Shown in pieces: positions 1 through 64,000 of a stretch of 64,000 nucleotides of DNA (position 1 is the stretch's first letter; every line of letters begins with the position of its first letter). The position numbers and the translations under genes are program-made. Origin of the DNA: Spirochaetia bacterium (GTDB taxonomy: Bacteria; Spirochaetota; Spirochaetia; SZUA-6; Bin103); the NCBI GenBank assembly GCA_965208575.1, contig CBDBOV010000006.1:960001-1024000 (forward strand). The letters run 5' to 3'. Below the pieces are notes generated by a model. It was not told where the DNA came from and made no database searches. It worked only from the letters and a program-made list of their open reading frames with translations.

Positions 1-160
1 CAGACTGTACACGACAATCGTCTGGCACAGGCCCGGCCACAGCGCCAGCCACGGCGCCTGCTGCATGTACTCGCGCCCTTCCCGGCTGAGCATGGCACCC
101 CAGCTGGGAACGCCCACTGGCAGACCGAATCCGAGTAAGCTCAGAGACGCCTCGGCTACC
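1..160 (-). pseudogene. C-terminal fragment of DppC-type ABC permease
   Basis: Minus strand reads VAEASLSLLGFGLPVGVPSWGAMLSREGREYMQQAPWLALWPGLCQTIVVYSL, matching the dppC C-termini in this window; similarity stops near 160. Confidence 0.75.
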
Positions 161-460
161 CTGTGCACAGCGGCTGTGCTCTGGACAGCTTGGGGCGCGT
201 CCGGAGTCACCACCCATCACGCTCACCAGCGACGGGTCATGCAACACCGTGGCACGGTGACGGGGGCTACCATTGTGCTGATGTCGCGGGCGCGCCGCTG
301 AGTTCCGTTGGTCTTGATGGTCACGACTGGATAGCACACAACTACTCCGTTTGCTCGAGGCATGCAAGGGGTTGGGCGGTTGGGCCGCGCGCCCTGTGCG
401 AGGCGCCACGCCCTGGCGGACTTGATCGACCAGATCGGGTCGGATATGGTCCGGATCAGA

Positions 461-1513
461 ATGGCACCAGTACAGAAGGGCGGCACCGTCGCAGTTACCG
501 GCGCTGCCGGCTTCATCGGCGGCTGGGTGGTGCGGCGGCTGCTGGACAAGGGGTACCGCGTGCGCGCCTGCGTGCGCGACGCCGATGACTCGACTCGCAC
601 TACGTTCCTGCGACAGATGCCCGGCTACGCGTCGGGCCGACTCTCAATCCACAGCGCCGACTTGGACCAGCCTGGCTGTTTCGACCAGGCCTTCGCCGGC
701 TGCTACGGCGTGTGTCACGTGTCGCACGTCAGCAAGTACGACGACATGGACTACGTCCGGATGGTGTGCGATCACACCATCGCCAGCATCGACAAGTCCG
801 GGAGCGTTGGCCGGGTGATTGTCACCTCCAGCCTGGCCGCCGTGTCGGCCGAGGTGGACCGGCGGGAGCTGGCGCCGCGTCCGGTACTTTACGAGGACCG
901 CTACCCGAACGAGCAGCAACCCGACTGGACGGCCAAGCGCGCCGGCTACGCGATGGGCAAGCTCATCGCCGAGCGCTCGTTCGCCCAGGCCGCCGAGCGC
1001 AGCGGCAGTTGGGAGTCGATCGCGTGCCTGCCCGCCGACAACGTCGGCCCGATACAGTCCGCGCACCAGAAGGACATGGGGCCGTGGCAGCACCGTATCG
1101 AGATGATGCTGTTGGGTGAGTATCCGCAGACCGAGGATTATCGGCCGTGGATGCCGGTCGACGTGCGCGACACCGCCGACTGCCACATCGGCCTGCTCGA
1201 GAGCGTGCAGGTGCGCAGCGGCGAGCGTTACCTGGCGTGGGCAGCCGAGATGCACAAGGTGGAAGCGATCGACCGCCGAATCGGCGAGCTGCTGCCGGAG
1301 CTGGGGCGCACCGAAGCTTCGGTCGCCGACAAACAGTCTGAGGAAACGAAGGCGCGGGAGGCGGAGCTGCGAGCGATCTGGGCCGGCTGCGACCTGCGCA
1401 ACGACCGCGTTCGCGCCGTCACCGGCGTCGAGTTTCGGCCGTTCGATGAGTCGCTGCGCGACTGCGTCGAGTCGCTGCTGGCGGTTGCGAACGTGCAGCC
1501 GCGGCGGGCGTAA
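461..1513 (+). CDS. NAD-dependent epimerase/dehydratase (extended SDR, DFR/aldehyde reductase-like)
   Basis: VAVTGAAGFIGGW Rossmann motif, TSS and YAMGK (YxxxK), VDVRD; ATG at 461 chosen. Confidence 0.85.
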   Translation: MAPVQKGGTVAVTGAAGFIGGWVVRRLLDKGYRVRACVRDADDSTRTTFLRQMPGYASGRLSIHSADLDQPGCFDQAFAGCYGVCHVSHVSKYDDMDYVRMVCDHTIASIDKSGSVGRVIVTSSLAAVSAEVDRRELAPRPVLYEDRYPNEQQPDWTAKRAGYAMGKLIAERSFAQAAERSGSWESIACLPADNVGPIQSAHQKDMGPWQHRIEMMLLGEYPQTEDYRPWMPVDVRDTADCHIGLLESVQVRSGERYLAWAAEMHKVEAIDRRIGELLPELGRTEASVADKQSEETKAREAELRAIWAGCDLRNDRVRAVTGVEFRPFDESLRDCVESLLAVANVQPRRA

Positions 1514-1701
1514 CCCGAGCGCGAGACAGGACGACCGTTACACTGACTCTGCTACGCCTCATCACGTGCTGGTCAACCTGAGCGCACCGCTAGAGTGACG
1601 GTTGGCCGGTGGTGCCGGCGCGGATCGTGGTGGCGTGAGTGGTAGCGCTGCCACGTCGTGCCGGCGCTTCATCGGCCGCGGCTGGCGAGCGACAAATGGA
1701 A

Positions 1702-3249
1702 TTACAACATTCCTAGCTCCGGTGGTGTCCATTGCGTGTCCAAATCCAACGGCCAAACCGGTCGAGGGAGCCCTTTCCAGGAGAAGCGTGCCAGCACTGG
1801 CGACGTCAACCCCGCCGCATCGACTTCGAGAATCTGCTCGTGGCGATAATACTCATCAAAACCGGCACGAAAATGGCCACGAGATTTGATTGTCAAGGAA
1901 CGGAAACATCCGATGTCCAGAGAAAAACTCTCGAAAAAAGCAGGATCGGCACACTGCACCCGACGAGAACAGACAATCATGGTCAATCCTCCGCAGCGCA
2001 CCAACGCTGCACGGCCAAGTTTCGCTGTGCGTCCCCGATAAATCCCTCGTCTCCCAACAATGTTGCCATCGGACAGCCCCAGCACCTCTATTTCAGCCGG
2101 AACGGCTCGTCCCTGAGTGTCCGCGTTGGTTGCATTGAAAACGACCGGCAATCGTGCTCCGACCCCCGCCTCGTGGCAACGGGCGGCGACAACAGGGTCA
2201 ACGAAATTCCCGTACAGTGCATGTTGCACATTGGCCGCCAACAAACCTTCCAGAATATCCGTGGTGTTGCCGCGGCCTCCCCCACCTGGATTGTCAGCCA
2301 CATCGGCCAGACAAACCGTTGGCCCTCCAGGGCTCTGTCCGGCCTCTACTGCCCGCCGGATCGCTTCCTCAAGAGGAGTCAGGTGGAAACGAAAACGTTC
2401 CCGATCCGCCCACGCCATTTCTGCCAGTTTCAGGGCTAACTGTTTCGGTTTGCGGCCGGAACCATAGGTCAGGATGGTCAAGCAATTCTCCGGAGTATCG
2501 CCAAAAGCAAAACCGCCGACTACTGAAACCAACGGCAACTCCGGGCTGATCCAGCGTTGGCCTTCTGCAATCATATCCGCATAAGCGCCGTGAGCGGTGA
2601 GCAGCGTCACTGACGGAGGAGTGATCGGCATTCGAATCCAGGTTTTCTCCAGTCTTTCTCCGGAGAGCAACCGGCGCAGCAAATGAGCAGCTTCGGCAGC
2701 CCGCTCTCTTGCATCGACATGCGGATTGGTCCGGTAGGAAATTATCGCATCCACACTATGCACCATCCGCTCCGAGATGTTGGCGTGCAGATCGACTGTG
2801 GCGATCACCGGTTTGTTCATGCCCACAGCGTCACGGGCCAGCGCGTAAATTTCCCCATCTGGATCCGTTCCTCCGGTCGCTGTCATGGCCCCGTGATTGC
2901 TCACAAAAATCCCATCTAATGGCCCTGCCTCAGTCAGCATTGCCCGCATCCGAGCCATGCATTCATCCACAAAAGATTGCTCTGCCGGTCCTCCAGGTTC
3001 TGCACCAGCGATCACAATCGGCACTGGCTCCCAGGCACCGGCAGCGCTCATCGCTTCGATAAAGCCAGGAATTTCCGCAGGCATTGCCGGTGCCGATTTG
3101 GCTGCCTCTACCAATATTGCTTTGCCCTCCAGATAACCAAAATCCTTTTCTGTGGTCACCGGCGCGAAGGCGTTGCTCTCCAGATGCATCCCCAGCATCG
3201 CAATCCGGGGTTTCTCAACACTCATAAGCTCTGCGCTGACTGTCGTCAT
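1702..3249 (-). CDS. M81 family metallopeptidase (MlrC-like)
   Basis: HLESNAF, NHGAM, DLHAN, YRTNPHVD, DVADNPGGG, KSRGHFRA motifs; GGAGG RBS. Confidence 0.88.
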   Translation of the reverse strand: MTTVSAELMSVEKPRIAMLGMHLESNAFAPVTTEKDFGYLEGKAILVEAAKSAPAMPAEIPGFIEAMSAAGAWEPVPIVIAGAEPGGPAEQSFVDECMARMRAMLTEAGPLDGIFVSNHGAMTATGGTDPDGEIYALARDAVGMNKPVIATVDLHANISERMVHSVDAIISYRTNPHVDARERAAEAAHLLRRLLSGERLEKTWIRMPITPPSVTLLTAHGAYADMIAEGQRWISPELPLVSVVGGFAFGDTPENCLTILTYGSGRKPKQLALKLAEMAWADRERFRFHLTPLEEAIRRAVEAGQSPGGPTVCLADVADNPGGGGRGNTTDILEGLLAANVQHALYGNFVDPVVAARCHEAGVGARLPVVFNATNADTQGRAVPAEIEVLGLSDGNIVGRRGIYRGRTAKLGRAALVRCGGLTMIVCSRRVQCADPAFFESFSLDIGCFRSLTIKSRGHFRAGFDEYYRHEQILEVDAAGLTSPVLARFSWKGLPRPVWPLDLDTQWTPPELGML

Positions 3250-3369
3250 GTCCCTCCATCACCGATCCGTCGAACCTAAGCGAGACACGCTATCATAGGA
3301 GGCCGCGCCGCGCGCCCCCTCGTGCTGATCAGTCACGACCCCGCTGCACCTTACACAGCCCGGCGCTGG

Positions 3370-3490
3370 TTGACCTGGTCGGACGCGTTCCGGGCGCGCC
3401 TCTGGAGTTGCCAACGGCGCATGCACACCCGTGGCGGCAGGGAGGCTGCCGCGGGTGGAGGTCACCGGGCATCCGGCGTGACATTGCGGG
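3370..3490 (+). repeat. Dispersed ~120-bp repeat, copy 1 (inverted copy at ~7985-8108)
   Basis: Blocks ACCTGGTCGG.CGCGTTCCGGGCGCGCCTC.GGAGTTGCCAACGG and GGAGGTCACCG...GGCGTGACA are shared with the reverse complement of 7985-8108. Confidence 0.7.
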
Positions 3491-3531
3491 GCTCCGGGTC
3501 GGCGCCGTGAACTTCGTTCGCGCACACTCGC

Positions 3532-3558
3532 GGGTCCACGGGGTCCACGGGGTCCACG
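3532..3558. repeat. 9-bp tandem repeat GGGTCCACG x3
   Basis: Read directly; lies just upstream of TTGACA at 3581. Confidence 0.85.
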
Positions 3559-3631
3559 GGAGAAAGGCCGGAGTCCGCGCTTGACATGGTCAGGCGAGCC
3601 TGTGACGATAGGGAGTTCGGGGATTGAACGG

Positions 3632-3751
3632 ATGCCGACGAAGCGCCATGATGACAGCCAGCGCAGGGGCCGGTTGGCGGTGACGCGACCGGTGAATCAT
3701 CCCCCCCCCCCTTACCTTACGAGCCGAGCAACAACTAACCGCCCCGGCTGA
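3632..3751 (+). CDS. Putative leader peptide MPTKRHDDSQRRGRLAVTRPVNHPPPPY... (39 aa)
   Basis: Homologous to blocks at 14792(-), 21679(-), 24949(+) with synonymous changes; GGGGA 8 nt before ATG; downstream of TTGACA 3581. Confidence 0.5.
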   Translation: MPTKRHDDSQRRGRLAVTRPVNHPPPPYLTSRATTNRPG

Positions 3752-3945
3752 TCGCTCCGTACGCGACCCCGCGCACGCCGTCGCCTTCACCACCGCCGTA
3801 GCTATCGCTATCGGTGGCGCCGGCTCGGTCCATCGCCGAACCGGCATGCGGACCGCCCGCGCCCTTCCCGCCGACCGCAACCGTCCCGGATCGCCGCCCG
3901 CGACTGTCTACCGACGAGATCCACCGCGAAGGCGGTTCAACATGG

Positions 3946-4058
3946 TACTCAAAGAGCCGTAGGCGCGCGCGGCGTGAGCCGGGGCGAACCCGGATGAGTC
4001 ACACGCCGCGCGCTCTCAGGAACTTGACTCGGACTGGTCGCCCGCGTTGCGGGCGCGA
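3946..4058 (+). promoter_or_regulatory. Conserved 5' leader hairpin before SBP gene
   Basis: GCGCGCGGCGTG..CCGGG-GCGAA-CCCGG..CACGCCGCGCGC; homologous block at ~21156-21270 (-). Confidence 0.55.
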
Positions 4059-4083
4059 ATAGAGATCGACACAGGAGCTATGT

Positions 4084-5904
4084 ATGCAGATTGTACAATT
4101 CACAAGGACCTTCGCGGTTGCGTTGGTCCTGATTCTGACCGCAACCGGCCTCTGGGCCGCTGCCGCAGAAGAGGAGCAGGCAGCCGCTGCCGACAAGAAG
4201 TACGTGACCGACCCCACCACCGGCAAGGTGGTGGTGGCGCCGCAGTATGGCGGGACATTGACCTTCGTCATGAAGGTGGAGCCTCCGAGTGCTGACCCCG
4301 CGTTCGGCGCTGGGTCGTCAAGGGGCGCCGATGGTGTTGCAGAGAAGCTAGGCATCATGAACTGGGGACTAGATAGGGACGAATGGGACTTCACAAGTTT
4401 CTCCTTCCCTTTCTCTGTCTATAAAGGTCACCTGGCGGAAAGCTGGGAAATGCCCGACGACACAACCATCATCTTCCACATCCGCCAGGGCGTTCACTGG
4501 CATGATAAGGCACCGATGAACGGTCGGGAGCTAGATGCATACGACGTCGAATACAACTATCACCGCTATTTGGGTCTGGGCAGCGGCTTCACCGAACCGC
4601 CTGAAGGCTACGCTGGCTCACTCAAAGGCATGACAATATTCGAATCGGTAGAAGCCACCGACAAATGGACGGTTGTTGTTAAGCTGAAGCGGCCACAGGT
4701 CGCGGGGTCGGTGACTCAGACTACCATCGGCGACTGGCCTGTTTTTATGATGCCCCCTGAGGTAATCAAGGAACACGGCCACGTTAAGGATTGGAGGAAT
4801 CTGGTCGGCACCGGGCCCTATATGCTGACTGACTGGCTCGACGGCAGCTCTATGACCTGGGAAAAGAATCCTGACTACTGGGGCTTCGACGAAAAATATC
4901 CGGACAACCGCCTACCCTATATTGACCAGTTAAGGGGCCTGATTATGACAGAAGCCGCAACAATTCTGGCGACACTGCGCACGGGTAAGGCTGATTACGT
5001 AGGTCTCGCTGGCGCCGCTGAATCCGTCTATATCAAGGACCGAGAAAGCCTCAGCCGGACCAACCCCGAAATCGAATGGTACCCGTGGGCGTATAGGTCG
5101 GAAAGTTCTTTTGGTTTCAACATGGGCGGAGGCGAGGCGAGACCGCCCTTTGACGACGTCAGGGTGCGCCAGGCAATGCAGATGGCACTGGACCTTGAGA
5201 CGATTAACAATACCTTCTTTAGGGGTTTTGCCAAGTGGCAGCCTCGGGGCATGATAGGGGATGGCGTCAAAGGGTATAACACCCCATTTGAAGAGTGGCC
5301 CGAAGAGGTCAAGAAAGCCTATATGTATGACCCGGAAGGGGCAGAGGCGTTGCTTGATGAGGCTGGCTATCCGCGTGGCCCGGACGGCACGAGATTTAAG
5401 GTCGCCCTGGGACACTACGAGTTCTTCAGTTTAGACTATACACAATTAGCTGCCGCCTACTGGGCTGACATTGGCGTTCATGTCGACACTACCGTAAGGG
5501 ACCGAAGTGCTCATATTGCTGCTGAACGTGAACATACTTACGGAGATATGGTCACTGCGATTGCTGGCAACGACCCTTATGGCCCTCTCCTCCCGCTTGA
5601 ATGGTATTACTCAGGAGGCTACAGGAACCCCGCGAATCTCAACGATCCCGAATACGACCTCCTGTATGAAGCAGCCCGAGACGCTACCACCCTTGAGGAG
5701 CAGCAGAGGGCGGTTAAAGAGGCGGATATGTGGCTTATAAAGAACCACTTGTATGTATGGGGTCCTATAGATCCAAGGTTTGTCGCCATCCAGCCGTGGC
5801 TCATAGGCTATAACGGTGAATTAATGTTAGGACGGGATGACCGTAAGGCCTTGTTCGCCCGGCTCTGGATTGATAGTGCGCTGAAGAGAGAAATGGGCTT
5901 CTGA
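4084..5904 (+). CDS. ABC transporter family-5 solute-binding protein (Dpp/Opp-like), cassette 1
   Basis: Signal peptide, PQYGGT, LAESWE, IRQGVHWH, GTGPY, NPDYW, PFDDVRVRQAM, YDPEGAEALLDEAG; AGGAG RBS. Confidence 0.92.
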   Translation: MQIVQFTRTFAVALVLILTATGLWAAAAEEEQAAAADKKYVTDPTTGKVVVAPQYGGTLTFVMKVEPPSADPAFGAGSSRGADGVAEKLGIMNWGLDRDEWDFTSFSFPFSVYKGHLAESWEMPDDTTIIFHIRQGVHWHDKAPMNGRELDAYDVEYNYHRYLGLGSGFTEPPEGYAGSLKGMTIFESVEATDKWTVVVKLKRPQVAGSVTQTTIGDWPVFMMPPEVIKEHGHVKDWRNLVGTGPYMLTDWLDGSSMTWEKNPDYWGFDEKYPDNRLPYIDQLRGLIMTEAATILATLRTGKADYVGLAGAAESVYIKDRESLSRTNPEIEWYPWAYRSESSFGFNMGGGEARPPFDDVRVRQAMQMALDLETINNTFFRGFAKWQPRGMIGDGVKGYNTPFEEWPEEVKKAYMYDPEGAEALLDEAGYPRGPDGTRFKVALGHYEFFSLDYTQLAAAYWADIGVHVDTTVRDRSAHIAAEREHTYGDMVTAIAGNDPYGPLLPLEWYYSGGYRNPANLNDPEYDLLYEAARDATTLEEQQRAVKEADMWLIKNHLYVWGPIDPRFVAIQPWLIGYNGELMLGRDDRKALFARLWIDSALKREMGF

Positions 5905-5954
5905 GCCAACGGCTTCGCCGTCGGCTCAAGGAGTCGCTGCGGGACTCCACCCTT

Positions 5955-5997
5955 GGGCGCCGGGAGCGCCGCTTCCGAGCACCGCTTCCCGGCGCCC
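5955..5997 (+). terminator. Intercistronic stem-loop between SBP and dppB
   Basis: GGGCGCCGGGA ... TCCCGGCGCCC followed by GTTT; homologous hairpins at 19219 and 27308. Confidence 0.6.
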
Positions 5998-6012
5998 GTT
6001 TACCACGAAGAT

Positions 6013-7008
6013 ATGCGGGCCTACATCATCCGGCGGTTACTGCTGATCGTCCCGACCCTGTTCATCTTGAGTATCCTGGTCTTTCTCTCGGTGCGCTTCA
6101 TCCCCGGCGATGTAATAGACACAATCGTGGCTAAGACCGAATTCTTTGGTGCGGTAGACCGTGAAGCTCTCGTCCGTATGCTGGGATTAGACGTGCCTGT
6201 CTACGTGCAGTATGGACGCTGGATAGGAGTGTTGCCGACCCCTGACTGGGTTATCGGTGAGTCCCACTTTAACGGTCTCCTCCAGGGTACCCTTGGCAAC
6301 TCACTGCTTGCCGGCTGGACGGTAGAGGAGAAGATATTAGGTAGATTGCCGGTAACCATTGAGCTTGGCATATTGTCGATCGTGATCGGGCTAGTGATAG
6401 CCCTGCCGGTCGGCATCTACTCGGCGATTCGCCAGGATACGGCCGCCGACTACGCGGGGCGCTCCATCGCCGTCATCGGCCTGGCAACGCCTAACTTCTG
6501 GCTCGCACTTATGGTCATGATATACCCGGCAATCTGGTGGGGCTGGGCACCGCCGGTGGAGCTGATTTCTTTCACGGAAGACCCGCTGGGGAATCTCGGG
6601 GTGTTCATCATTCCCAGCCTGATTCTGGGGACGGCCTCGTCTGCAGCCACCATGCGGATGATGCGCACCATGATGCTGGAGGTGCTCAGGCAAGACTATA
6701 TCAGGACGGCCTGGTCCAAGGGTCTCAAGGAGAGGGTGGTTGTTATGAGACACGCCATCAAAAATGCCCTCATCCCGGTCGTGTCCCTGATCGGCCTGCA
6801 GTTGCCTATCCTGATAGGCGGCGCCGTTATCATAGAGAACATATTCAACCTGCCGGGGCTAGGTCGTCTCATGGTGACTGCACTCGTTGACAGAGACTAC
6901 CCGGTGGTCTCCGGAATAAATCTGTTTTTCGCCACCGCGGTCGTGGGGATCAATCTAATGATCGACATGATCTATCCTTATTTAGACCCCAGGGTCCGCT
7001 ATACATAA
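6013..7008 (+). CDS. dppB: ABC permease DppB/OppB family
   Basis: MRAYIIRRLL, PGD, RLPVTIELG, ATPNFW, QDYIRTAWSKG EAA loop, RDYPVV, DPRVRY. Confidence 0.92.
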   Translation: MRAYIIRRLLLIVPTLFILSILVFLSVRFIPGDVIDTIVAKTEFFGAVDREALVRMLGLDVPVYVQYGRWIGVLPTPDWVIGESHFNGLLQGTLGNSLLAGWTVEEKILGRLPVTIELGILSIVIGLVIALPVGIYSAIRQDTAADYAGRSIAVIGLATPNFWLALMVMIYPAIWWGWAPPVELISFTEDPLGNLGVFIIPSLILGTASSAATMRMMRTMMLEVLRQDYIRTAWSKGLKERVVVMRHAIKNALIPVVSLIGLQLPILIGGAVIIENIFNLPGLGRLMVTALVDRDYPVVSGINLFFATAVVGINLMIDMIYPYLDPRVRYT

Positions 7009-7025
7009 GGGGGGAAAACGGGAAC

Positions 7026-7958
7026 ATGAGCGACGCCATAGGGACGCCATCAGCAGTAAGTCAACCAAAGAGACGTAGCCGGATGGCTGATTTCTTTGTC
7101 AGGCTGGCTACGGAGAAGCCACTCGGTACTATCAGCGGGATTATCGTATTGCTATTGATTCTGGTGACGATCTTCGCCGATGTTCTGGCTCCTTACTCCT
7201 ATGATGAAGTGCACCTGGCAGACATACTGAAAGCTCCATCAGCCCAGTATCTGCTGGGTACCGACGGGTTGGGGCGAGACCTCTTGAGCCGCCTTAGCTA
7301 CGGGGCTCGAATTTCGTTAACCGTCGGTCTGGCGGCGACCGCGCTCAATGTCGTGGTGGCTGTCCTGATAGGCGGCACTTCGGGGTTCCTGGGTGGTAAA
7401 TTCGACCTGATTGTGCAGAGATTTGTCGATGCCTGGATGGCTTTCCCGGGACTGCTCCTGTTGTTGACCATCATGTCTATCGTGGGCCCGGGGCTCCTCC
7501 AGATCATCGTGGTGCTGGGGATCGCCGGAGGCGTTGGGGGCTCCAGAGTCATCCGCAGCGCCGTAATTGGGGTCAAAGAGAATGCGTATTTTCAGGCCGC
7601 GGAGGCGATTGGCAGTCTCAAGCTGGGAATACTGGTCCGCCATGTCCTTCCCAACATCATGGCGCCGATCATCATCATCTTCAGCATCAACATCGGCGGC
7701 GTCATCATCGCCGAGGCGTCGTTGAGCTTTCTCGGATTCGGACTACCGCCGAACGTTCCTAGCTGGGGTGGTATGCTCAGCCGGGAAGGCCGCCACTACA
7801 TGGAGCAGGCGCCTTGGCTGGCTCTCTGGCCCGGTCTCTGCCTGACGCTGACCGTCTACAGTCTGAACATGTTCGGCGACGCGGTGAGGGACCTGCTCGA
7901 CCCGCGGCTGCGCGGTGGTGGAGGGCGTCTCGGTGCCGATGCCGCCAGGTCGGTTTAG
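7026..7958 (+). CDS. dppC: ABC permease DppC/OppC family
   Basis: LLGTDGLGRDLLSR, GARISL, RHVLPN, EASLSFLGFG, PSWG, GDAVRDLLDPR. Confidence 0.92.
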   Translation: MSDAIGTPSAVSQPKRRSRMADFFVRLATEKPLGTISGIIVLLLILVTIFADVLAPYSYDEVHLADILKAPSAQYLLGTDGLGRDLLSRLSYGARISLTVGLAATALNVVVAVLIGGTSGFLGGKFDLIVQRFVDAWMAFPGLLLLLTIMSIVGPGLLQIIVVLGIAGGVGGSRVIRSAVIGVKENAYFQAAEAIGSLKLGILVRHVLPNIMAPIIIIFSINIGGVIIAEASLSFLGFGLPPNVPSWGGMLSREGRHYMEQAPWLALWPGLCLTLTVYSLNMFGDAVRDLLDPRLRGGGGRLGADAARSV

Positions 7959-7984
7959 GAGAGCCATCATGCGGCTCCCCACCC

Positions 7985-8108
7985 GGTGTCACGCCCGAGG
8001 AACGGTGACCTCCTCCCGTGCATGTAGCCCCCAGACCGCGACAGGCCGTCGTGGGCTGGGAGCCCGTTGGCAACTCCGGAGGCGCGCCCGGAACGCGGCC
8101 GACCAGGT
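7985..8108 (-). repeat. Dispersed ~120-bp repeat, copy 2
   Basis: Reverse-complement homolog of 3370-3490; fused directly to a dppC fragment. Confidence 0.7.
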
Positions 8109-8195
8109 GGACATGATCGTCAGCAACAGCAGCAACCCCGGGAACGACATCCAGGCATCGACGAATCTCTGCACCAGGAGGTCCAGTTTCCCGAT
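8109..8195 (-). pseudogene. Internal dppC fragment
   Basis: GKLDLLVQRFVDAWMSFPGLLLLLTIMS, as in intact dppC paralogs. Confidence 0.8.
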
Positions 8196-8225
8196 GCTGC
8201 ATCGCAGGTTGTAGGTAGGTTGCAG

Positions 8226-8258
8226 TTGTTTGACGTGAACAAACAATTGCCGTAAATT
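8226..8258 (+). promoter_or_regulatory. Sigma70 promoter of abiE with overlapping inverted repeat
   Basis: TTGACG(8230)-17 nt-TAAATT(8253); TTGTTT-N9-AAACAA palindrome over the -35. Confidence 0.6.
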
Positions 8259-8327
8259 ATCTATTGCGTTCCACGTGCTACCAGAGTGAGTACGGTGTAA
8301 GAGTTCGTCAACAGCAAGCATGGCAAG

Positions 8328-9161
8328 ATGGCAAGAGAGCATCCAGTCCATACAGCGGTCGGAATGGAGCTGGTCAGGAAGCTCGCAGAGTCCGGTCAGC
8401 GCCTGTTCACGGCCGAAGACGCCCGCAAGGTTGCCCCGACTCTCGGCATATCTCCGGGCTACTTCCGGCAGGTGCTTCACCATCTGGCTCGGTCTGGTTG
8501 GGTCGTCCGCTTGAAGAAGGGGCTCTACTCACTTTCCGGGTCGGTTCCGGGCGTGACGCCGGTCCACGAGTTCGAGATCGCGATGGCGCTGGTCAAGCCT
8601 GCGGCTGTCAGCCACTGGTCGGCCCTCAGCCACCACGGCCTCACCGAACAGGCGCCTCGGCGTGTGTTCGCGCTTACCACCTCCGGGTGGGTGCCTCGGC
8701 GCCGCCACGCGAAGGCGCAACGCACCGACGAGGGCTACCCGGTGGGCGAGACCACCTACCAGTTCGTCCAGGTCAATTCCGAACGGTTTTTCGGTATCGA
8801 GGACGTATGGGTACACGAGGCCCGAATCAAGATCACCGACCCCGAGCGGACGCTGCTGGACGGCCTCACACGGCCCCGGTACTGCGGCGACTTCTTCGAG
8901 GTGCTCCATGCCTTCGAGGTCCGGGCCCCCAAGCTCGATGTGGACCGCATCGTCCGCTACGCACTCGAGCTGGACGGCGCGACGGCCAAGCGCCTCGGCT
9001 GGATCTTGGAACAGCAAGGGGTCGGGAGCGATCAGCTTGTACCGCTCCGCCAGGTGGCGACTAAGGGATACCGCGTGCTCGACCCGACCGGCCCGCGCCA
9101 GGGCCCCTGCGACGCCGCCTGGATGATCCAGGTTAATCTACCGGGAAAAGTGCCGTCATGA
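8328..9161 (+). CDS. abiEi: Type IV TA antitoxin AbiEi family
   Basis: N-terminal wHTH (RLKKGLY), SHWSALSHHGLTEQ, ITDPERTLLD, KRLGWILE; coupled to a nucleotidyltransferase gene. Confidence 0.85.
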   Translation: MAREHPVHTAVGMELVRKLAESGQRLFTAEDARKVAPTLGISPGYFRQVLHHLARSGWVVRLKKGLYSLSGSVPGVTPVHEFEIAMALVKPAAVSHWSALSHHGLTEQAPRRVFALTTSGWVPRRRHAKAQRTDEGYPVGETTYQFVQVNSERFFGIEDVWVHEARIKITDPERTLLDGLTRPRYCGDFFEVLHAFEVRAPKLDVDRIVRYALELDGATAKRLGWILEQQGVGSDQLVPLRQVATKGYRVLDPTGPRQGPCDAAWMIQVNLPGKVPS

Positions 9162-10030
9162 AGCCGCTGCGGGTTCGACTGCAGGAAGCCCGCAAACGGC
9201 TGGGGATTCCCTGGGAGGTGCTCGAACGGGACTACCTCCTCTCGTGGCTTCTGGCCGGCATCGAGGAAGTGGACGTGCTCCGCGACACCATCGCGTTCAA
9301 GGGCGGGACCGCGCTCAAGAAGTGCTACTTTGGCGACTACCGTTTTTCCGTAGACCTGGATTTCAGTGCCGTCGGCTCGGCTCCGACTGGCGCAGCGATG
9401 GAGTCTTCAATCCGCGACGCGTGCGCTGCGGCCACAGAACTCCTCGCTGCCTACACACCCGTCGAAATCGTGTGCGAGCGACACGTCGAGCGGGACCCGC
9501 ACCCTTCCGGCCAGGAGGCGTTCGACATCTGGGCACGATTCTCGTGGCATCGATCCACGCAGACCAAAGTCATGATCGAGACCACGATGGACGAATTGGT
9601 GCTGAAACCCGCGGTCCGGCGATCGATGCACCACGACTACGGCGAGCCACTCGACGTCCAGATCCTGGTCTATTCGCTGGAGGAGATCGTGGCCGAGAAG
9701 CTGCGTGCCATCCTCCAGCACCTGCGTTCGCTGGAGCGGCGGGGCTGGGTGCGTTCGCGAGCCCGGGACTACTACGACCTGTGGCGGATCTTGAGCACGC
9801 ACGGCGACCATCTGGATGTTTCGGGCTTCGATTCCTTCCTTCGAGAGAAATGCAGCCTCAGGAACGTCATGTTCTCCGGCGCCGAAAGCTTCTTCCCGCA
9901 GGCGATGCTCGCGATGGTGGAGAAGAGCTGGAAGCGGTGGCTTGGACCGCTGGTTCCGAACCTCCCGCAGTACAACACCGTTATCGGGGAACTCCGACCG
10001 ATGGTCGCCTCGGTGCTCAGCCCGAAGTAG
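9158..10030 (+). CDS. abiEii: Type IV TA toxin AbiEii nucleotidyltransferase
   Basis: ERDY, FKGGTALKKCY, RFSVDLDF, EEIVAEKLRA, RARDYYDLW; ATGA overlap. Confidence 0.9.
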   Translation: MKPLRVRLQEARKRLGIPWEVLERDYLLSWLLAGIEEVDVLRDTIAFKGGTALKKCYFGDYRFSVDLDFSAVGSAPTGAAMESSIRDACAAATELLAAYTPVEIVCERHVERDPHPSGQEAFDIWARFSWHRSTQTKVMIETTMDELVLKPAVRRSMHHDYGEPLDVQILVYSLEEIVAEKLRAILQHLRSLERRGWVRSRARDYYDLWRILSTHGDHLDVSGFDSFLREKCSLRNVMFSGAESFFPQAMLAMVEKSWKRWLGPLVPNLPQYNTVIGELRPMVASVLSPK

Positions 10031-10247
10031 CGGCGACGAACCACAATTATCCCTTTCCTCGCCGAATCGGCAGGCTCACGGGTGAGCCGATGGCGCGTTC
10101 CGTTTCGGTAAAGTTCTCAGCGAACAAGCCATTTCCGCCGGGCCTAGTCTAGGCGCGGTGATGAGTGTGCTGCGAGCTTCTCTGCGCACCTCCGCCGAGT
10201 TGCCCTCCGACTACGACGCTACCGTTCGCCAGGAGGGCGACCAGTCC

Positions 10248-10505
10248 GTGATATCGAGCGACACTCGGGAAGAGCGAGTGTCGGCGACAGAGGCGAGCCG
10301 CTCCTTTTCCAGGATCCTCGACCGCGTCGAGTCATCCCGTGGCCGGTTCCTGGTCCACCGCCGGGGGCGTGAGGTCTGCGTCATCGCACCGCCCACTTGC
10401 ACAGATGGCGTCATACATCGCTTCGGACGCGAGGTCGGTGCCGTTTACTGCCAAGCCAGTGATCTCACGCTTCATTCCGTCATCCGACGTGGCGTGCCGG
10501 GGTGA
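10248..10505 (+). pseudogene. Phd/YefM-like antitoxin remnant, no toxin
   Basis: VSATEASRSFSRILDRVE...FLVHRRGREVCVIAP matches the Phd N-terminal pattern; tail unrelated. Confidence 0.55.
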
Positions 10506-10568
10506 GTGGCTACACCCGGTCAGCGATCTCCTGGCCGAACTCGATCTCTGCGCCCAGGCAGCGTTCGG

Positions 10569-11543
10569 TCAGCTACGCGAAGAGCGCGTCCGCACCGCTT
10601 TCTGCAGCGCCTTGCCGCCGTGGGCGCCCATGCGGCCCCCGCCACCCCGCAGGCGCGGGTCGAGCAGGTCGCGCAGCGCGTCGCCCAACATGTTGAAGCT
10701 GTACACCACGATGGTCAGGAAGATGCCGGGCCACATGGCGAGCCACGGCGCCTGCTGCATGTACTTGCGCCCCTCGCGGCTCAGAAGGCCGCCCCAGCTC
10801 GGCACGCTCAGCGGCAGCCCGAAGCCCAGAAAGCTCAAGCTGGCCTCGGTGATGATGACCGCGCCGATGGTGATGCTGAAGATGATGACGATGGGCGCCA
10901 GCACGTTGGGCAGCACGTGGCGCAGCACCGTGCGCCAGGGCGGGCTGCCGACCGCCTGCGCGGCCTGGAAGTAGGCGTTCTCCTTTACGCCGATCACCGC
11001 ACCCCGGACCACGCGCGAGCTGCCGACGCCGTAGGTCAGGCCCAGCACGATGACGATCTGCGGTGCGCCGGTACCCAGAATCGACATGATGGTCATGAGC
11101 AGGAGCAGTCCCGGAAAGGCCATCCAGGCATCGACGAATCTCTGCGTCACCATGTCGAGTCGGCCGCCGATGAACCCCGACAGGCCGCCAACGACGGTGG
11201 CCACCAGCACCGCCACCGTGGTGGCCGCGAAGCCGACCAGCAGCGACAGGCGCGCGCCGTAGATGTTGCGGCTCAGGAAGTCGCGCCCGATATGATCGGT
11301 TCCCAGCAGATGCTCGGCGGAGGAGCCCTGCAGCCTCCGGGTCACGTCCTGGCGCAGGTCGGGGTCGGGCGCCACCACGTCGGCGAAGATGCTCACCAGC
11401 AGGAACAGCACGATGATCGCCGCGCCGAGTAGGCCCAACGGCTTCTCCCGGACCAGCCGGTAAAAAAAGTCTGCAAGAGGACCGCGCCGGCGTCGCGCTT
11501 CGGCGCCGACCGGATCAGCGATAGGATCGGAGATCCCACTCAC
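10569..11543 (-). CDS. dppC: ABC permease DppC family, cassette 2
   Basis: LLGTDHIGRD, RHVLPN, EASLSFLG, GDALRDLLDPR. Confidence 0.92.
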   Translation of the reverse strand: MSGISDPIADPVGAEARRRRGPLADFFYRLVREKPLGLLGAAIIVLFLLVSIFADVVAPDPDLRQDVTRRLQGSSAEHLLGTDHIGRDFLSRNIYGARLSLLVGFAATTVAVLVATVVGGLSGFIGGRLDMVTQRFVDAWMAFPGLLLLMTIMSILGTGAPQIVIVLGLTYGVGSSRVVRGAVIGVKENAYFQAAQAVGSPPWRTVLRHVLPNVLAPIVIIFSITIGAVIITEASLSFLGFGLPLSVPSWGGLLSREGRKYMQQAPWLAMWPGIFLTIVVYSFNMLGDALRDLLDPRLRGGGGRMGAHGGKALQKAVRTRSSRS

Positions 11544-12499
11544 TGGTAGCGAATCCTCGGGTCGAGGTAACCGTACAGCAGGTCGATCAGCAGGTTGTTG
11601 AACAGGATGAAGGTCGCAAAGAACAGGTTGATGCCCGATACCATCGGATAGTCACGGATCGACAGCGACTGGACGAACAGCGACCCTAGGCCGGGCAGGT
11701 TGAACAGCGTCTCGATGATGACCGAGCCACCCACCAGGATCGGCAGCTGCAGCCCGATGAGCGTCACCACCGGGATGAGCGCGTTCTTCATCGTGTGACG
11801 GACGACCACCAGCCGCTCTCGCAGGCCCTTGGCCCACGCCGTGCGCACGTAGTCCTGCCGCAGCACCTCCAGCATCATGGTGCGCGTCATCCGCATGGTG
11901 GCGGCAGACAGGTAGGTGCCCAGGATCAGGCCGGGGATGAGGAACGCGCCGATATGGGCCAGCGGATCCTCGCTGAAAGGATACAGTCGCAGCGGCGGCG
12001 CCCAGCCCCACCAGATGGCGGGAAAGATGAGGACCATGAGGGCCAGCCAGAAGTTGGGCGTGGCCAGCCCGAAGATGGCGACGCTGCGGCCCGCGTAATC
12101 GCCTACGCTGTCCTGGCGCACCGCCGAGTAGATGCCCACCGGCAGCGCGATCACCAGGCCGATGAGCAGCGCCACCGCCCCCAACTCCAGGGTGACGGGC
12201 ACTCTGGCGAGGATCTTCGCCTCCACGGGCGCCAGGTCCCGTTGCAGGGACTGACCGAGCGTACCGCGCAACAGGATCCCCGACACCCAGCGCACGTACG
12301 CGATGTGGGTTGGGACGTCCAGTCCCAGCATCTCGCTCAGCCGCTCCCGGTCGACCTCGGTCCCGACGAACTGAGAGTCGCTCAGCAGGATGTCGATGTA
12401 GTCGCCGGGGAGCAGGCGCACCGAGAAGAATACCAGCGCGCTCAGGATGAACAGCGTCGGGATGAACAGCAGCAGCCGCCGGATGACGTACGTGCGCAC
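11540..12499 (-). CDS. dppB: ABC permease DppB family, cassette 2
   Basis: VRTYVIRRLL, QDYVRTAWAKG, RDYPM, DPRIRY; GTG start inferred. Confidence 0.92.
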   Translation of the reverse strand: MRTYVIRRLLLFIPTLFILSALVFFSVRLLPGDYIDILLSDSQFVGTEVDRERLSEMLGLDVPTHIAYVRWVSGILLRGTLGQSLQRDLAPVEAKILARVPVTLELGAVALLIGLVIALPVGIYSAVRQDSVGDYAGRSVAIFGLATPNFWLALMVLIFPAIWWGWAPPLRLYPFSEDPLAHIGAFLIPGLILGTYLSAATMRMTRTMMLEVLRQDYVRTAWAKGLRERLVVVRHTMKNALIPVVTLIGLQLPILVGGSVIIETLFNLPGLGSLFVQSLSIRDYPMVSGINLFFATFILFNNLLIDLLYGYLDPRIRYQ

Positions 12500-12558
12500 A
12501 GAAGTGGAGGGTCTGGGGCCGCGCAGGCGTGCCCCAGACCACAAGAACCAAAACGAGC

Positions 12559-14349
12559 TTAGTTCAACTCGGCCTTGAGCTGACTATCGATCCACATGCG
12601 CGCGTAGGGCCCATTCCAGGCGCAGTTGCCGATCGCCATCTCGCCGTTGTAGCCGACGATCCATGGCTGCGCAATGTTGAACGCTGGAACCCGCGGACCA
12701 TAGATGTAGGGGTGCTGCTCGATGACGTACATGTCGAGCGCCTTCGCCAGCCGTCGGTGCTCCTCCGCGTCACCAGCGGCAGCATCCAACTCGTCATATT
12801 TGGCCTCGAACACCGGGTCGCTAAAGGTGCCGGCCCTGTAGCTTGAGTCGTCGCGAAACTGGCCGAGAGTAGAGGCCATCTGCCCGTAGTCAGCGCCGAC
12901 GGCCCAGAAGTCTTTCAGTCCGTCGAAATCCAACGCCGCGCGCCGTCCCTCGTACGTGGCGCTGTCCACCGCCTCGATCTCGGCCTCCACGCCGATCTCC
13001 TTCCAGTAGCCGGCTACCAGCTCCATGTAGCCCACGTCGCTCCGGTCGACTCTGGTCAGGATCGAGGTCTGAAAGCGGACGCCGTCCGCGCCGCGTGGGT
13101 ATCCGGCCTCATCGAGCAGTCGCTCGGCACCCGCCGGGTCGTAGGACCAGAACTTCTTGAGTTCCTCGGGCCAGGTATCGAAGGGGTTGTTGTAACCGAT
13201 CACCGCAGGCCCGATCGACCCCGTCGGCTGCCAATCGCCGAAGCCATAGTAATAGTTGTCTGTGACGGTCTTCAGGTCGAGCGCCATCTGCAGCGCGTGG
13301 CGCACCCTGATGTCGTCAAGGGGAGGCTTATCCATTCTCATCCCCAACGACGTCTCCGATCGGCGCGCGATCGGGAAGAGCTGCATGCCCGGGACATCTT
13401 CCTGGAGCTGCACCGCGTTGGCGATCGACTTGATCAGCACGTTACCGGTCGCCCCGGCGATATCGATCTGGCCCGACCGCAGTGCCGCAAGAATGGTCGC
13501 CTCGTCGCTCATGAACAGCATCACGAGCTTGTCGGCGTAGGGCAGGCGGTTCCCCGGGTACTTCTCGTCGTCCTTCCAGTAGTTGGGGTTCCTGTCCCAC
13601 GTGATCGAACTGCCGCTGACGTACTCGTTCACCATGAAGGGCCCGGTGCCGATCAGGTTGTTGACGTTGCCGAGCATGTCGAAGGTCTCGGGCGGATATG
13701 CCCGGACGTGGCAGTCGTCGAACAGTTGCCGATGGGTGTCCGCGTTCGGCCGCGACAGCTTGATCACCAATGTCAGCTTGTCGGTGGCCGTTACCGACTC
13801 GAAGGGCAGGGCTTTTGTTCCCCAGGTATGCACCGCGGGCTCCTGGCCGGCAAACCTGCCGATGCCGAACAGGCGCTCGTAGTTGGCGGCCATATCGTCA
13901 GCGGTAAACTGGCGACCGTTCACCGGCGGCTTGTCGTGAAAGAACACATTGTCGCGCATCTTGTAGATGTAGGTCAACGGATCCGGGTTCTCCCAGCTCT
14001 CTGCCAGGTGGTCGCTGACGACGCTCTCGGGATAGTAGGTCACCATTTTGTTGACGCTGCGGTCGACTGCCCAGTCGGCTTGGCCCAACTTGTCCAGAGC
14101 CGCTCCCGCGTACACTCCGCCGGCGTGGCTGATCCAGGTGTCGGCGTGGTCAAACCCCAAGGGTCGCTGCGCAACGGTAATGGTCCCGCCGTACGCCGGC
14201 TTGAGCACCTGCTTGCCGGTGGACGGATCGGTCACGTACTCCTTCTCGACGGCCATCGCCGCCTCGTCTTCGCCAGCGGGGCTGGCGAACGTAACGGTAG
14301 CCACCAGCGCGACCGCCAGTGTCATGAACCAAAGGAATCGAAGAGCCAT
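12559..14349 (-). CDS. ABC family-5 solute-binding protein, cassette 2
   Basis: Signal peptide MALRFLWF..FASPAGEDE, PAYGGT, LAESWE, GTGPF, YDPAGAERLLDEAG; GGGGGAG RBS. Confidence 0.92.
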   Translation of the reverse strand: MALRFLWFMTLAVALVATVTFASPAGEDEAAMAVEKEYVTDPSTGKQVLKPAYGGTITVAQRPLGFDHADTWISHAGGVYAGAALDKLGQADWAVDRSVNKMVTYYPESVVSDHLAESWENPDPLTYIYKMRDNVFFHDKPPVNGRQFTADDMAANYERLFGIGRFAGQEPAVHTWGTKALPFESVTATDKLTLVIKLSRPNADTHRQLFDDCHVRAYPPETFDMLGNVNNLIGTGPFMVNEYVSGSSITWDRNPNYWKDDEKYPGNRLPYADKLVMLFMSDEATILAALRSGQIDIAGATGNVLIKSIANAVQLQEDVPGMQLFPIARRSETSLGMRMDKPPLDDIRVRHALQMALDLKTVTDNYYYGFGDWQPTGSIGPAVIGYNNPFDTWPEELKKFWSYDPAGAERLLDEAGYPRGADGVRFQTSILTRVDRSDVGYMELVAGYWKEIGVEAEIEAVDSATYEGRRAALDFDGLKDFWAVGADYGQMASTLGQFRDDSSYRAGTFSDPVFEAKYDELDAAAGDAEEHRRLAKALDMYVIEQHPYIYGPRVPAFNIAQPWIVGYNGEMAIGNCAWNGPYARMWIDSQLKAELN

Positions 14350-14719
14350 AGTGCTCCCCCTTGTTTCGGGACCTCGGGTCTGCGACCCGTTGCCCGGGTT
14401 TTTGGTTTTCGCCGGTAACACCGGCTTTCTTGCGGGGTGGTGGTGGTGGCGCGCCGGCGGCCGCACGGGCGTGAGGGGCGCTGGGTGTGGATGTCTACGG
14501 GAGTGGCCGCGCTGTCGGCGCAGGCAACGGCGGAAGAATCGCGGGCGCGGCCAGGTGCGCCGTTCGGGCTTTCTAGGCTGCTCTGTAAATCTCGGGGGAG
14601 GGGGGGTAGGCGAGGATAGAACGAACCGGCTGCGTTGCCGCTAGGAGCTTGTCGGCTTCGCCGACGAGGTCCGAGCGTACGGGTGGGATGGGCCCCCCGC
14701 TTCGCGTCCCTGCGCGCCG

Positions 14720-14792
14720 ACGCCTCGGGCGTCGGTCTTTCGGGCGCTAACCGGTGGCAGTGCTGAGTAGTGTTACCACGTGTCCGTAGCAT
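14720..14792 (-). other. Divergent copy of the leader-peptide block MLRTRGNTTQHCHRLAPERPTP (frame stays open to 14322)
   Basis: Keeps R-x4-Q-x3-RLA-xx-RP spacing; downstream of TTGACG (~14845, -). Confidence 0.4.
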
Positions 14793-15029
14793 GCGTTCAG
14801 ACCCGTTACGCCTACCATGGCACACCTGTGGCAACCACGTCAATAGGTCCGGCCAACGACACGTCCGCATTCGTCCGCCTGACGCGCCACTGTGGAGCGA
14901 CCCGACTCTGTGGTACACTGGAGCGCGCTCAACGGAGGGAAACGAGTTCCATGACCGAACGGTCCCGGACTACTGTCGAACTTGGAACGCTGGTTTCTCA
15001 TTAAACCTGAGTATAGAAAGGAATTGTCC

Positions 15030-16109
15030 ATGAAGGTGAAAGCCGCTGTCTTGTACGAAGAGAACCAGCCAATTGTGGTTGAAGAGGTTGATGTGGACGG
15101 TCCCAAAGCGGGCGAAGTCCTGGTCAAGATCGCCGCGACGGGTGTCTGCCATAGCTGCTATGCCGTCATTACGGGTAAGGAAAAGTGGCCGCTTCCCGCC
15201 GTGTTGGGCGATGAAGGAGCCGGTGTTGTCGAGGCGGTCGGGTCGGGTGTCAGCCTGGTCAAACCAGGTGATCCGGTGGTGCTTTCGATCTCGCCTGCCT
15301 GCGGTCACTGTATCTATTGTGTGCGTGGCTATGCCAGCCTTTGCCGCAAGGCAGCCCAGATGAAACAGCGCCCCCCGCGCTATAGCAAAAATGGCAAGGG
15401 CATCTACCAATTCACCGTCGCTTCCTTTGCCGAATATACGGTGGTCCCGCAAGAAGCCGCGGTCCCGATTGACCGGGATTTCCCGCTCGAAAAGGCAGCC
15501 CTGTGTGGTTGTAGCGTCATCACCGGCGTGGGTAGCGTGGCCAACACAGCGGAGGTGAAGCTAGGGAGCAGCGTCGTCGTTATTGGGGCCGGCGGCATCG
15601 GGTTGAATGCAATTCAAGGGGCCGCTCTGGCCGGGGCTGCCCAGATCATCGCGGTTGATTTGGTGGAGGAGAAGCTCGGACTGGCCCGCCAGTTTGGGGC
15701 CACCCATACCATCAACGCCAGCAACGGTGACCCGATACCCGAAATCCACAACTTGACCGAGGGTCTTGGCGCCGATTATGCGATTGAAGCGATTGGCACG
15801 AATGTGACGTATGAACAGGCGATACGAGCCATCCGACCGCGCGGCAAAGCGATCTTGATTGGTTTACCGCAGTCCGAACCGATTTGTCTGGAGCCTCGCC
15901 TACTCATGGGGGGTGAACGGATCATCATGGGCAGTGCCCTCGGCACGACGCGGATGCGCTATGACGTACCTCGGCTCCTCTCGCTCTATCGAGCCGGGAA
16001 ACTCAAGCTGGATGAACTTATCACCCGGACCTATCCGTTGGAAGCGGTGAATGAGGCGTTTGAAGACATGCTCAACGGCAAGGTTGCCCGTGGGGTAATC
16101 CGATTCTGA
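15030..16109 (+). CDS. Zn-dependent alcohol dehydrogenase (MDR, class III-like)
   Basis: GVCHS, GDEGAG, CGHCIYC..C structural Zn site, GAGGIG; AAGGA RBS. Confidence 0.88.
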   Translation: MKVKAAVLYEENQPIVVEEVDVDGPKAGEVLVKIAATGVCHSCYAVITGKEKWPLPAVLGDEGAGVVEAVGSGVSLVKPGDPVVLSISPACGHCIYCVRGYASLCRKAAQMKQRPPRYSKNGKGIYQFTVASFAEYTVVPQEAAVPIDRDFPLEKAALCGCSVITGVGSVANTAEVKLGSSVVVIGAGGIGLNAIQGAALAGAAQIIAVDLVEEKLGLARQFGATHTINASNGDPIPEIHNLTEGLGADYAIEAIGTNVTYEQAIRAIRPRGKAILIGLPQSEPICLEPRLLMGGERIIMGSALGTTRMRYDVPRLLSLYRAGKLKLDELITRTYPLEAVNEAFEDMLNGKVARGVIRF

Positions 16110-16127
16110 CCAGATATGGTTAAAGAC

Positions 16128-16147
16128 CAGCCTCAGTCTGAGGCTGA
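16128..16147. terminator. Inverted repeat between convergent genes
   Basis: CAGCCTCAG-T-CTGAGGCTG. Confidence 0.4.
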
Positions 16148-16194
16148 ATAGTTATGAAAAACTCTCATCCACAGACGAAAGGTTCCGCATGAAA

Positions 16195-17187
16195 TCACAG
16201 CGCATCGCCGACCGTCTCTGCATGCAGCTTTTCGAGGGTCTGATGAATATCGGGCGGTAGCGGACCTACCTGCGCAGCTACGACGCTCTCCTCGAGCTCC
16301 TCGGGCGTGGATGCACCCACAAGGATAGTCGACAGTTCCCGATTGGCGATCAAGAAACGAACCGTCAATGCGGCGATCGAAATATCGGTCGTCTCGGCCA
16401 ATTCGGCGAGGCGCTCATCTGAGAATACCGCTCCAACCGGAGCCAGAGGGCCTATACGGGCGAGCTGAAACGGCGAGGCCTCAGTTGACACGCCCAAACC
16501 AAACTTGGAGAAAATCCCTCCCACGACATAGGCAATTCCCTGCTCACGAACCACCGGCAGCATCGTCCGCGGGGACTGGCGGGCCAGCAGCGAATACTCG
16601 TGGGCCGACAGGCACATGTCAAACTCTACCCGCTGTAAGACATGAGCCAGCGCCGCAGACCGGTTTGAACTGAGACCAATGTAGCCGCACAGCCCTTGCG
16701 CCTTTGCTTCACGCAGCGCCTGAATGATGGCTGCGTTCGCGTAGTCGTGCTCCCTGTCGAGATCCAGAAGCTCGCCGTCCCGCGAGCCTGGTATCCAGGC
16801 TTTTGCCTTCTCGATGCTGTGCACCAGGAGAACGTCGACTTTATCGCGACGCAGGGCACGTAGGTTGTCTTGTATTTGAGCGCGGCAGTCCTCTACGGTG
16901 CTATAGTTGGACAGCTTTGTTGCGAGGAGATGCGGTTTCGTGGTCCCGTCAAGCCCCTCACCCATGATCAACTGCGACATACCCCGGTCTAGCCAACGGC
17001 CATCCACGCCGGCTCTACCGTAAGCGGGCGCTGTGTCGAAGTAGCTGACACCCAAATCGAGCGCATGTTTGACGGTTGCTATCCCTTGTTCATAGGAGTG
17101 CTTATACAAAGCGGCGCCGCCGAGGCCGATAACGCTGACTTTCTCACCAGTGCGGCCGAAGGAGCGCTGCTCCAGTGCGCTTGACAC
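16195..17187 (-). CDS. Aldo/keto reductase
   Basis: FGRTGEKVSVIGLG, FDTAPAYG, LATK, DVLLVH; GTG with GGAGG RBS. Confidence 0.88.
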   Translation of the reverse strand: MSSALEQRSFGRTGEKVSVIGLGGAALYKHSYEQGIATVKHALDLGVSYFDTAPAYGRAGVDGRWLDRGMSQLIMGEGLDGTTKPHLLATKLSNYSTVEDCRAQIQDNLRALRRDKVDVLLVHSIEKAKAWIPGSRDGELLDLDREHDYANAAIIQALREAKAQGLCGYIGLSSNRSAALAHVLQRVEFDMCLSAHEYSLLARQSPRTMLPVVREQGIAYVVGGIFSKFGLGVSTEASPFQLARIGPLAPVGAVFSDERLAELAETTDISIAALTVRFLIANRELSTILVGASTPEELEESVVAAQVGPLPPDIHQTLEKLHAETVGDAL

Positions 17188-17246
17188 GCGTGACCTCCCT
17201 ATCGATTCGATTCGTCCCCGGGTGTGCAGAGCGCATGCGCGCTCTC

Positions 17247-18170
17247 TCAAACCGACGGGGCGCCGCTGCCTGCCGCACGACCGCCGGCGCCCCGCAGCCG
17301 CGGATCGAGCAGGTCCCTGAGGGCGTCACCCAACATGTTGAAGCTGTACACCACAATCGTCAGGCACAGCCCTGGCCAGAGGGCCAGCCAGGGGGCTTGC
17401 TCCATGTACCTGCGCCCTTCCCGGCTGAGCATGCCGCCCCAGTCGGGAATGCTCGGTGGCAGACCGTAGCCGAGGAAGCCCAGAGCGGCCAAAGACATGA
17501 TCACCCCGCCGATGTTGATCGAGAAGACAATGATGACCGGCGCCATGATGTTGGGCAGGACATGGCGAGTCAGGATTTGACCCGTGGGCGTGCCCACGGC
17601 CCGGGCGGCCTGAAAATAGTCATTCTCCTTGATACCGATCACGGCGCTTCTCATGACTCTCGAGCCGCTGATGCCGCCAAGAATCCCCAGGACCACGATG
17701 ATCTGGGGGAGACCCCTTCCCACAATGGACATGACGGTGAGCAAGAGCAGCAATCCCGGAAACGCCATCCAGGCATCGACAAAGCGCTGCATCGCCAGGT
17801 CCAATCTACCCCCAAGGAATCCTGAAATGCCGCCGACCAGGACAGCGACGACGACATTCACCGCAGTCGCGGCCAGACCGACAAGTACGGACACGCGAGC
17901 CCCGATGATCAGGCGGCTGAGCAGGTCTCGCCCGGCTTGGTCGGTACCCAGAAGATACTGGAATGATGGGCCGGTAAGCCTGTCTATCAGGTGCGTTTCC
18001 TTATAGGAATAAGGCGCCAGCACATCGGCAAAGATCGCCACGAACAGCAATATCACTATGATGATACCGCTGGCCACACCGAGTGGCTTCTCCGTCCACA
18101 GCCTGATAAAGAAAGCAGTAACTGCGTTACGCCTCTTTGGCTCACTTACTAGCGATGGTTCATCACTCAT
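17247..18170 (-). CDS. dppC: ABC permease DppC family, cassette 3
   Basis: LLGTDQAGRD, RHVLPN, GDALRDLLDPR. Confidence 0.92.
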   Translation of the reverse strand: MSDEPSLVSEPKRRNAVTAFFIRLWTEKPLGVASGIIIVILLFVAIFADVLAPYSYKETHLIDRLTGPSFQYLLGTDQAGRDLLSRLIIGARVSVLVGLAATAVNVVVAVLVGGISGFLGGRLDLAMQRFVDAWMAFPGLLLLLTVMSIVGRGLPQIIVVLGILGGISGSRVMRSAVIGIKENDYFQAARAVGTPTGQILTRHVLPNIMAPVIIVFSINIGGVIMSLAALGFLGYGLPPSIPDWGGMLSREGRRYMEQAPWLALWPGLCLTIVVYSFNMLGDALRDLLDPRLRGAGGRAAGSGAPSV

Positions 18171-18185
18171 ACTCGCCGTTTTCCT

Positions 18186-19196
18186 CTATTCATACCGAAT
18201 CCTGGGGTCCAAGAGAGCATAAATCGCGTCGATCATGAGATTGATCACCAAAACCGCGGTAGCAAAAATCATGTTTATTGCGGAGACTACCGGATAGTCT
18301 CTGCTATCGAGGGCATCCACAAACAAACTGCCTAGCCCCGGCAGAGCGAATATTTGCTCCAGGATAACGGAGCCACCTACCAGGAGGGGTAGCTGCAGGC
18401 CGACGAGCGTAACTACCGGGATGAGGGCATTCTTGATGCCGTGCCGCATGACAACTACCCGTTCCCTGAGCCCCTTCGACCAAGCCGTCCTGATATAGTC
18501 TTGCCTGAGCACCTCCAGCATCATGGTGCGCGTCATCCGCATGGTGCTGGCAGCAAGGGCTGTCCCCAGAATCAGGGCCGGAATGAGGAACATCCCCAGA
18601 TTCCCCAGCGGGTCTTCCTTGAAGGGAATCAACTCTACCGGTGGCGACCAGCCCCACCAGAGAGCCGGGTAAAGCATGACCATTGTTGCCAGCCAGAAGT
18701 TCGGTGTTGCCAAGCCGATGACGGCGGCGGTGCGCCCGACGTAGTCGGCGGCGGTATCCTGGCGGATCGCCGAGTAGACGCCGACCGGCAAGGCTATGAC
18801 GAGCCCAATTACGATTGCCAGAATGCCAAGCTCAATGGTGACTGGCAATCTCCCGATCATGACCTCCTCTACCGTCACGCCACCGCCAAACAGCGATACG
18901 CCGAAGGTGCCCTGGAGGAGACCTGTAAAGCGGGACTCACCGGTAAGCCGATCAGGGGTCGGCAACACTCCTATCCAGCGTCCATACTGCACGTAGACAG
19001 GCACGTCCAATCCAAGCATACGCTCCAGAGCTTCGCGGTCTATGTCGCCCGCGGACTGGAATCCAGGGCCCATCTCAGCCACCATTGTGTCTATTACATC
19101 GCCGGGGATAAGGCGGACCGTAACAAAGACTATGATGGTCAATATGAACAGGGTGGGGATTATAAGCAATAACCGCCTGATGAGATAGGTTCTCAT
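18186..19196 (-). CDS. dppB: ABC permease DppB family, cassette 3
   Basis: MRTYLIRRLL, QDYIRTAWSKG, DPRIRY. Confidence 0.92.
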   Translation of the reverse strand: MRTYLIRRLLLIIPTLFILTIIVFVTVRLIPGDVIDTMVAEMGPGFQSAGDIDREALERMLGLDVPVYVQYGRWIGVLPTPDRLTGESRFTGLLQGTFGVSLFGGGVTVEEVMIGRLPVTIELGILAIVIGLVIALPVGVYSAIRQDTAADYVGRTAAVIGLATPNFWLATMVMLYPALWWGWSPPVELIPFKEDPLGNLGMFLIPALILGTALAASTMRMTRTMMLEVLRQDYIRTAWSKGLRERVVVMRHGIKNALIPVVTLVGLQLPLLVGGSVILEQIFALPGLGSLFVDALDSRDYPVVSAINMIFATAVLVINLMIDAIYALLDPRIRYE

Positions 19197-19218
19197 GTGT
19201 TGTTAGTGCCGTAGGTAT

Positions 19219-19261
19219 GGGAGCTGGGAAGCGCGCTCACAAGCGACCGCCACCCAGCTCC
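19219..19261 (-). terminator. Intercistronic stem-loop between SBP and dppB
   Basis: GGAGCTGGG ... CCCAGCTCC. Confidence 0.6.
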
Positions 19262-19276
19262 ACAGGAGTACGCCTG

Positions 19277-21091
19277 CTAATTTCCCGTCATTTCTTTCTT
19301 CAGCGCACTATCGATCCAGACGCGAGAAAAGTGGGCATGACGGTCAGTGAAGCCAAGACCCATTTCACCGGCAAAACCCTCCACCCACGGCTGGCTCGCG
19401 GAAAAAAGGGCGGAGCGTGGTTTAACTAGGCCATAGTGCTCCCTTACAGAGATTTCATCGGCCTGTCGCTGATAGCCAATATGCTCCTCCGTGTCCGTGG
19501 TTTCAACGGCGGCATAATACAGGGCTTCGATACGCGGATCGTCCGCTTTTGTGGCGCTACTGTTATCAATGTTCTGGATCGCCTGACCTACCTCTTGTAG
19601 TCTTCCGCGGTAGGATCCATATCCAGCGCCCCATATCTCCCACTCCACCGTGTCCGCGCGAAAGGCAGCTCCACCCTCAGCTTCGCTATGAATATTAAGC
19701 TCGCTATCAACGCCAATGGCGTCGAAGTAACCCATGACGATTTCTACATAGGTCGGATCGTACCTCACGAGATTGCTCACCGTGATCTTGAATCTATAGC
19801 CGTCGTCGCCGCGAGGATATCCGGCCGCATCGAGCAACGCTTCTGCTTCATCCGGTCGATACTCATACTCACGCTTGACCTCGTCGGGCCACTCTTCATA
19901 AGGCCAGGCATACCCTTTGGCAGTTTGATGGAATATCCCATAAGGTGATGGATCTGCCCAACCCTTAAAGAAGGTAGCGGAAATTGCTTCGCGGTCCACT
20001 GACATCTGCAGTGCCTTGCGCACATTGATGTCGGCAGTGAGCGGACGAGATTGATTAAATACCAAGGTGCCCGGTATGAAGCTATATGCGGGCCACACCT
20101 CGAGTTCAGGATTGCTCTTCTGGAGGCTCTCTAGATTGTCGAGATTCGTTATGTGAGCGTCACCGGTGTTACTCAGCATATCAATCCTGCCCGTGCGCAA
20201 TGCTGCCAGACGTGTTGACTCGTCCGGCATCTTCAGGGCCCGTAACTCGTCAATATAGGGCAGGCGGTTCCCGAATTTTTCATCAACACCCCAGTAGTTG
20301 GGATTCTTCTCCCAGGTTGCCGAGCTGCCCTCGACGTGGTCGGTCAGTCGATAGGGGCCGGTGCCGACCAGGTTCCTCCAGTCCTCAAAGCCACCTTCTT
20401 CCTCGAATACCTCGGGGGGGTATATCCAAACCATGCTGTGCAACAGCGACTGCACCACATTCACCTGAGGCCTCGTCAGCTTGAGCTCAACCGTCCATTT
20501 GTCGGTGGCCGTTACAGAGAGGAACTCCAGATTATAAACTATGGAACGCTGGGGGCTAGGTCCGGCTTCGGCGAAATCACCCAGACCAAAATAGCGGTGA
20601 AAGTTCCATACGACGTCATGAGCATCGAACTCCCGACCGTTCACCGGCGGCTTATCATGCCAGTTAACGCCCTGCCGGATGTTCCAGATGAACGTCGTGT
20701 CGTCGGCCATTGACCAGCTTTCGGCCAGACCGCCTCTGTACATCTCCGGGCCCGTATAATCCCAGTTCATGGTACCGTGCTTTTCCCTGGGTAGTGCCCA
20801 GTCGGCAATGGTCATCCTCTCTATAACGCTACTGATGAAGTGAGGCGCCCAGCCACCCGCCGACCACACGTCAGTACTCTCAGGAAAGTTCCTGGTGGCC
20901 CAGGTGAGTGTCCCGCCATACTCTGGCGCGGTCCACGTCTGGCCGGTGGCGGGGTCGAACACCGTCTCTCTGTCGGCTGCGGCGGCGGCTGCCGGCTCCT
21001 CGTCTGCGCCGGTGGCCCACAGGCCGGTCGCGGTCAGCATCATGACCAGCGCAACCGCGAAGATCATTCTGATGCTTACGATATATTTCAT
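19277..21091 (-). CDS. ABC family-5 solute-binding protein, cassette 3
   Basis: Signal peptide ..ATGLWATGADEE, PEYGGT, LAESWS, GTGPY, NPNYW. Confidence 0.92.
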   Translation of the reverse strand: MKYIVSIRMIFAVALVMMLTATGLWATGADEEPAAAAAADRETVFDPATGQTWTAPEYGGTLTWATRNFPESTDVWSAGGWAPHFISSVIERMTIADWALPREKHGTMNWDYTGPEMYRGGLAESWSMADDTTFIWNIRQGVNWHDKPPVNGREFDAHDVVWNFHRYFGLGDFAEAGPSPQRSIVYNLEFLSVTATDKWTVELKLTRPQVNVVQSLLHSMVWIYPPEVFEEEGGFEDWRNLVGTGPYRLTDHVEGSSATWEKNPNYWGVDEKFGNRLPYIDELRALKMPDESTRLAALRTGRIDMLSNTGDAHITNLDNLESLQKSNPELEVWPAYSFIPGTLVFNQSRPLTADINVRKALQMSVDREAISATFFKGWADPSPYGIFHQTAKGYAWPYEEWPDEVKREYEYRPDEAEALLDAAGYPRGDDGYRFKITVSNLVRYDPTYVEIVMGYFDAIGVDSELNIHSEAEGGAAFRADTVEWEIWGAGYGSYRGRLQEVGQAIQNIDNSSATKADDPRIEALYYAAVETTDTEEHIGYQRQADEISVREHYGLVKPRSALFSASQPWVEGFAGEMGLGFTDRHAHFSRVWIDSALKKEMTGN

Positions 21092-21619
21092 GGTTTTCTC
21101 CACAAATGTGTTCTTGAGAGTATTGCGGAACGGATTGCCGCTCCCTGGCTACTCTCGCGCCCGCAACGCAGACGGCCGGCCAGACAGAGTCAGATTTGTG
21201 AAGCGCGCGACGTGTGACTCACCGGGTTCACCCCCGCTCACGCCGCGCGCGTGCGGCTCTTTGAGTATCAATTTGCACCCCCTCGGTCGGGCGCAGATGT
21301 GCCCCTCTCTCTGAAGTCCCGGCAACGCCGGTTGATGTAGACTGGTGGAGGTTGCGGCCGACGCGGTCCGCCGCCACACGCACGGCTGTGTGCCGCGCGG
21401 ATCGATGGTGCCGCGGTCAGCACCGCAACGACCGGGCGCGGCTGACCGCGGTGAGCCAGGTGCAGGCGGACGGCGAGGCCGGCGCCGAGCGGCTGGCTGT
21501 CGCGCGGTTAGGTTAGGTAGTCGGGTACAGGGGGGGGCGTAGTCGGCGGCTGGGCTGGATGCTGTCAGTGCCCATTCGCGGACGAGTGGAGAGGACGGCC
21601 CAATCCGTGTCAAGCGCGA

Positions 21620-21716
21620 CCCACCGCGTTGTGTCACCGCCAACCCGTCAATGCGCTGACTGTCATCATGGCGCTTCATCCGAGGCACCCTAGTATGGGC
21701 GCGGCGCGCCTGTCAA
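21620..21716 (-). promoter_or_regulatory. Promoter plus leader-peptide block MKRHDDSQRIDGLAVTQR
   Basis: TTGACA-N18-TAGGGT-N7-ATG(21679); block homologous to 3632 and 24949; frame open to 21149. Confidence 0.55.
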
Positions 21717-21846
21717 CGACTCGGCGGTCACCGGCAGGGTGATCCCATGCTGACGGACGTGATGGAGGACAAGCGCCGACTCGGTGAGCAAGCAAGTTCG
21801 TGACGGCGAATTCGTCGGGCCTCAGTCTCCCGCCTACGCACGGCCA

Positions 21847-22968
21847 TCACCCCGACAGGACTCTCCGCACCTCGTCCGCGTCCACCGCCAGCGCCGCGGC
21901 GATCGCCTCGGCATCCTGTCCCAGACCATGCAGGCGGCGGATCGCCTGCGCGAGCAGCAGGCGCCGCTCCTGCTCCGCCTGCTGCCGCTCCTGCTCCGCC
22001 TGCTGCCGCTCCTGCTCCGCCTGCTGCCGCTCCTGCTCCGCCTGCTGCCGCTCCTGCTCCGCCTGCTGTTGAGCCTGTTCCGCCTGCTGCTGTGCCCGTT
22101 CCGCCTGCTGTTGCGCCCGTTCTGCTCGCTGCGCCCGCTCCCGCTCCTGCTGCGCCCGCTGCCGCTCCTGTGCTATAAGGCGGTCGCGATGCTCCACCTG
22201 CCGCGCCATCAGCATCGAGTCTCGCAACAGCAGGTCCTCTCCCTCCATGTCGCGCCGCACCTCTTCTTCCGCCATCGCCTCCCGCAACTGCCGCAGCACG
22301 AAGGCGCACTCCGCCGGATACTCCCCTTCTTCGATCGTCAGCACATGCGCGTCACTCCGCCCGTTGCCTTTCACCAAGCCCTGGTCGAAGATCGCCAGCA
22401 GCCGCTCCAGCTCGTCCCGCCGCCGGCTCGCCAGCCGCGGTATCTGGATGATGTGGCTGCGGTGATGGATCCCCTCCACCAGCGGATGGCTCGCCGCAAG
22501 CTCCCGCCCCGTGCGCCGCTCGGTCACCTGCGGGCACACGTCGATCACCGCCTCGTCCGACAGGTCATCCAGGGCGTAGCCCAGGAAGTAGATGGTCACG
22601 ATCGGCACCGCCTCGGTGCGGCCCGACGGATGGGTAAGGATGTTGTCCCCGCTGCCGATCTGCTGGCCCAGGTAACGCCGGAAGCGCTCGATCACGGTCG
22701 GCGCGCTGGTCTTCTGAATCTCGATCAGCACCTGCCGCTCGCCGCCGTCGGCAGTGCGCACGCGGGCGGCGAAGTCCATGCGCAGCAGCGTCAGCGGCTG
22801 GACGCGCTCCGGGTCTTCGGGAGTGCGGCGCACGGCGCTCTCCTGCGGGCTGACGGTGAGCGACCGCACCGCGAGGCCGGTGATCCTGCCGATCAGCAGG
22901 CGGGCGACGCGGTCGTTCTGCATCAGGTACTTGAACACCACGTCGTAGATCGGGTTGGCGACGTCCAC
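21847..22968 (-). CDS. Rpn-like PD-(D/E)XK nuclease family protein with C-terminal coiled-coil repeats
   Basis: NPIYDVVFKYLM, RMDF, LIEIQK, RFRRYLG, PIVTIYFLG; (QQAEQER)n tail; GTG start inferred. Confidence 0.75.
   Translation of the reverse strand: MDVANPIYDVVFKYLMQNDRVARLLIGRITGLAVRSLTVSPQESAVRRTPEDPERVQPLTLLRMDFAARVRTADGGERQVLIEIQKTSAPTVIERFRRYLGQQIGSGDNILTHPSGRTEAVPIVTIYFLGYALDDLSDEAVIDVCPQVTERRTGRELAASHPLVEGIHHRSHIIQIPRLASRRRDELERLLAIFDQGLVKGNGRSDAHVLTIEEGEYPAECAFVLRQLREAMAEEEVRRDMEGEDLLLRDSMLMARQVEHRDRLIAQERQRAQQERERAQRAERAQQQAERAQQQAEQAQQQAEQERQQAEQERQQAEQERQQAEQERQQAEQERRLLLAQAIRRLHGLGQDAEAIAAALAVDADEVRRVLSG
21964..22170. repeat. 21-bp coding tandem repeat CGCTCCTGCTCCGCCTGCTGC, about 5 near-perfect plus degenerate units
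   Basis: Read directly; encodes QQAEQER heptads. Confidence 0.9.
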
Positions 22969-23084
22969 GCCAGCATTGAACCTGCGGCCCGCGCGCTGCG
23001 TCAATCGCCTTGCCCGGGTTGCGGATGATCGGTGCGGCGGCGGTGTCATGCACCGACGGGCGGGCGGCGCCGGACGCCGGCGAA

Positions 23085-23266
23085 GCCACCAGATCGTCGG
23101 ACGCTATCCGCAGGGTGATCTTGGTGTCCTTCGGCTTCCTGCGCGCGGCGACCTTCAGCAACTCCCGGAATCTGTTCTCCTCCTCTGGATCGAGCCGCTC
23201 GCCGAAGTAGGGTGCTCCCTCGATACTCTCTATGAGCTCTCGTTCCTCGTCATCGAGGTAGTCCAT
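23085..23266 (-). pseudogene. CopG/BrnA-like antitoxin remnant
   Basis: GGAGG RBS, MDYLDDEERELIESIE...RKPKDTKITLRIASDDL, then similarity is lost. Confidence 0.55.
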
Positions 23267-23367
23267 TTGTTGTTCGCCACCTCCACCAGAACACACAGTT
23301 ACCTTCAACCCTTCAACTCTCCATGGGCGACCGTCTGCGCGACGCCGCGGACCCCTACAAGGAAGCG

Positions 23368-24459
23368 CTACCGTAACGCGGGCGGCAGGTCGAGGCCGAA
23401 GCGCTCGGCGGCGGCGCGCAGCTTGGCGACCGTGCCGGGGGGCAGCGGGATGCCGCCGGCGGTACGCTCGGCCAGCACCTGCTCCTCCGGCTGGCCCGGC
23501 ACCAGGATCGGCGGCGCGCCGTCCACGGTGGCCAGCCCGTTCATGGCGTCGGCCAGCCGGTCGACGTCGCCCTTGAACGCCTCCACGTCGGTGAACGCGG
23601 CGATGTCGATGGCGGCGACGAAGCTGTTCTGGGTGGCGCGGCGCGGGGCGTCCCGGCCGCTGATCGTGGTGGCGAGCAGCGGGTTGCCGGCCATCAGGCT
23701 CGACAGGCACTCGAAGATCAGCGCCAGACCGTAGCCCTTGTAGCCGGCGGCGGGCCGCAGGAAGGCCGACTGCGCCGGGTCGGTGGTGGGCCGGCCCTCC
23801 GCGTCCAGCGCCCACTCCTCGGGAATCGCCACCCCCTTGTCGCGCGCCACGTCCAGCTTGCCGCCGGCCGCCACGCTGGTGGCCATGTCCAGGCTGATCG
23901 CGGGCCGGCGCGAACCGGGCACGGCGACCGCGATCGGGCTGTTGTGGGTGCCAGCCTGCTTCGCCCCCGGCGGCGCCATGTTGGGCGGACTGCACACCAC
24001 GGCCAGACCGGCCAGGCCGGCCCGCGCCGCCATCTGCGTGTAGTAGGCCATCGCGCCCTGGTGCGTGGTGTTGCGGATCAGACCCCAGCCGATCCCCGCC
24101 TCCCGCGCCTTGGCGATGACCCGCTCCATCGCCTGCACCGTCACCACCGGACCGAACGCGCGGTCCGCGTCCATCAGCACGGTAGCCGCGGTCTCCCGCT
24201 CCACCCGGATGTTCGGGCGCGGGTTCATGGAGCCGCTGTCCACCGCCCGGCTGTAGGCCGCCACCCGCTGTACCCCGTGCGAATCGATGCCGCGCAGGTT
24301 GGCCCACACCAGCACCTCCGCCTCCGTGGCGGCATCGCCGGCCGGCATGCCGAGCCCCTCGAACACCCGTGCCGTGAACTCCTGCAACGCCGCCGCATCG
24401 ACGCACCGCGTCTCCGCCGCCGGGTCGACGCTCGCCCCCTCCGTGAACCGATACTGCAT
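23368..24459 (-). CDS. Ldh_2 family oxidoreductase (malate/L-sulfolactate dehydrogenase-like)
   Basis: ANLRGIDSHG, HQGAMAYY, NSPIA, LDMATS, GYKGYGL, VPGQPE. Confidence 0.88.
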   Translation of the reverse strand: MQYRFTEGASVDPAAETRCVDAAALQEFTARVFEGLGMPAGDAATEAEVLVWANLRGIDSHGVQRVAAYSRAVDSGSMNPRPNIRVERETAATVLMDADRAFGPVVTVQAMERVIAKAREAGIGWGLIRNTTHQGAMAYYTQMAARAGLAGLAVVCSPPNMAPPGAKQAGTHNSPIAVAVPGSRRPAISLDMATSVAAGGKLDVARDKGVAIPEEWALDAEGRPTTDPAQSAFLRPAAGYKGYGLALIFECLSSLMAGNPLLATTISGRDAPRRATQNSFVAAIDIAAFTDVEAFKGDVDRLADAMNGLATVDGAPPILVPGQPEEQVLAERTAGGIPLPPGTVAKLRAAAERFGLDLPPALR

Positions 24460-24483
24460 CCTTCCCCCGCCGGCAGAATAGCA
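24459..24483. repeat. 25-bp direct repeat, left copy
   Basis: TCCTTCCCCCGCCGGCAGAATAGCA, identical at 31026-31050. Confidence 0.9.
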
Positions 24484-24948
24484 CATCAGCGACAGCACGC
24501 CATCGCTCGCGCGCAGCGAAGCTCGCGTACCGCCGCGCAGGACCAAATGCGACGTACCGCACCATTGCGCAGCGCCGATCATCAGGATTGCCGGCCACCG
24601 CAAGCTGGAACAAGTCGGGGGCAACGGCGACCCTGACGGTCCTTGACTCTGTCAGAGGTGCGGGCAGTGTCGGAGCACTCGGGCAGCGCTCATGGCTCTA
24701 GGATATGTGGCGGCTCACGCCTCGGGAGTCTTCAAGGAGTTGGAAAAGCTCCACCAATTATTCGCACCCGTAGTCTCGTGGTCCCAGGAAGTTCGCTGGC
24801 ATATTCTGATCAACGATGGGACACTCGCACCGACGACCGGGAATGCGTTTACGAGTGGTGCAGACCTTATTTCCTCGCTCGCAATTCGCGCTGTTTGACA
24901 GGTGGCCGCGCTCGTGAGAGAGTGCACCGTTAGAGGTTTGACGGATCG

Positions 24949-25035
24949 ATGATGACGCGTCATGACGACATTCAGCGCAATAACCGGCTGGCGGTGACGC
25001 GACCGGTGCCCCCCCCCGCAGCTTCAGTAGCGTAA
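24949..25035 (+). CDS. Putative leader peptide MMTRHDDIQRNNRLAVTRPVPPPAASVA (28 aa)
   Basis: Homolog of 3632 and 21679 blocks; downstream of TTGACA at 24895. Confidence 0.5.
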   Translation: MMTRHDDIQRNNRLAVTRPVPPPAASVA

Positions 25036-25445
25036 ATCTTTCAAGCGTAAACAGTAATACCAACCACTGGCGGCCCTCGTTATCGGGCGCCTCCGCGCGC
25101 GTCGACCACCGCAGACCACTACCCGCCATCTCCAATCCCCCGGCGTTGCCGGACATGGGAACAAGCCACCGGCGAGTCGCCGCCACGCCTCCGGTCGGCG
25201 TGCGCCTGCGACCAACCGGTCCGCTTACGAGGGGGTGCCCGTGAAGTTGTAGTCCACACCACGGGACGCGGTCGACGCCCCCGCGGTGATCGCCCCCGGG
25301 TCAACTCGAAACTCGAAGTCGTCACCCTCGTCGGAAACAACTGCGCCGCACCCACACCCGGCACAGACCGGCACACAGGCCTTGAGAGCAGCCCGGGGGT
25401 CGACACCGAAGTGTGCTCTCAAAGCATAGGAGCATAGGAGTACGA

Positions 25446-27269
25446 ATGAATTTTGTGTGTGTAGCGTTCCGAACGGGCCTCACCGTATTGGCAGGCTTGG
25501 TTCTGGCCGTAACCGGCGTCTGGGCCAGTCCAGCCGCGGAAGAGCAGCCGGCCGCGGCGATGGAGAAAGAAATGGTGATGGACCCCACCACCGGCGAGAT
25601 GGTGACCGCGCCAGAATATGGCGGGACATTGAATACCTGGTTTGTGGATTTTTCTGGCGAGGTTGATACCTATTTCGGCTGGGTGGACCCTCGATTTTCG
25701 GGCGTCGTAGAGAAGCTAGGCATCGGCGACTGGGGAATAGATAGAGACGTATATGACTTCAACAACGATGGCCCGCTTCCTGTGTCTGCCATGACCGGGA
25801 GGCTGGCGGAAAGCTGGGATATTTCCCCGGACGGCCTCACCTATACCTTCCACATACGCAAGGGCGTTCACTGGCATAACAAGGCACCCATGAACGGTCG
25901 GGAGCTGACTGCCTCTGATGTCGAATACAACTTTCACCGTCAATTGGGTGTGGGCAAGTTCACCGACGCCGAACCGAACCCCTTTGGTGCCGCCGCCGAC
26001 CTCACCGGCATCCCATTCGAATCGATAACGGCCACCGACAAATGGACGGTTGTCATGAAGCTGAAGGAGCCCTACCTGCCTGCGCTTCGGCTTATCCTCA
26101 TCGACTACTTTGTTTACATATTGCCCCCCGAGGTAATCGAGCAATCAAGGACTGCCGACGTGCCACAGGGCAGGATTTCGGATTGGAGGAACCAGGTCGG
26201 CACCGGTCCCTTTATGCTGACTGACTCTGTCGAAAGCAGCTCTTTTACCCTTACCAAGAATCCTGACTACTGGCGCTTCGACGAAAAATACCCGCAGAAC
26301 CGCTTACCCTACATTGACGAGTTAAAGGTGCTGATTATACCAGAGCAAGCAACAGTAATGGCGGCCCTACGCTCAGGCAAGGTTGATTTCAGACCATTTG
26401 GTACTTCTCTGAACGACGGAATCAGCCTGCAGCGGACCAACCCCGAAATCGTCCAGCACCCGGTTTTCTTTCGGTCCAATGATGCCATTGCTGCTAACGT
26501 GCGCGTACCGCCCTTTAACGACATCAGGGTGCGCAAGGCAATGCAGATGGGACTGGACCTTGACACCATTGCGACTACGTACTGGAAGGGTCACGCAGTT
26601 ACGACACCTCAGGGGATGGTAGGGGTGAAAGGATATAGCATCCCATTTGAAGAGTGGCCCGAAGAGGTCAAGAAGGGCTATATGTACGACCCGGAAGGTG
26701 CCGAGAAGCTCCTTGATGAGGCTGGATTACCGCGCGACGCCGACGGCATTAGATTCAAGACCCGCTTGCAGATCCTCCAGGGTACACAGGATGTGGGCTA
26801 CGCAGAAATAGCTGTCTCCTACTGGGCTGAGATTTGCGTCGATGTTGAGCTTGATGTATTTGAGGACTGGACCGCATATCACGAGGGGCTATTCTCGGGT
26901 ATGTATGAAGGCATGATGGGTTCCATTTCGGGCACCCTTTTTGACCCTGTCATGTCGGTAGGCTGGTATCGCTCGGACGCACAGTGGAACCGCCCCTTAC
27001 ACCAGTGGCCTGAGTTGGACGCCCTCGTTGACGCCGCCCTGGCCGCTACCACCACTGACGAGCAGCAAAGGCGGATTGCAGAGGCAGATATGTACACTAT
27101 AGAGAAGCACTACCAGATATGGGGTCCTAAACCTCCAACGTTTGTCGTCCACCAACCGTGGATCAAAGGCTATCACGGTGAATCGAATCATCTGGGACCA
27201 AACGAGCGGTGGGACATGCTCGCGCGCCTCTGGATCGACCAGGATCTGAAGAAAGAAATGGGTTATTAG
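25446..27269 (+). CDS. ABC family-5 solute-binding protein, cassette 4
   Basis: Signal ..VTGVWASPAAEE, PEYGGT, LAESWD, GTGPF, YDPEGAEKLLDEAG; AGGAG RBS. Confidence 0.92.
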   Translation: MNFVCVAFRTGLTVLAGLVLAVTGVWASPAAEEQPAAAMEKEMVMDPTTGEMVTAPEYGGTLNTWFVDFSGEVDTYFGWVDPRFSGVVEKLGIGDWGIDRDVYDFNNDGPLPVSAMTGRLAESWDISPDGLTYTFHIRKGVHWHNKAPMNGRELTASDVEYNFHRQLGVGKFTDAEPNPFGAAADLTGIPFESITATDKWTVVMKLKEPYLPALRLILIDYFVYILPPEVIEQSRTADVPQGRISDWRNQVGTGPFMLTDSVESSSFTLTKNPDYWRFDEKYPQNRLPYIDELKVLIIPEQATVMAALRSGKVDFRPFGTSLNDGISLQRTNPEIVQHPVFFRSNDAIAANVRVPPFNDIRVRKAMQMGLDLDTIATTYWKGHAVTTPQGMVGVKGYSIPFEEWPEEVKKGYMYDPEGAEKLLDEAGLPRDADGIRFKTRLQILQGTQDVGYAEIAVSYWAEICVDVELDVFEDWTAYHEGLFSGMYEGMMGSISGTLFDPVMSVGWYRSDAQWNRPLHQWPELDALVDAALAATTTDEQQRRIAEADMYTIEKHYQIWGPKPPTFVVHQPWIKGYHGESNHLGPNERWDMLARLWIDQDLKKEMGY

Positions 27270-27307
27270 CTATTTTTTGAGGGTTTCAGACCCTGTGGCT
27301 TAGCTCG

Positions 27308-27365
27308 GGAAAAAGGGAGCTGGAAGGCGGTCTCCTGCAGGCGCGCTTCCCGGCTCCCTTTTTCC
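27308..27365 (+). terminator. Intrinsic terminator-like hairpin between SBP and dppB
   Basis: GGAAAAAGGGAGC ... GCTCCCTTTTTCC. Confidence 0.65.
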
Positions 27366-27603
27366 TGGAAGAGGGGTGGGCAATGACGGAAGAGAGTGAG
27401 GTTCCAATCCGAAGAATGATGAGGTGTGTCACATGAGAGCCTATATCATCAGACGGTTATTGCTGATAATCCCTACGCTATTTATATTGACCATCCTGGT
27501 CTTTTTCTCGGTCCGCTTCATCCCGGGCGATGCAATAGACGCAATGTTGGGTAAGGTGGAATTCCAGGTTGACGTAGACCGTGAAGCTCCTGAGAAACAA
27601 CAA

Positions 27604-28992
27604 TCAGGCGGCCTCCGGGACAAGCTCATAACCGAGTGCGTGTGCCTGCCTTCGGAGCCGGCGTTCAAAGCGGCGCCGGTCCTGGCGCTCCTCGGCGGCG
27701 AGGATGCTGTCATCGTAGGCCACGCGATGCGTGATCAGATGGTAGATGATCCGAGCCAGTTTATGCGCGACTGCAGTGGTCGCTTCGGGAGTACCCAGAC
27801 GCGCCCGCATGCGGCGGAAGTGCTGGCCCAGGGCCGATGGGCTGCGGTACAACGACTGGGTCGCCCAGTGCAGCGCCTGGGCGGCCCGATTGGTGCCCCG
27901 ACCGGTGTGCGAGCTGATGATCTTGCCGCCGGTGATCTGGTTGTGGGGGCACAGGTGCAGCCAGGAGGCGAATTGCGGTGCGGTCGGAAAGCGGGACAGT
28001 TCCGGGCCGAGTTCGGTGAACAGAACCAGCGCCGTACTTTCGCCGATGCCGGGAATCAGCGTCAGGTCAGTGCCGAACAGGTGCGTAAGGTGGCCGCGCA
28101 GGTCGAACCGCTTGGCCGGTGACTCGGTTGGCGCCTCGGGCTCCGCATCGATTCCCTCATCCGGTGGGTCGTCGCCCACCGCGCCGGGTGGCTCGCTGCT
28201 GGCTTCGAACGCGCGGATGCCGGCTTCGATTTCCTGATCGCACTCCGTGATGAGTTGTTGGTAGTGGGCATAGGTCGCTCGCGCGTGCCGCAACGCCAAC
28301 AGGTGCTCGGCGCGCCAGTCGCCCTGCAGCGCCTTGATCAAGGTCTCGCGGCTGGCTTTGATCCGCCGGTCGGCCAGAGCGGCCAACCGCGCCGGATCCC
28401 GCTCACCCGCCAGGATAGCGTCCGTAATGGCCAGACCGGTCGTCCCCGTCAGGTCAGAGATGGCATGGTGCAGATGCACGTTCATCTGGCTGTACGCCTT
28501 CTGCATGTGCAACACGCTGCGCGACGCCATCTTGATCAAGGTGTCGCGATGGCGCAGCACCGAGCGCAGTGCACACACCTCGTCGGCAGGGCGGAATGAG
28601 CCGCGCAGCAATCCCACCGAGTGCAGGTAGCGCAACCACTCGCAGTCGGCCACGTCGGACTTCCGACCGGGTACCGAGTGCACGTGACGCGCATTCACCA
28701 GCACCACGTCGAAGCCGTGTGCCTCCAGGATCTGATACACCGGAATCCAGTACACACCGGTGGACTCCATCGCCACCGTGGTGACCTCGCATTCCTTGAG
28801 CCAGTCGGCCAAGGCGTGCAGGTCCGCGGTGAACGTAGCAAAGTTCCGGATCGGGTCCGGGTCGCGCTCCGGGCGCACAGCCGCGTACACCTCGGTAGCG
28901 CCTATGTCCAAGCCGGCAGCGTCCGGGTGCATCACCTTTGGTTGCGCTGTGCGACTGCCCTTGCCCTTGCGTCTGTGTCTGCGTCGTGCCAT
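27604..28992 (-). CDS. IS110 family DEDD recombinase/transposase
   Basis: AGLDIG, VAMESTGVYW, VLVNA, RKSDVADC, IPGIG, LCP...ITGG, AVAHKL; GGAGG RBS. Confidence 0.93.
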   Translation of the reverse strand: MARRRHRRKGKGSRTAQPKVMHPDAAGLDIGATEVYAAVRPERDPDPIRNFATFTADLHALADWLKECEVTTVAMESTGVYWIPVYQILEAHGFDVVLVNARHVHSVPGRKSDVADCEWLRYLHSVGLLRGSFRPADEVCALRSVLRHRDTLIKMASRSVLHMQKAYSQMNVHLHHAISDLTGTTGLAITDAILAGERDPARLAALADRRIKASRETLIKALQGDWRAEHLLALRHARATYAHYQQLITECDQEIEAGIRAFEASSEPPGAVGDDPPDEGIDAEPEAPTESPAKRFDLRGHLTHLFGTDLTLIPGIGESTALVLFTELGPELSRFPTAPQFASWLHLCPHNQITGGKIISSHTGRGTNRAAQALHWATQSLYRSPSALGQHFRRMRARLGTPEATTAVAHKLARIIYHLITHRVAYDDSILAAEERQDRRRFERRLRRQAHALGYELVPEAA

Positions 28993-28994
28993 GA

Positions 28995-29200
28995 AACCTC
29001 CGCTACGACTGAGTGGTGCGGCCAAGGCGTGTGTAGCAGGTATTCTCCTGAACGGGATGATCGCCACCCGGCCGCGCCGGCTGACAACCTCACCAATGAC
29101 TACGCCACCCGCCCCGGGGCCAAGCTCTTGAACGGGTTCGCAGAACGTAACGCCAGTGACGCGCCGGCCTACTTTCGCGCTCCACCCAGAACTCTGCCCA
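28995..29200 (-). ncRNA. Putative IS110 bridge RNA
   Basis: CCCGT-TCAAGAGCTT matches the target; CCCGT-TCAGGAG matches the donor junction; TATAGT -10 at 29202-29207. Confidence 0.6.
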
Positions 29201-30077
29201 CACTATAGCTCACCCTTGTTTCTTTCATGACTGCGCCGGCCCAGGGGCCGGTGGGATAGCTCTTGAGCATATGCTGGGATTGGACGTGCCTGCCCACGTG
29301 CAGTATGGACGCTGGATAGGAGGTATTTTCCTCCACGGTACCCTTGGCAAATCACTGGTTGGCGGTGGCGCGGTGGGGGATAAGATAATAGATAGACTGC
29401 CGGTAACCATTGAGCTTGGTGTCCTGGCAATCGTAATCGGCCTCTTGATAGCCCTGCCAGTCGGCATCTACTCGGCGATTCGCCAGGACACGGCTGCCGA
29501 CTACGCGGGGCGCTCCATCGCCATCATCGGCCTGGCAACGCCCAACTTCTGGCTGGGAATCATGGTCATGATATACCCGGCAATCTGGTGGGGCTGGTCG
29601 CCACCGATGGAAGTGATTCCTTTCACCGAAGACCCGCTGGGGAATCTCGGGGTGTTCCTCATTCCCAGCCTGATTCTGGGCACGGCCATGGCTGCAGGCG
29701 CAATGCGGATGACGCGCACCATGATGCTGGAGGTGCTCAGGCAGGACTATATCAGGACCGCCTGGGCCAAGGGTCTCAATGAGAGGGTAGTTATTATCAG
29801 ACACACCGTTAAGAATGCCCTCATCCCGGTAGTTTCCCTGATCGGCCTGCAGTTGCCTGTCCTGGTGGGCGGCGCCGTGATCATGGAGAACATATTCAAC
29901 CTGCCGGGGCTCGGTCGTCTCATGCTGGTTGCCCTCACTGACAGAGACTACCCGTTGGTCTCCGGAGTAAACCTGTTTTTTGCTGCGGGGGTTATGGGGT
30001 TCAACCTAATAATCGACCTGATCTATCCTTATTTGGACCCCAGGGTCCGTTACAAATAACGGCGGGAAGTCGACAAC

Positions 30078-31010
30078 ATGAGCGACGTCAAAGGGATACC
30101 ACCAGCATCAAGTGAGAAAAAGAGACGAACCGGGGCGGCCTATTTCTTTGTCAGGCTGGCCACGGAGAAGCCACTGGGTGCCGCCAGCGGGATTGTCGTA
30201 TTGATACTGATTCTTGTCGCTATCTTTGCCGATATTCTGGCCCCTTATCCATATGATGAGATACACTTAGCGGACATATTGCAGGGCTCATCGGCCCAGT
30301 ATCTGCTGGGTACCGACTACGTGGGGCGAGACTTCTTGAGCCGCATCATCTACGGGGCTCGCCTTTCATTAACTGTCGGTCTGGCAGCGACCGCTGTTAA
30401 TGTTGTGGTCGCTGTCCTGGTAGGCGGAACTTCAGGATTCCTGGGTGGTAAATTCGACCTGACGGTGCAGAGATTTGTCGATGCCTGGATGGCTTTCCCG
30501 GGCCTGCTCCTGTTGTTAACCATCATGTCCATAGCGGGACGGGGTCTGTTACAGATAATACTGGTCCTGGGGATCGCCGGTGGCATCGGCGGCTCAAGAG
30601 TACTTCGAGGCGCCGTAATTGATATCAGGGAGAATGACTATTTTCAGGCGGCGGAGTCGATTGGCAGCTCAAAATGGAGAACACTTATCCGCCATGTCCT
30701 GCCTAATATTGCGGCTCCCATAATCGTCATATTCAGCATCAACATAGGAGGGGTGATCATATCCGAGGCTTCTCTGAGCTTCCTCGGATTCGGTCTGCCA
30801 GCCAAGATTCCTAGCTGGGGAGGTATGCTCAGCCGCGAAGGACGTCAGTACATGGAGATGGCCCCATGGCTGGCTCTCTGGCCCGGCCTTGCTCTGACTA
30901 TTACGGTCTACTGTCTCAACATGCTCGGCGACGCGGTGCGGGATCTGCTCGACCCGCGGTTGCGCGGCGGTGGTGGTCGCCTCGGTGCCGATGCCGCCGG
31001 GTCGGTCTAA
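30078..31010 (+). CDS. dppC: ABC permease DppC family, cassette 4
   Basis: LLGTDYVGRD, RHVLPN, GDAVRDLLDPR. Confidence 0.92.
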   Translation: MSDVKGIPPASSEKKRRTGAAYFFVRLATEKPLGAASGIVVLILILVAIFADILAPYPYDEIHLADILQGSSAQYLLGTDYVGRDFLSRIIYGARLSLTVGLAATAVNVVVAVLVGGTSGFLGGKFDLTVQRFVDAWMAFPGLLLLLTIMSIAGRGLLQIILVLGIAGGIGGSRVLRGAVIDIRENDYFQAAESIGSSKWRTLIRHVLPNIAAPIIVIFSINIGGVIISEASLSFLGFGLPAKIPSWGGMLSREGRQYMEMAPWLALWPGLALTITVYCLNMLGDAVRDLLDPRLRGGGGRLGADAAGSV

Positions 31011-31025
31011 GGAGTAGGCGCGCCG

Positions 31026-31050
31026 TCCTTCCCCCGCCGGCAGAATAGCA
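31026..31050. repeat. 25-bp direct repeat, right copy
   Basis: Identical to 24459-24483. Confidence 0.9.
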
Positions 31051-31062
31051 GATCGGCGGCGG

Positions 31063-32208
31063 TCAGCGCTTGTAGGGGTCGGCGGCGTCGCGCAGGCCGT
31101 CGCCGATGAAGTTGAATGCCATCACGGTCACGATCACGAACAACGCGGGAATCAGCAGCCACGGGAAGATGGCGACGCTGCGAAAGTTCATGGCGCGCTG
31201 CAACAGCACGCCCCAGCTCACCGCCGGCGGGCGCAAGCCGAGCCCGAGGAAGCTGAGCGCCGTCTCGGCGAGGATCATGTCCGGTATCGCCAGCGTGAGG
31301 TGCACGATCAGGTAGCTGCCGAACGACGGCAGCAGGTGACGGCGAATGATGGTCATCTGCTTCGCGCCGGCGATCCGTGCCGCCATGGTGAAGTCGTGCT
31401 CGCGCAGCTCCAGCAGCTTGCCGCGCACTGCTCTCGCCAGGCCGCCCCACCCCACCAGCGACAGAATGACCACGATGGCAAAGTAGATCTGGAAGATATT
31501 CCAGTCGCGCGGCAGCGCGGCCGCCAGCGCCATCCACAACGGGATCGTGGGGATCGAGATCAGGAACTCGATGACGCGTTGAATGAACATGTCCACGCGC
31601 CCGCCGTAGTATCCCGACAGGCCGCCGAGGATCGAGCCGATCACGAACGACAGCGACACGCCGACCAGGCCCATCGACAGCGAAATCCGCGCGGCGCAGA
31701 TGGTGCGCGTGTAGATGTCGCGGCCCAGCTTGTCGGTGCCGAACAGGAACAGCCGCCCGGGCGCCTCGACGCTGAACAGGCGCACCCGGCTCGGGAACAG
31801 GCCGAGCACGCGGTACTCCACTGCACCGCGGGCAAAGAAGCGAATCGGATAGCGCACCATCGTGTCCTCGCCGTACAGCGGCTGAAAGGTCTCGGGGTCC
31901 TGGGTCATCGTCACCCCGTACACGAACGGGCGGGCGAGCCTGCCCTCGTGCACCACGCGCACGCGCGACGGAGGATGATGGTTGGTATCCGAGAACACGT
32001 CCTCGACGTCGTAGGGCGTGAAGAACTCGCAGAAGATCGCCGTGAAGTAGAGCGCGGCGAGCACCATCCCCCCGATCACCGCCAGGTGATGTCGCCGGAA
32101 GCTGCGCCAGATCAACTGCCACTGGGACGCGAGATAGTAGCGCTCGTCGACCTTCCCCTCGGCCACCTTTGCCTCCGGCACCCTTGTCTCTGCCACTGCG
32201 CCCCTCAT
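31063..32208 (-). CDS. dppC: ABC permease DppC family (long type), cassette 5
   Basis: ASQWQLIW, FGTDKLGRD, RHLLPS, ETALSFLGLG, GDGLRDAADPY. Confidence 0.9.
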   Translation of the reverse strand: MRGAVAETRVPEAKVAEGKVDERYYLASQWQLIWRSFRRHHLAVIGGMVLAALYFTAIFCEFFTPYDVEDVFSDTNHHPPSRVRVVHEGRLARPFVYGVTMTQDPETFQPLYGEDTMVRYPIRFFARGAVEYRVLGLFPSRVRLFSVEAPGRLFLFGTDKLGRDIYTRTICAARISLSMGLVGVSLSFVIGSILGGLSGYYGGRVDMFIQRVIEFLISIPTIPLWMALAAALPRDWNIFQIYFAIVVILSLVGWGGLARAVRGKLLELREHDFTMAARIAGAKQMTIIRRHLLPSFGSYLIVHLTLAIPDMILAETALSFLGLGLRPPAVSWGVLLQRAMNFRSVAIFPWLLIPALFVIVTVMAFNFIGDGLRDAADPYKR

Positions 32209-33203
32209 GCGGACTGCGCGCTGAAGCGTATGCGCGGGTCGACGATGGTGAGCAGGATGTCGGAGATGAAAGTGCCGACCACGGTCAGGAAGTTCAGGAA
32301 CAACACCAGCGCGGCGGCCAGGAACATGTCCTCGTTCATCAGGGCGCTGAACAGCAGCGGCCCCACCGTCGGCAGTCCCAGCACCAGGGAGGTGATGGTC
32401 TCGCCGGAGACGATCACCGGCAGCAGCCAGCCGACCGTGCTGATCATCGGATTCACCGCCACCCGCACCGGGTACTTGAACAGCACGCGGCCCTCTCCGA
32501 CGCCCTTGGCGCGCGCGGTCACCACGTACTGCTTGCCGAGTTCGTCCAGGAGCTGCGCCCGCATCACGCGAATCAGCCCCGCGGTGCCGGCGGTACCCAC
32601 GATGATCACGGGCAGCGGCAGGTGGCTCATCAGGTCCAGGAACTTGCCGATACTCCATCCCGCGCGCAGGTACTCGGGAGAGAACAGCCCGCCGACGCCG
32701 ACGCCGATGCCGAGTTGCAGGGCGAAAAACATCAGGATGATCGCCAGCAGGAAGTTGGGGGTCGCCAGCCCGATGAAGCCGATCGACATGAACAGGTAGT
32801 CGCTGAACCGGTACTGGTGGGTGGCGGAGTAGATGCCGATCGGGATCGCCATCAGGTAGGTGAACGCCAGGGTACACAGGGAGATGGTGACGGTCAGGGC
32901 GAGGCGCTCGCCGACCACGTCGCTGACCGGCTTGTTAAGCATGAAGGAGTGGCCGAACTCGCCGCGCACCAGGTTGAAGAACCACTTCAGGTACTGGACG
33001 TGGACCGGGCGATCGAGCCCGTAGCGGCGGCGCAGGTTGTCGAGCAGTTGCTGGTCCACGTCCTCCCCGCTGCTGGCCAGGCGAAGGGCTACCGTGGTCA
33101 CGTAGTCGCCGCGCGGCAACTGGATGATCACGAACGACACCACCGTCAGCACCCACAGCAGCAGCAACATGTAGAGCACGCGGCGCAGCAGGTAACCGGT
33201 CAT
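32205..33203 (-). CDS. dppB: ABC permease DppB family, cassette 5
   Basis: YLLRRV, IIQLPRGD, YVVTARAKG, DPRIR. Confidence 0.9.
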   Translation of the reverse strand: MTGYLLRRVLYMLLLLWVLTVVSFVIIQLPRGDYVTTVALRLASSGEDVDQQLLDNLRRRYGLDRPVHVQYLKWFFNLVRGEFGHSFMLNKPVSDVVGERLALTVTISLCTLAFTYLMAIPIGIYSATHQYRFSDYLFMSIGFIGLATPNFLLAIILMFFALQLGIGVGVGGLFSPEYLRAGWSIGKFLDLMSHLPLPVIIVGTAGTAGLIRVMRAQLLDELGKQYVVTARAKGVGEGRVLFKYPVRVAVNPMISTVGWLLPVIVSGETITSLVLGLPTVGPLLFSALMNEDMFLAAALVLFLNFLTVVGTFISDILLTIVDPRIRFSAQSA

Positions 33204-33353
33204 CGGCTCTCAGGATGCGGGGAGGGCCGGCCTCGCGGCCGGGCCCCCTCTGAAATCACGCCCTCCGGCTAGAGTGATCAGGGGCACCTGTCGGCGCGCG
33301 CCCCGGGAGGCGCGCACCTGGCGCCTGAGCTACTGCCAAAGCAATTGCGCAAG

Positions 33354-35401
33354 CTACTGCTTGATGTAGAGCGTGTCGTACAGGTACCCATCGGAGAAGC
33401 CGAGACCGGTGAAGCCGCCCTCGGCGTACATGTTGCCGATGCGGTTGTTGACGATCACCACCCGCGGCGGCGGCGTGACCGTGCCGATGTAGTACAGCCC
33501 CTCCACGTTGCGGGTGATCAGCTCGTTGGCCAGCTCGGCGTAGCGCGCCGTACCCTTCTGCTCCTTCAGCCACTGCTCCGACAGGTCGAACAGCGCCTTG
33601 ATCTCATCCGGCGGCTCTTCCCCCTCCTTGCCGCCGGTGAAGTGCCACTGCGCCCACGGGTAGGAAGACTGCGGACAGCAGTGATACCAGTGCCACGGCG
33701 GCCGCAGGCGAATCGGGTAGCGGGAGTGACCGAGCACCTCGCCGCCGCCGTCCGAGGACCAGAAGCCGGCGTCCAGCTCGTTCGCCTCGCCCAGCTCCTT
33801 CCACAACGCATAGGCGATCGCCTTGGGCTCGAAGCCGATACCGAGTGCGGTCCAGTAGCGCGCCAGCAGCGTCATCAGGTCGTCGAAGTAGGGCAGGTAG
33901 TCGAGCGCCGGATGGGTGCCGTCGATCACCAGCGGCTTGCCGTCCGGGCGCATCCGCTTGCCGTCGTCGCCGCGCGTCAGCCCCATCTCGTCCAGGAGCT
34001 CGTTGGCGCGGTCGGGGTCGTGCTCCGCGTAATAGGTCGCCATCCAGTCTTCGAACCCGGTCCAGGTGCTCGATGCCGGCGAGTTGAACGGCTTCGAGCG
34101 TCCGAAGAACAGCGTCTTGCTGACCTCCTCGCGGTCGATCGCCAGCGACATCGCCTGGCGGAACCGGATGTCGTTGAAGATCTCGCGCAGCACCGGGTCC
34201 TTGTGCGTGTAGTTGAAGGCAACGCCGCCGGCGAACGAGCTCGCGGTGTCATCCCACAGGTACACCCGGTAGTCGCCGGAATCCTCGTTCTGCTTGTACA
34301 CCGGGAAGTCGGCCAGCTCGGTAAACAGCAACTGCACATCGATCTCGCCGGCCATCGCCAGCGCCGGGATGTTCTCGTCCGGCTTGGTGAATTTGGAGCG
34401 CTGCACGCCGTTGATGTACGGAAGCTGATTTCCGGCCGTGTCGATCTTCCAGTAGAACGGGTTGCGTTCCCAGTACTGGACGCCGGGGCTGTCATCCTTG
34501 AGCACGTAGGGGTCGGTAACCGGCACGTCGGTGTAGCTGTAGGCAACCGGCAGCGAGCCGGTATGGCCGCGGTCCGAGTGGTGGGCGGCGAATGCCTCGT
34601 ACCACTCTTCGAAGCCCTCCTCCTTGGCCAGCGCGCCGGCGTCGGAGTTGTAGCGGATGTGCCACTGCTGCAGGTAGTGCTGCGGGGCCAGCGGGCGCGA
34701 CTGCGCCCACGACTCGGTGGCCGCCAGGAACGGCTCGGCAAACGTGTACCGGACCGTGTGCTGGTCGATCTTCTGTGCCTGCATCAGCTCGCCACCGGGG
34801 GTATAGCGGCCGCGCGGCTCCGGCGTGAACCCGCTCACAACCTCGTCGGCCAGGATGGCTTCGTAGAGAACAGGTAGTCGTCGGCATCGGCATCCTCGCC
34901 GTCCGACCACTTCATGCCGCGGCGGAGCTGCAGGGTGAGCACCGTGGCGTCCGCGGACAGCTCCCAGCCGCGCACCAGGTTGGGAATGAACACGGATCCG
35001 TCGGGCGGCCACTTCGCCACCGCCTGCTGCAGGTCCTCGACGAATTCGCCCGGTTCGAACTCCGGACCCGCGGCATTGATCACGCCGCCGTACTGGCCGA
35101 TCTCGTTGAGCGGGCGCACCACCTGGGCATCCTGCGGGATGCGCTCCTCGACCGGCGGAAGCTGCCCCTCGGCCACCAGCGCCGCCAGCATCGGTGCCTC
35201 GCCGAACTGGGTAATGGCGTTCCCGGTCGCCGCCTCGTAGTCCGCCGGGGACGCAAAGATGTGATCCACGTACGGCTCGCCGATCACCGCCGTGCCGGCC
35301 ATCAGCGCTCCCTGCGCCGCCGCCGACTCCTCCGTACCTGCCGCCAGCGCCGGCATCGCCGCCAGCACCAGAGTCACGATTGCCGCCAATGCTCGACCCA
35401 T
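33354..35401 (-). pseudogene. ABC family-5 SBP with a single frameshift near 34866 (or assembly error)
   Basis: N-part (EAPMLA..LPPVEERIP..GMKWSDG..DDYLF) and C-part (YEAILA..RNPFYWKIDTAGNQLPYI..RFRQAMS) are in different frames; TTC TC TAC lacks one base. Confidence 0.8.
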
Positions 35402-35598
35402 GTCGTCTCCTCCTCGCATCCGCATCCGGATGCTCGTCCTGTGGTTCGGTGCGGGCGGCTCGACTAATCCCGGTTTCAAGCGCGTGCGTTCACCATCATT
35501 ACCGCGCGGTCACCTGCTAATCTCCCGAATCTAACACGGAACCGTTGGTCTGGGTAGCTCGCCGGGAGCGCGGAATCCGGGTCACGGTGGCGGCGGCC

Positions 35599-36711
35599 TC
35601 AGTTCAGGGGGCGCAGGAGGGGAGTGTCGGGCAGGTCGGTGTGCAGGCGGGCGAATGCGTCGGCGCCGTTGCGGGTGAGGGCGGCCGGGTCGGCGAGCGG
35701 CAGGTCGACGCGCACCTGTTCCAGGCTCGACCAGCAGGCGGCGGCCAGCACCTCGAACCCGGTGTAGGCGTGTTCGACGTTGCAGGGGTGGTCCGCCAGC
35801 GAGCCGTCCAGCCAGTCGGCGATCTGGCCGGCGTAGCCCTGCTGAATGCGCGGCGACTCCCATTCCCAGCCGGCGACCGGGTTCTCCTTCGAGTACGCCG
35901 GGTTGGCTCCGCGCTTCCACTCGCCTCCGGTGGCACGGCTCTGCGTGGCCCAGATGCCGGTGTTTTCCGCCCACGCCGTGCCCTCGGTGCCGCGCACCGT
36001 GACCCGGTTCACCTGCCAGGCGTCGCCGGAGTCGTAGCGCGGCGCCACCCCGCCGTACTCGCCGAGGCCGTAGATGCCGCCGGCCAACTCCAGCCGCACC
36101 AGGCACAGGTCGGGCGACGGGTGCACGTCCTGCAGTTGCGTGCGGCCATGCACGTGGCCCACCACCCATTGCGGCTGCGCGAAGCCGCTCGCCCACAGCA
36201 GGTAGTGGGTATAGTGGGTGCCGCGGTCCATCAGGTTGCCGCTGGTGGTGGCGTGGATCTCGGTCACCTGCCCGACGCCGCCGGCGTCCAGCACCCGCTT
36301 CAGTTGCTGAAACGAGCTGGTATAGACGTGCTGCTGGCACACCGTCGCCTTGATGCCGGCGCCGCGGCACAACTCGACCATACGGTGCGCCTCTGCCAGC
36401 GACAGGGCCATCGGTTTCTCGAACGCCATGCCCTTCACGCCGTGTCTGGCGGCCAACTCCACCATCGGCAGCCGTACGTCGGGCCGGGTGACGAAGCAGA
36501 ACAGGTCGGGCTCGGTCTCCGCGAGCATGCGGTCGGCATCGCGGTACTGCGGCACGTTGAGCCCGAATCTGTCGGCCACGGAGCGCATGAGCGCCTCGTC
36601 CAACTCGCACAGGGCCACGATCTCGAACCGCTCCGATTGCGCCAGCCAGCCCGCGATGTGCCTCCAGCCGCGGTTCCCGCAGCCCGCCTGCGCCACCCGT
36701 ATCTTCGCCAT
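35599..36711 (-). CDS. Gfo/Idh/MocA family oxidoreductase
   Basis: AGCGNRG, FEKPMA, DRGTH. Confidence 0.85.
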   Translation of the reverse strand: MAKIRVAQAGCGNRGWRHIAGWLAQSERFEIVALCELDEALMRSVADRFGLNVPQYRDADRMLAETEPDLFCFVTRPDVRLPMVELAARHGVKGMAFEKPMALSLAEAHRMVELCRGAGIKATVCQQHVYTSSFQQLKRVLDAGGVGQVTEIHATTSGNLMDRGTHYTHYLLWASGFAQPQWVVGHVHGRTQLQDVHPSPDLCLVRLELAGGIYGLGEYGGVAPRYDSGDAWQVNRVTVRGTEGTAWAENTGIWATQSRATGGEWKRGANPAYSKENPVAGWEWESPRIQQGYAGQIADWLDGSLADHPCNVEHAYTGFEVLAAACWSSLEQVRVDLPLADPAALTRNGADAFARLHTDLPDTPLLRPLN

Positions 36712-36737
36712 CGTCTGCTACTGCTCCGGTACGATGC

Positions 36738-37091
36738 TCAGATCGTGCTCTGTTCGGCTTGGCCAACCGAGTCGTTCGAGTCGTGCAGGTATGCGCCAAC
36801 GTGCCTTCCAACGGTCGGAGGTGGAAGGGGCCTGTTGTCCTTGCGGAAGGTCTCCAACCACTCGTCAACGATTTCGCACAGACTGCTGAACACCTCGACT
36901 TCATCGTCGCCGTGGCAGCAGGGCCCAATGACCCCGGGACAATACCCGATGTAGCTCTGGTCTTCTTCCGACCACTCGACGATCTTGACGTACTGTGCAC
37001 TGGCCCGCGGACGTTCGCCGGCAGGCGACGCCGGTACCTCAGCAGACGTCGTCTTTCGTGTGGCAGGGCTGCCGTGACGGCTCCTGGTCAT
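36738..37091 (-). CDS. hicB: HicB-like antitoxin
   Basis: IVEWSEEDQSYIGYCP..CHGDDEVE..LPPP; overlaps hicA. Confidence 0.8.
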   Translation of the reverse strand: MTRSRHGSPATRKTTSAEVPASPAGERPRASAQYVKIVEWSEEDQSYIGYCPGVIGPCCHGDDEVEVFSSLCEIVDEWLETFRKDNRPLPPPTVGRHVGAYLHDSNDSVGQAEQSTI

Positions 37092-37282
37092 CGTTGAGAC
37101 TCCTCGATCCTTCTTTTGACTTCCTTCTCCTGATACGGCTTGGCATCATCACCAAGTTTCCCCGAGATAGTAACGTGAATGCCCTTGGGATGCTCGTAGT
37201 TTCTGTGGCTGCCCTTCCCGCCTCGATTGACGAATCCTTCCCGCTCCAGATCTCGTATCAGCGCCCTAACCTGTCGCGGCAC
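37088..37282 (-). CDS. hicA: HicA family toxin
   Basis: LEREGF..GKGSHRNYEHP, DAKPYQ. Confidence 0.85.
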   Translation of the reverse strand: MPRQVRALIRDLEREGFVNRGGKGSHRNYEHPKGIHVTISGKLGDDAKPYQEKEVKRRIEESQR

Positions 37283-37308
37283 GACCGGTCGCAGTCAGCC
37301 AAGCCGGC

Positions 37309-38325
37309 TCAGGAGGGTTCGGCGACGCGGACTACCTGCTTGCCGAGGTTCCGGCTGGTGAGCAGGCGCATGAACGCGCCGGGCAGGTTCTCGAAGCCCT
37401 CCACGATGTCGAACTTCGACTTCAGAACGCCGCTCTTCTGCCACGCTCCGAGCCGGCGGTATGCCTCGTCGAAGCGGTGGCCGTAGTCGCCGGCCAGGAA
37501 CCCCTCGACGCGGGCGCGCGACACCAGGATCTTGCGCATGAAGCGCGGCCCGATGTCGGGCTGGTCGAAGCGGTCGGCAAGGCTGATGGTCCCCACCACC
37601 ACGATGCGCGCGTGCGTGGCCAGGTTCTGAAACACCGCGTCCAGGATCGGACCGGCGGTGTTGTCGTAGTACACGTCCACGCCGTCCGGGCACACGCGCG
37701 CAAGGGCGGCGGCGAGGTCGGGTTCGTTGCGGTAGGCGATGCCGTCGTGGTAGCCGATCTGTCGGCACCAGGCCAGCTTCTCCTCGGTGCTGGTGACCGC
37801 GATGGCGCGGCAGCCGCAGATCCTGGCGATCTGGCCGGCGATCTGACCCACCGATCCGGCGGCCGCCGAGATCACCACCGTGTCGCCCGGCTTGATGCGC
37901 CCGGTCTCGATCAGCGCGAAGTACGCGGTCGGGCCGTTGGTGCCCAGGAAATCGAGCCAATGCGGCAGGTCGGCCACCTCCGGATCGACGCGCCGGGCCG
38001 TCCCCGCCGGCACCGCCGCGTATTCCTGCCAGCCGGTCGTGGCCAGCACCAGGTCGCCCGGCTGCCAGGCGCCGTCCTTCGATTTGACCACCTCGGCCAC
38101 CGAGGCGGCGGTCATCACCTCGCCGACGCTCACCCCGGCCGCGTAGTTTTGCTGCCGGCTGATCCGCCCGCGCATGTAGGGCGCCACGTCCACGTACAGC
38201 GACCTTACCAGCAGTTCGCCGTTCCCCGGCTCCGGCACCGCACCCTCGGAAAGCGCCCAGTTGTTCTCGCTCGGCATGCCCTCCGGGTAGGAAGCCAGCC
38301 GCCACTGTCGATTGTTCACCGTCAT
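37309..38325 (-). CDS. NADP-dependent oxidoreductase (PTGR/CurA-like MDR)
   Basis: PYMRG, TAYFAL, SAAAGSVG, GVDVYYDN, NLGKQV; probable leaderless start. Confidence 0.88.
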   Translation of the reverse strand: MTVNNRQWRLASYPEGMPSENNWALSEGAVPEPGNGELLVRSLYVDVAPYMRGRISRQQNYAAGVSVGEVMTAASVAEVVKSKDGAWQPGDLVLATTGWQEYAAVPAGTARRVDPEVADLPHWLDFLGTNGPTAYFALIETGRIKPGDTVVISAAAGSVGQIAGQIARICGCRAIAVTSTEEKLAWCRQIGYHDGIAYRNEPDLAAALARVCPDGVDVYYDNTAGPILDAVFQNLATHARIVVVGTISLADRFDQPDIGPRFMRKILVSRARVEGFLAGDYGHRFDEAYRRLGAWQKSGVLKSKFDIVEGFENLPGAFMRLLTSRNLGKQVVRVAEPS

Positions 38326-38426
38326 GACCGGCATACTACCACTGTTGGGCTGGCGCGGACCCCACCGCCCGGCGGCGGGCTCGAGTCTACTGGAATGATC
38401 GGTTGAAATATGGTACTGCTCGGACC

Positions 38427-39416
38427 ATGGCTGAGTACCACGCCACCGCCGTACCGCGCCCGGTCGACCGCGAGACGCCGCGGCCGGAGTTTCCCGGCTG
38501 CCGTGCGGTGCGCATCACGCGCGCCGAGATCGTCGAATGCGAACGTCGCATCGAGTACTGGGACGCGGCCACCGAGACCGCCTGGATCTGCGAGCCGACC
38601 ACTTCCTATCACGAGCGCCCGGCACGCCTGTTGACGCGGTTGGCCGAGGTGATCGCCCGCGTGCGCGGTTCGCATATCGAATGCTACGGCTCGATGGACC
38701 TGTTGCTGCGCGACGAGCACGACGAGCCGCAACGCATCATGCAGGCCGACGAGTCCCTGTACCTGCATCCGGCGCACGCCAGGCTGCCGGGCGCCGCCAT
38801 GGTAGTGGGCGAGGACGACTTCCCGGACGTGGTGCTGGAGGTGGACCACTCCACGGACGCTCGCCGTGGCAAGCTGGCGTTGTACGAGTCGTGGGGGTTC
38901 CCGGAACTGTGGGTGGACGTGCCGGACGCGCCGTCAGCGAGCCGCCCGCGGGCGCGGCGACCGGGGTTGACGATCCATCTGCTGGTGGACGGTCGCTATC
39001 GGGTCGCGGCGGAGAGCCGCGCGTTCCCGGGCTGGACGGCGGCGGAGATCCACGAGGCGTTGAACGAGGCCGAGCCGTCAGCGCGCACCAGCGCGGTGTT
39101 GGAACGGGTGGGCGGAGCGCTGGGGGCACGGGAAGGAACCGGACCGGACGACGACCCGCTGCTGCGTTCGCAACGGCGCCGGGGGTTCGAGCGCGGCCGA
39201 GCGGAAGGCCATGCGAAAGGGCTCATTGCAGGCGTGCGCAGAGCCCGCGCGGAGATGGTCCGGCAGCTACTGCTGTCGCGCGGTATCGAGGTCTCGCCGG
39301 CGTTCCCGGCGGACGCGGCGTTCGCCGCCACGCCCGAGGACGTGCTGATCTCCGCGGCACTCGCCTGCGAGGACGAGGCCGCCTTCCGCGCCGCCATCTC
39401 GCGGTCCGGACGGTAA
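38427..39416 (+). CDS. Uma2 family restriction-endonuclease-like protein
   Basis: QADESLY, PDVVLEVD, KLALYESWGFPELWV. Confidence 0.78.
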   Translation: MAEYHATAVPRPVDRETPRPEFPGCRAVRITRAEIVECERRIEYWDAATETAWICEPTTSYHERPARLLTRLAEVIARVRGSHIECYGSMDLLLRDEHDEPQRIMQADESLYLHPAHARLPGAAMVVGEDDFPDVVLEVDHSTDARRGKLALYESWGFPELWVDVPDAPSASRPRARRPGLTIHLLVDGRYRVAAESRAFPGWTAAEIHEALNEAEPSARTSAVLERVGGALGAREGTGPDDDPLLRSQRRRGFERGRAEGHAKGLIAGVRRARAEMVRQLLLSRGIEVSPAFPADAAFAATPEDVLISAALACEDEAAFRAAISRSGR

Positions 39417-39419
39417 CAG

Positions 39420-39545
39420 CATCGCCGTTCGCCATGAACTGCCCGACGCCGGCATCGGTGCGCAGAAACGGCGCGCACTGGCTCCGCGTCGCAACACGGC
39501 GATAGGGAATCACCAGAACCTGAAACGGCATCCTGTCGCGATCGC
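39420..39545 (-). pseudogene. NUDIX pyrophosphatase N-terminal remnant
   Basis: RMPFQVLVIPYR...FLRTDAGVGQFMANG resembles a NUDIX N-terminus; truncated where the Uma2 gene ends. Confidence 0.45.
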
Positions 39546-39584
39546 TTGGTCTCCCATCGGCCATTGGTTCCCGATACGGCGGGG

Positions 39585-40625
39585 CTACTCCTGGACGACG
39601 TGGACCTTGATGGCGCCGCGGGTCTTGTCGGCGGAGATGCGGAACGCTTCGGCGATGTCGTCGAACGGCAGCCGGTGGCTGACCAGCTTCGCCGCTTCCA
39701 CCTTGCCGGTGGCGATCAGGTCGATGGCGGCGTCGAAGTCGGTTTCCATGCCGCTGATGCCGTAGCAGTTGGAGCCGGTGACGAGCGCCTCCGACCACAC
39801 GATGCGGGTCAGGTCGACGCCGGCCGCGTCGTAGTGGCCGGAAACCAGGACCACGCGGCCGCGCGGGCGCACGGCGGCCAGCGCATCGCCGAAGCTGCCG
39901 GGGGCGCCGACCGTCTCGATGACTACGTCCATGCCGACGCCGTCGGTGAGGTCGCTGACGTACTCGCCCAGGTCCCGGTCGCCAACGTGCACGACGTGGT
40001 CGGCGCCCAGCTCGGCCGCCAGCCGCGCCTGCTGCTCGTACTTCACCGTGATCAGCGTCTCGCGAACGCCCACCGCCTTGGCAGCGGCCAGCGCGAACTG
40101 GCCGATGGTGCCGCCGCCGATGACCGCCACCCGGTCGCGCGAGCCGGTGCCGGCCTGCGCCAGCGCGCGCCATGACACCGCCAGCGGCTCTACCAGCGCG
40201 CCGTCCTCGTAGCTCATCCCGTCCGGCAGCTTGAACAGGCCCGAGGCGTGCGCGGCGGTGAACTCCGCGAAGCCGCCGTGGGTGTTCGGAGACACGCCCT
40301 GGCGGCGCAGGCAGTGATTGTACTGGCCGGTGGCGCAGTACACGCACTCGCCGCAGTGGGAGAAGCACTCCACCGCCACCGTGTCGCCGACGGCGAAGCC
40401 GCCGACGTCCGCGCCCACCTCCGCCACCACGCCGCAGGTCTCGTGGCCCGCGGCCGTGGTATGCGACTGCCCCCAGGTGCCGAAGTAGGAATGCAGGTCG
40501 CTGCCGCAGATGCCGGTGCAGCGGGTGTCGATCAGCACCTGCCCCGGCTCCGGCTTGCTGCGCTCCACCTCCCGCACTTCGATCTCCCTGATCCCGGTAT
40601 AGATCGCCGCCTTCATGGTCGCCAT
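39585..40625 (-). CDS. Zn-dependent dehydrogenase (sorbitol/threonine DH-like)
   Basis: GICGSDLH, GHE, CGECVYC..C, VEPLAV, GGGTIG. Confidence 0.9.
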   Translation of the reverse strand: MATMKAAIYTGIREIEVREVERSKPEPGQVLIDTRCTGICGSDLHSYFGTWGQSHTTAAGHETCGVVAEVGADVGGFAVGDTVAVECFSHCGECVYCATGQYNHCLRRQGVSPNTHGGFAEFTAAHASGLFKLPDGMSYEDGALVEPLAVSWRALAQAGTGSRDRVAVIGGGTIGQFALAAAKAVGVRETLITVKYEQQARLAAELGADHVVHVGDRDLGEYVSDLTDGVGMDVVIETVGAPGSFGDALAAVRPRGRVVLVSGHYDAAGVDLTRIVWSEALVTGSNCYGISGMETDFDAAIDLIATGKVEAAKLVSHRLPFDDIAEAFRISADKTRGAIKVHVVQE

Positions 40626-40639
40626 GTTCCGCCTCCCGT

Positions 40640-40861
40640 GTGCGCCATCCCTACCGGAGCGCCGTGCCGACAGCCCCGGCGGTTGCCGGCCCGAATCCCG
40701 GCCCTGGCGATGTACATGCGGTCCGCGGCAGGCGCCGCGACGCGCGCTGCAGCCAGCCCCGTGCCACCGGCCAGCACCCGACCGCGGAACTCGGCGGCCC
40801 CGCGGCCGTTCAGGGAGGCCAGGAGCTCGCCGCTGGTTGCCGGCAGCACTTCCGCGTGCAT
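40640..40861 (-). pseudogene. Truncated AbiEii-type nucleotidyltransferase
   Basis: MHAEVL...VLAGGTGLA, then no RxSxDxD motif. Confidence 0.55.
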
Positions 40862-41133
40862 CCTACACTCTCGATTTTCAGAATGGCGTCCCACAGCGCG
40901 GCCACCTTCGCCGATTGCATTCTGACGCCGGCGATCGTTTCCAGAAACAGGTGCCGCCCCATGACAGCCGCGAGCCCTCGTACGTCTTCCAGGTCACCAA
41001 GGTGGATGACCCGCGCAACCACCCACCGGGGATAGGTTTCCAAGTCGGCGGGGGACAGGGAACGCTCCCAGAACAACCTGGCCGCCCGCTGCAGAACACG
41101 ATCCCTGGAGACCATCCCCTGCGGTCGATGCAT
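40810..41133 (-). CDS. DUF6922-like small protein
   Basis: RLFWE...YPRWVVARVIHLGDLEDV pattern; TGcTATACT 9 nt before ATG. Confidence 0.6.
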   Translation of the reverse strand: MHRPQGMVSRDRVLQRAARLFWERSLSPADLETYPRWVVARVIHLGDLEDVRGLAAVMGRHLFLETIAGVRMQSAKVAALWDAILKIESVGCTRKCCRQPAASSWPP

Positions 41134-41296
41134 CGTTCTGCCAGTATAGCACGAACGGCGAGTTGGCGCGTCGGAGGAGTCGAGGCGCCGGCCCGGCCGG
41201 CCCGGCAGCGGCGGGTTGCACGGCGGGGCGGTTTCGTCGCACAAAGGTGCGTCGCACAAGGGTCGAGGAGCGATCCGTGTGGCGGGGACCAACAAT

Positions 41297-42154
41297 ATGG
41301 CAGGAAAATCGAAGACGCGGGTGAGCCAGCGCCCGCCTCACCGGCTGCAGCGGCGGCCGCCCAGCCTGGCGGAGCTGGACATGTCGCCGCGGGTCGGGCG
41401 CCGGGGGTACGAGGCGAAGCTGGACCGCCGGCAGCAGGAACTGAAGGAGGTCTCGCTGGCCTACCGGGCGCAGGGGCGGCGCGCGGTGGTGGTGTTCGAG
41501 GGCTGGGACGCCGCCGGCAAGGGCGGCATCATCCGCCGGCTGGGCTGGCCGCTCGACCCGCGCGGCTTCAAGGTGTGGCCGATCGCCGCACCGCTTCCGG
41601 AGGAGCAGGGGCAGCCCTACCTGTACCGCTTCTGGCGCCGCCTGCCCTACCCGGGCCAGCTCGTGGTGTTCGACCGTTCCTGGTACGGCCGCGTGCTGGT
41701 GGAGCGGGTCGAGGGCTTCGCCGGCGAAGCGGAGTGGCGCCGCGCCTACGCGGAGATCAACGACTTCGAGCGGATGCTCGCAGACGACGGCATCCGGCTG
41801 GTGAAGGTCTTCCTGCATATCAGCCCACAGGAGCAGCTCAAGCGCTTCCGCGCCCGCCTGAACGATCCCCTGAAGCGCTGGAAGCTGTCGCCGGAGGACC
41901 TGCGCAACAGGGCGCGCTGGGCGGAGTACGAGGCCGCCATTGAGGAGATGTTCAGCCACACCTCCACGGTCGCCCACCCGTGGCAACTGGTCGCGGCCAA
42001 CGACAAGAAGTACGCCCGCCTCGCGGCCCTCGGCGTGGTGGTGAAGCACCTGGCAGCGGGGGTGGACCTGAAGCCGGGCGACCTCGACCCGGAATTCGCC
42101 CGTCACGCACACGAAGTTCTCGGGCTACCGGCCGATCACCACCCGGAACGGTAG
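41297..42154 (+). CDS. ppk2: Polyphosphate kinase 2 family
   Basis: FEGWDAAGKGG, LDPRG, FDRSWYGR, LKRWKLS. Confidence 0.9.
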   Translation: MAGKSKTRVSQRPPHRLQRRPPSLAELDMSPRVGRRGYEAKLDRRQQELKEVSLAYRAQGRRAVVVFEGWDAAGKGGIIRRLGWPLDPRGFKVWPIAAPLPEEQGQPYLYRFWRRLPYPGQLVVFDRSWYGRVLVERVEGFAGEAEWRRAYAEINDFERMLADDGIRLVKVFLHISPQEQLKRFRARLNDPLKRWKLSPEDLRNRARWAEYEAAIEEMFSHTSTVAHPWQLVAANDKKYARLAALGVVVKHLAAGVDLKPGDLDPEFARHAHEVLGLPADHHPER

Positions 42155-42315
42155 GCCCGGCCGGGTCGCGACGCCAACAGCACGACAGTGACCGCGGTTC
42201 GCGGGCTGGCGGAGCGGACGTAAGACCGTGCAGTTCGGCGAGAATCCACGTCGCTCGGTGGCGCGCGGGATCGTTGACGACATGGCGGCGCCGGTCATAC
42301 ACTTCGGGGTACAGA

Positions 42316-42463
42316 GAACTTCGGGGCATGGTGTAATTCCAGACCGGTGGTGATGGGCGCCCCTGTGGCGCGCGCAGCCCACTACTCCCGTTCGCCTCCC
42401 GCGGGCGGGACTGAACCGGTGCAATTCCGGTGCCGACGGTAACAGTCCGGATGGGAGAAGTTC
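42316..42463 (+). ncRNA. FMN riboswitch (RFN element)
   Basis: TTCGGGGCATGGTGTAATTCC.GACCGGTGGT...AGCCC...CCGGTGCAATTCCGGTGCCGACGGT..AGTCCGGATGGGAGAAG upstream of ribD. Confidence 0.93.
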
Positions 42464-42614
42464 CGACCGACTTTCCTCGTGCGCACAGGCGCTGATGGTG
42501 CGCCCGGATGCCGGTCCGCGGCATCGGGCAGCCGGCGGCATGGTGCGCCGATGCGGCCCCACGCGGCGGTGGTGCGCACGCGCGCTCCGCCGGTGCAGGA
42601 GTTCTCGAAGCGTG

Positions 42615-43811
42615 ATGAACGTGACGGGAACCAGCCATCACCCCATGCAGCGCGCGCTGCAACTCGCCGAGGGCGGTCGTGGGCGCACTTCGCCCAACCC
42701 GATGACCGGGTGTGTCGTGGTAAAGGGCGGACGCGTGATCGGCGAGGGGTTCCACGAACGCCACGGCGCCCGCCATGCCGAGGCCGCGGCCATCGAGTCC
42801 TGCCGCGAGAACGGCGAGTCTCCGCGCGATGCACACCTGTACTGCAACCTGGAGCCGTGTGCCACGGCCTATCGCGGCAAGCTCACCCCGCCCTGCGCCG
42901 CGGCCATCGTCCGCGCCGGCATCGCCCGCGTGACCGTCGCCACCCTCGATCCCAACCCGCACGTCAGCGGCGCCGGCATACGGCTGCTGCGCGAGGCGGG
43001 CATCGCGGTAACCGTCGGCGTGGAAGCCGAAGCCGCGCTGCTGTTGAACGTGCCGTTCTTCACCGCCGCGCACTACGCACGGCCCTACGTTCACCTGAAG
43101 ATCGCCCAGTCCCTCGACGGGCGCATCGCCGCCCGCGGCGGCGACTCGCGCTGGATCACCGACGCCGCCGCGCGGCGCATCGTGCACCGGATGCGCGCCG
43201 AGCACGATGCCGTCCTGGTGGGGCGCGCCACCGCGCTGCACGACGACCCGCGGCTCACCGCGCGCGACGTCGAAGCCGGCGCCCGGCCGGCGGCGACGCC
43301 GTGGCGCGTGGTGCTCGACAGCCGCCTCGCGCTTCCCGCCGCGGCGCGGCTGGCCAGCGACGAGCACGCGGCGCGCACCATCGTGCTGACCACCGAGCAG
43401 GCCGACCCGGCGCGCCGCCGCGAATTCGCCGCCGGCGGCGTGCAGGTACTGGTGGTGGTGGCCGGTGCCGGCGGGCGGCCGGACATCGACGCCGTCCTGC
43501 AGGCGCTGCATGCACGAGGCATCCGCTCGCTGCTCGTGGAGGGAGGCGGCGCGGTATACACCTCGTTTCTGCGCGCCGGACGCTTCGACCGGCTGTCCGT
43601 GTTCGTGGCGCCGCTGCTGATCGGGGAAGGGGTCGCCGCGGTGGGCGACCTCGGCACCCGTCGCATCGCCGGCGCCGCGCGCCTGCAGGGGGTCACCACG
43701 ACCGTGGTCAACGACCAGGTGATGGTGTCGGGGTACCGCGATCTGGGCACGCTGCGGCAGGCGGTGCTGCCCGAGGGCGAGGCGCAGCCGGCCGTCGCCC
43801 GGGCAGGGTGA
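42615..43811 (+). CDS. ribD: Riboflavin deaminase/reductase RibD
   Basis: TSPNPM, HAE, LEPC..TPPC, AQSLDG, SRWIT, DDPRLTAR, VEGG. Confidence 0.93.
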   Translation: MNVTGTSHHPMQRALQLAEGGRGRTSPNPMTGCVVVKGGRVIGEGFHERHGARHAEAAAIESCRENGESPRDAHLYCNLEPCATAYRGKLTPPCAAAIVRAGIARVTVATLDPNPHVSGAGIRLLREAGIAVTVGVEAEAALLLNVPFFTAAHYARPYVHLKIAQSLDGRIAARGGDSRWITDAAARRIVHRMRAEHDAVLVGRATALHDDPRLTARDVEAGARPAATPWRVVLDSRLALPAAARLASDEHAARTIVLTTEQADPARRREFAAGGVQVLVVVAGAGGRPDIDAVLQALHARGIRSLLVEGGGAVYTSFLRAGRFDRLSVFVAPLLIGEGVAAVGDLGTRRIAGAARLQGVTTTVVNDQVMVSGYRDLGTLRQAVLPEGEAQPAVARAG

Positions 43812-43819
43812 CAGGTACG

Positions 43820-45136
43820 ATGTTTTCGGGAATCGTCGAGGAAGTCGGCACCATCCGGGAGCGCACGGACGCGGACGGCGGGGTGCGGCTGTCGATCGGC
43901 TGCGCCCTGGTGCTCGACGACCTGGCCCCCGGCGCGTCGGTGGCCGTCGATGGCGTGTGCCAGACGGTGGTGAGCCACGACAGCGGCGGGTTCGTGGTGC
44001 ACGCCGGCGGCGCCACCCTGGACAAGACCACCCTCGGCGCGTTGCGGGTGGGCGACCGGGTCAACCTGGAGCGGGCGCTGGCGGTGGGCAGCCGCCTGAA
44101 CGGGCACTTCGTCCAGGGCCACGTGAACGCCACCGGCATCGTGCACGCGTGGCAACGCTTCGGCGGCACACCGGACACCGAGGCGGAGCGTGCTGCGAAC
44201 GCCGCGCCCGCGGCCGGCAGCGACGACGCGACCGGTACGTGGCGCTTCGAGATCGACATACCCGATCACCTGCGCCGCTACGTGGCCGCGGAGGGTTCGC
44301 TGGCCGTGAACGGCGTCAGCCTCACCGTCGCCGGGCTGGCCGGCAGCCGCGTCGCGTTCTCCATCATTCCCTATACCGCACACCACACCGCCCTGCGCGA
44401 CCGCACGCCGGGCGCGCCCGTCAACCTGGAGGTGGACATGATCGCCAAGTACCTGGAATCGCTGCACATGCACGGACCGCCCGCGGCCGGCGCCGGAGCG
44501 CCCGCGCCGGCGGCCCACCCCGCCCCGGTCACCTGCCCAGTGGCGGCGGCCGCGGAAGAGCTGGCCGCCGGCGGCATGATCATCGTCACCGACCACGCGG
44601 CGCGCGAAAACGAGGGCGACCTGGTGATCGCCGCCGAGCACGCCACCCCGGCGGCGGTAAACTTCATGGTGACCCACGCCCGCGGCATGGTGTGCGTGCC
44701 GCTGACCGCGGAGCGCGCGGCGGCGCTCGAGCTGCCCCTGATGGCGGCGGCCAACAGCGCCCTGCACGGCACCGCGTTCACGGTCTCGGTCGACTACCGG
44801 CATGGCACCACCACCGGCGTCTCGGCGGCCGACCGCGCCGCCACCGCCGTCGCGCTCGCCGATCCGGATGCGGGCGCCGGCGACTTCGCCCGGCCCGGCC
44901 ACCTGTTTCCGATCATCGCCGACCCCGGCGGCGTGCGTGCGCGGCCCGGCCACACCGAGGCCGCCGTCGAGCTGATGCGGCTGGCCGGCTGCCGGCCGGT
45001 GGCGGTGATCTGCGAGATCATGGCCGCCGACGGCAGCATGGCCGGCGATGCGGAATTGATGGAACTGGCGCGCACCCACGGCTTGCCGGTGGTGAGCGTC
45101 GAGCAGGTAGCGGAGGCAGCAGGCTCATGCAATTGA
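43820..45136 (+). CDS. ribE: Fusion of riboflavin synthase (alpha) and DHBP synthase RibB
   Basis: MFSGIVEE, GVCQTV, VNLERA, GHFVQGHV, VNLEVD; then RENEGD, AFTVSVD, TTTGVSA, RPGHLFP, GHTEA, CEI. Confidence 0.88.
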   Translation: MFSGIVEEVGTIRERTDADGGVRLSIGCALVLDDLAPGASVAVDGVCQTVVSHDSGGFVVHAGGATLDKTTLGALRVGDRVNLERALAVGSRLNGHFVQGHVNATGIVHAWQRFGGTPDTEAERAANAAPAAGSDDATGTWRFEIDIPDHLRRYVAAEGSLAVNGVSLTVAGLAGSRVAFSIIPYTAHHTALRDRTPGAPVNLEVDMIAKYLESLHMHGPPAAGAGAPAPAAHPAPVTCPVAAAAEELAAGGMIIVTDHAARENEGDLVIAAEHATPAAVNFMVTHARGMVCVPLTAERAAALELPLMAAANSALHGTAFTVSVDYRHGTTTGVSAADRAATAVALADPDAGAGDFARPGHLFPIIADPGGVRARPGHTEAAVELMRLAGCRPVAVICEIMAADGSMAGDAELMELARTHGLPVVSVEQVAEAAGSCN

Positions 45137-45230
45137 TCGAAGAAGCACATGCACTGATCGCGAACACGAGACTCATCGAGAAGGCACGGACACTGATCGG
45201 AGAAAGCACGTGAGACTAATCGAGGGAAAC
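45128..45230 (+). repeat. Five degenerate ~20-nt tandem copies of the ribH start region
   Basis: Units begin TTGATCG/CTGATCG/CTCATCG/CTGATCG/CTAATCG; encode [28 protein letters not shown]. Confidence 0.55.
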
Positions 45231-45713
45231 TACGAGGGCGCCGGGCGCCGCTTCGCGCTGGTGGCCAGCCGCTTCAACGAGTTGATCACCAGCCGGCTGG
45301 TGGAGGGTGCGGGCGACTGCCTGCGCCGCCACGGCGTCGCCGACGGCGACATTACCGTGGTGTGGGTGCCGGGGGCGTTCGAGATTCCGCTCGCCGCCCG
45401 GCGGATCGCCGAGCAGGGCGGCTGCGACGCGGTCGTGTGCCTGGGGGCGGTGATCGAGGGGGCCACCGACCATCACGAGTATGTGGCCGGCAACGCCGCC
45501 GCCGGCATCGCGCGCGAGTCGGCGGCCGCGGACGTGCCGATGACCTTCGGCATCATCACGGCCGGGAGCATCGAGCAGGCGATCGAGCGCGCCGGCACCA
45601 AGCAGGGTAACCTGGGCTGGAACGCCGCCCTGTCGGCGCTGGAAATGACCAATGTGCTGCGCCGCATCGACGAGTTGTCCTCGCAAGACGGCGCAGCCCA
45701 GGAGCAAGCATGA
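45210..45713 (+). CDS. ribH: 6,7-dimethyl-8-ribityllumazine synthase
   Basis: [31 protein letters not shown]. Confidence 0.93.
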
Positions 45714-46597
45714 CCATCCCCACCATCCCGTTCGGCAGCACCGGGCACCTGAGCACGCGCTGCATCTTCGGCGGCACCGCCCTGTCGCGGGCGTCGCAGG
45801 AGGAGGCCGACCGCACCCTGGAGGTGCTGCTGCAATACGGCATCAACCACATCGACACCGCGGCCGGCTACGGCGACTCCGAGCTGCGCATTGCCCCCTG
45901 GATGCGCCGCCACCGCGAGCGCTTCTTCCTGGCCACCAAGACCGGCGAGCGCAGCGCCGACGCGGCGCGCGCCCAGTTGGAACGCTCGCTGCGGCGCCTG
46001 CAGGTGGATCACGTCGACCTGATCCAGTTGCACAGCCTCACCGAGCCGGACGAGTGGCGGCAGGCGCTCGGCAGCGGCGGCGCCCTGGAGGCGTTGATCC
46101 GCGCCCGCGAAGAGGGCCTGGCGCGCAATATCGGGATTACCGGCCATGGCGTGACGGTGGCGCGCTCGCACCTTGACGCGCTCGGGCGCCACCCGTTCGA
46201 CGCGGTCCTGCTGCCGCTCAACTACCCGATGTACCGGATCCCGGAGTATGCCGCCGACTTCGAGGAGCTGCGCGCAGAGTGCCGGCGGCGCGGGGTGGCG
46301 GTGCAGACCATCAAGGCGATCGCCCGCCGCCGCTGGACCGGCAGCGCGCGCCCGCACGCCACCTGGTACGAGCCGCTGGCCGGCCAGCCGGACATCGACG
46401 CCTCGGTGCACTGGGTGCTGGCCCACGACGGCGTGTTCCTGAATACGGCGGGCGACATGAACCTGCTGCCGCGCATCCTCGACGCCGCCGCGCGCGCTCC
46501 GGCCGCCGGCGCCGACAACCACGATACCGCGGCCGGCGAGGCGGCGGCACGCCGGCAGATGCAGCCTCTGTTCACCGCCGCCCGGAACGTGATCTGA
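45710..46597 (+). CDS. Aldo/keto reductase
   Basis: [29 protein letters not shown]. Confidence 0.88.
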
Positions 46598-46643
46598 CGG
46601 CGGCCAAAAGCGGCACGGTCCCCGGACCCATTGTCTGTTGACG

Positions 46644-47111
46644 ATGGGTAACGAACACAACTCTCACGGCAGGAGCGACGGCTCCCTGGTGTCGGCAATC
46701 GAGTACCTCGGCGAACGCCTGATTGCGCTCTCTTGCGACCTCGTGTGGGACTTCACGCCTCCCTTTGTCGGCCTGCGCTGGATCCGCTGGCGGGTGGCAC
46801 GGCTCGACAAGGAGGCCGAGGCCCTGCGCAGGGTTGCGGCGATCCACCGGTCGGCCGAGGACGAACGGAGCTCGCTCAGCAGACGGATCGCGGCCCGGAG
46901 CCGGGAACTCGAAGCGGAGTACGAAAATGTCGACATGCGCCTCGCGGACCTCGAAGAGCGCAACCGGGAAGGTTCCCCCGAGCAGAGGAAGATCCTGATA
47001 CTGATTGCGTACCTGCTGTTCGGCTGGGGGAGCACGAACCTGGGATTGATTGCCGAGGTGATCGAGGTGCAGCAAGCCTTCAGCCTGGCCGTCTCGGGAC
47101 AGCCGCGCTGA
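46644..47111 (+). CDS. Hypothetical protein (coiled coil plus C-terminal hydrophobic segment)
   Basis: Open frame filling the intergenic gap; no motif recognised. Confidence 0.4.
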   Translation: MGNEHNSHGRSDGSLVSAIEYLGERLIALSCDLVWDFTPPFVGLRWIRWRVARLDKEAEALRRVAAIHRSAEDERSSLSRRIAARSRELEAEYENVDMRLADLEERNREGSPEQRKILILIAYLLFGWGSTNLGLIAEVIEVQQAFSLAVSGQPR

Positions 47112-47203
47112 ACCCCGCGCCGAGCGCGCGCCAAGTTCCGCGCCGGCCCGTGCCACTTGACAGTGCGGCGGGAGCGCATGATCCTGCGCGAACGGAGTTT
47201 ACC

Positions 47204-47923
47204 ATCACGCCAACCTCGGTATCCGCGCACAGCAGTACGGTCGAGAACTACATCAAGCGGATCTACCTGGAAGCGCAGAAGGACACCCGCGAGCGGGTGC
47301 CGATGAAGCGCCTCGCGGAAGGCATGGGAGTCTCGCCCGGTACCGCCACGGCGATGGTCAAGACGCTCGCACGGTCGGGCCTGATCGACTACGCGCCGCG
47401 CGACGGCAGCCGGCTCACCGCGGAGGGCGAGCAGCTCGCCCTCAACGTGCTGCGCCGGCACCGCCTGATTGAGGCGTTCCTGGTGGAGGTGCTCAAGCTC
47501 GACTGGTCGGAGGTGCACGGCGAGGCGGAACTGCTGGAGCACGCGATCAGCGACAAGGTGCTGGAGAAGATCGACGAGTTGATTGGCCGGCCGCGTGTCG
47601 ATCCGCACGGCGACCCGATCCCCACCAACCGCGGCGAGATCGACGACACGCGCTTCGAGACGCTGGCGCAACGCGCCACCGGCGATCGCCTGCGCATCGT
47701 GCGGGTGGTCGACCAGGATGCCGGCTTCCTGCGCTTTGCCGAGCGCCACGGGCTGGTGCCGGGCGCCGAGCTGGCGGTGGACCGGCAAGACGCCGAGGCC
47801 GATGCCGTCACCATCACCGCCGCCACCGGGGCCGCCGTCACCCTGGGAGCGAGCGCCGCGGCCAAGATCCTGGTGGCGGCCGTGCCGCCCGCCGACGATT
47901 CGGGCGACGGCGCCGATGGCTGA
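47204..47923 (+). CDS. DtxR/MntR family metal-dependent regulator with FeoA domain
   Basis: STVENYIKRIY, HTH, RRHRLIEAFL, EVHGEAELLEH, DPHGDPIP; start uncertain (ATC after GGAG). Confidence 0.85.
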   Translation: MTPTSVSAHSSTVENYIKRIYLEAQKDTRERVPMKRLAEGMGVSPGTATAMVKTLARSGLIDYAPRDGSRLTAEGEQLALNVLRRHRLIEAFLVEVLKLDWSEVHGEAELLEHAISDKVLEKIDELIGRPRVDPHGDPIPTNRGEIDDTRFETLAQRATGDRLRIVRVVDQDAGFLRFAERHGLVPGAELAVDRQDAEADAVTITAATGAAVTLGASAAAKILVAAVPPADDSGDGADG

Positions 47924-49685
47924 GGGTCCGGAACCGGACCGCGCGGCCGCGCTGCGGCTGGCCATGCTGCGCCACCGGTACGGCGACCGGCTCAGCGCCG
48001 AGCAGTGGGACGAGGTGAACCGGAAGCTGCGCTCCGAGGTGGTGGAGGTGTCGCTGACGCTCGCCGAGGTGGCGCTCGACCACACCCACGAGCCGCGGCC
48101 CCTGTTCACCCCATATCGCAACGACGAGCGCCCGGAACCTGGCGCGGGCGGCACCGCTCTCGGCGCCACCGGCCTGCCGCCGGAGCCGATCGCGGAACGG
48201 CGGGCTCCGAAAGGTGCGGGTGCGCGGGAAGAGGTGGTGTTTCGCCCGCTGCGGGAACTGGGCGAGCTGGTGCGCACGCGGCAGGTATCGCCGGTGGAAC
48301 TGACGGAGACATTCCTGGACCGCCTGCAGGCCATCGGCCCGCGCTACAACGCCGTGGTCACGCTGACGCCCGACCTGGCCTGCGCGCAGGCGCGGCGCGC
48401 CGAGCGGGAACTGGCCGCCGGCCACTGGCGCGGGCCGCTGCACGGCATCCCGTACGGAATCAAGGACCTGTTCGCCACCGCCGGCATTCCCACCTCGTGG
48501 GGCGCCGCGCCGTTTCGCCGCCAGGTGTTCGACTACGACGCGACCGTGGTGCGCCGGCTGCGGCAGGCGGGCGCGGTGCTGGCCGCCAAGCTGGCGATGG
48601 TGGAGATGGCCGGCGGCCTGGGCTACCGGCAGCCGGATGCCAGCTTCACCGGCCCCGGCATCAACCCGTGGGGCGGCACTACCTGGTCCGGCGGTTCCTC
48701 CAGCGGATCCGGCTCCGCCGTGGCGGCCGGCCTGGTACCGTTCGCGATCGGCACCGAGACCAACGGGTCGATCATCAGCCCGGCGGCCAACTGCGGCGTC
48801 GCCGGCCTGCGGCCGAGCTACGGGCGGGTGAGCCGCCACGGCGGCATGCCGCTGGCCTGGACCCTGGACAAGCCGGGCCCGCTCGCCCTGACCGCCGACG
48901 ACTGTGGCCTGGTGCTGAACGCCATCGCCGGCTTCGACCCCGACGACCCCACCACCGCGACCCGCGTGTACTCTCCTGGCGAGCCAAGCGATGCCACCGG
49001 CCGGCACCGCGGCGCCCGGCACGGCGCCGGCGCCGCCTTTGGGGAAGGCCGCCGCTTCCGACTGGCGTTGCCGGAGGGGGCCACCGACGACACCGAACCG
49101 GCGGTGCGCGACAACTTCGCCGCCGCCATCGCCGTGTTGGGGGAGGTCGCGGACATCGAGCCGGTAGTGCTGCCCGACCATCCGTATGAAGCAGTGATCT
49201 CCGCCATCCTGCTGAGCGAGTCGGCGTCGATCTTCGCCGAGCTGGCGCACAGCGGTCGGACGGCGGAGATGACCGCGCCGGAAGACCGCTACGGGATCTA
49301 TGCCCGCGGGACCACGCTGGCGGGCGACTACCTGCGCGCACAGCGCATCCGCAACCTGCTCGCGCGCGACCTGGACCGCCTCCTGGCCCCGTACGACGCG
49401 CTGGTGACGCCGTCGAGACCGGGCGTCGCCTCGCCGCTCGACAAACCCTTCGCCGGCGGCGGCAAGAAGCGCGCCGGGCGCCCGCGTTGCCCGATCAGCG
49501 CCGCCGGCAACCTGGCCGGCCTGCCGGCGATCAGCGTCCCCTCCGGCTTCACGAACGAAGGTCTCCCCACCGGCATCCAGTTCGTCGGCCGCGCCTACGA
49601 CGAGGCGGCCATCCTGGCCGTCGCCACCACCTACCAGTCCCTCACCCCCTGGCACCTCCGCCACCCCGCCGACTGTTGGTCCTGA
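47916..49685 (+). CDS. Amidase signature family enzyme with N-terminal extra domain
   Basis: GPLHGIPYGIKD, GGSSSGS, GTETNGS, GLPAIS. Confidence 0.88.
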   Translation: MAEGPEPDRAAALRLAMLRHRYGDRLSAEQWDEVNRKLRSEVVEVSLTLAEVALDHTHEPRPLFTPYRNDERPEPGAGGTALGATGLPPEPIAERRAPKGAGAREEVVFRPLRELGELVRTRQVSPVELTETFLDRLQAIGPRYNAVVTLTPDLACAQARRAERELAAGHWRGPLHGIPYGIKDLFATAGIPTSWGAAPFRRQVFDYDATVVRRLRQAGAVLAAKLAMVEMAGGLGYRQPDASFTGPGINPWGGTTWSGGSSSGSGSAVAAGLVPFAIGTETNGSIISPAANCGVAGLRPSYGRVSRHGGMPLAWTLDKPGPLALTADDCGLVLNAIAGFDPDDPTTATRVYSPGEPSDATGRHRGARHGAGAAFGEGRRFRLALPEGATDDTEPAVRDNFAAAIAVLGEVADIEPVVLPDHPYEAVISAILLSESASIFAELAHSGRTAEMTAPEDRYGIYARGTTLAGDYLRAQRIRNLLARDLDRLLAPYDALVTPSRPGVASPLDKPFAGGGKKRAGRPRCPISAAGNLAGLPAISVPSGFTNEGLPTGIQFVGRAYDEAAILAVATTYQSLTPWHLRHPADCWS

Positions 49686-49760
49686 TCGTGACAGCGAGTG
49701 ACAGAGACGATGTGCCTGTTCGCCGTGGCGACGCGTACGTATAATCGCGCGGGATAGCGT

Positions 49761-50864
49761 ATGCCAAAGTTGAAAGACGTCATCGTCAGGGGGTTCCGAT
49801 CCATCAGGGAGATGGAGCTTGAACTTGGACCGATCAACGTTTGCATTGGGGCAAACGGGGCGGGCAAGAGCAACCTCATCGAGTTCTTCAAGATGATCAA
49901 CGAACTCATGGGCGGTCGATTGCAGCAATACATCGCCACCACGGGACGCGCCGCGGCCAATCTCCACTTTGGCCCCAAGGTGACACCCCAGCTAGAAGCG
50001 GAGCTGAGGTTTGAAGCTGACCAAGGCACGGATGTGTACCAGGTGAGATTGTTCTATGCAGCCGGAGATGCTCTTATCTTCGCCGATGAGACCCTGTCGT
50101 TTCTCGGACTGGGGCACGACTCTCCTCGGCAGATATCCTTGGGAGCGGGACATCAAGAAGCTCTCGTACGGGACTATGTCGAAGACGATCCTCTGATCAA
50201 TGTTCTGAGGAATTTCCTGAACAGATGCCGGGTCTATCATTTTCACGATACCTCACCGACGGCTCGGATCCGTCAACACTGCTACATCGGAGACGACCGT
50301 TGGTTAATGCCGGACGCGGCCAACCTTGCCGCAGTTCTCTATCGACTAAAAAATGAGAAAGAACGCATCTATCGCCGGATTGTAAGAGACGTCGCACAGA
50401 TTGCACCGTTCTTCGAAGACTTTCAACTTGAGCCCTCGGGGCGTTCCGGAAACGACATCATTCTGAATTGGAGGCACCGCGGGTCTGATCTCCTTTTCGG
50501 CCCGCATCAGCTGTCGGACGGCACCTTGCGAGCTATCTGCTTGATTTCACTGCTCCAACAACCAACAGAGGACCTTCCATATCTGATCGTGGTCGATGAA
50601 CCGGAACTCGGCCTGCACCCTCAAGCACTCGAAATGATCGCCTCTTTGTTTCAGGCAGTGAGTGAGAACGTACAGGTCCTCATCAGTACGCAGTCCAGTA
50701 CGTTCGTCGATGCGTTCGAACTAGGTGACATCATTGTCGTCGAGCGGAAGGGTGAGGCGACGACGTTCGAACGACCTGACCCGCAAACCCTGGAGTCCTG
50801 GTTGGAAGACTACTCGCTAGGCGAGATCTGGGAAAAAAACGTCATCGGTGGCAGCCCGGGTTGA
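49761..50864 (+). CDS. ABC-type (AAA_21-like) ATPase
   Basis: GANGAGKS, LSDGT, VVDEPELGLHP, STQS; TATAAT at 49740; lower GC. Confidence 0.85.
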   Translation: MPKLKDVIVRGFRSIREMELELGPINVCIGANGAGKSNLIEFFKMINELMGGRLQQYIATTGRAAANLHFGPKVTPQLEAELRFEADQGTDVYQVRLFYAAGDALIFADETLSFLGLGHDSPRQISLGAGHQEALVRDYVEDDPLINVLRNFLNRCRVYHFHDTSPTARIRQHCYIGDDRWLMPDAANLAAVLYRLKNEKERIYRRIVRDVAQIAPFFEDFQLEPSGRSGNDIILNWRHRGSDLLFGPHQLSDGTLRAICLISLLQQPTEDLPYLIVVDEPELGLHPQALEMIASLFQAVSENVQVLISTQSSTFVDAFELGDIIVVERKGEATTFERPDPQTLESWLEDYSLGEIWEKNVIGGSPG

Positions 50865-51556
50865 TGGCGCGACTTCATCTGTTCGCTGAAGGTACAACCG
50901 AATTGGTATTCGCTCGCGATGTTCTGGGTCCGCACTTGGCAAGTCTCGGGGTCTATCTGCATAAGCCCGTGCTCGTTGCTCACGCCCGAAAGAAAGGGAG
51001 GGTCCATCGCGGTGGAGGACGTAGATTCCGACCGATGCAGAATGACATACAGCGGCGACTCAAGGAAGATCGAAGCGACGACGTATACTTTACAACCATG
51101 ATTGACCTCTATGCTCTTCATCACGACTTCCCCGGACGAGAACAAGCGGACCACCTCTTGAGCCGACCCTATGATCGTGTAACATCCCTGGAGAAGTCGT
51201 GGCAGAACGAGACCAACGATCATCGATTCCTTCCGTTTATCCAGTTGCACGAATTCGAATCCTATCTGTTTACTGACGTAGCTAAACTAACCGAGTTCTT
51301 CGACAATTCGAGCGGCGCAATTAGGGAACTGCAAAGTGTCACCGATGGTGCCAAGTCCCCGGAGTTGATCGACGATGGGCAACACTCGGCACCATCACAG
51401 AGGATCATTGCGCAATTCCCCACGTACAAGAACCTGAAGACGACAGTAGGGCCGCAGATGGCGAAGCTCATCGGGCTGCAGAAGATCCGCTCGGCGTGTC
51501 CGCACTTCGACAGGTGGCTCGGTCGCCTCGAACAGCTTGGGAGTGCGCCGGGCTGA
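50864..51556 (+). CDS. DUF4276-like TOPRIM-fold protein
   Basis: LFAEGTTE, MIDLY, FIQLHEFES, PELIDD..SAPSQRI, IRSACPHF; coupled to the ATPase. Confidence 0.75.
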   Translation: MARLHLFAEGTTELVFARDVLGPHLASLGVYLHKPVLVAHARKKGRVHRGGGRRFRPMQNDIQRRLKEDRSDDVYFTTMIDLYALHHDFPGREQADHLLSRPYDRVTSLEKSWQNETNDHRFLPFIQLHEFESYLFTDVAKLTEFFDNSSGAIRELQSVTDGAKSPELIDDGQHSAPSQRIIAQFPTYKNLKTTVGPQMAKLIGLQKIRSACPHFDRWLGRLEQLGSAPG

Positions 51557-51627
51557 ACATTGAGGCTCGACCATAGCGCTGGCGGGCGTGGCCGTCGGGA
51601 CGCGGTTCGCTTTAGGATGGCGGCGAC

Positions 51628-53214
51628 ATGGCTATCGACCACATCGCCGACAAGGTCCGCGCCGCGCGCGAGTTGCGCGAGCACCTGCTGAGCGACCGCT
51701 ACCGGCCCGGCTACCACTTCGCCGTTCCCGAGGATATCGGGCGGCCCGGCGACCCCAACGGAGCGTTCTACGCCGACGGGCGCTACCACCTGATGTACCT
51801 GTACGACCGCCGCGGTGTGGGCGGCTGGAAGGGCAAGGGCTACGCCTGGGGGCACGTCTCCAGCGCCGACCTGGTGCATTGGCGCCACCACCCCGACGCC
51901 CTGCTGCCCGACGACCGCGACGGCGGCATCTTCAGCGGCGGCGCATTCCTGGACGACGACGGCACCGCGTATCTCACCTACTGGCGGGTCAACGAGGCCT
52001 CCGAGGGCACCGGCATCGGCATCGCGCGCAGCAGCGACCGCCACTACGAGCGCTGGGAGAAGCTTGACGTTCCCTCCCTGGACGGCACCGAGTTCGGCAT
52101 CCGCACAGCCACCGGCGCCGGCGGCGAGAGCGACCACCTGTGCAACGCGGACCCGAGCAACATCTGGAAACACAACGGCACCTACTACCTGCAGGCGGGC
52201 AACCTGCTGGTGCTCAACAAGCTCGGGCGCGGCGACCAGGCCCCGGCGCACTACCGCGGCGACTGGGTGGACCTGTTCCGCTCGCGGGATCTCCGCGAGT
52301 GGGAGTACGTGCACCGCTTCTACGAGCGCCGGCGCGACAACTCCTGGACTCAGGAGAGCGAGGACGACATGTGTCCGAGCTTTCTGCCGCTGCCCGGTTC
52401 GCGCGCCGGCGGCGCCGCCAGCGGCAAGCACCTGCAACTGTTCATCTCCCACAACATGGGCTGCCAGTACTACGTCGGCACCTACGACGGCGAGCGTGCG
52501 CGGTTCGTTCCGGAGGCGCACGGACGCATGAGCTGGGTGGACAACACGTTCTTCGCCCCCGAGGCGCTGATCGACGGACGCGGACGCCAGATCATGTGGG
52601 CATGGCTCACCGACAACCCCGCGAAGGGAATCGAGGATGCGCTGCGCGACGGCTGGTGCGGCGTGTACGGCCTGCCGCGCACGCTGTGGCTCGGCGCTGA
52701 CGGGCGCACGCTGCACCTGGCACCGGTCCCGGAGCTGGAGCGGCTGCGCTGTCACCCGAAGGAGTTCGCCGACGCAACCGTGACCGACGCCACCCAGGTA
52801 CCGCTTGCCGGCGTCGACGGTCTCTCCTGCGAAATCGGCGTGCGCATCGACCCCGGCTCGGCGCGGCAGGCGGGCGTGCGGGTGCGCACCAGCCCGGACG
52901 GCGCGGAGACCACCCTGCTCTACTACGACGCGGACGCCCGGCGGCTGTGCTTCGACGCCACCCGCAGCGGCAGGAAGGGCCGCCCGGTGCTGGAGCAGGC
53001 GCCGCTGGAACTCGCCACGGGTGAGCCGCTGCACCTGCGCGTGTTCATCGACAAGTCGGTGATCGAGGTGTTCGCCAATGACCGCCAGGCGATCACCCGC
53101 CGGGTGTATCCGGAAGGCGACGCCAGCGACGGCGTCGCGCTGTTCGCCCGCGGCGGCAGCGCCACCTGCAGCGCCATCCGCACCTGGGACATGATGCCCG
53201 CCAACGCCTGGTAG
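51628..53214 (+). CDS. Glycoside hydrolase family 32
   Basis: RPGYHF, GDPNG, WGHVSS.DLVHW, FSGG, ADP, DMCP, DKSVIEVF. Confidence 0.85.
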   Translation: MAIDHIADKVRAARELREHLLSDRYRPGYHFAVPEDIGRPGDPNGAFYADGRYHLMYLYDRRGVGGWKGKGYAWGHVSSADLVHWRHHPDALLPDDRDGGIFSGGAFLDDDGTAYLTYWRVNEASEGTGIGIARSSDRHYERWEKLDVPSLDGTEFGIRTATGAGGESDHLCNADPSNIWKHNGTYYLQAGNLLVLNKLGRGDQAPAHYRGDWVDLFRSRDLREWEYVHRFYERRRDNSWTQESEDDMCPSFLPLPGSRAGGAASGKHLQLFISHNMGCQYYVGTYDGERARFVPEAHGRMSWVDNTFFAPEALIDGRGRQIMWAWLTDNPAKGIEDALRDGWCGVYGLPRTLWLGADGRTLHLAPVPELERLRCHPKEFADATVTDATQVPLAGVDGLSCEIGVRIDPGSARQAGVRVRTSPDGAETTLLYYDADARRLCFDATRSGRKGRPVLEQAPLELATGEPLHLRVFIDKSVIEVFANDRQAITRRVYPEGDASDGVALFARGGSATCSAIRTWDMMPANAW

Positions 53215-53249
53215 GCGAGGCGAGTCCGGACACCAGAAACGGTCCGCCC

Positions 53250-54398
53250 ATGCCGCCACTGGCTGCCGGCCTGGTACTGTTCTCCACCCTGCTGCACGCC
53301 GGTTGGAACCTGCTCGCCAAGCAAGGCAGCGGCGCACCCGACCTGTTCCCGCGCGTGCTGCTGGCGCTGGTCGTGGCCGGCGTGCTGATCGGGTTGTTGG
53401 GCGAGTGGCGGGCCACCGCCGTGCTGCCGGCGGTGTGGCCGTTCCTGTGGCGCGGCCCGCCGCTTCTGCCGGCGGTCTGGCCGTTTCTGCTGGTCGCCGG
53501 GGCGTTTCAGGCCGCCTACTTCCTGGGCCTGACCTTGGGCTATCGCTCCGGCGACCTGAGCCTGGTGTATCCGCTGGTGCGCGCCTTGCCGGTTCTGCTG
53601 ATCAGCCTGTTCGACGTACTGCGCGGCGAGGTGCCCGGGACCGCCGGCTGGCTCGGGCTGGCGCTGGTACTGATCGGCTGCCTGCTGGTGGCGTCGCCGG
53701 CGCACGCGCCACGAACGAACCCGCCCGGCGCCGCGGGCGATACGACGGACCGGCTCCGAGGCATGGGACGGCTGCGGTTGCCCGCCGGCGGCGGGTCTGC
53801 GCGGCGCCGGGTGTCCGACCACGGTCCGCCGGCAACGCCGGCGCTACGGTGGCACGGCGCAGCCATCGGTTGGGCCGTGGTCGCCGCGCTCGGCACCGTC
53901 GGTTACACGGTCGCCGACAAGCTTGCGGCCGACGCGCTGTCAGCCGCCGGCAGCGCGGGCGCCGGCGCGGCATTTCGCTATGGATCCTTGGAATTCGCCA
54001 TCAGCGCCGCTTACTTCCTGCCGGCGCTGGCCCTGGTCGACCGGATCCGGAAGCCTCGCCCGGCATCGCGCTCCACCACCGACGCACCGCCGCCCACCCC
54101 GCCCACCCCGCCCACCCCGCCCACCCCGCCTACCCCGCCCACGCCGCCGGTTCGGCAACCGCGACGCTGGCCGGTGGTCGTGCTGATCGCAGCGCTGATG
54201 TACGTCACCTACGCGCTCGTCTTGTGGGCCTTCCAGGCAAGCTGGCAGACCAGCTACGTGGTGGCCCTGAGGCAGTTCAGCATCGTCGTTGGGGTGGTCG
54301 GCGGCGCGCTGCTGCTCGGCGAGACGGCGCGCGCGCTGCGCATGACCGGCGCGGTGGTGATCGTCACCGGCGTTGCCGCCATCACCCTGGCCGGCTGA
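53250..54398 (+). CDS. EamA/DMT family transporter
   Basis: HAGWNLLAK, GDLSLVYPL, YTVADK, VALRQFS; multiple TM helices. Confidence 0.82.
   Translation: MPPLAAGLVLFSTLLHAGWNLLAKQGSGAPDLFPRVLLALVVAGVLIGLLGEWRATAVLPAVWPFLWRGPPLLPAVWPFLLVAGAFQAAYFLGLTLGYRSGDLSLVYPLVRALPVLLISLFDVLRGEVPGTAGWLGLALVLIGCLLVASPAHAPRTNPPGAAGDTTDRLRGMGRLRLPAGGGSARRRVSDHGPPATPALRWHGAAIGWAVVAALGTVGYTVADKLAADALSAAGSAGAGAAFRYGSLEFAISAAYFLPALALVDRIRKPRPASRSTTDAPPPTPPTPPTPPTPPTPPTPPVRQPRRWPVVVLIAALMYVTYALVLWAFQASWQTSYVVALRQFSIVVGVVGGALLLGETARALRMTGAVVIVTGVAAITLAG
54090..54149. repeat. 9-bp coding tandem repeat CCGCCCACC (PPT) x~6
   Basis: Read directly within an EamA loop. Confidence 0.85.
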
Positions 54399-54440
54399 CC
54401 GGCGCTGGTCGGCACTCCGCCCGGCGCCGCGCCGGCCGGC

Positions 54441-55787
54441 TCAGTCCGCGGGGCGGCGCAGGTGCACGCTGTGGGCGTGCGCCTCGAAGCCCTCGATGCC
54501 GGCGAGCAGTTCGATGTCGTCGAACCCCTGCCGCGGCAGGCCGCGCGGGTAGGCCTCGATGCTGGTGCGCTTCAGAAAGGTGTACACGCTGCAGCCGGAA
54601 CTGAAGCGCGCCGTGCGCCCGGTGGGCAGGCAGTGGCTCGGGCCGGCCCAGTAGTCGCCGCTGGCCACCGGGGAACGGTCGCCCAGGAACACCGCGCCGG
54701 CGTTGCGCACCTCCTCCAACGCCGCGTGCGGCTCGGCAACCGCCAGCGTCAGGTGCTCGGGCGCGATGCGGTCGATCAGGGCATACGCCGCCGGCAGGTC
54801 CGGCGCCTGCACCAGCGCGCAGTTCTCGGCCAGCGCGCGCTCCAGGGCGGCCCGCCGCGAGCGCCCGGCAAGCAGTCCGGCCAGTTCGTCCGCCACCCGG
54901 TCGATCACGGCGCGTTCGACGGCGACCAGGATCGCCGTGCCGGGATCGTGCTCGGCCTGCGCCAGGAGGTCGGCGGCGACCCAGGCGGGACGAGCCGCCG
55001 CGTCGGCGAGCACGACGATCTCGCTCGGCCCGTACAGGCCGTCGATGCCGACGGTACCGAACAGCTTGCGCTTGGCCTGCTGGCCGTAGACGTTGCTCGG
55101 TCCGGCGATCATCTCCACCGGTGCGACGCGCTCGGTGCCGAGTGCCAGGGCGGCCAACGCAAACCCGCCGATGCGGTACACGTTGTCGATTCCGAGCAGG
55201 TGGCACAGGCCGAGCACGGTGCCGTCCATCTCAACGGCCGAGCCGGAGGCGCGCGGCGGCGCTGCCACCGCCAGCCGGCCGACGCCGGCCACCTGCGCCG
55301 GCACCGCCAACATGATCACGGTCGACGGGTAGGCGCCCGCACCTCCGGGCACCGACAGGCCGGCACTCGCTACCGGCGTGTGGCGCAGCCCCAGTTCGGC
55401 GCCGTGGCGGTGCAGCGGCGGCGGATCGGCCGGCATGATGTGGGACTGGTAGGCGCGTACGTTGTCCGCCGCCCGCCGCAGCGCCGCCGCCACCCGCGGC
55501 TCCAGCGCCGCGCCGGCGGCGGCCAGGGTCTCGGGGGCCACCCGGATCGCCGCCTCGGAGTAGTCGCCGCGCGTGTGCCGCCGCAGATAGTCCACGATGG
55601 CGCCGTCGCCGCGGGCGCGCAGGTCGGCGACGAATTCGTCAAGCTGCTCGGCGACCTCGCCCCGCTCCCAGGAAGCGGCGGTAAAGCGGCCCAGAATCTC
55701 CTCCAGCCGGCGCCGGTCGCCGGCCAGGGCCAGGTCGAGAACCGGGATCGCGCCCGCACCGCGGCGCCCGGCGCCGCCTCCCGCCAA
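54441..55787 (-). CDS. hisD: Histidinol dehydrogenase
   Basis: YPSTVIM, GPSE, QAEHD, APEHL, GDY.AGPSH.LPT, EGFEAH. Confidence 0.88.
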   Translation of the reverse strand: MAGGGAGRRGAGAIPVLDLALAGDRRRLEEILGRFTAASWERGEVAEQLDEFVADLRARGDGAIVDYLRRHTRGDYSEAAIRVAPETLAAAGAALEPRVAAALRRAADNVRAYQSHIMPADPPPLHRHGAELGLRHTPVASAGLSVPGGAGAYPSTVIMLAVPAQVAGVGRLAVAAPPRASGSAVEMDGTVLGLCHLLGIDNVYRIGGFALAALALGTERVAPVEMIAGPSNVYGQQAKRKLFGTVGIDGLYGPSEIVVLADAAARPAWVAADLLAQAEHDPGTAILVAVERAVIDRVADELAGLLAGRSRRAALERALAENCALVQAPDLPAAYALIDRIAPEHLTLAVAEPHAALEEVRNAGAVFLGDRSPVASGDYWAGPSHCLPTGRTARFSSGCSVYTFLKRTSIEAYPRGLPRQGFDDIELLAGIEGFEAHAHSVHLRRPAD

Positions 55788-55796
55788 CGAGAAACC

Positions 55797-56774
55797 CTAC
55801 CCGCGGCGCTCGGCGAGCGGCGTCCAGCCGCGTCCGGGAGAGAACGCACGGGTACGGTCGTACTTTTCGCGCAACGCCTGGAACTGGCGCGGGTCGACCA
55901 CTTCGCGCTCCGGGTGGCGGTCGTCGCGGATCACGAAGTCCGCCTCCGGCGGATAGCAGGCCATGGTCACCGGCTCGCGCTCGGGGGTGTACGACTGCGG
56001 CTCTTCACCAACGTTGTTGGGCGCGTCGGTGCCCTGGTAGCGCAGGTCGAGGCTCCAGCGCACCATGCGCTGCGAGTTCGCGAACGACGCGTGCGGGGTC
56101 AGGTTGGTCATGAACAGCACGTCGCCGGCGCGCATCTCCAGCGGCACCGGCTTCACCTCGGGCAGGTGTTCCGCGGGCACCTCGAGATAGCCGGCGTGGC
56201 CGCCGGTGTAGTGCTGCAGAATGCCGCCCCGCTGTACGCCGGGCAGCACGTGCAGGCAGCCGTTGGCAACGGTCACGTCGACCAGCGGCACCCAGCAGGT
56301 CACGATCAGGTAGACATCGCAATGCGCGAGCAGGTAGCCGGAGTCCTGGTGCCACGGCACCTCACCATGGTCCCACTGCGGCAGCTTGGGGCGAATCCGG
56401 TACACCGACGAGCCGATGATGTCGCTCCCGATCAGCCCCTCGATGCAGGACAGCAGCGGCGGATGTCGCAGGAACGCCAGCATCGGCGGACCGTGAAAGC
56501 CGCCGCCGCCGCGCCCCATGATCGCCCGGTAGATGTGTTCGCAGGCGGCCGGATTGGCGAAGCGGATCTCCGCCAGCCGGGTCTCGAACGGCTCGCCGGC
56601 GAATACATCGTCCAACTCACCGCGCGCCTGCAGCACGCGCGCCTCGCGATCGATGATCTCGGAGAGGCTGTCCCTGATCGGCTGCATGGCGGCCGCCGAG
56701 TACACCCCCTCCTTGACCACGTAACCCAGCCGCCGGAATTGGTCTATCTCGGCGGCGGTAAGGGCTCGGTGCAT
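55797..56774 (-). CDS. Phytanoyl-CoA dioxygenase family (Fe/2OG)
   Basis: PWHQD, WVPLVD, NGCL, PHAS..N, RWSLDLRY. Confidence 0.87.
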   Translation of the reverse strand: MHRALTAAEIDQFRRLGYVVKEGVYSAAAMQPIRDSLSEIIDREARVLQARGELDDVFAGEPFETRLAEIRFANPAACEHIYRAIMGRGGGGFHGPPMLAFLRHPPLLSCIEGLIGSDIIGSSVYRIRPKLPQWDHGEVPWHQDSGYLLAHCDVYLIVTCWVPLVDVTVANGCLHVLPGVQRGGILQHYTGGHAGYLEVPAEHLPEVKPVPLEMRAGDVLFMTNLTPHASFANSQRMVRWSLDLRYQGTDAPNNVGEEPQSYTPEREPVTMACYPPEADFVIRDDRHPEREVVDPRQFQALREKYDRTRAFSPGRGWTPLAERRG

Positions 56775-56777
56775 TGG

Positions 56778-58526
56778 CTACCGCGAGTGCACGTACAAGT
56801 CGCCGAACTCCACCGGCCCGCCGAGGGCGCGCAGTGCGATGGTGTCCGCCGCCCGCCGGCCGATTTCCGACGACACCGCCACCGTGAACTGCTCATCGCC
56901 GTCCACCAGGACGGTGATCGCCCCGTAGCACTTTTGCCCGTCCATCATCTCCGGACAGTTGCGTGGATCGTACAGCGCTTCCACGGTCAAACCGTCCGCC
57001 ATCGACTTGGCGACGTTCCTGCTGTTGCGCCACACAAGCTCGTTGTCGTCCAGCGACTCGTAGAGCTGCACCTGAGTCTCGTCCGTGCCGAAGAATCCGG
57101 GTTCATAGGTGACCCACACCAGGTAGGAGTGGCCGAAGTTCCAGGTGTTCCCCGAAGCGGGCGCTTCCGAGGCCAGGAAGTGCAGCCCGTACCCCATCCT
57201 GTCGCCGCCGTCCACGCGCGCCGACACGCCATACAGGGTCGCCGTAGGCGGCTGCAGCACGTTCGCGAAGGCGAACTTGGCATGGCTCGCTTCCGCGTCG
57301 GTCTGCCTGACGACCGCACCGCCGCCGGAGATGGTCCAGGAGCCCTCGTCCGGAAGCGCGGCGCCGCCGCCGAAACCGTTCACCGCCCGCATGGCGCCGC
57401 GCGAGGTCAGCAACTGGTCGCGCAGCAGCTCGGCAGCCGTCCGCACCCGGTGGCCCTGACCGGTGGTGGCAAAGGCGATCGTGCCATCGCCGCTCACCTT
57501 CAACGACAACGAGTAGGCCGCGCCGCGGACCCCGATATTGGAGATGATCAACTCGTTGGGAGGCACCAGCTCGAGGGCCGGGTTGGAGAAGTCCATGTTC
57601 GGCAGGTCCCCCATGTCGGCCGCGTAGAGCGCCTCCAGTACGGCCTTGTTGTCGCCCGTGTAGCGCACCAGTGCGCCGAACTCCCGGTCGCCGTACCGGA
57701 TCCCGGACAGGTAGATGGCATCCGGGCCGGCGCGCGACACCTCCACCGCGTCGAGATTCACCAGGTTCAGGTCCAAACCGGCCGGAATCGGCACCGGGCG
57801 TCCCTCCGCATCGCGCAGAAGCATTTCTATCTCGGCCTTCTGGGACGTCATCATCGCCTCGGCGTCCGCCAGCTTGGCCTCGGCGTCCGCCAACCGCGCT
57901 TCGGCGTCGGTCGCCTTCGCCGCCACGTCGGTGGCACGGGACGCCACTTCCACCGCTCGCGCCGCAACTTCCGCGACCCGGGCATCCGCGGCCGCGGCTC
58001 TGGCCTCGGCATCCGCCGTTCGCGCCTCCGCGGCAGCCGCTCTGGCCTCGGCGTCCGCCGTTCGGGCTTCCGCGTCCGCCGAGCGGGCCTCGGCATCCGC
58101 GCTGCGGGCATCCGCGGCAGCCGACCTGGCCTCCGCATCCGCGGTGCGCGAGTCCGCGGCAGCCGACCTGGCCTCGGCGTCCGCCGTTCGGGCTTCCGCG
58201 GCGGCAATTCTGGCCTCGGCCTCGGCCTCGGCATCGCTCTGTGCGGCCTCCGCCGCAGCCTGGGCCTCGCTGGCCATCTCCTTGGCTGCCCGCGCGGCCG
58301 CCTCCGCGTCCTTCCTGGCCATCTCTTCGGCCGCGACCTCGGCTTCGAGCGCCTTGACCTCGGACTCCAGGACGGCGACTCGCCGCTCCTCGGCGGTGAC
58401 CTGCTCCTCCGCGGCGTCCTCTTCTGCTTCTTCTGTTTGCCACCCCGCCGGAGACACGCAGCCGGCAAGAACCACGAGTACTCCGGCGATGGCCACGAGC
58501 ACGATACCGATACCCGTTTTGATCAT
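56778..58526 (-). CDS. Putative lipoprotein with Ala-rich coiled-coil stalk and beta-rich C-terminal domain
   Basis: LAGC lipobox; AEAR(T/S/A)A(D/A) heptads; GGAGGA RBS. Confidence 0.7.
   Translation of the reverse strand: MIKTGIGIVLVAIAGVLVVLAGCVSPAGWQTEEAEEDAAEEQVTAEERRVAVLESEVKALEAEVAAEEMARKDAEAAARAAKEMASEAQAAAEAAQSDAEAEAEARIAAAEARTADAEARSAAADSRTADAEARSAAADARSADAEARSADAEARTADAEARAAAAEARTADAEARAAAADARVAEVAARAVEVASRATDVAAKATDAEARLADAEAKLADAEAMMTSQKAEIEMLLRDAEGRPVPIPAGLDLNLVNLDAVEVSRAGPDAIYLSGIRYGDREFGALVRYTGDNKAVLEALYAADMGDLPNMDFSNPALELVPPNELIISNIGVRGAAYSLSLKVSGDGTIAFATTGQGHRVRTAAELLRDQLLTSRGAMRAVNGFGGGAALPDEGSWTISGGGAVVRQTDAEASHAKFAFANVLQPPTATLYGVSARVDGGDRMGYGLHFLASEAPASGNTWNFGHSYLVWVTYEPGFFGTDETQVQLYESLDDNELVWRNSRNVAKSMADGLTVEALYDPRNCPEMMDGQKCYGAITVLVDGDEQFTVAVSSEIGRRAADTIALRALGGPVEFGDLYVHSR
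57860..58260. repeat. 21-bp-periodic coding repeats (AEARxAD)
   Basis: Recurrent GGCCTCGGCRTCCGC units. Confidence 0.8.
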
Positions 58527-58750
58527 TGCAACTTCCTCCACAATCTATCCGTTAGACAACATTATCCGTTCGACAACCGGCGCGGGCGGAATTGCCTCGC
58601 CGCAGCTATTTTCTACGAAGTCCGGGCTTTGTCAAACACAGTGTCCCATTCAGCACACCATGTCCAACAACCACCGCACCCAGTCCCATCGTTACAGGAG
58701 ATAGGAGAGGTCCGGCGGGGAGCTTGACAATAGCGTACCGCTGCTCTTGT

Positions 58751-59137
58751 ATGGGCCGGCTGATGGCGCGAGACCCGGAACACGACTTCCCCCGTCTGTT
58801 CAGCGTAATGGAAGCGCAGCGGACGCTACCACTGGTGCGCTCGATTGTACAGGATATTCTCGACCTCGGGGCGCAGGCGCGCGACGTGGTATCGGGACGC
58901 TCCGACCAATTCACCATCGAGGAACTGCAGGATCGGCTTCGCGAGCATCTTTCCGAGCTGGCCGGCATCGGCTGCTACTACAAGGACTGGAACTTCCGGA
59001 TCGGGCTGGTGGACTTTCCGGCGCTGATCGACGGCGAGGTGGTATTCCTGTGCTGGCGCAGCGACGAGCCGGAGCTGCGCTACTATCACCGCATCGAAGA
59101 TGGCTACGCCGGCCGGCGCCGCCTGCCGCACACCTGA
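58751..59137 (+). CDS. DUF2203 family protein
   Basis: FSVMEAQRTLPLV, GLVDFPA, LCWRSDEPEL.YYH..DGYAGR. Confidence 0.8.
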   Translation: MGRLMARDPEHDFPRLFSVMEAQRTLPLVRSIVQDILDLGAQARDVVSGRSDQFTIEELQDRLREHLSELAGIGCYYKDWNFRIGLVDFPALIDGEVVFLCWRSDEPELRYYHRIEDGYAGRRRLPHT

Positions 59138-59246
59138 CCCTCGCGCTCACCGCGGCGCGCCGCGCAGCCGTGGCGCACCCCGGCCGCGCACCGGGAGCGT
59201 CCCTCGACTGCAGCCTGCGGGTTCGCCGCGGGCCGCTGCGCCGCGG

Positions 59247-59909
59247 TCAACTCTCACGCGCCTCCCGGATCAGCGTCAGCGCGGTGCGCACGTTGGCGGT
59301 GATCGCCCGGTATTCGCCGGCGACGACCAACTCGCGCCGCACCAGGTCGCTGCCCATGCCGACGCAGCAGGCGCCGGCGGCGAACCACTCGGCCAGGCTC
59401 TCGGCGGTCAACTGCACCCCGCCGGTGGGCATGAGCCGCGACCACGGCATCGGTCCGAGCACGTCCCTGATGAACGCCGGGCCGCCCACCTTGCCGGGAA
59501 ACACCTTCACGATCTCCGCTCCCCACTCCTCGGCGGTGGCGATCTCGGTGGGCGTCGCACAGCCGGGCAGGTAGGGGATGCGCCGGCGGTTGCACAGCCG
59601 CGCCACCTCGACGTTGAAGATCGGGCTCACCACGAACCGGGCGCCGGCGGCAATGAACAGCGCGGCGGTGGGCGCGTCGAGGACCGATCCCACGCCGAGG
59701 CTGGCGGCTCCGTCGAATTCGGGGCGCCCCGCGAGCGCCTGGAACACGCGCAGCGCTCCCGGCCCCCGGTTGGTGAATTCCACCGCCACGGCTCCCCCTT
59801 CCACCAGGGCGGCCGCCACGCCGCCGGCAACCGTCTCATCGCCGTGGTAGAACAGCGGTACCAGCCCAGCGGCCAGCACCGCTCGATACCACTCCAGGCG
59901 ATCGTGCAT
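59247..59909 (-). CDS. eda: KDPG/KHG aldolase
   Basis: EFTNR, GARFVVSP, PGCATPTE, KVFP, MPTGGV. Confidence 0.9.
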   Translation of the reverse strand: MHDRLEWYRAVLAAGLVPLFYHGDETVAGGVAAALVEGGAVAVEFTNRGPGALRVFQALAGRPEFDGAASLGVGSVLDAPTAALFIAAGARFVVSPIFNVEVARLCNRRRIPYLPGCATPTEIATAEEWGAEIVKVFPGKVGGPAFIRDVLGPMPWSRLMPTGGVQLTAESLAEWFAAGACCVGMGSDLVRRELVVAGEYRAITANVRTALTLIREARES

Positions 59910-61361
59910 CTACGAGGTACCGTTGCCGCCCGCGCCGTGGGTCGGCACCACCCCAGGCACGCCGAAGTAGCGCGCCGCGTTGTCGAAGCAGATGTCCCGC
60001 ACGATGCCGCCGAGGTGCGGGTAGTCGGCCGGCAGCACGCCGCGCTCGATGTCGTCCCCGAACAGATCGCACAGCAGGCGCCTGAAGTAGTCGTGGCGCG
60101 GGTAGGAGAGGAAGCTGCGCGAATCGGTGACCATGCCGACGAAGGCGCTGATCACGCCGCTGTTGGACAGTGCCGCCATCTGCGCACGCATGCCGTCGAT
60201 CTGGTCGTTGAACCACCACGCGGTGCCGAACTGCATTTTGCCGCGCACCGTGCCATCCTGGAAGTTGCCGATCATCGCCGCCACCAGGTCGTTGTCACTC
60301 GGGTTCAGGTTGTACAGGATGGTCTTCGCCAACCGCCCGTCGCGGTCCAGTTGGTCGAGGAAGCGCGCCAGCGACCTGGCCTGCGCCGTGTCGCCGATGC
60401 TGTCGAACCCGGTATCGGGGCCCAGCACCGAGCCGAGCCGGGTGTTGAGATTGCGCATGACGCCGATATGGTACTGCTGCGTCCAGCCGCGCGCGGCGTC
60501 CATCACCGCCAGCTCGTACAGCAGCGCCGACTGCAGCACGCGCAGTTCGCCGGCTGCGAGCGCCGTGCCGGCGCGTACCTTGGCGAACGCCGCCGCGGCG
60601 GAGGCGGCAGTGAACGGGTCGGCGCAGATCTCCTCCATGCCGTGGTCCGACAGCCGGCAGCCCTGTTCGTGGAACCAGGCGTGCCGCCGCTGCAAGGCTT
60701 GCAGCAGGTCGTCGTAGCCGGCGATGTCGATACCGGCGGCGGCGGCGAGCCGGTCCAGGTAGGCGTTGTAGGCATCCGGGTCGGCCGCGGCCAGCGCCTT
60801 GTCGGGCCGGAACGCCGGCGCGACGACCACCGTGAGCGCGGGGTCGGCGGCGATGCGGCGGTGCGCGGCGAGGTCGTCGGCGGGGTCGTCGGTGGTGCAG
60901 ATGGCGCGCACGTCGAAGTCCTCCAGCAGGCCGCGCACGCGCAGCGCGTCGGTGGCGAGCAACTCGTTGCAGCGGTCGTACACGGCGTCGGCATTGGCGG
61001 GCGTGAGCAGCTCGTCGATCCCGAATGGGCGGCGCAGCTCCATGTGGGTCCAGTGGTACACCGGGTTGCGGATGGTGTACGGCACCACCTCCGCCCAGGC
61101 ACGGAACTTGGCGCGGTCGCCGGCGCCGCCGGTGATCAGCTCCTCGCCGACGCCGAGGGCGCGCATCACCCGCCACTTGTAGTGGTCGTCCCCCAGCCAG
61201 ATCTCGGTGAGGTTCGCGAACCGGTGATTGTCGGCGATCTGCTCCGGCGGCAGGTGGCAGTGGTAGTCGAAGATCGGCATCGCCCGCGCGTAGTCGAAGT
61301 ACAGGCGCCGCGCCGCGTCGCTGCCGAGCAGAAAGTGTTCGCCTTGGAAGCCGCCGGCCAT
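59910..61361 (-). CDS. uxaC: Uronate isomerase
   Basis: DYHCHL, DHYKWR, TTDDP, FRPD, WWFND, TDSRSFLSYPRHDYFRR. Confidence 0.95.
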   Translation of the reverse strand: MAGGFQGEHFLLGSDAARRLYFDYARAMPIFDYHCHLPPEQIADNHRFANLTEIWLGDDHYKWRVMRALGVGEELITGGAGDRAKFRAWAEVVPYTIRNPVYHWTHMELRRPFGIDELLTPANADAVYDRCNELLATDALRVRGLLEDFDVRAICTTDDPADDLAAHRRIAADPALTVVVAPAFRPDKALAAADPDAYNAYLDRLAAAAGIDIAGYDDLLQALQRRHAWFHEQGCRLSDHGMEEICADPFTAASAAAAFAKVRAGTALAAGELRVLQSALLYELAVMDAARGWTQQYHIGVMRNLNTRLGSVLGPDTGFDSIGDTAQARSLARFLDQLDRDGRLAKTILYNLNPSDNDLVAAMIGNFQDGTVRGKMQFGTAWWFNDQIDGMRAQMAALSNSGVISAFVGMVTDSRSFLSYPRHDYFRRLLCDLFGDDIERGVLPADYPHLGGIVRDICFDNAARYFGVPGVVPTHGAGGNGTS

Positions 61362-61583
61362 GACGGGGCCATTCTACGGCAGGACGGCGCAGGAGCGTAA
61401 GGCGGAACGAACGGCGCGGCACGGTGCGGGGCGGTTCCGGTGCGGGGCGCGCACCTGGCCCGGCGCGCGCCGGTGGCGACAGGATCCGCCGCGCAGCGCG
61501 GACGCCGAGAGCCGGTACGCGCGGCGGCCGGGCGCGCCGGTGGAGCAGAATGCCGGCCGCCGGTAGAGTGCAGCGGCACCCCG

Positions 61584-62453
61584 ATGATCTCTGCAAGCTC
61601 ACCGCCGCGCCTGCTCGCGGTGGACCTCGACGGTACCCTGTTGAACCCGGACAGTGAAATCGGCGCCGCCGACGCGGCGGCCCTGCGGCGCGCCGCGGAT
61701 GGCGGCATGGTGGTGCTGATCGCGACCGGACGCGGCCACCACAGCGTCATGCGGTTGCGGGGGGTGCTGAAGGAGCTGGCGGTGCCGGCCTACCTGGCCC
61801 TGCACAACGGCGCGCTGGTACTGGATCCGTCCGGCGCCGAGCTGTGGCGCAGCGCGATGGGCACCGAGGCGGTCGCCGCCGCGCTGCCGCTGGTGCGGGG
61901 GGCGGGGCTGCATCCGATGCTGTACGTGGGCGTGGCCGGCGGCCGCGGTCCCGACGTGACGCTGGTGCTGGAGGAAGCCGCCCGCCGCTCGCCGCTCGCG
62001 CAGTTCTACCTGCGCACCAAGGAGCGCATCCTGGAAGTGGTGGACGACGTGGCGGCAGCGGCGCACCGCGGCGTCCTGGGCATCGTGAGCTTCGGCACGC
62101 GCGCCGGGGTGGTGGCGGGCGCCGCGGCCCTGGCGCACCTGGACGGGCGCATGGTGAGCTGGTGGGGGCCGTTCCCGTCCGCCGACGCGCTGGAGGCGGT
62201 GGCGCCCGACGGCACCAAGGGGCGCGCCGTACAGCGGCTGACCGAGCGGCTCGGGCTGGCCCCGCGCGATGTGCTGGCAATCGGCGACAACTCCAATGAC
62301 CTCGACATGCTGCGCTACGCGGGTACCGCCGTAGCCATGGGCAACGCCACGCCCGAGGTGCGCGCCGCCGCCCACTTCGTCACCGCCGGCAACACCGATG
62401 CGGGCGTCGCCGCGGCCCTGGAACGCGTCAATGGGGCGCGCGCGGACGGGTAG
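61584..62453 (+). CDS. Cof-type HAD-IIB hydrolase
   Basis: DLDGTLL, ATGR, NGA, K, GDNSNDLDM, AMGNA. Confidence 0.88.
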   Translation: MISASSPPRLLAVDLDGTLLNPDSEIGAADAAALRRAADGGMVVLIATGRGHHSVMRLRGVLKELAVPAYLALHNGALVLDPSGAELWRSAMGTEAVAAALPLVRGAGLHPMLYVGVAGGRGPDVTLVLEEAARRSPLAQFYLRTKERILEVVDDVAAAAHRGVLGIVSFGTRAGVVAGAAALAHLDGRMVSWWGPFPSADALEAVAPDGTKGRAVQRLTERLGLAPRDVLAIGDNSNDLDMLRYAGTAVAMGNATPEVRAAAHFVTAGNTDAGVAAALERVNGARADG

Positions 62454-62544
62454 CCGTCCACCGCCGCGCTGATGGCCGGGCCACGGCGGCCACGGCGTCC
62501 GGCTCTTGTTCGGTGGCGGGGAAAACCGCACACTGGCGGCCGAC

Positions 62545-62994
62545 ATGCTGACCTTCCCGCTGATTCATCCCGACATGCTGCGCGTGCTCGGGCGCGCCGG
62601 ACACGGCTCGCAGATTCTGATCGCCGACGGCAACTACCCGTTCCGCACCACGCTCGGTCCGAACGCGGAACTGGTGAGCCTCAACCTGTCGCCCGGCGTC
62701 GTGTCCGCCACCGACGTGCTCGCCGCGCTGGTGTCCGCCGTACCGATCGAGGCGGCCGCCGTGATGGCCTACGCCACCGAGGGACCGTACGGCATGGCCG
62801 AGGATCCGCCGATATGGAACGAGTTCCGCGCCATTCTGGCGGCGGGCGGATTCACCGACCCGTTCGAACGGATCGAGCGCTTCGCGTTCTACGATGCGGG
62901 GCGCGGGCGGGACGTGGCGCTGGCGGTCGCCACCGCCGAGCAGCGCATCTACGGCAACGTGCTGCTCACCATCGGCGTCATCAAGCCGGACTAG
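62545..62994 (+). CDS. RbsD/FucU family mutarotase
   Basis: GHGSQILIADGNYP, ERFAFY, ATAEQRIYGN. Confidence 0.85.
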   Translation: MLTFPLIHPDMLRVLGRAGHGSQILIADGNYPFRTTLGPNAELVSLNLSPGVVSATDVLAALVSAVPIEAAAVMAYATEGPYGMAEDPPIWNEFRAILAAGGFTDPFERIERFAFYDAGRGRDVALAVATAEQRIYGNVLLTIGVIKPD

Positions 62995-63055
62995 ACCGGC
63001 GACGACCCTGGGCCGGCCGGGCCGGAAGCGGCGCCGCAGGCGGCGGTTTCGGGCG

Positions 63056-64000
63056 CTAGCCGCCGATGCGGCGCGCCACGTCGATCGCGAAGTAGGTAAG
63101 AATCATGTCCGCCCCGGCGCGCTTGATCGCGGTCACCGTCTCCATGACCACGGCCGCCTCGTCGAGCCAGCCGTTGGCCGCGGCCGCCTTGATCATCGCG
63201 TACTCGCCGCTCACCTGGTACGCCGCCACCGGCACCATCGACTCCTGCTTGACCGCCGCGATCACGTCCAGGTAGGGCAGCGCCGGCTTCACCATCACCA
63301 TGTCGGCACCCTCGTCGAGGTCGAGCAGCACCTCGCGCAGCGCCTCGCGGCGATTGGCCGGGTCCATCTGGTAGCTCTTCTTGTCGCCGTGCTTGGGAGC
63401 CGAGTCGAGCGCGTCGCGGAACGGCCCGTAGAACGCCGACGCGTACTTGGCGCTGTAGGCCAGGATCCCGGTATCGGTGAAACCGGCGTCGTCGAGCGCG
63501 TCGCGAATGAAGCCCACCCGGCCATCCATCATGTCGGAGGGGGCCACCAGGTCGGCGCCGGCCTCTGCCTGCGACACCGCCATGCCGCACAGGATGTCGA
63601 CGCTGGGATCGTTCAGGATCTCGCCCTCCATCACCAGGCCGTCGTGGCCGTCGCTGGAATAGGGATCCATCGCCACGTCGGTGATCACCAGCAGGTCCGG
63701 CACCGCCTGCTTGAGGTCGGCAACGGTAGACTGCAGCAGGCCGTCGGGGTTGGCGCCCTCGGTGGCGTGCGAGTCCTTGAGCGCCTCGCCGATGACCGGA
63801 AACAGCGCCACCGCCGGGATGCCGAGGGCATGCGCGGTACGCGCCTGGGCGACGATGCGGTCTCGGCTCAGGCGGCTGGCCCCCGGCATCGACGCCACCG
63901 GCTCGCGTACGTCGCGGCCGTCGACCACGAACAGGGGCAGGATCAGGTCGGCGGGGGTAAGGTACGTCTCCCGCACCAATGCCCGCAACGCCGCCGTACG
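63056..64000 (-). CDS. hemB: Porphobilinogen synthase (5' end beyond window), Asp-rich non-Zn type
   Basis: DVAMDPYSSDGHDG, PSDMMDGR, YGPFRDA, MVKP, AYQVSGEY. Confidence 0.95.
   Translation of the reverse strand, partial: RTAALRALVRETYLTPADLILPLFVVDGRDVREPVASMPGASRLSRDRIVAQARTAHALGIPAVALFPVIGEALKDSHATEGANPDGLLQSTVADLKQAVPDLLVITDVAMDPYSSDGHDGLVMEGEILNDPSVDILCGMAVSQAEAGADLVAPSDMMDGRVGFIRDALDDAGFTDTGILAYSAKYASAFYGPFRDALDSAPKHGDKKSYQMDPANRREALREVLLDLDEGADMVMVKPALPYLDVIAAVKQESMVPVAAYQVSGEYAMIKAAAANGWLDEAAVVMETVTAIKRAGADMILTYFAIDVARRIGG

Follow-up and report, generated by a model that had tools for sequence, protein, structure and literature searches.

A repeated leader with two small open reading frames and a poly-C tract precedes SBP_bac_5 transporter genes in a genus of sponge-associated bacteria

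Background

Four genes for ABC-transporter solute-binding proteins (SBP) on the stretch of DNA analysed here (64,000 nucleotides, henceforth the window) are preceded by leaders that share a block beginning with ATG, and an earlier note had taken this block, block 1 below, for a conserved leader peptide of an attenuation, arrest-peptide or cis-RNA system. This raises the question of whether block 1 is translated and how it might act on the genes behind it. The stretch before the four SBP genes was confirmed to be real and to be the first part of a longer repeated control region. The reading tentatively favoured here is a translated modular leader, in which a poly-C tract would set whether ribosomes cross the leader and thereby gate premature, probably Rho-dependent, termination.

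Leader copies in the window

The four copies begin, as proposed, at ATG codons at 3632(+), 21679(-), 24949(+) and 14792(-) behind TTGACA (leaders 1-3) or TTGACG (leader 4), and the translations previously given for the block (MPTKRHDDSQRRGRLAVTRPV..., MKRHDDSQRIDGLAVTQR..., MMTRHDDIQRNNRLAVTRPVP...) were found to agree. All four genes behind these leaders are SBP_bac_5 genes. The features are as follows, sORF1 and sORF2 being the first and second small open reading frames (ORFs) of a leader.

3231..3299, minus strand: truncated unit (first half of block 1) joined to the beginning of a peptidase gene
3581..3586, plus strand: -35 hexamer TTGACA of leader 1, from the sequence and family conservation
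3604..3609, plus strand: -10-like hexamer GACGAT of leader 1, 17 nt after the -35 hexamer
3632..3694, plus strand: block 1 of leader 1, the ATG and first 21 codons of sORF1 (68 nhmmer matches)
3632..3751, plus strand: sORF1, leader 1 copy, 39 aa, stop TGA, poly-C read as PPPP
3648..3683, plus strand: overlapping 11-codon frame, which exists but has poorly kept starts and no coding signal
3701..3711, plus strand: poly-C tract of leader 1, 11 C
3712..3941, plus strand: conserved 'type A' spacer (25 nhmmer genome matches)
3735..3833, minus strand: antisense 32-codon ORF within the spacer, unexplained (from the ORF list)
3942..3962, plus strand: sORF2 of leader 1, MVLKEP* (family form MILKEPHARAA*)
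3965..4013, plus strand: hairpin P1, 3965-3977 pairing with 3999-4013, with an inner hairpin at 3979-3993
4039..4055, plus strand: hairpin P2, 7-bp stem, loop GUU
4073..5904, plus strand: ribosome-binding site (RBS) AGGAG (4073-4077) and SBP_bac_5 gene (4084-5904; PF00496, E 7.9e-64)
14727..14843, minus strand: leader 4, with TTGACG at 14843-14838 and a diverged block from the ATG at 14792
21149..21716, minus strand: leader 2, with -35 TTGACA at 21716-21711, TAGGGT at 21692-21687 and block 1 at 21679-21622
24895..25035, plus strand: leader 3, with -35 TTGACA at 24895-24900, GAGAGT at 24918-24923, sORF1 at 24949-25035 and poly-C at 25009-25017

In leader 2, a single unbroken ORF of 176 codons runs from 21679 to 21149(-) and passes through sORF2 (TTG at 21274); its ATG follows the -10-like hexamer at a distance of 7 nt, so that the mRNA would be nearly leaderless. 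The fourth, more distant copy is present and resembles one diverged subfamily (C5_196108) by eye, but it is not among the 68 matches of the profile search described below. The truncated unit stands at the beginning of an M81/MlrC-like peptidase gene (1702-3249(-)). Here the overlapping 11-codon frame has its ATG at 3249, in the reading frame of the peptidase gene.

Size and distribution of the leader family

A first nhmmer round, seeded with the three window copies of block 1, returned 50 matches in the genome at E<1e-3 (best 4.7e-32), and a second round returned 68 at E<1e-2, with block 1 forming part of a unit of ~125 bp. Judged by these searches, the similarity of the copies is far beyond chance. 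Tandem arrays, 11 in number, hold 23 of the 68 unit matches. Upstream units of such arrays carry block 1 without poly-C. The unit was present in five of the ten congeneric genomes searched, with up to 22 candidates per genome scored, and in none of the 30 genomes of other genera searched. A pattern scan of genome records gave ten stretches in three MAG records (OZ253572.1, JAPPLW010000016.1 and JAPPJZ010000032.1).

An ORF of at least 450 aa begins within 1.5 kb of the unit for 59 of the 68 matches (47 distinct genes), and SBP paralogs account for 35 of the 40 unique ORFs of this size near units. Most units stand upstream of SBP_bac_5 paralogs of ~600 aa. The genome holds 129 SBP paralogs; block 1 precedes 43 of them, a second conserved block next to the SBP gene (block 2, see below) 58, and both blocks precede 33. 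Block 1 is tied strongly to one gene family and one orientation, and this genome-wide collection bears out the view of the block as a family-wide, promoter-proximal leader element of an expanded SBP family.

Unique copies from the own genome and from fetched loci (120 in total) were aligned. Model positions 5-10 (TTGACA) are conserved at 0.87-1.0 over the aligned copies, and family-wide the -10 hexamer, 17 nt further on, keeps an A at position 2 (0.99) and a T at position 6 (0.94), and no other base. A scan for consensus promoters called none in leader 1 by its own rule, because GACGAT matches only three of the six -10 bases; a promoter was called all the same on account of the family-wide conservation pattern. 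As the best explanation, tentative as a whole, the units appear to carry a sigma-70-type promoter followed by a short 5' UTR. The copies are related and exchange sequence, so that all counts over copies given here overstate their independence.

Start codon, reading frame and coding tests

Of the 120 copies, 116 retain an ATG in frame. Within -15 to +8 of model position 62, 206 ATGs lie in frame and five out of frame; those in frame occupy four positions (in 72, 22, 92 and 18 copies), with two more at a fifth, and 24 of the 28 copies that lack the main ATG possess an alternative one in frame. The first 19 codons are free of stops in 108 of the 120 copies, whereas frames +1 and +2 hold stops in 27 and 25, respectively, of 27 unique indel-free cores; the frame claimed previously is the sole one of the three that stays open. 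From the start to a 3' anchor the frame is kept in 37 of 39 poly-C-bearing copies, the length variants being 45, 48 and 57 nt versus one each of 50 and 52 nt. In the larger alignment stops are accordingly rare within the block, but the 'indel-free' description, which holds for the three window copies, applies across model positions 56-121 to only 31 of the 120 copies. The RBS signal before sORF1 is weak (G54 0.87, G55 0.55, GGGG 0.69-0.92).

Substitutions in sORF1 number 87, 74 and 90 at the first, second and third codon positions (68 unique copies), and synonymous changes in the same set amount to 53 against 50.0 ± 6.1 expected, a value reached in 175 of 500 simulations. The many synonymous differences that had been seen as a mark of coding recur as a weak excess among 31 indel-free, mostly gene-proximal copies (54 against 42.8 ± 6.0; reached in 21 of 500), but not in the larger set. 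Since the synonymous excess is absent or weak, conservation is mainly at the nucleotide level; for the leader peptide originally proposed, the kept start codon and open frame are borne out, and a conserved amino-acid sequence is at best weakly indicated. Near-equal conservation at all codon positions is left unexplained by the translated-leader model. The overlapping 11-codon frame, also put forward earlier, exists, but was rejected as coding: its starts are poorly kept (T73 0.63, T76 0.55) and it has the lowest synonymous share.

These data also bear on a rival explanation, only slightly less probable than the translated leader: block 1 would be an untranslated nucleic-acid signal in a portable promoter-leader cassette, either a protein or small-RNA site on the transcript or a DNA operator shortly after the start site, and its ATGs and open frame would be inherited accidents. 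The missing synonymous excess in the 68 copies agrees with it, as does conservation of about 0.85, 0.86 and 0.82 at the three codon positions, which exceeds that of the promoter spacer and 5' UTR (about 0.65-0.68). So do the recurrence of TGAC in block 1 at 14-15-nt steps, with GGTGAC-type repeats multiplied within tandem arrays, and the first half of the block travelling with the promoter alone before the peptidase gene. Against it, the ATG relocates only in frame, and an evenly conserved, asymmetric stretch of 57 nt would be long for an operator.

Nor does block 1 look like a structured RNA. Neither a consensus structure nor any pairs were obtained with RNAalifold on the block 1 copies, a pairwise covariation screen gave no stacked covarying pairs, and folding was no better than for shuffled sequences (z = +0.83), which is as expected of a translation start region; the GUGA-capped hairpin suggested earlier comes down to an unsupported 3-bp stem. 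At gathering score, Rfam 15 returned for the window only FMN at 42313-42466 and nothing in the leader, and at E up to 10 only two chance microRNA matches for the leader, so that no family fits the block. As for a factor that could read such a signal, no candidate was found: a search for a specialised NusG paralogue gave a single PF02357 match in this genome (95% complete). Part of block 1 recalls what we take to be an ops-type pause site, and an ops/RfaH-like reading was rejected because only one NusG-family gene was found.

RNA-library contigs from four libraries of two studies cover position 3639 within block 1 at 90% likeness; they carry another base at 3639 and so stem from relatives or paralogs, and library DNA is a possible source. 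Such runs are contigs that give no transcript start, strand or level, their depth cannot rank the parts of the leader, and uncovered stretches are no evidence either way. A joint at 3759-3946 (one contig per run, short side 26 nt) was taken for a paralogue with a shorter spacer.

Exchange of leaders among loci

The similarity of leaders is uncoupled from that of the genes behind them (Spearman -0.02 over 561 pairs from 34 loci), and units up to 98% identical stand beside SBP proteins that are 40-65% identical. Leader 1 is 88% identical over 367 nt to a locus in another genome, the SBP gene there being only ~68% identical. The leader modules are unannotated and absent from Rfam; they surpass the genes they precede in conservation and occur in varying combinations among the copies.

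Such a pattern would also arise if the unit were a selfish or neutral repeat, i.e., a mobile promoter cassette homogenised by recombination and kept for its strong promoter, with block 1 devoid of a regulatory role. The tandem arrays and the restriction to one genus among the genomes searched fit this explanation, which is nevertheless unlikely: block 1 is more conserved than neighbouring positions of the same unit, the tie to one gene family in one orientation is strong, and poly-C stands specifically after the block, with the frame kept over spacers of very different length.

Poly-C tract and spacer

The tract directly downstream of block 1 consists of 6-55 C in 47 copies and is read as a run of codons for one amino acid (Pro) in the leader ORF. 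Of the 42 C/G homopolymers of at least 9 nt in the 6.5-Mb genome, 20 lie directly behind a block 1 match. The tract is slippage-prone and placed so that its length sets the reading frame, and each of the three possible downstream frames is represented in the family. Only two pairs of copies with near-identical flanks were informative as to length; one of them differs, with 9 versus 12 C behind identical 45-nt upstream flanks. In the 150 nt after the tract C stands at 0.386 and G at 0.268, a difference of 0.118 compared with a random 95th percentile of 0.147. The C excess after poly-C is moderate.

In leader 1 no stop interrupts the sORF2 frame between 3693 and 3962. Across the family, 22 of 29 leaders have this frame open between poly-C and the sORF2 ATG, compared with one and eight for the two other frames; shuffling gave an expectation of 4.9 and at most 15 in 1000 rounds. 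Leaders with the frame open come from all five homology clusters (3/3, 15/22, 1/1, 1/1 and 2/2), and the frame is maintained over spacers of 127-772 nt whose types are mutually non-homologous. In 13 of 26 leaders one unbroken ORF begins at the first ATG and reaches the stop or start of sORF2. The phase between sORF1 and sORF2 (9:3:4 over 16 leaders) was not distinguishable from chance.

An open frame of this kind might mean that the leader ORF in its entirety encodes a small protein (about 92-190 aa), co-transcribed with the SBP gene and switched on and off by poly-C length, with the N-terminus MPMKRHDD..., a proline run and the C-terminus ...MILKEPHARAA. Besides the unbroken ORFs, this explanation can draw on gene callers, which predicted 12 such proteins of 92-164 aa in other assemblies that align over their full length at 41-92% identity, on the maintained open frame and on spacer indels of 6, 12, 3 and 18 nt. 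We consider it quite unlikely, since the spacer sense frame carries no coding signal (52 synonymous changes against 47.7, reached in 83 of 300 simulations; first codon position most variable, 75/55/50) and was rejected as protein, sORF1 lacks protein-level selection in the large set, the spacer types are non-homologous, and sORF2 has an RBS of its own. In addition, two full leader ORFs matched no Pfam family, and the composition of the leader ORFs is Arg/Pro/Ala-rich like that of out-of-frame GC-rich DNA.

On the opposite strand, the antisense ORF shows 57 synonymous changes against 40.6 ± 5.6, a value reached in none of 300 simulations (phases 75/55/50). A terminator-like hairpin (3749-3737(-)) lies inside its region, and no start-site signal for it was seen by eye. 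Over ~100 nt, the openness of the sense frame could be a side effect of an antisense ORF that is in codon register with it.

Least probable is that block 1 encodes a sequence-specific arrest peptide like TnaC, SecM or SpeFL, which would sense a ligand in the exit tunnel: the kept start codon and open frame, the weak synonymous excess of the 31 copies and the recurrence of the motif ...(V/I)TQPV(H/R)PPP across diverged subfamilies speak for it, but the larger set has no such excess, residues vary at codon positions 1 and 2 (model positions 66, 92 and 93 are only 0.51-0.67 conserved), one copy (C4_755776) keeps the nucleotides in a shifted frame, and the frame after poly-C is not conserved, the same nucleotides being read as ...NRETTNRSG* or as ...TEKQLTAPADRP.

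Second mini-ORF and hairpins

Beyond the parts noted earlier, the leaders hold two further conserved modules. The second mini-ORF of the same leaders, sORF2, has a clearer coding signature than sORF1: its start is ATG, GTG or TTG in 46 of 57 own copies, mostly with GGAGG ~6 nt upstream (a canonical start is missing in the other 11), and codons 2-6 show 13 synonymous changes against 7.6 ± 2.3 (reached in 7 of 500 simulations), compared with 0/17 and 4/11 in the other frames. The last codons and the stop codon of the mini-ORF (MILKEPHARAA*) fall within a GC hairpin of 13 bp that lies immediately upstream of the SBP RBS.

In P1, pairing holds for 98.4% of cells in an alignment of 58 sequences, and the stem is so nearly invariant that covariation is uninformative; in P2 the value is 94.1%, with two pairs changed on both sides. 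For the hairpin set of block 2, 94.1% of cells are paired versus 21-60% with the partners slid, eight pairs are changed on both sides against 3.7 ± 1.3 (reached in 2 of 500 simulations, P1 being near-invariant), and the folding z-score is -2.11. No T-run follows P1, P2 or P3, and no terminator-like site was found on the plus strand between 3450 and 4120. Whatever the mechanism, sORF2 together with its hairpin set is a promising candidate for a cis-regulatory family that would be new.

Proposed mechanism

The genome encodes rho (Rho RNA-binding domain, 115.6 bits) and efp, and rho together with a C-rich, G-poor entry site, i.e., the poly-C tract and the C-rich sequence behind it, is what a Rho-dependent attenuator would require in sequence. 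Translation of sORF1, the role of Rho and any switching are inferred. In the translated-leader reading, the leader would stand before dozens of genes for peptide-type SBP_bac_5 ABC transporters in one genus of sponge-associated bacteria and be laid out in the order promoter, short 5' UTR, sORF1 running into poly-C, C-rich open spacer, mini-ORF in a hairpin, and RBS. Ribosomes would load at the first ATG, and the length of poly-C, or slippage or stalling on the tract, would decide their fate: they would either traverse the whole leader to the hairpin or stop 30-130 nt past the tract. An untranslated leader headed by poly-C would offer a strong Rho entry site and lead to an early end of transcription, while a translated or ribosome-occupied leader would permit read-through with the hairpin opened. 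What would matter is the act of translation and its frame, and not the amino-acid sequence of the first peptide. Several results given above weigh against this reading: amino-acid-level selection on sORF1 that is absent or weak, a spacer sense frame with no coding signal and a possible antisense cause of its openness, array units devoid of poly-C, the weak RBS signal of sORF1, the sORF2 copies with a non-canonical start, the moderate C excess and the chance-like phase between the two sORFs.

A bolder version, to which we assign a low probability, holds that dozens of operons each carry a hypermutable poly-C switch in the leader ORF, where DNA or transcriptional slippage would gate Rho polarity by setting whether ribosomes pass over the ~300-700-nt leader to the second mini-ORF and hairpin. 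If true, the 129-member SBP family of an animal symbiont would be under combinatorial on/off control, heritable or stochastic, and the contingency-locus principle would work via the continuity of an upstream ORF (uORF) and not via the regulated gene itself. If the translated-leader reading is true, the genus has attached one portable control module, made up of promoter, two uORFs, poly-C tract and hairpin set, to a very large transporter family, and the module would offer a way to test how substrates for import are selected in uncultured sponge symbionts.

Comparison with known systems

Repeated intergenic elements that bear promoters ('mobile promoters') are of a known kind, and the leader resembles them in being multi-copy and promoter-bearing, with a similarity uncoupled from the adjacent genes; unlike them, it is tied to one paralogous gene family in one orientation. 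Neither terminal repeats nor a transposase were seen at the units in a non-systematic look.

The Salmonella proline-codon leaders mgtL and mgtP and their EF-P dependence are reportedly the subject of Gall et al. (2016). In the parts of the sources available, such leaders are described with their dependence on EF-P (PMC5299641, PMC6460261), and EF-P is considered together with transcription-translation coupling (PMC5021804). Similarly, consecutive Pro codons in the present leader could delay ribosomes and in this way control how a transporter gene is transcribed; efp is present. Unlike in mgtL/mgtP as far as those parts describe them, the Pro run here is encoded by a homopolymer, spans 2 to about 18 codons and alters the frame that follows, and, unlike in mgtL/mgtP and his-type attenuators, no terminator/antiterminator pair and no U-tract terminator were found in the leader.

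Contingency loci, i.e., phase variation by homopolymeric tracts (PMC3025981), share with the leader a slippage-prone tract in which one base shifts the reading frame; going by the accessible portion of that source, the tract there lies in the regulated gene or promoter spacer and not, as here, in a leader ORF. Phase variation acting through Rho is known from the invertible switches of fim and flgB (PMC12360218, in part), and the likeness would consist in a heritable leader switch that acts via selective Rho termination, although the Rho-linked switches described in the portion available are DNA inversions.

Also close are tnaC, speFL, cruR and hisL, which the same portion presents as cases of uORF-controlled Rho-dependent attenuation (PMC12360218). 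As in these attenuators, a short ORF opens a long leader, C-rich RNA beside or inside that ORF could load Rho, and no intrinsic terminator is present, so that the position of the ribosome would decide on read-through. The joining of uORF-gated Rho termination with homopolymer slippage, if true, is a combination that was not found in the literature searched. By comparison with the attenuators as covered there, the present leader has no demonstrable conserved arrest sequence, and Rho action and a ligand are only putative; its putative Rho site is a pure poly-C tract of variable length inside the ORF, and it occurs in dozens of copies per genome, in tandem units and with a second uORF.

Copies of block 1 and the genes behind them

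Block 1, a conserved block at the start of a small open reading frame (sORF1), had been proposed in an earlier note as part of a leader-peptide module upstream of four SBP genes of the window:

3632-3694 (+): block 1 of leader 1, within a promoter unit of ~125 bp; sORF1 ATG at 3632
3648-3683: overlapping 11-codon frame
21679 (-): ATG of leader 2
24949 (+): ATG of leader 3
14792 (-): ATG of leader 4

The four copies, their TTGACA/TTGACG hexamers, ATGs and translations as well as the overlapping frame were all found as described. With nhmmer, a profile built from three of the window copies matched 50 sites in the genome of 6.5 Mb (threshold E < 1e-3, lowest E 4.7e-32) and a second profile round yielded 68, so the similarity is not due to chance. 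The copies of the proposed leader family are thus genuine, but the fourth (14792, -) is absent from the 68 matches and, by eye, looks like a diverged subfamily. Eleven tandem arrays with a period of ~125-145 bp hold 23 of the 68 matches. Block 1 was present in 5 of the 10 congeneric genomes searched, with arrays of up to six units, and in none (0/30) of the genomes belonging to different genera in the same order. Among the five congeners lacking it, two are single-contig assemblies of ~95% completeness; the other three are fragmented and 76-88% complete, and their blanks therefore weigh little. Runs labelled as sponge metagenome or metatranscriptome contain the stretch.

An ORF of at least 450 aa begins within 1.5 kb of 59/68 matches, corresponding to 47 distinct genes. 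Paralogs of the window SBPs accounted for 35 of the 40 unique downstream ORFs (25-63% identity), and all four window genes were assigned to SBP_bac_5 (E 1e-63 to 4e-67). Among 129 SBP paralogs in the genome (tblastn pieces of at least 350 aa), block 1 lay upstream of 43, a second block (described below) upstream of 58, both upstream of 33 and neither upstream of 61. Other genes behind a unit included an ORF resembling a DppB-type permease (by eye) and an M81/MlrC-type peptidase gene (1702-3249, -). The promoter and the first half of block 1 (3231-3299, -) are fused to this peptidase gene; ATG 3249 of the block's other frame shares its reading frame and is preceded by GGAGG, which replaces the sequence usual for the family. 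Immediately behind the permease genes of the first transporter lies an AbiEi/AbiEii type IV toxin-antitoxin pair (8328-10030, +).

Promoter and transcription

TTGACA was invariant across the aligned units, and in the -10 hexamer, 17 nt further on, the only kept bases were the expected A (0.99) and T (0.94), followed ~10 nt downstream by a G-run (0.69-0.92). The ATGs occupy model positions 56, 59, 62 or 65, and the 57-nt block behind them had a mean conservation of ~0.82-0.86 at each codon position, clearly above the promoter spacer and 5' UTR (~0.65-0.68). Based on this family-wide pattern, the units are called as carrying a putative promoter; a simple consensus scan called none in leader 1, the -10 hexamer there matching only 3/6 bases. 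In leader 2, a -10-like TAGGGT (21687-21692, -) lies 7 nt upstream of the sORF1 ATG, so that its transcript would have little or no 5' UTR. Two studies contributed four RNA libraries whose contigs cover position 3639 within the block; these contigs have a different base there, which indicates that they derive from relatives or paralogs. Being contigs, which cannot give start, strand or level, they are compatible with transcription of block 1 without proving it.

Structure and reading frame of block 1

The option of a cis-acting RNA in block 1 was not borne out: the leader matched no Rfam family, RNAalifold predicted zero pairs, a screen for compensatory pairs gave only isolated pairs following subfamilies, and the transcript 3616-3712 folded less well than its shuffles (z = +0.83). 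Part of the block resembles an ops-type pause site, but the genome encodes a single NusG-family protein, and this idea was dropped. Elsewhere in the window, an FMN riboswitch (RF00050, 96.4 bits; 42313-42466, +) precedes an 885-codon ORF.

The sORF1 frame was the sole open one, with stops in 27/27 (frame +1) and 25/27 (frame +2) unique cores, and was stop-free over 19 codons in 108 of 120 copies. ATGs within -15 to +8 of model position 62 were in frame in 206 cases, at five different positions, versus 5 out of frame; where the main ATG was missing, 24/28 copies had an alternative in-frame ATG, the other four being low-scoring, partial model matches. In 39 poly-C-bearing copies, start and 3' anchor were 51 nt apart in 30, 45, 48 or 57 nt apart in seven, and out of frame with each other in two. 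Substitutions at codon positions 1/2/3 numbered 87/74/90 on a minimum spanning tree of 68 unique copies, with 53 synonymous changes (50.0 ± 6.1 expected, reached by 175/500 simulations). The block had been described as indel-free, which over positions 56-121 held for only 31/120 copies, many of the indel-bearing ones being upstream array units with a differing 3' part; among these 31, substitutions were 56/73/86 and synonymous changes 54 (42.8 ± 6.0 expected, reached by 21/500). Past the poly-C, the frame is not kept, the same nucleotides giving ...NRETTNRSG* or, in other copies, ...TEKQLTAPADRP.... As frame and ATGs are kept but synonymous excess is absent or weak, the ORF is maintained, while selection on its amino-acid sequence is weak at best.

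From the poly-C tract to the second block

The remainder of leader 1 comprises the following features:

3693-3962 (+): sORF2 frame, open back to the poly-C; sORF1 is one base off this frame
3701-3711 (+): poly-C tract
3712-3941 (+): type A spacer
3735-3833 (-): antisense 32-codon ORF (MDRAGATDS...AISRGG*)
3942-3962 (+): sORF2, a second mini-ORF
3965-4013 (+): 13-bp hairpin P1 (3965-3977 with 3999-4013)

Of 42 genomic C/G homopolymers of at least 9 nt, 20 sit directly behind a block-1 match on the same strand; tract lengths ranged from 6 to 55 in 47 copies. The sORF2 frame was open from the poly-C to the sORF2 start in 22/29 leaders, compared with 1 and 8 for the other two frames (4.9 expected from shuffling, maximum 15 in 1000), in all five homology clusters and at spacer lengths of 127-772 nt. 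In 13/26 leaders, a single uninterrupted ORF begins at the first ATG and ends with the sORF2 stop or with one abutting the sORF2 start (176 codons in leader 2, 21679-21149, -), and the sORF1/sORF2 phases were 9:3:4 among 16 poly-C leaders. In other assemblies, gene callers had predicted 12 such ORFs (92-164 aa, nameless, without Pfam label), which align from MKRHDD... through ...MILKEPHARAA; a Pfam search of two leader ORFs found no family. Protein-like selection was not found in the spacer sense frame (52 vs 47.7 ± 6.1; substitutions 75/55/50 by codon position).

In the commonest spacer type (25 genomic matches), conservation among paralogs is at least 90% at most positions. Over its first 367 nt, leader 1 was 88% identical to a locus in another genome whose SBP gene was only ~68% identical, and unit and SBP identity within the genome were uncorrelated (Spearman -0.02, 561 pairs). 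This uncoupling suggests strong constraint on the leader, exchange among loci, or a combination of the two. The antisense ORF recurs at the same place in other type A spacers, with 57 synonymous changes (40.6 ± 5.6 expected, reached by 0/300 simulations; substitutions 75/55/50 by phase) and a terminator-like hairpin at its stop (3749-3737, -); its ATG is missing from 5/15 aligned copies, and by eye neither a ribosome-binding site nor a promoter was seen. Type B spacers (21505-21540, -; leader at C3:287771 of the same genome) contain tandem (CCGACTA)n heptamers of very different copy number, each of which, being 7 nt long, shifts the reading frame. Long leaders of 0.9-1.3 kb (C4:537931, C4:538067, C4:540388, C6:950791) share an inserted stretch, possibly a mobile insertion, whose long Arg/Pro-rich ORFs resemble the wrong strand of something else.

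The second block (~165 nt, 61 genomic matches) lies directly upstream of the SBP start and was present in 6/10 congeners, with one weak 37-nt match elsewhere. It begins with GGAGG, ~6 nt and ATG ATA CTC AAA GAA CCG ... TGA (MILKEPHARAA*), the start codon being ATG, GTG or TTG in 46 of 57 copies from this genome. The K, E and P codons vary almost solely at the third position (0/0/6, 1/0/9 and 0/3/9 on the spanning tree); codons 2-6 carried 13 synonymous changes (7.6 ± 2.3 expected, reached by 7/500 simulations; other frames 0/17 and 4/11). The 5' arm of P1 includes the last sORF2 codons and stop, and more hairpins follow. The set was 94.1% paired over 58 sequences versus 21-60% with partners slid, and 8 pairs had changed on both sides (3.7 ± 1.3 expected, reached by 2/500), P1 itself being almost invariant; the leader 1 copy folded with z = -2.11. 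No T-run follows the hairpins, and no terminator-like site was found on the plus strand of leader 1. A third leader type (25220-25260, +; C6:943212) has GAGGGGGTG and then a three-codon ORF, GTG AAG nnn stop, in place of sORF2. Together, sORF2 and its hairpin set are a good candidate for a new cis-regulatory element.

Proposed mode of action and known systems

The reading tentatively preferred, though held at less than even confidence, is that block 1 opens a translated leader that gates premature transcription termination. Ribosomes would start at the first ATG and enter the poly-C, read as proline codons, and either the tract's length or slippage or stalling within it would decide whether they cross the leader to the sORF2 stop within P1 or terminate 30-130 nt past the tract. 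Since Rho binds best to poly-C followed by C-rich RNA (PMC12360218), rho and efp are both in the genome and no intrinsic terminator was found, Rho-dependent premature termination would be the most economical output of an untranslated leader. The rho gene (C4:1156992-1157210, -) lies within an open frame of 680 codons, which probably gives the protein a long additional N-terminal part.

Conservation at every codon position of block 1, the lack of poly-C in upstream array units and the meaning of the antisense ORF are not accounted for by the translated-leader model. That block 1 is an untranslated binding site within a portable cassette is only slightly less probable than the preferred reading, to be weighed with this even conservation on one side and the maintained frame on the other. 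It is unlikely that the unit is a recombining promoter repeat whose block has no regulatory role of its own; the uncoupled leader and gene identities would admit exchange as well as constraint. A genuine, phase-varying small protein seems improbable, given the lack of protein-like selection in the spacer. The sequence-specific arrest peptide of the earlier note is very improbable, weakened by the lack of synonymous excess in the larger set of copies, and only its ORF is retained.

The element is solid, abundant and unannotated; its mechanism is a proposal. Searches in the main texts of open-access papers found no description of such leaders, and the leader did not pass in full the defining tests of uORF-gated Rho attenuators, proline-codon leaders or contingency loci. 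A contingency-locus-like element may be part of the leader, which in its proposed working is also close to the proline-codon leaders mgtL and mgtP and would be closest to the uORF-gated Rho attenuators tnaC, speFL and cruR.

Follow-up and report, generated by a model that had tools for sequence, protein, structure and literature searches.

A multicopy IS110-family insertion sequence probably guided by a bridge RNA from its own left end

Results

An insertion sequence interrupts a permease gene

The window analysed here is a stretch of 64,000 nucleotides in which a peptide-type ABC-transporter permease gene has been inactivated by the insertion of a mobile element (Table 1). When the site is reconstructed, the permease frame runs on across it (...VDVDREA / LEHMLGLD..., as read from the sequence). 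Read on its own strand, the element opens at its left end with CTATCC and closes at its right end with ...CTCAGGAG; GAG forms its final three bases and is repeated at 29260-29262. Its layout is that of a long non-coding end (267 nt) upstream of the transposase gene and a short one (17 nt) downstream of it. A first-pass annotation of this DNA had given the insertion as 27585-29262, a span that we correct to 27587-29259 plus one copy of GAG.

Table 1. Coordinates of the element, its predicted RNA features and the interrupted gene
Feature	Positions	Strand	Basis or remark
Interrupted ABC-transporter permease gene, 5' part	27424..27586	+	ORF list
IS110-family insertion sequence	27587..29259	-	1673 bp; 15 copies at 100% identity share the exact ends, flanks differ beyond
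Right end, 17 nt beyond the stop codon, terminating in CTCAGGAG	27587..27603	-	Sequence reading and comparison of copies
Right arm of the 7-bp subterminal inverted repeat, GTTTCTC	27592..27598	-	Spans -12 to -6, counted from the right end
Transposase/recombinase ORF, 462 aa	27604..28992	-	PF01548 (6.4e-20) and PF02371 (1.5e-11)
Non-coding left end, 267 nt, with the putative bridge-RNA gene inside	28993..29259	-	Sequence reading
Loop 2, donor-binding (predicted)	29022..29117	-	RNAalifold and pair counts
Loop 2, 3' strand, UUCAGGAG	29045..29052	-	Sense of the element's right end
Loop 2, 5' strand, GCGUAGUCAU	29096..29105	-	Candidate guide for the element's first bases, weakly supported
Loop 1, target-binding (predicted)	29118..29169	-	RNAalifold, 38 sequences
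CU immediately 3' of the target guide, handshake-guide position	29123..29124	-	Same as the element's first two bases
Loop 1, 3' strand, UUCAAGAG	29125..29132	-	TCAAGAG at 14/14 sites
Loop 1, 5' strand, GCGCGUC, predicted right-flank guide	29158..29164	-	Complementary to the top strand; family rule
TATAGT, -10-like hexamer, candidate promoter element only	29202..29207	-	Position kept in relatives
Left arm of the 7-bp subterminal inverted repeat, AAGAAAC	29218..29224	-	35 nt inside the left end
Left GAG copy, crossover region	29260..29262	-	GAG at 15/15 left junctions and at all right ends
Interrupted permease gene, 3' part (BPD_transp_1)	29260..30059	+	Pfam, 5.6e-34

The transposase gene is preceded by GGAGG, 6 nt ahead of its ATG, and its product scored 251 bits against the NCBIfam model NF033542 'IS110 family RNA-guided transposase', for which the cut-off is 140. 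By this match, together with those to PF01548 and PF02371, the element is classed in the IS110 family. The predicted catalytic residues are D29, E76, D113 and D116, with Thr354 at the nucleophile position, for which the family definition has a Ser within a G--P----SG finger. Of 121 sequences, at least 119 retain E76, D113 and D116; D29 was assigned by reading the sequence, outside this conservation count. The nucleophile column of the same 121 sequences holds T in 58 and S in 58, and in an alignment to the IS621 transposase (8wt6, E = 1.3e-7) Thr354 is aligned with the ESG-motif Ser; the available text of PMC11187229 describes Thr at this position for IS1111 types. Related proteins number at least 7993 at E <= 1e-20, and the relatives extend from Acidobacteriota and Pseudomonadota as far as plasmids of enterobacteria and Streptomyces.

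A 7-bp inverted repeat lies near the two ends, its right arm 5 nt from the right end and sharing 2 nt with the donor heptamer described below. Among 30 distinct elements, the two arms (AAGNAAC with GTTNCTT) pair at 6 or more of the 7 bases in 28, and the middle base covaries (G:G in 20, A:A in 7, T:T in 3). At the extreme tips no inverted repeat was found, the longest exact match there being 6 nt, which was equalled by 665 of 2000 shuffles. Relatives carry A/T-rich hexamers (TATACT, TAAAAT, TATGAT, GATGAT and others) at the alignment position of TATAGT.

All copies in the genome lie next to the same heptamer

The genome carries 15 identical full copies of the element. Two of these form a head-to-tail dimer in which the second copy sits at the right end of the first, and with this pair merged there are 14 independent sites, a clean example within a single genome. 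At all 14 sites the left flank ends in TCAAGAG, which is the heptamer of loop 1, and all right ends read TCAGGAG, which is the heptamer of loop 2. Every copy has the same orientation relative to TCAAGAG, and GAG alone is common to both junctions. In relatives the shared sequence shrinks to AG (CT on the opposite strand), which closes every left flank and every right end. Insertion leaves no target duplication beyond the shared (G)AG. The shared GAGCT with a CT crossover that had been proposed from this copy does not hold over the 14 sites: the CT at 29258-29259 is the element's first two bases.

TCAAGAG occurs 346 times in the genome, as 14 left junctions of the element, 15 internal guide copies and 317 free sites. 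Occupancy was 14 of 331 for TCAAGAG compared to 0 of 620 for TCAGGAG sites outside the element (Fisher, 3e-7), so that the single base by which the target and donor heptamers differ is fully discriminated. A C at position -8 was present at 11 of 14 insertion sites and at 93 of 317 free TCAAGAG sites (p = 0.0003). C -8, T -10/-11 and, in 11/14 sites, A -13 are conserved in both donor and target, and the RNA does not explain them. The two bases that follow the right-end GAG were CG at five of the 14 sites, TG at three, CT at two, and CA, CC, AC and GA at one each.

The left end is predicted to encode a two-loop RNA

RNAalifold analysis of 38 related left ends predicted five helices that enclose two stem-closed internal loops, with 24 pairs, 14 of them showing compensatory changes. 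Paired cells amounted to 98.5%, compared to 22-51% in slid controls, and on four of five measures 0 of 500 shuffles reached the observed values; on the fifth, the count of further pair types, 136 of 500 did. Owing to four nearly invariant G-U pairs, the structure is specific to the sense strand. Of 80 relatives from metagenomes, 76 have the motif upstream of the ORF.

Loop 1 would be closed by a stem of 29165-29169 with 29118-29122, where three of five pairs show compensatory changes, and capped by an inner stem of 29150-29155 with 29133-29137. In loop 2, the basal stem (29112-29117 with 29022-29027) has compensatory changes in all six pairs and is followed by 29106-29108 with 29040-29042 and by an inner stem, 29090-29095 with 29053-29057. 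A fold of the single sequence was no better than those of shuffles (z = -0.32), and Rfam 15 gave no match within the element. Depth was zero over 28802-29235 in four RNA runs, two of which contained nothing from this stretch, a result uninformative either way. The first-pass annotation of an IS110-family element whose left end, put at ~270 nt, encodes a two-loop RNA is supported.

The predicted guides vary with the flanks

The strings that had been singled out earlier all lie on the minus strand as reported: CCCGT-TCAAGAGCTT at 29136-29122, CCCGT-TCAGGAG at 29056-29045, TATAGT at 29207-29202 and GTGAGG at 29093-29088. The target guide was said to precede the donor guide, and this order is what we find, with TCAAGAG in loop 1 and then TCAGGAG in loop 2. 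The target match had been counted as 10/10. Seven of these nucleotides stand as a guide; the CU that follows matches the element's own start, and the last T matches by chance.

Because the guide carried by the 3' strand of loop 1 reads in the same sense as the left flank, its pairing partner would be the bottom strand of that flank. Across relatives, left guides were identical to their own left flanks at 4.29 of 6 variable positions, compared to 2.49 for non-cognate flanks. Relatives with different guides that match their own flanks include L017 (TGTCAAG, 7/7), L074 (AATTGAG, 7/7) and L155 (TAGGTCAG, 8/8). Covariation of guide and insertion site across homologous elements, suggested earlier as a check, was thus observed, and the other copies in this genome lie at guide-matching sites and not at unrelated ones. 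The dinucleotide after the target guide (CT, TC, CG, TT or CA) also matches the start of its own element across relatives; the exceptions are L028, L049, L068 and L074, the first three being listed after correction of element boundaries.

The 5' strand of loop 1 holds the predicted guide for the right flank. Over the family, right guides formed 3.54 of 5 pairs with cognate and 2.24 with non-cognate flanks, and at least 4 of 5 pairs were formed in 28 of 54 cognate compared to 447 of 2600 non-cognate combinations. Matched changes of guide and flank were seen as GCCGAC/TCGGC, GGGGAC/TCCCC, GGCGAC/TCGC and GAAGCGUC/ACGCT. At the right flanks of the present element the family register was not enriched (1.36 vs 1.98 of 5 pairs; 1.93 vs 2.50 of 6). 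A register shifted by one, picked among 11 tried, did fit them (3.00 vs 2.19, p = 0.0023). The predicted ACG follows TCAAGAG at 0 of 317 places in the genome. The right flank being weakly matched in this genome, insertion here is a natural near half-site event: the site is read almost entirely via one arm, TCAAGAG plus C -8 and T -10/-11, and the right arm contributes weakly. GTGAGG, earlier put forward as a possible right guide, was rejected, as 29093-29088 is part of the inner stem of loop 2 and its supposed right-flank target, CTTCAC, is present at this copy only.

In loop 2, the donor guide is identical to the final 7 nt of the right end, both here and in nine of nine distinct element types. 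At its eighth position the RNA always has U or A, where the DNA has C (once A). The first base following this guide agrees with the right flank's first base in 45 of 59 distinct pairs. For the element's first bases, the 5' strand of loop 2 offers a candidate guide: the RNA 12-mer at 29099-29110 can form 10 of 12 pairs with G+CTATCCCACCG when G-U is allowed, a score reached by 910 of 20000 shuffles, and extends at its 5' side into the stem 29106-29108. Family values for this left-end donor guide were 5.03 (cognate) and 4.49 (non-cognate).

Discussion

A bridge RNA probably selects the insertion sites

Taken together, these results make it very likely, with a probability of about 0.85, that this IS110-family element is active, or recently was, and chooses its sites by means of a bridge RNA (seekRNA) from its own left end. 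In the mechanism that we propose, the left end would be transcribed and the RNA bound by the DEDD recombinase. Loop 1 would pair with the target, its 5' strand pairing with the top strand rightwards from the last core base, and loop 2 would pair likewise with the junction at which the right and left ends are joined in the excised circle. Thr354 would then act as the nucleophile in a strand exchange at AG, which is CT on the other strand, and the 2 nt after each 3' guide could pair with the partner DNA after exchange, in the manner of handshake guides.

For IS621, the available text of PMC11208158 describes the loop order, the linkers and the handshake guides, and places left guides on the 5' strand and right guides on the 3' strand. 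We read the present RNA as having the IS621 topology, with the RNA and transposase genes apparently inverted with respect to the polarity of the recombination site; guide order, the AG/CT identity and the handshake positions all suggest such an inversion.

The same RNA-guided element can be read in another way, which we hold to be unlikely. Each loop would be a circularly permuted version of its IS621 counterpart, and AG, read on the RNA-sense strand, would be a true core: the long guide would stay 'left' after a CGU-like linker, the IS621 apical hairpin would be opened and the basal stem capped, and polarity would not be inverted. It is consistent with this that (C)CGU precedes the full-core guide in both loops, much as the left target guide of IS621 follows the linker C47-U49 in the available account (PMC11208158), and that, as in IS621, the left-flank-sense guide is the longer (7-8 nt) and spans the whole shared dinucleotide. 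However, permuted loops would need connectivity to have been rearranged twice independently, once in each loop, whereas inverted polarity needs none and also accounts for the identity of AG with CT. Inverted polarity further explains why the 2 nt after the 3' guides match the partner, these standing where IS621 has its handshake position, 3' of the right guides, and why a conserved A plus pyrimidine follows the 5' guides, comparable to A131-U132 after the left donor guide of IS621 (both as described in PMC11208158, available text).

We also considered that protein or DNA-DNA contacts choose the target, the CCCGT-heptamers and 7-bp repeats being DNA sites bound by the transposase. The bases kept in donor and target that RNA cannot explain (C -8, T -10/-11, A -13), the covarying subterminal repeat and the RNA runs, in which no transcript was seen, would fit such a scheme, but the heptamers track the flanks base for base across relatives while the protein remains related, and they sit in the loops of a structure supported by 14 compensatory pairs and strand-specific G-U pairs. 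Dependence on RNA has moreover been shown experimentally for IS621, ISEc21 and four IS1111-type elements, according to the available text of PMC11208160 and PMC11187229, and target choice by such contacts appears very improbable. Still less credible, to the point of being negligible, is that the guide-like matches arose by chance or as a by-product, for instance through capture of target sequence into the left end. A match of 7 nt is short, and TCAAGAG is found 346 times in the genome; yet the heptamer stands at 14 of 14 independent sites with its one-base variant occupied at 0 of 620, and in relatives the same loop positions hold other heptamers that match other flanks, which already contradicts this explanation.

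Comparison with IS621 and with IS1111-type elements

Published systems are compared here as they are described in the available parts of the cited papers. Shared with IS621 (Durrant et al. 2024, PMC11208160; Hiraizumi et al. 2024, PMC11208158) are a recombinase of DEDD and Tnp domains, a long upstream non-coding left end with a short right end, an insertion that leaves no scar and has a dinucleotide in common, handshake-like positions of 2 nt following one guide in each loop, and a target loop followed by a donor loop, each built as stem-guide-hairpin-guide-stem. Unlike in IS621, the guide with left-flank or right-end sense lies on the 3' strand of each loop instead of the 5' strand, and the dinucleotide on the RNA-sense strand is AG instead of CT. 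The 'different loop architecture' claimed in the first-pass annotation is accordingly true of the strand-specific order of the guides, which is reversed, but not of the layout, which is the same. The recombinase is also longer (462 aa vs 326); it contains a long variable insert, and Thr stands in place of the catalytic Ser. IS621 has its promoter rebuilt at the circle junction, whereas a strict sigma-70 scan of L003 1150-1750, where the natural tandem junction and left end were placed by calculation and not by reading, found 0 sites. For the IS110 group, either no subterminal repeat or one of 2-3 bp has been described, in contrast to the covarying 7-bp repeat found here.

In IS1111-type seekRNAs (ISEc11, ISPa11, ISKpn4; Siddiquee et al. 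2024), the top strand's complement is placed 5' of the segment complementary to the bottom strand, as it is here, and IS1111 types likewise have subterminal inverted repeats and tolerate an S/T-G nucleophile motif (PMC11187229). The RNA region is however located downstream of the transposase-encoding gene in IS1111 and upstream here; the repeat is of 11-13 bp with 7-bp and 3-bp extensions there, but of 7 bp in the present element, with its arms 35 nt and 5 nt inside the ends; and the transposases of the IS1111 group have 330-350 residues vs 462 (PMC11187229). A tblastn search of plasmids gave no IS5075/IS4321-type name among the 60 of 651 records listed. With the seekRNA of ISEc21, an IS110 type, the element shares an upstream RNA-encoding non-coding region and a target that is linear and not palindromic, but in ISEc21 the top-strand match lies 3' of the bottom-strand match, the opposite of the order here (PMC11187229).

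Knowledge of bridge and seek RNAs dates from 2024, and our main claim therefore adds an example and not a principle. The kind of system is already known, and the reversed guide order has been described for IS1111-type seekRNAs (available text of PMC11187229). The family nevertheless joins an IS110-like trait, the upstream RNA gene, to IS1111-like ones, namely the guide order, the covarying 7-bp subterminal repeat and the Thr/Ser nucleophile, an anatomy that fits neither archetype as described in the published text available and that may help to order the events separating the IS110 and IS1111 groups. We tentatively raise the possibility, with the odds against it, of a large lineage between these archetypes, its site polarity inverted with respect to IS621, which would preserve a trace of the rearrangement of RNA gene and site polarity between IS110 and IS1111. 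The same tentative proposal includes natural one-arm spread with C -8 and T -10/-11 read by the protein; if true, this would provide a natural instance of genome-wide spread for which a single guide arm and a few protein-read bases are enough.

The near-total reliance on one guide arm bears on off-target rules for the engineering of bridge recombinases. Half-match insertion has been reported for IS621 (bioRxiv 10.64898/2026.08.31.748434, available text), where, as here, a match to one arm and the core suffices, and tandem IS110 modules (bioRxiv 10.64898/2026.08.14.744561) resemble the head-to-tail dimer of this genome. As far as their available text goes, those reports deal with off-target events, either in vitro or engineered, or with survey data. 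Here, by contrast, the matching arm is that of the target loop and not a donor arm, and each of the 14 natural sites used by this family of 15 copies is a one-arm site.

An IS110-family element interrupts a permease gene

The open reading frame of the insertion sequence carries the PF01548 and PF02371 domains and scores 251 bits, against a cut-off of 140, with the NCBIfam model NF033542 ('IS110 family RNA-guided transposase'); its alignment with the IS621 transposase (PDB 8wt6) is distant (E 1.3e-7). Threonine occupies the nucleophile position, in a column where T (58) and S (58) are equally frequent among 121 sequences. The element interrupts a BPD_transp_1 permease gene, and the permease frame is intact over the reconstructed empty site, where ...VDVDREA is joined to LEHMLGLD....

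A 7-bp subterminal inverted repeat lies at the same place in relatives, with at least six of seven bases matching in 28 of 30 distinct elements and with covariation of the middle base (G:G 20, A:A 7, T:T 3). It could be a protein site, or could pair in a single-stranded circle or in read-through RNA. A search for IS1111-style terminal repeats at the very tips of the element gave none. Directly 3' of the element's first 9 bases stands a small hairpin, CCGGCCC-CUG-GGCCGG (29235-29250, minus strand); by eye, hairpins of other sequence occupy this position in relatives.

Features of the element and of its predicted bridge RNA (window coordinates)
Feature	Position	Strand	Remarks
Element	29259 down to 27587	-	1673 bp, in three parts: left end, ORF, right end
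Left end	adjoins 29259	-	267 nt, non-coding
ORF	28992-27604	-	462 aa, GGAGG ahead of start
Right end	3' of ORF, to 27587	-	17 nt
Subterminal inverted repeat, left arm AAGNAAC	29218-29224	-	7 bp, 35 nt inside left end; same place in relatives
Subterminal inverted repeat, right arm GTTNCTT	27592-27598	-	7 bp, 5 nt from right end, at -12 to -6; same place in relatives
Loop 1 (target-binding)	29118-29169	-	RNAalifold on 38 distinct left ends
Loop 1, 5' strand GCGCGUC	29158-29164	-	
Loop 1, 3' strand UUCAAGAG	29125-29132	-	
Loop 2 (donor-binding)	29022-29117	-	RNAalifold on 38 distinct left ends
Loop 2, 5' strand	29096-29105	-	
Loop 2, 3' strand UUCAGGAG	29045-29052	-	

The left end encodes a predicted two-loop RNA

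Folded as a single sequence, the 278-nt left end reached -115.1 kcal/mol (z = -0.32), a value equalled by 66 of 200 shuffles, and Rfam 15 (E <= 10, 27000-29800) returned 11 weak matches, far under their gathering scores and none of them inside the element. Comparative folding was therefore used. Every weak microRNA-like Rfam match came from a G+C-rich long inverted repeat at 27302-27370, between the substrate-binding-protein gene (end 27269) and the permease gene, which is probably a terminator, attenuator or REP-like hairpin.

Relatives were fetched as 52 loci from genome contigs and 80 from metagenome contigs. Parsing of elements by regular expression, which found 0 and, when loosened, 24, was superseded by alignment and nhmmer; the latter located the left-end motif upstream of the ORF in 76 of the 80 metagenome loci. 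The RNAalifold consensus of 38 distinct left ends consists of five helices with 24 pairs, 14 of which show compensatory changes, and pairing holds in 98.5% of the alignment's cells. None of 500 shuffles reached the observed covariation on four of five measures, and 136 of 500 did so on the fifth, the count of further pair types. When partners were slid by 1-3 columns as a control, pairing was seen in only 22-51% of cells. Four of the pairs are nearly invariant G-U pairs, and the fold is therefore specific to the sense strand.

Two modules result, built alike. In each, a closing stem encloses two loop strands: the 5' strand leads through A-pyrimidine into the inner stem, and the 3' strand follows that stem after one base. 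The inner stem of both modules is UGG-G paired with C-CCG and capped by a hairpin. The CCCGT that the first-pass annotation had noticed ahead of both guides corresponds to the 3' half of this inner stem plus the one-base linker.

The 3' loop strands match the left flank and the right end of the element

Across relatives, the loop-1 3' strand was compared with the left flank at its six variable positions; of 35 distinct combinations of guide and flank, 34 could be scored. Cognate pairs had 4.29 identical bases on average, compared to 2.49 for non-cognate pairs. Individual elements illustrate this. A truncated 75% paralogue in the same genome (C4:146529-147225) combines the loop-1 guide UUGUCAAG with the left flank TGTCAAG, and thus adds to this genome another member of the family with its own programming. 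The corresponding sequences are GAAUUGAG and AATTGAG in a metagenome relative at 75% identity and, by eye, UAGGUCAG and TAGGTCAG in one at 32% identity from a Streptomyces plasmid.

In 9 of 9 distinct element types, the 3' strand of loop 2 is identical to the terminal 7 bases of the element's right end; at the eighth position the RNA carries U or A in every case and the DNA C (once A). Handshake-like matches follow both guides. The two bases 3' of the loop-1 guide equal the element's first two bases, the states CT, TC, CG, TT and CA all being matched, with exceptions at four loci (L028, L049, L068 and L074). For the loop-2 guide, the base on its 3' side agrees with the right flank's opening base in 45 of 59 distinct pairs. 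These data uphold the earlier reading of the locus as a bridge-RNA insertion sequence, in which both main guides had been named correctly; its four named strings were all found in the sequence where it had placed them. The count of 10/10 bases matched to the target was wrong, in that it included CT, the element's own start.

For the element's first bases, the loop-2 5' strand is a weak candidate guide only. It forms 10 of 12 pairs here, a score reached by 910 of 20000 shuffles and, at 10 or more, by three other 12-mers of the element, one of them inside the ORF; at the family level, cognate pairs scored 5.03 vs 4.49 for non-cognate pairs.

Fourteen insertions share one left heptamer

The genome (6 contigs, 6.5 Mb) has 15 full-length copies of the element, all 100% identical, besides the 75%-identical truncated relative and fragments. 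With the tandem pair merged, this gives 14 independent insertion sites, and at all 14 the left flank ends in TCAAGAG. The right ends of 15/15 copies read ...TTCTCAGGAG, and the 14 flanks differ in the two bases that follow (CG 5, TG 3, CT 2, and CA, CC, AC and GA 1 each), so the sequence common to target and element is GAG; in relatives it is AG alone. The GAGCT crossover proposed earlier does not hold: its CT is, on the left, the dinucleotide with which the element starts and, on the right, a chance match at this copy.

TCAAGAG occurs 346 times in the genome, as 14 left junctions, 15 guide copies inside the element and 317 free sites. The donor heptamer TCAGGAG, one base off, is occupied at 0 of 620 sites outside the element, compared to 14 of 331 TCAAGAG sites (Fisher 3e-7). 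The sole copy at a TCAGGAG is the second member of the tandem pair, which occupies the first copy's right end and hence a donor-arm half-site. In this pair (C4:1265899-1269247; loci L003 and L011) two full copies stand head to tail with a single GAG common to both, and their junction is thus a natural right-end/left-end (circle) junction. Tandem IS110 modules have been described (10.64898/2026.08.14.744561).

Next to the full copy at C2:52107-53783, decayed fragments lie at C2:51409-51817: one of 49 nt and one of 293 nt, the latter from the right end and 97.6% identical. At the right junctions of several relatives (L022, L023 in comparison with L045, and L051, L052, L053 and L058), a variable number of tandem copies of the element's last three bases follows the right end. 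L022 has (AAG)n, L023 one AAG more than L045, and Paracaedibacter copies have 1-3 GAG. Such triplets, seen in 0 of the 15 copies of this genome, could stem from slippage or from recombination that recurs in shifted registers.

Site choice in this genome depends little on the right arm

In relatives, the right flank is complementary to the 5' strand of loop 1, whose last base lies opposite the G of AG. Cognate pairs formed 3.54 of 5 possible pairs and non-cognate pairs 2.24, and at least four of five were formed in 28 of 54 cognate vs 447 of 2600 non-cognate comparisons. Guide and flank change together (GCCGAC with TCGGC, GGGGAC with TCCCC, GGCGAC with TCGC, CGGGAC with TCCC, GAAGCGUC with ACGCT), and in two subgroups, L045/L144 and L055/L151, the register is one base off.

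For the element studied here, this family register predicts a right flank starting ACG. No free TCAAGAG is followed by ACG (0/317), and only one occupied site has a flank starting with AC. We rejected the family register for the right guide in this genome because occupied sites were not enriched in it (1.36 vs 1.98 of 5; 1.93 vs 2.50 of 6). Enrichment was seen in a register one base away, which places U opposite the core G (3.00 vs 2.19 of 5, one-sided p = 0.0023, 11 registers tried). This register agrees with a weak preference for a pyrimidine at +1 (12/14, p = 0.053) and G at +2 (8/14, p = 0.073), and the best pairing of the loop-2 5' strand with the element's start falls in this same shifted register. 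GTGAGG, the right guide suggested by the first-pass annotation, was rejected because its partner CTTCAC is present at 1 of 14 sites and because GTGAGG lies within the inner stem of loop 2. We conclude that the right arm contributes little in this genome and that the element spread through sites set by one arm and the core, a mode of insertion recently named half-match recombination in a report on IS621 (10.64898/2026.08.31.748434).

Occupied sites also differ from the 317 free sites further upstream, between -15 and -8 from the crossover: C at -8 (11/14 vs 93/317), T at -10 (7/14 vs 61/317), T at -11 (8/14 vs 46/317) and A at -13 (11/14 vs 98/317, p = 0.0005). We cannot explain these preferences by any RNA segment. 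T-T-n-C at -11 to -8 also stands at the corresponding position in all right ends of the family, such that the target mimics the element's own right end.

Candidate promoter and RNA data

TATAGT, read earlier as a -10 element, is a positionally conserved hexamer and at most a candidate promoter element. A promoter formed at the circle junction is unsupported, since scans of L003 1150-1750, where the tandem junction is placed by arithmetic, gave 0 sigma-70 sites; the terminator scan of the same interval likewise gave 0. Of four RNA runs compared with the window, two of raw reads contributed no coverage. The other two, sets of metatranscriptome contigs, extend over stretches of the ORF and of the adjoining permease gene, all outside 28802-29235. 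In the metatranscriptome run X16, three contigs span the position of the element (window 27546-29296) and join both permease parts, in two of the three with 35-36 other letters in between. These contigs probably derive from related strains in which the permease gene is uninterrupted, and are not proof of an empty site.

Comparison with known bridge RNA systems

As described for IS621, a bridge RNA loop is composed of stem, left guide, stem-loop and right guide; left guides pair with the bottom strand and right guides with the top strand of a site with a CT core, and the right guides are followed 3' by handshake guides (PMC11208158, PMC11208160). In the present element, by contrast, the guide in left-flank sense is on the 3' strand and the complement of the right flank on the 5' strand, and AG is common rather than CT. 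This reversal is exactly the difference that Siddiquee et al. described between IS1111-type seekRNAs, in which the top-strand complement comes first, and those of the IS110-type ISEc21 (PMC11187229). The element is also IS1111-like in its 7-bp subterminal repeat and its threonine at the nucleophile position, but differs from IS1111 in protein size, in the length and placement of the repeat and in its upstream RNA region, which in the IS1111 elements treated in that paper lies downstream of the transposase gene (PMC11187229).

The reversed order could mean that the loops are circularly permuted or that an RNA of the same topology reads its sites in the opposite direction. When the sites are read antisense to the transposase gene, the IS621 scheme fits, with CT as the core. 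The 5' strand then becomes a left-type guide that extends over the first core base only and is followed by A and a pyrimidine, comparable to A131-U132 after the left donor guide of IS621, and the 3' strand becomes a right-type guide over the whole core, followed by two handshake bases. Since every part would thereby find its place in that scheme, we infer from sequence comparison that the RNA topology is probably the same and the site polarity inverted, and prefer this to circularly permuted loops.

The protein family is large (at least 7993 proteins at E <= 1e-20 among 8000 candidates scored), and the same RNA motif is present on Citrobacter plasmids (nhmmer E 7.6e-6). No ISfinder names appear among the matches listed for relatives. 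A 2026 preprint, in which 32,190 bridge RNAs are modelled with 86 covariance models, states that many depart from the structure of IS621 (10.64898/2026.10.21.760802), and for this reason the arrangement described here is probably covered by published surveys already. Bridge-RNA insertion sequences are already known and this element is a further example; it is of value as a clean natural record of one-arm targeting and combines traits of IS110 and IS1111 in its anatomy.

Two plasmid-borne relatives, on Citrobacter freundii plasmid CP132326.1 (L154, 46% identity) and Streptomyces plasmid NZ_CP109360.1 (L155, 32%), are annotated 'IS110 family transposase'. By eye, CCCGU followed by a flank-sense guide precedes the gene in both, in the same layout as in the present element, and the guides of the Citrobacter element seem to end in AA, not AG.
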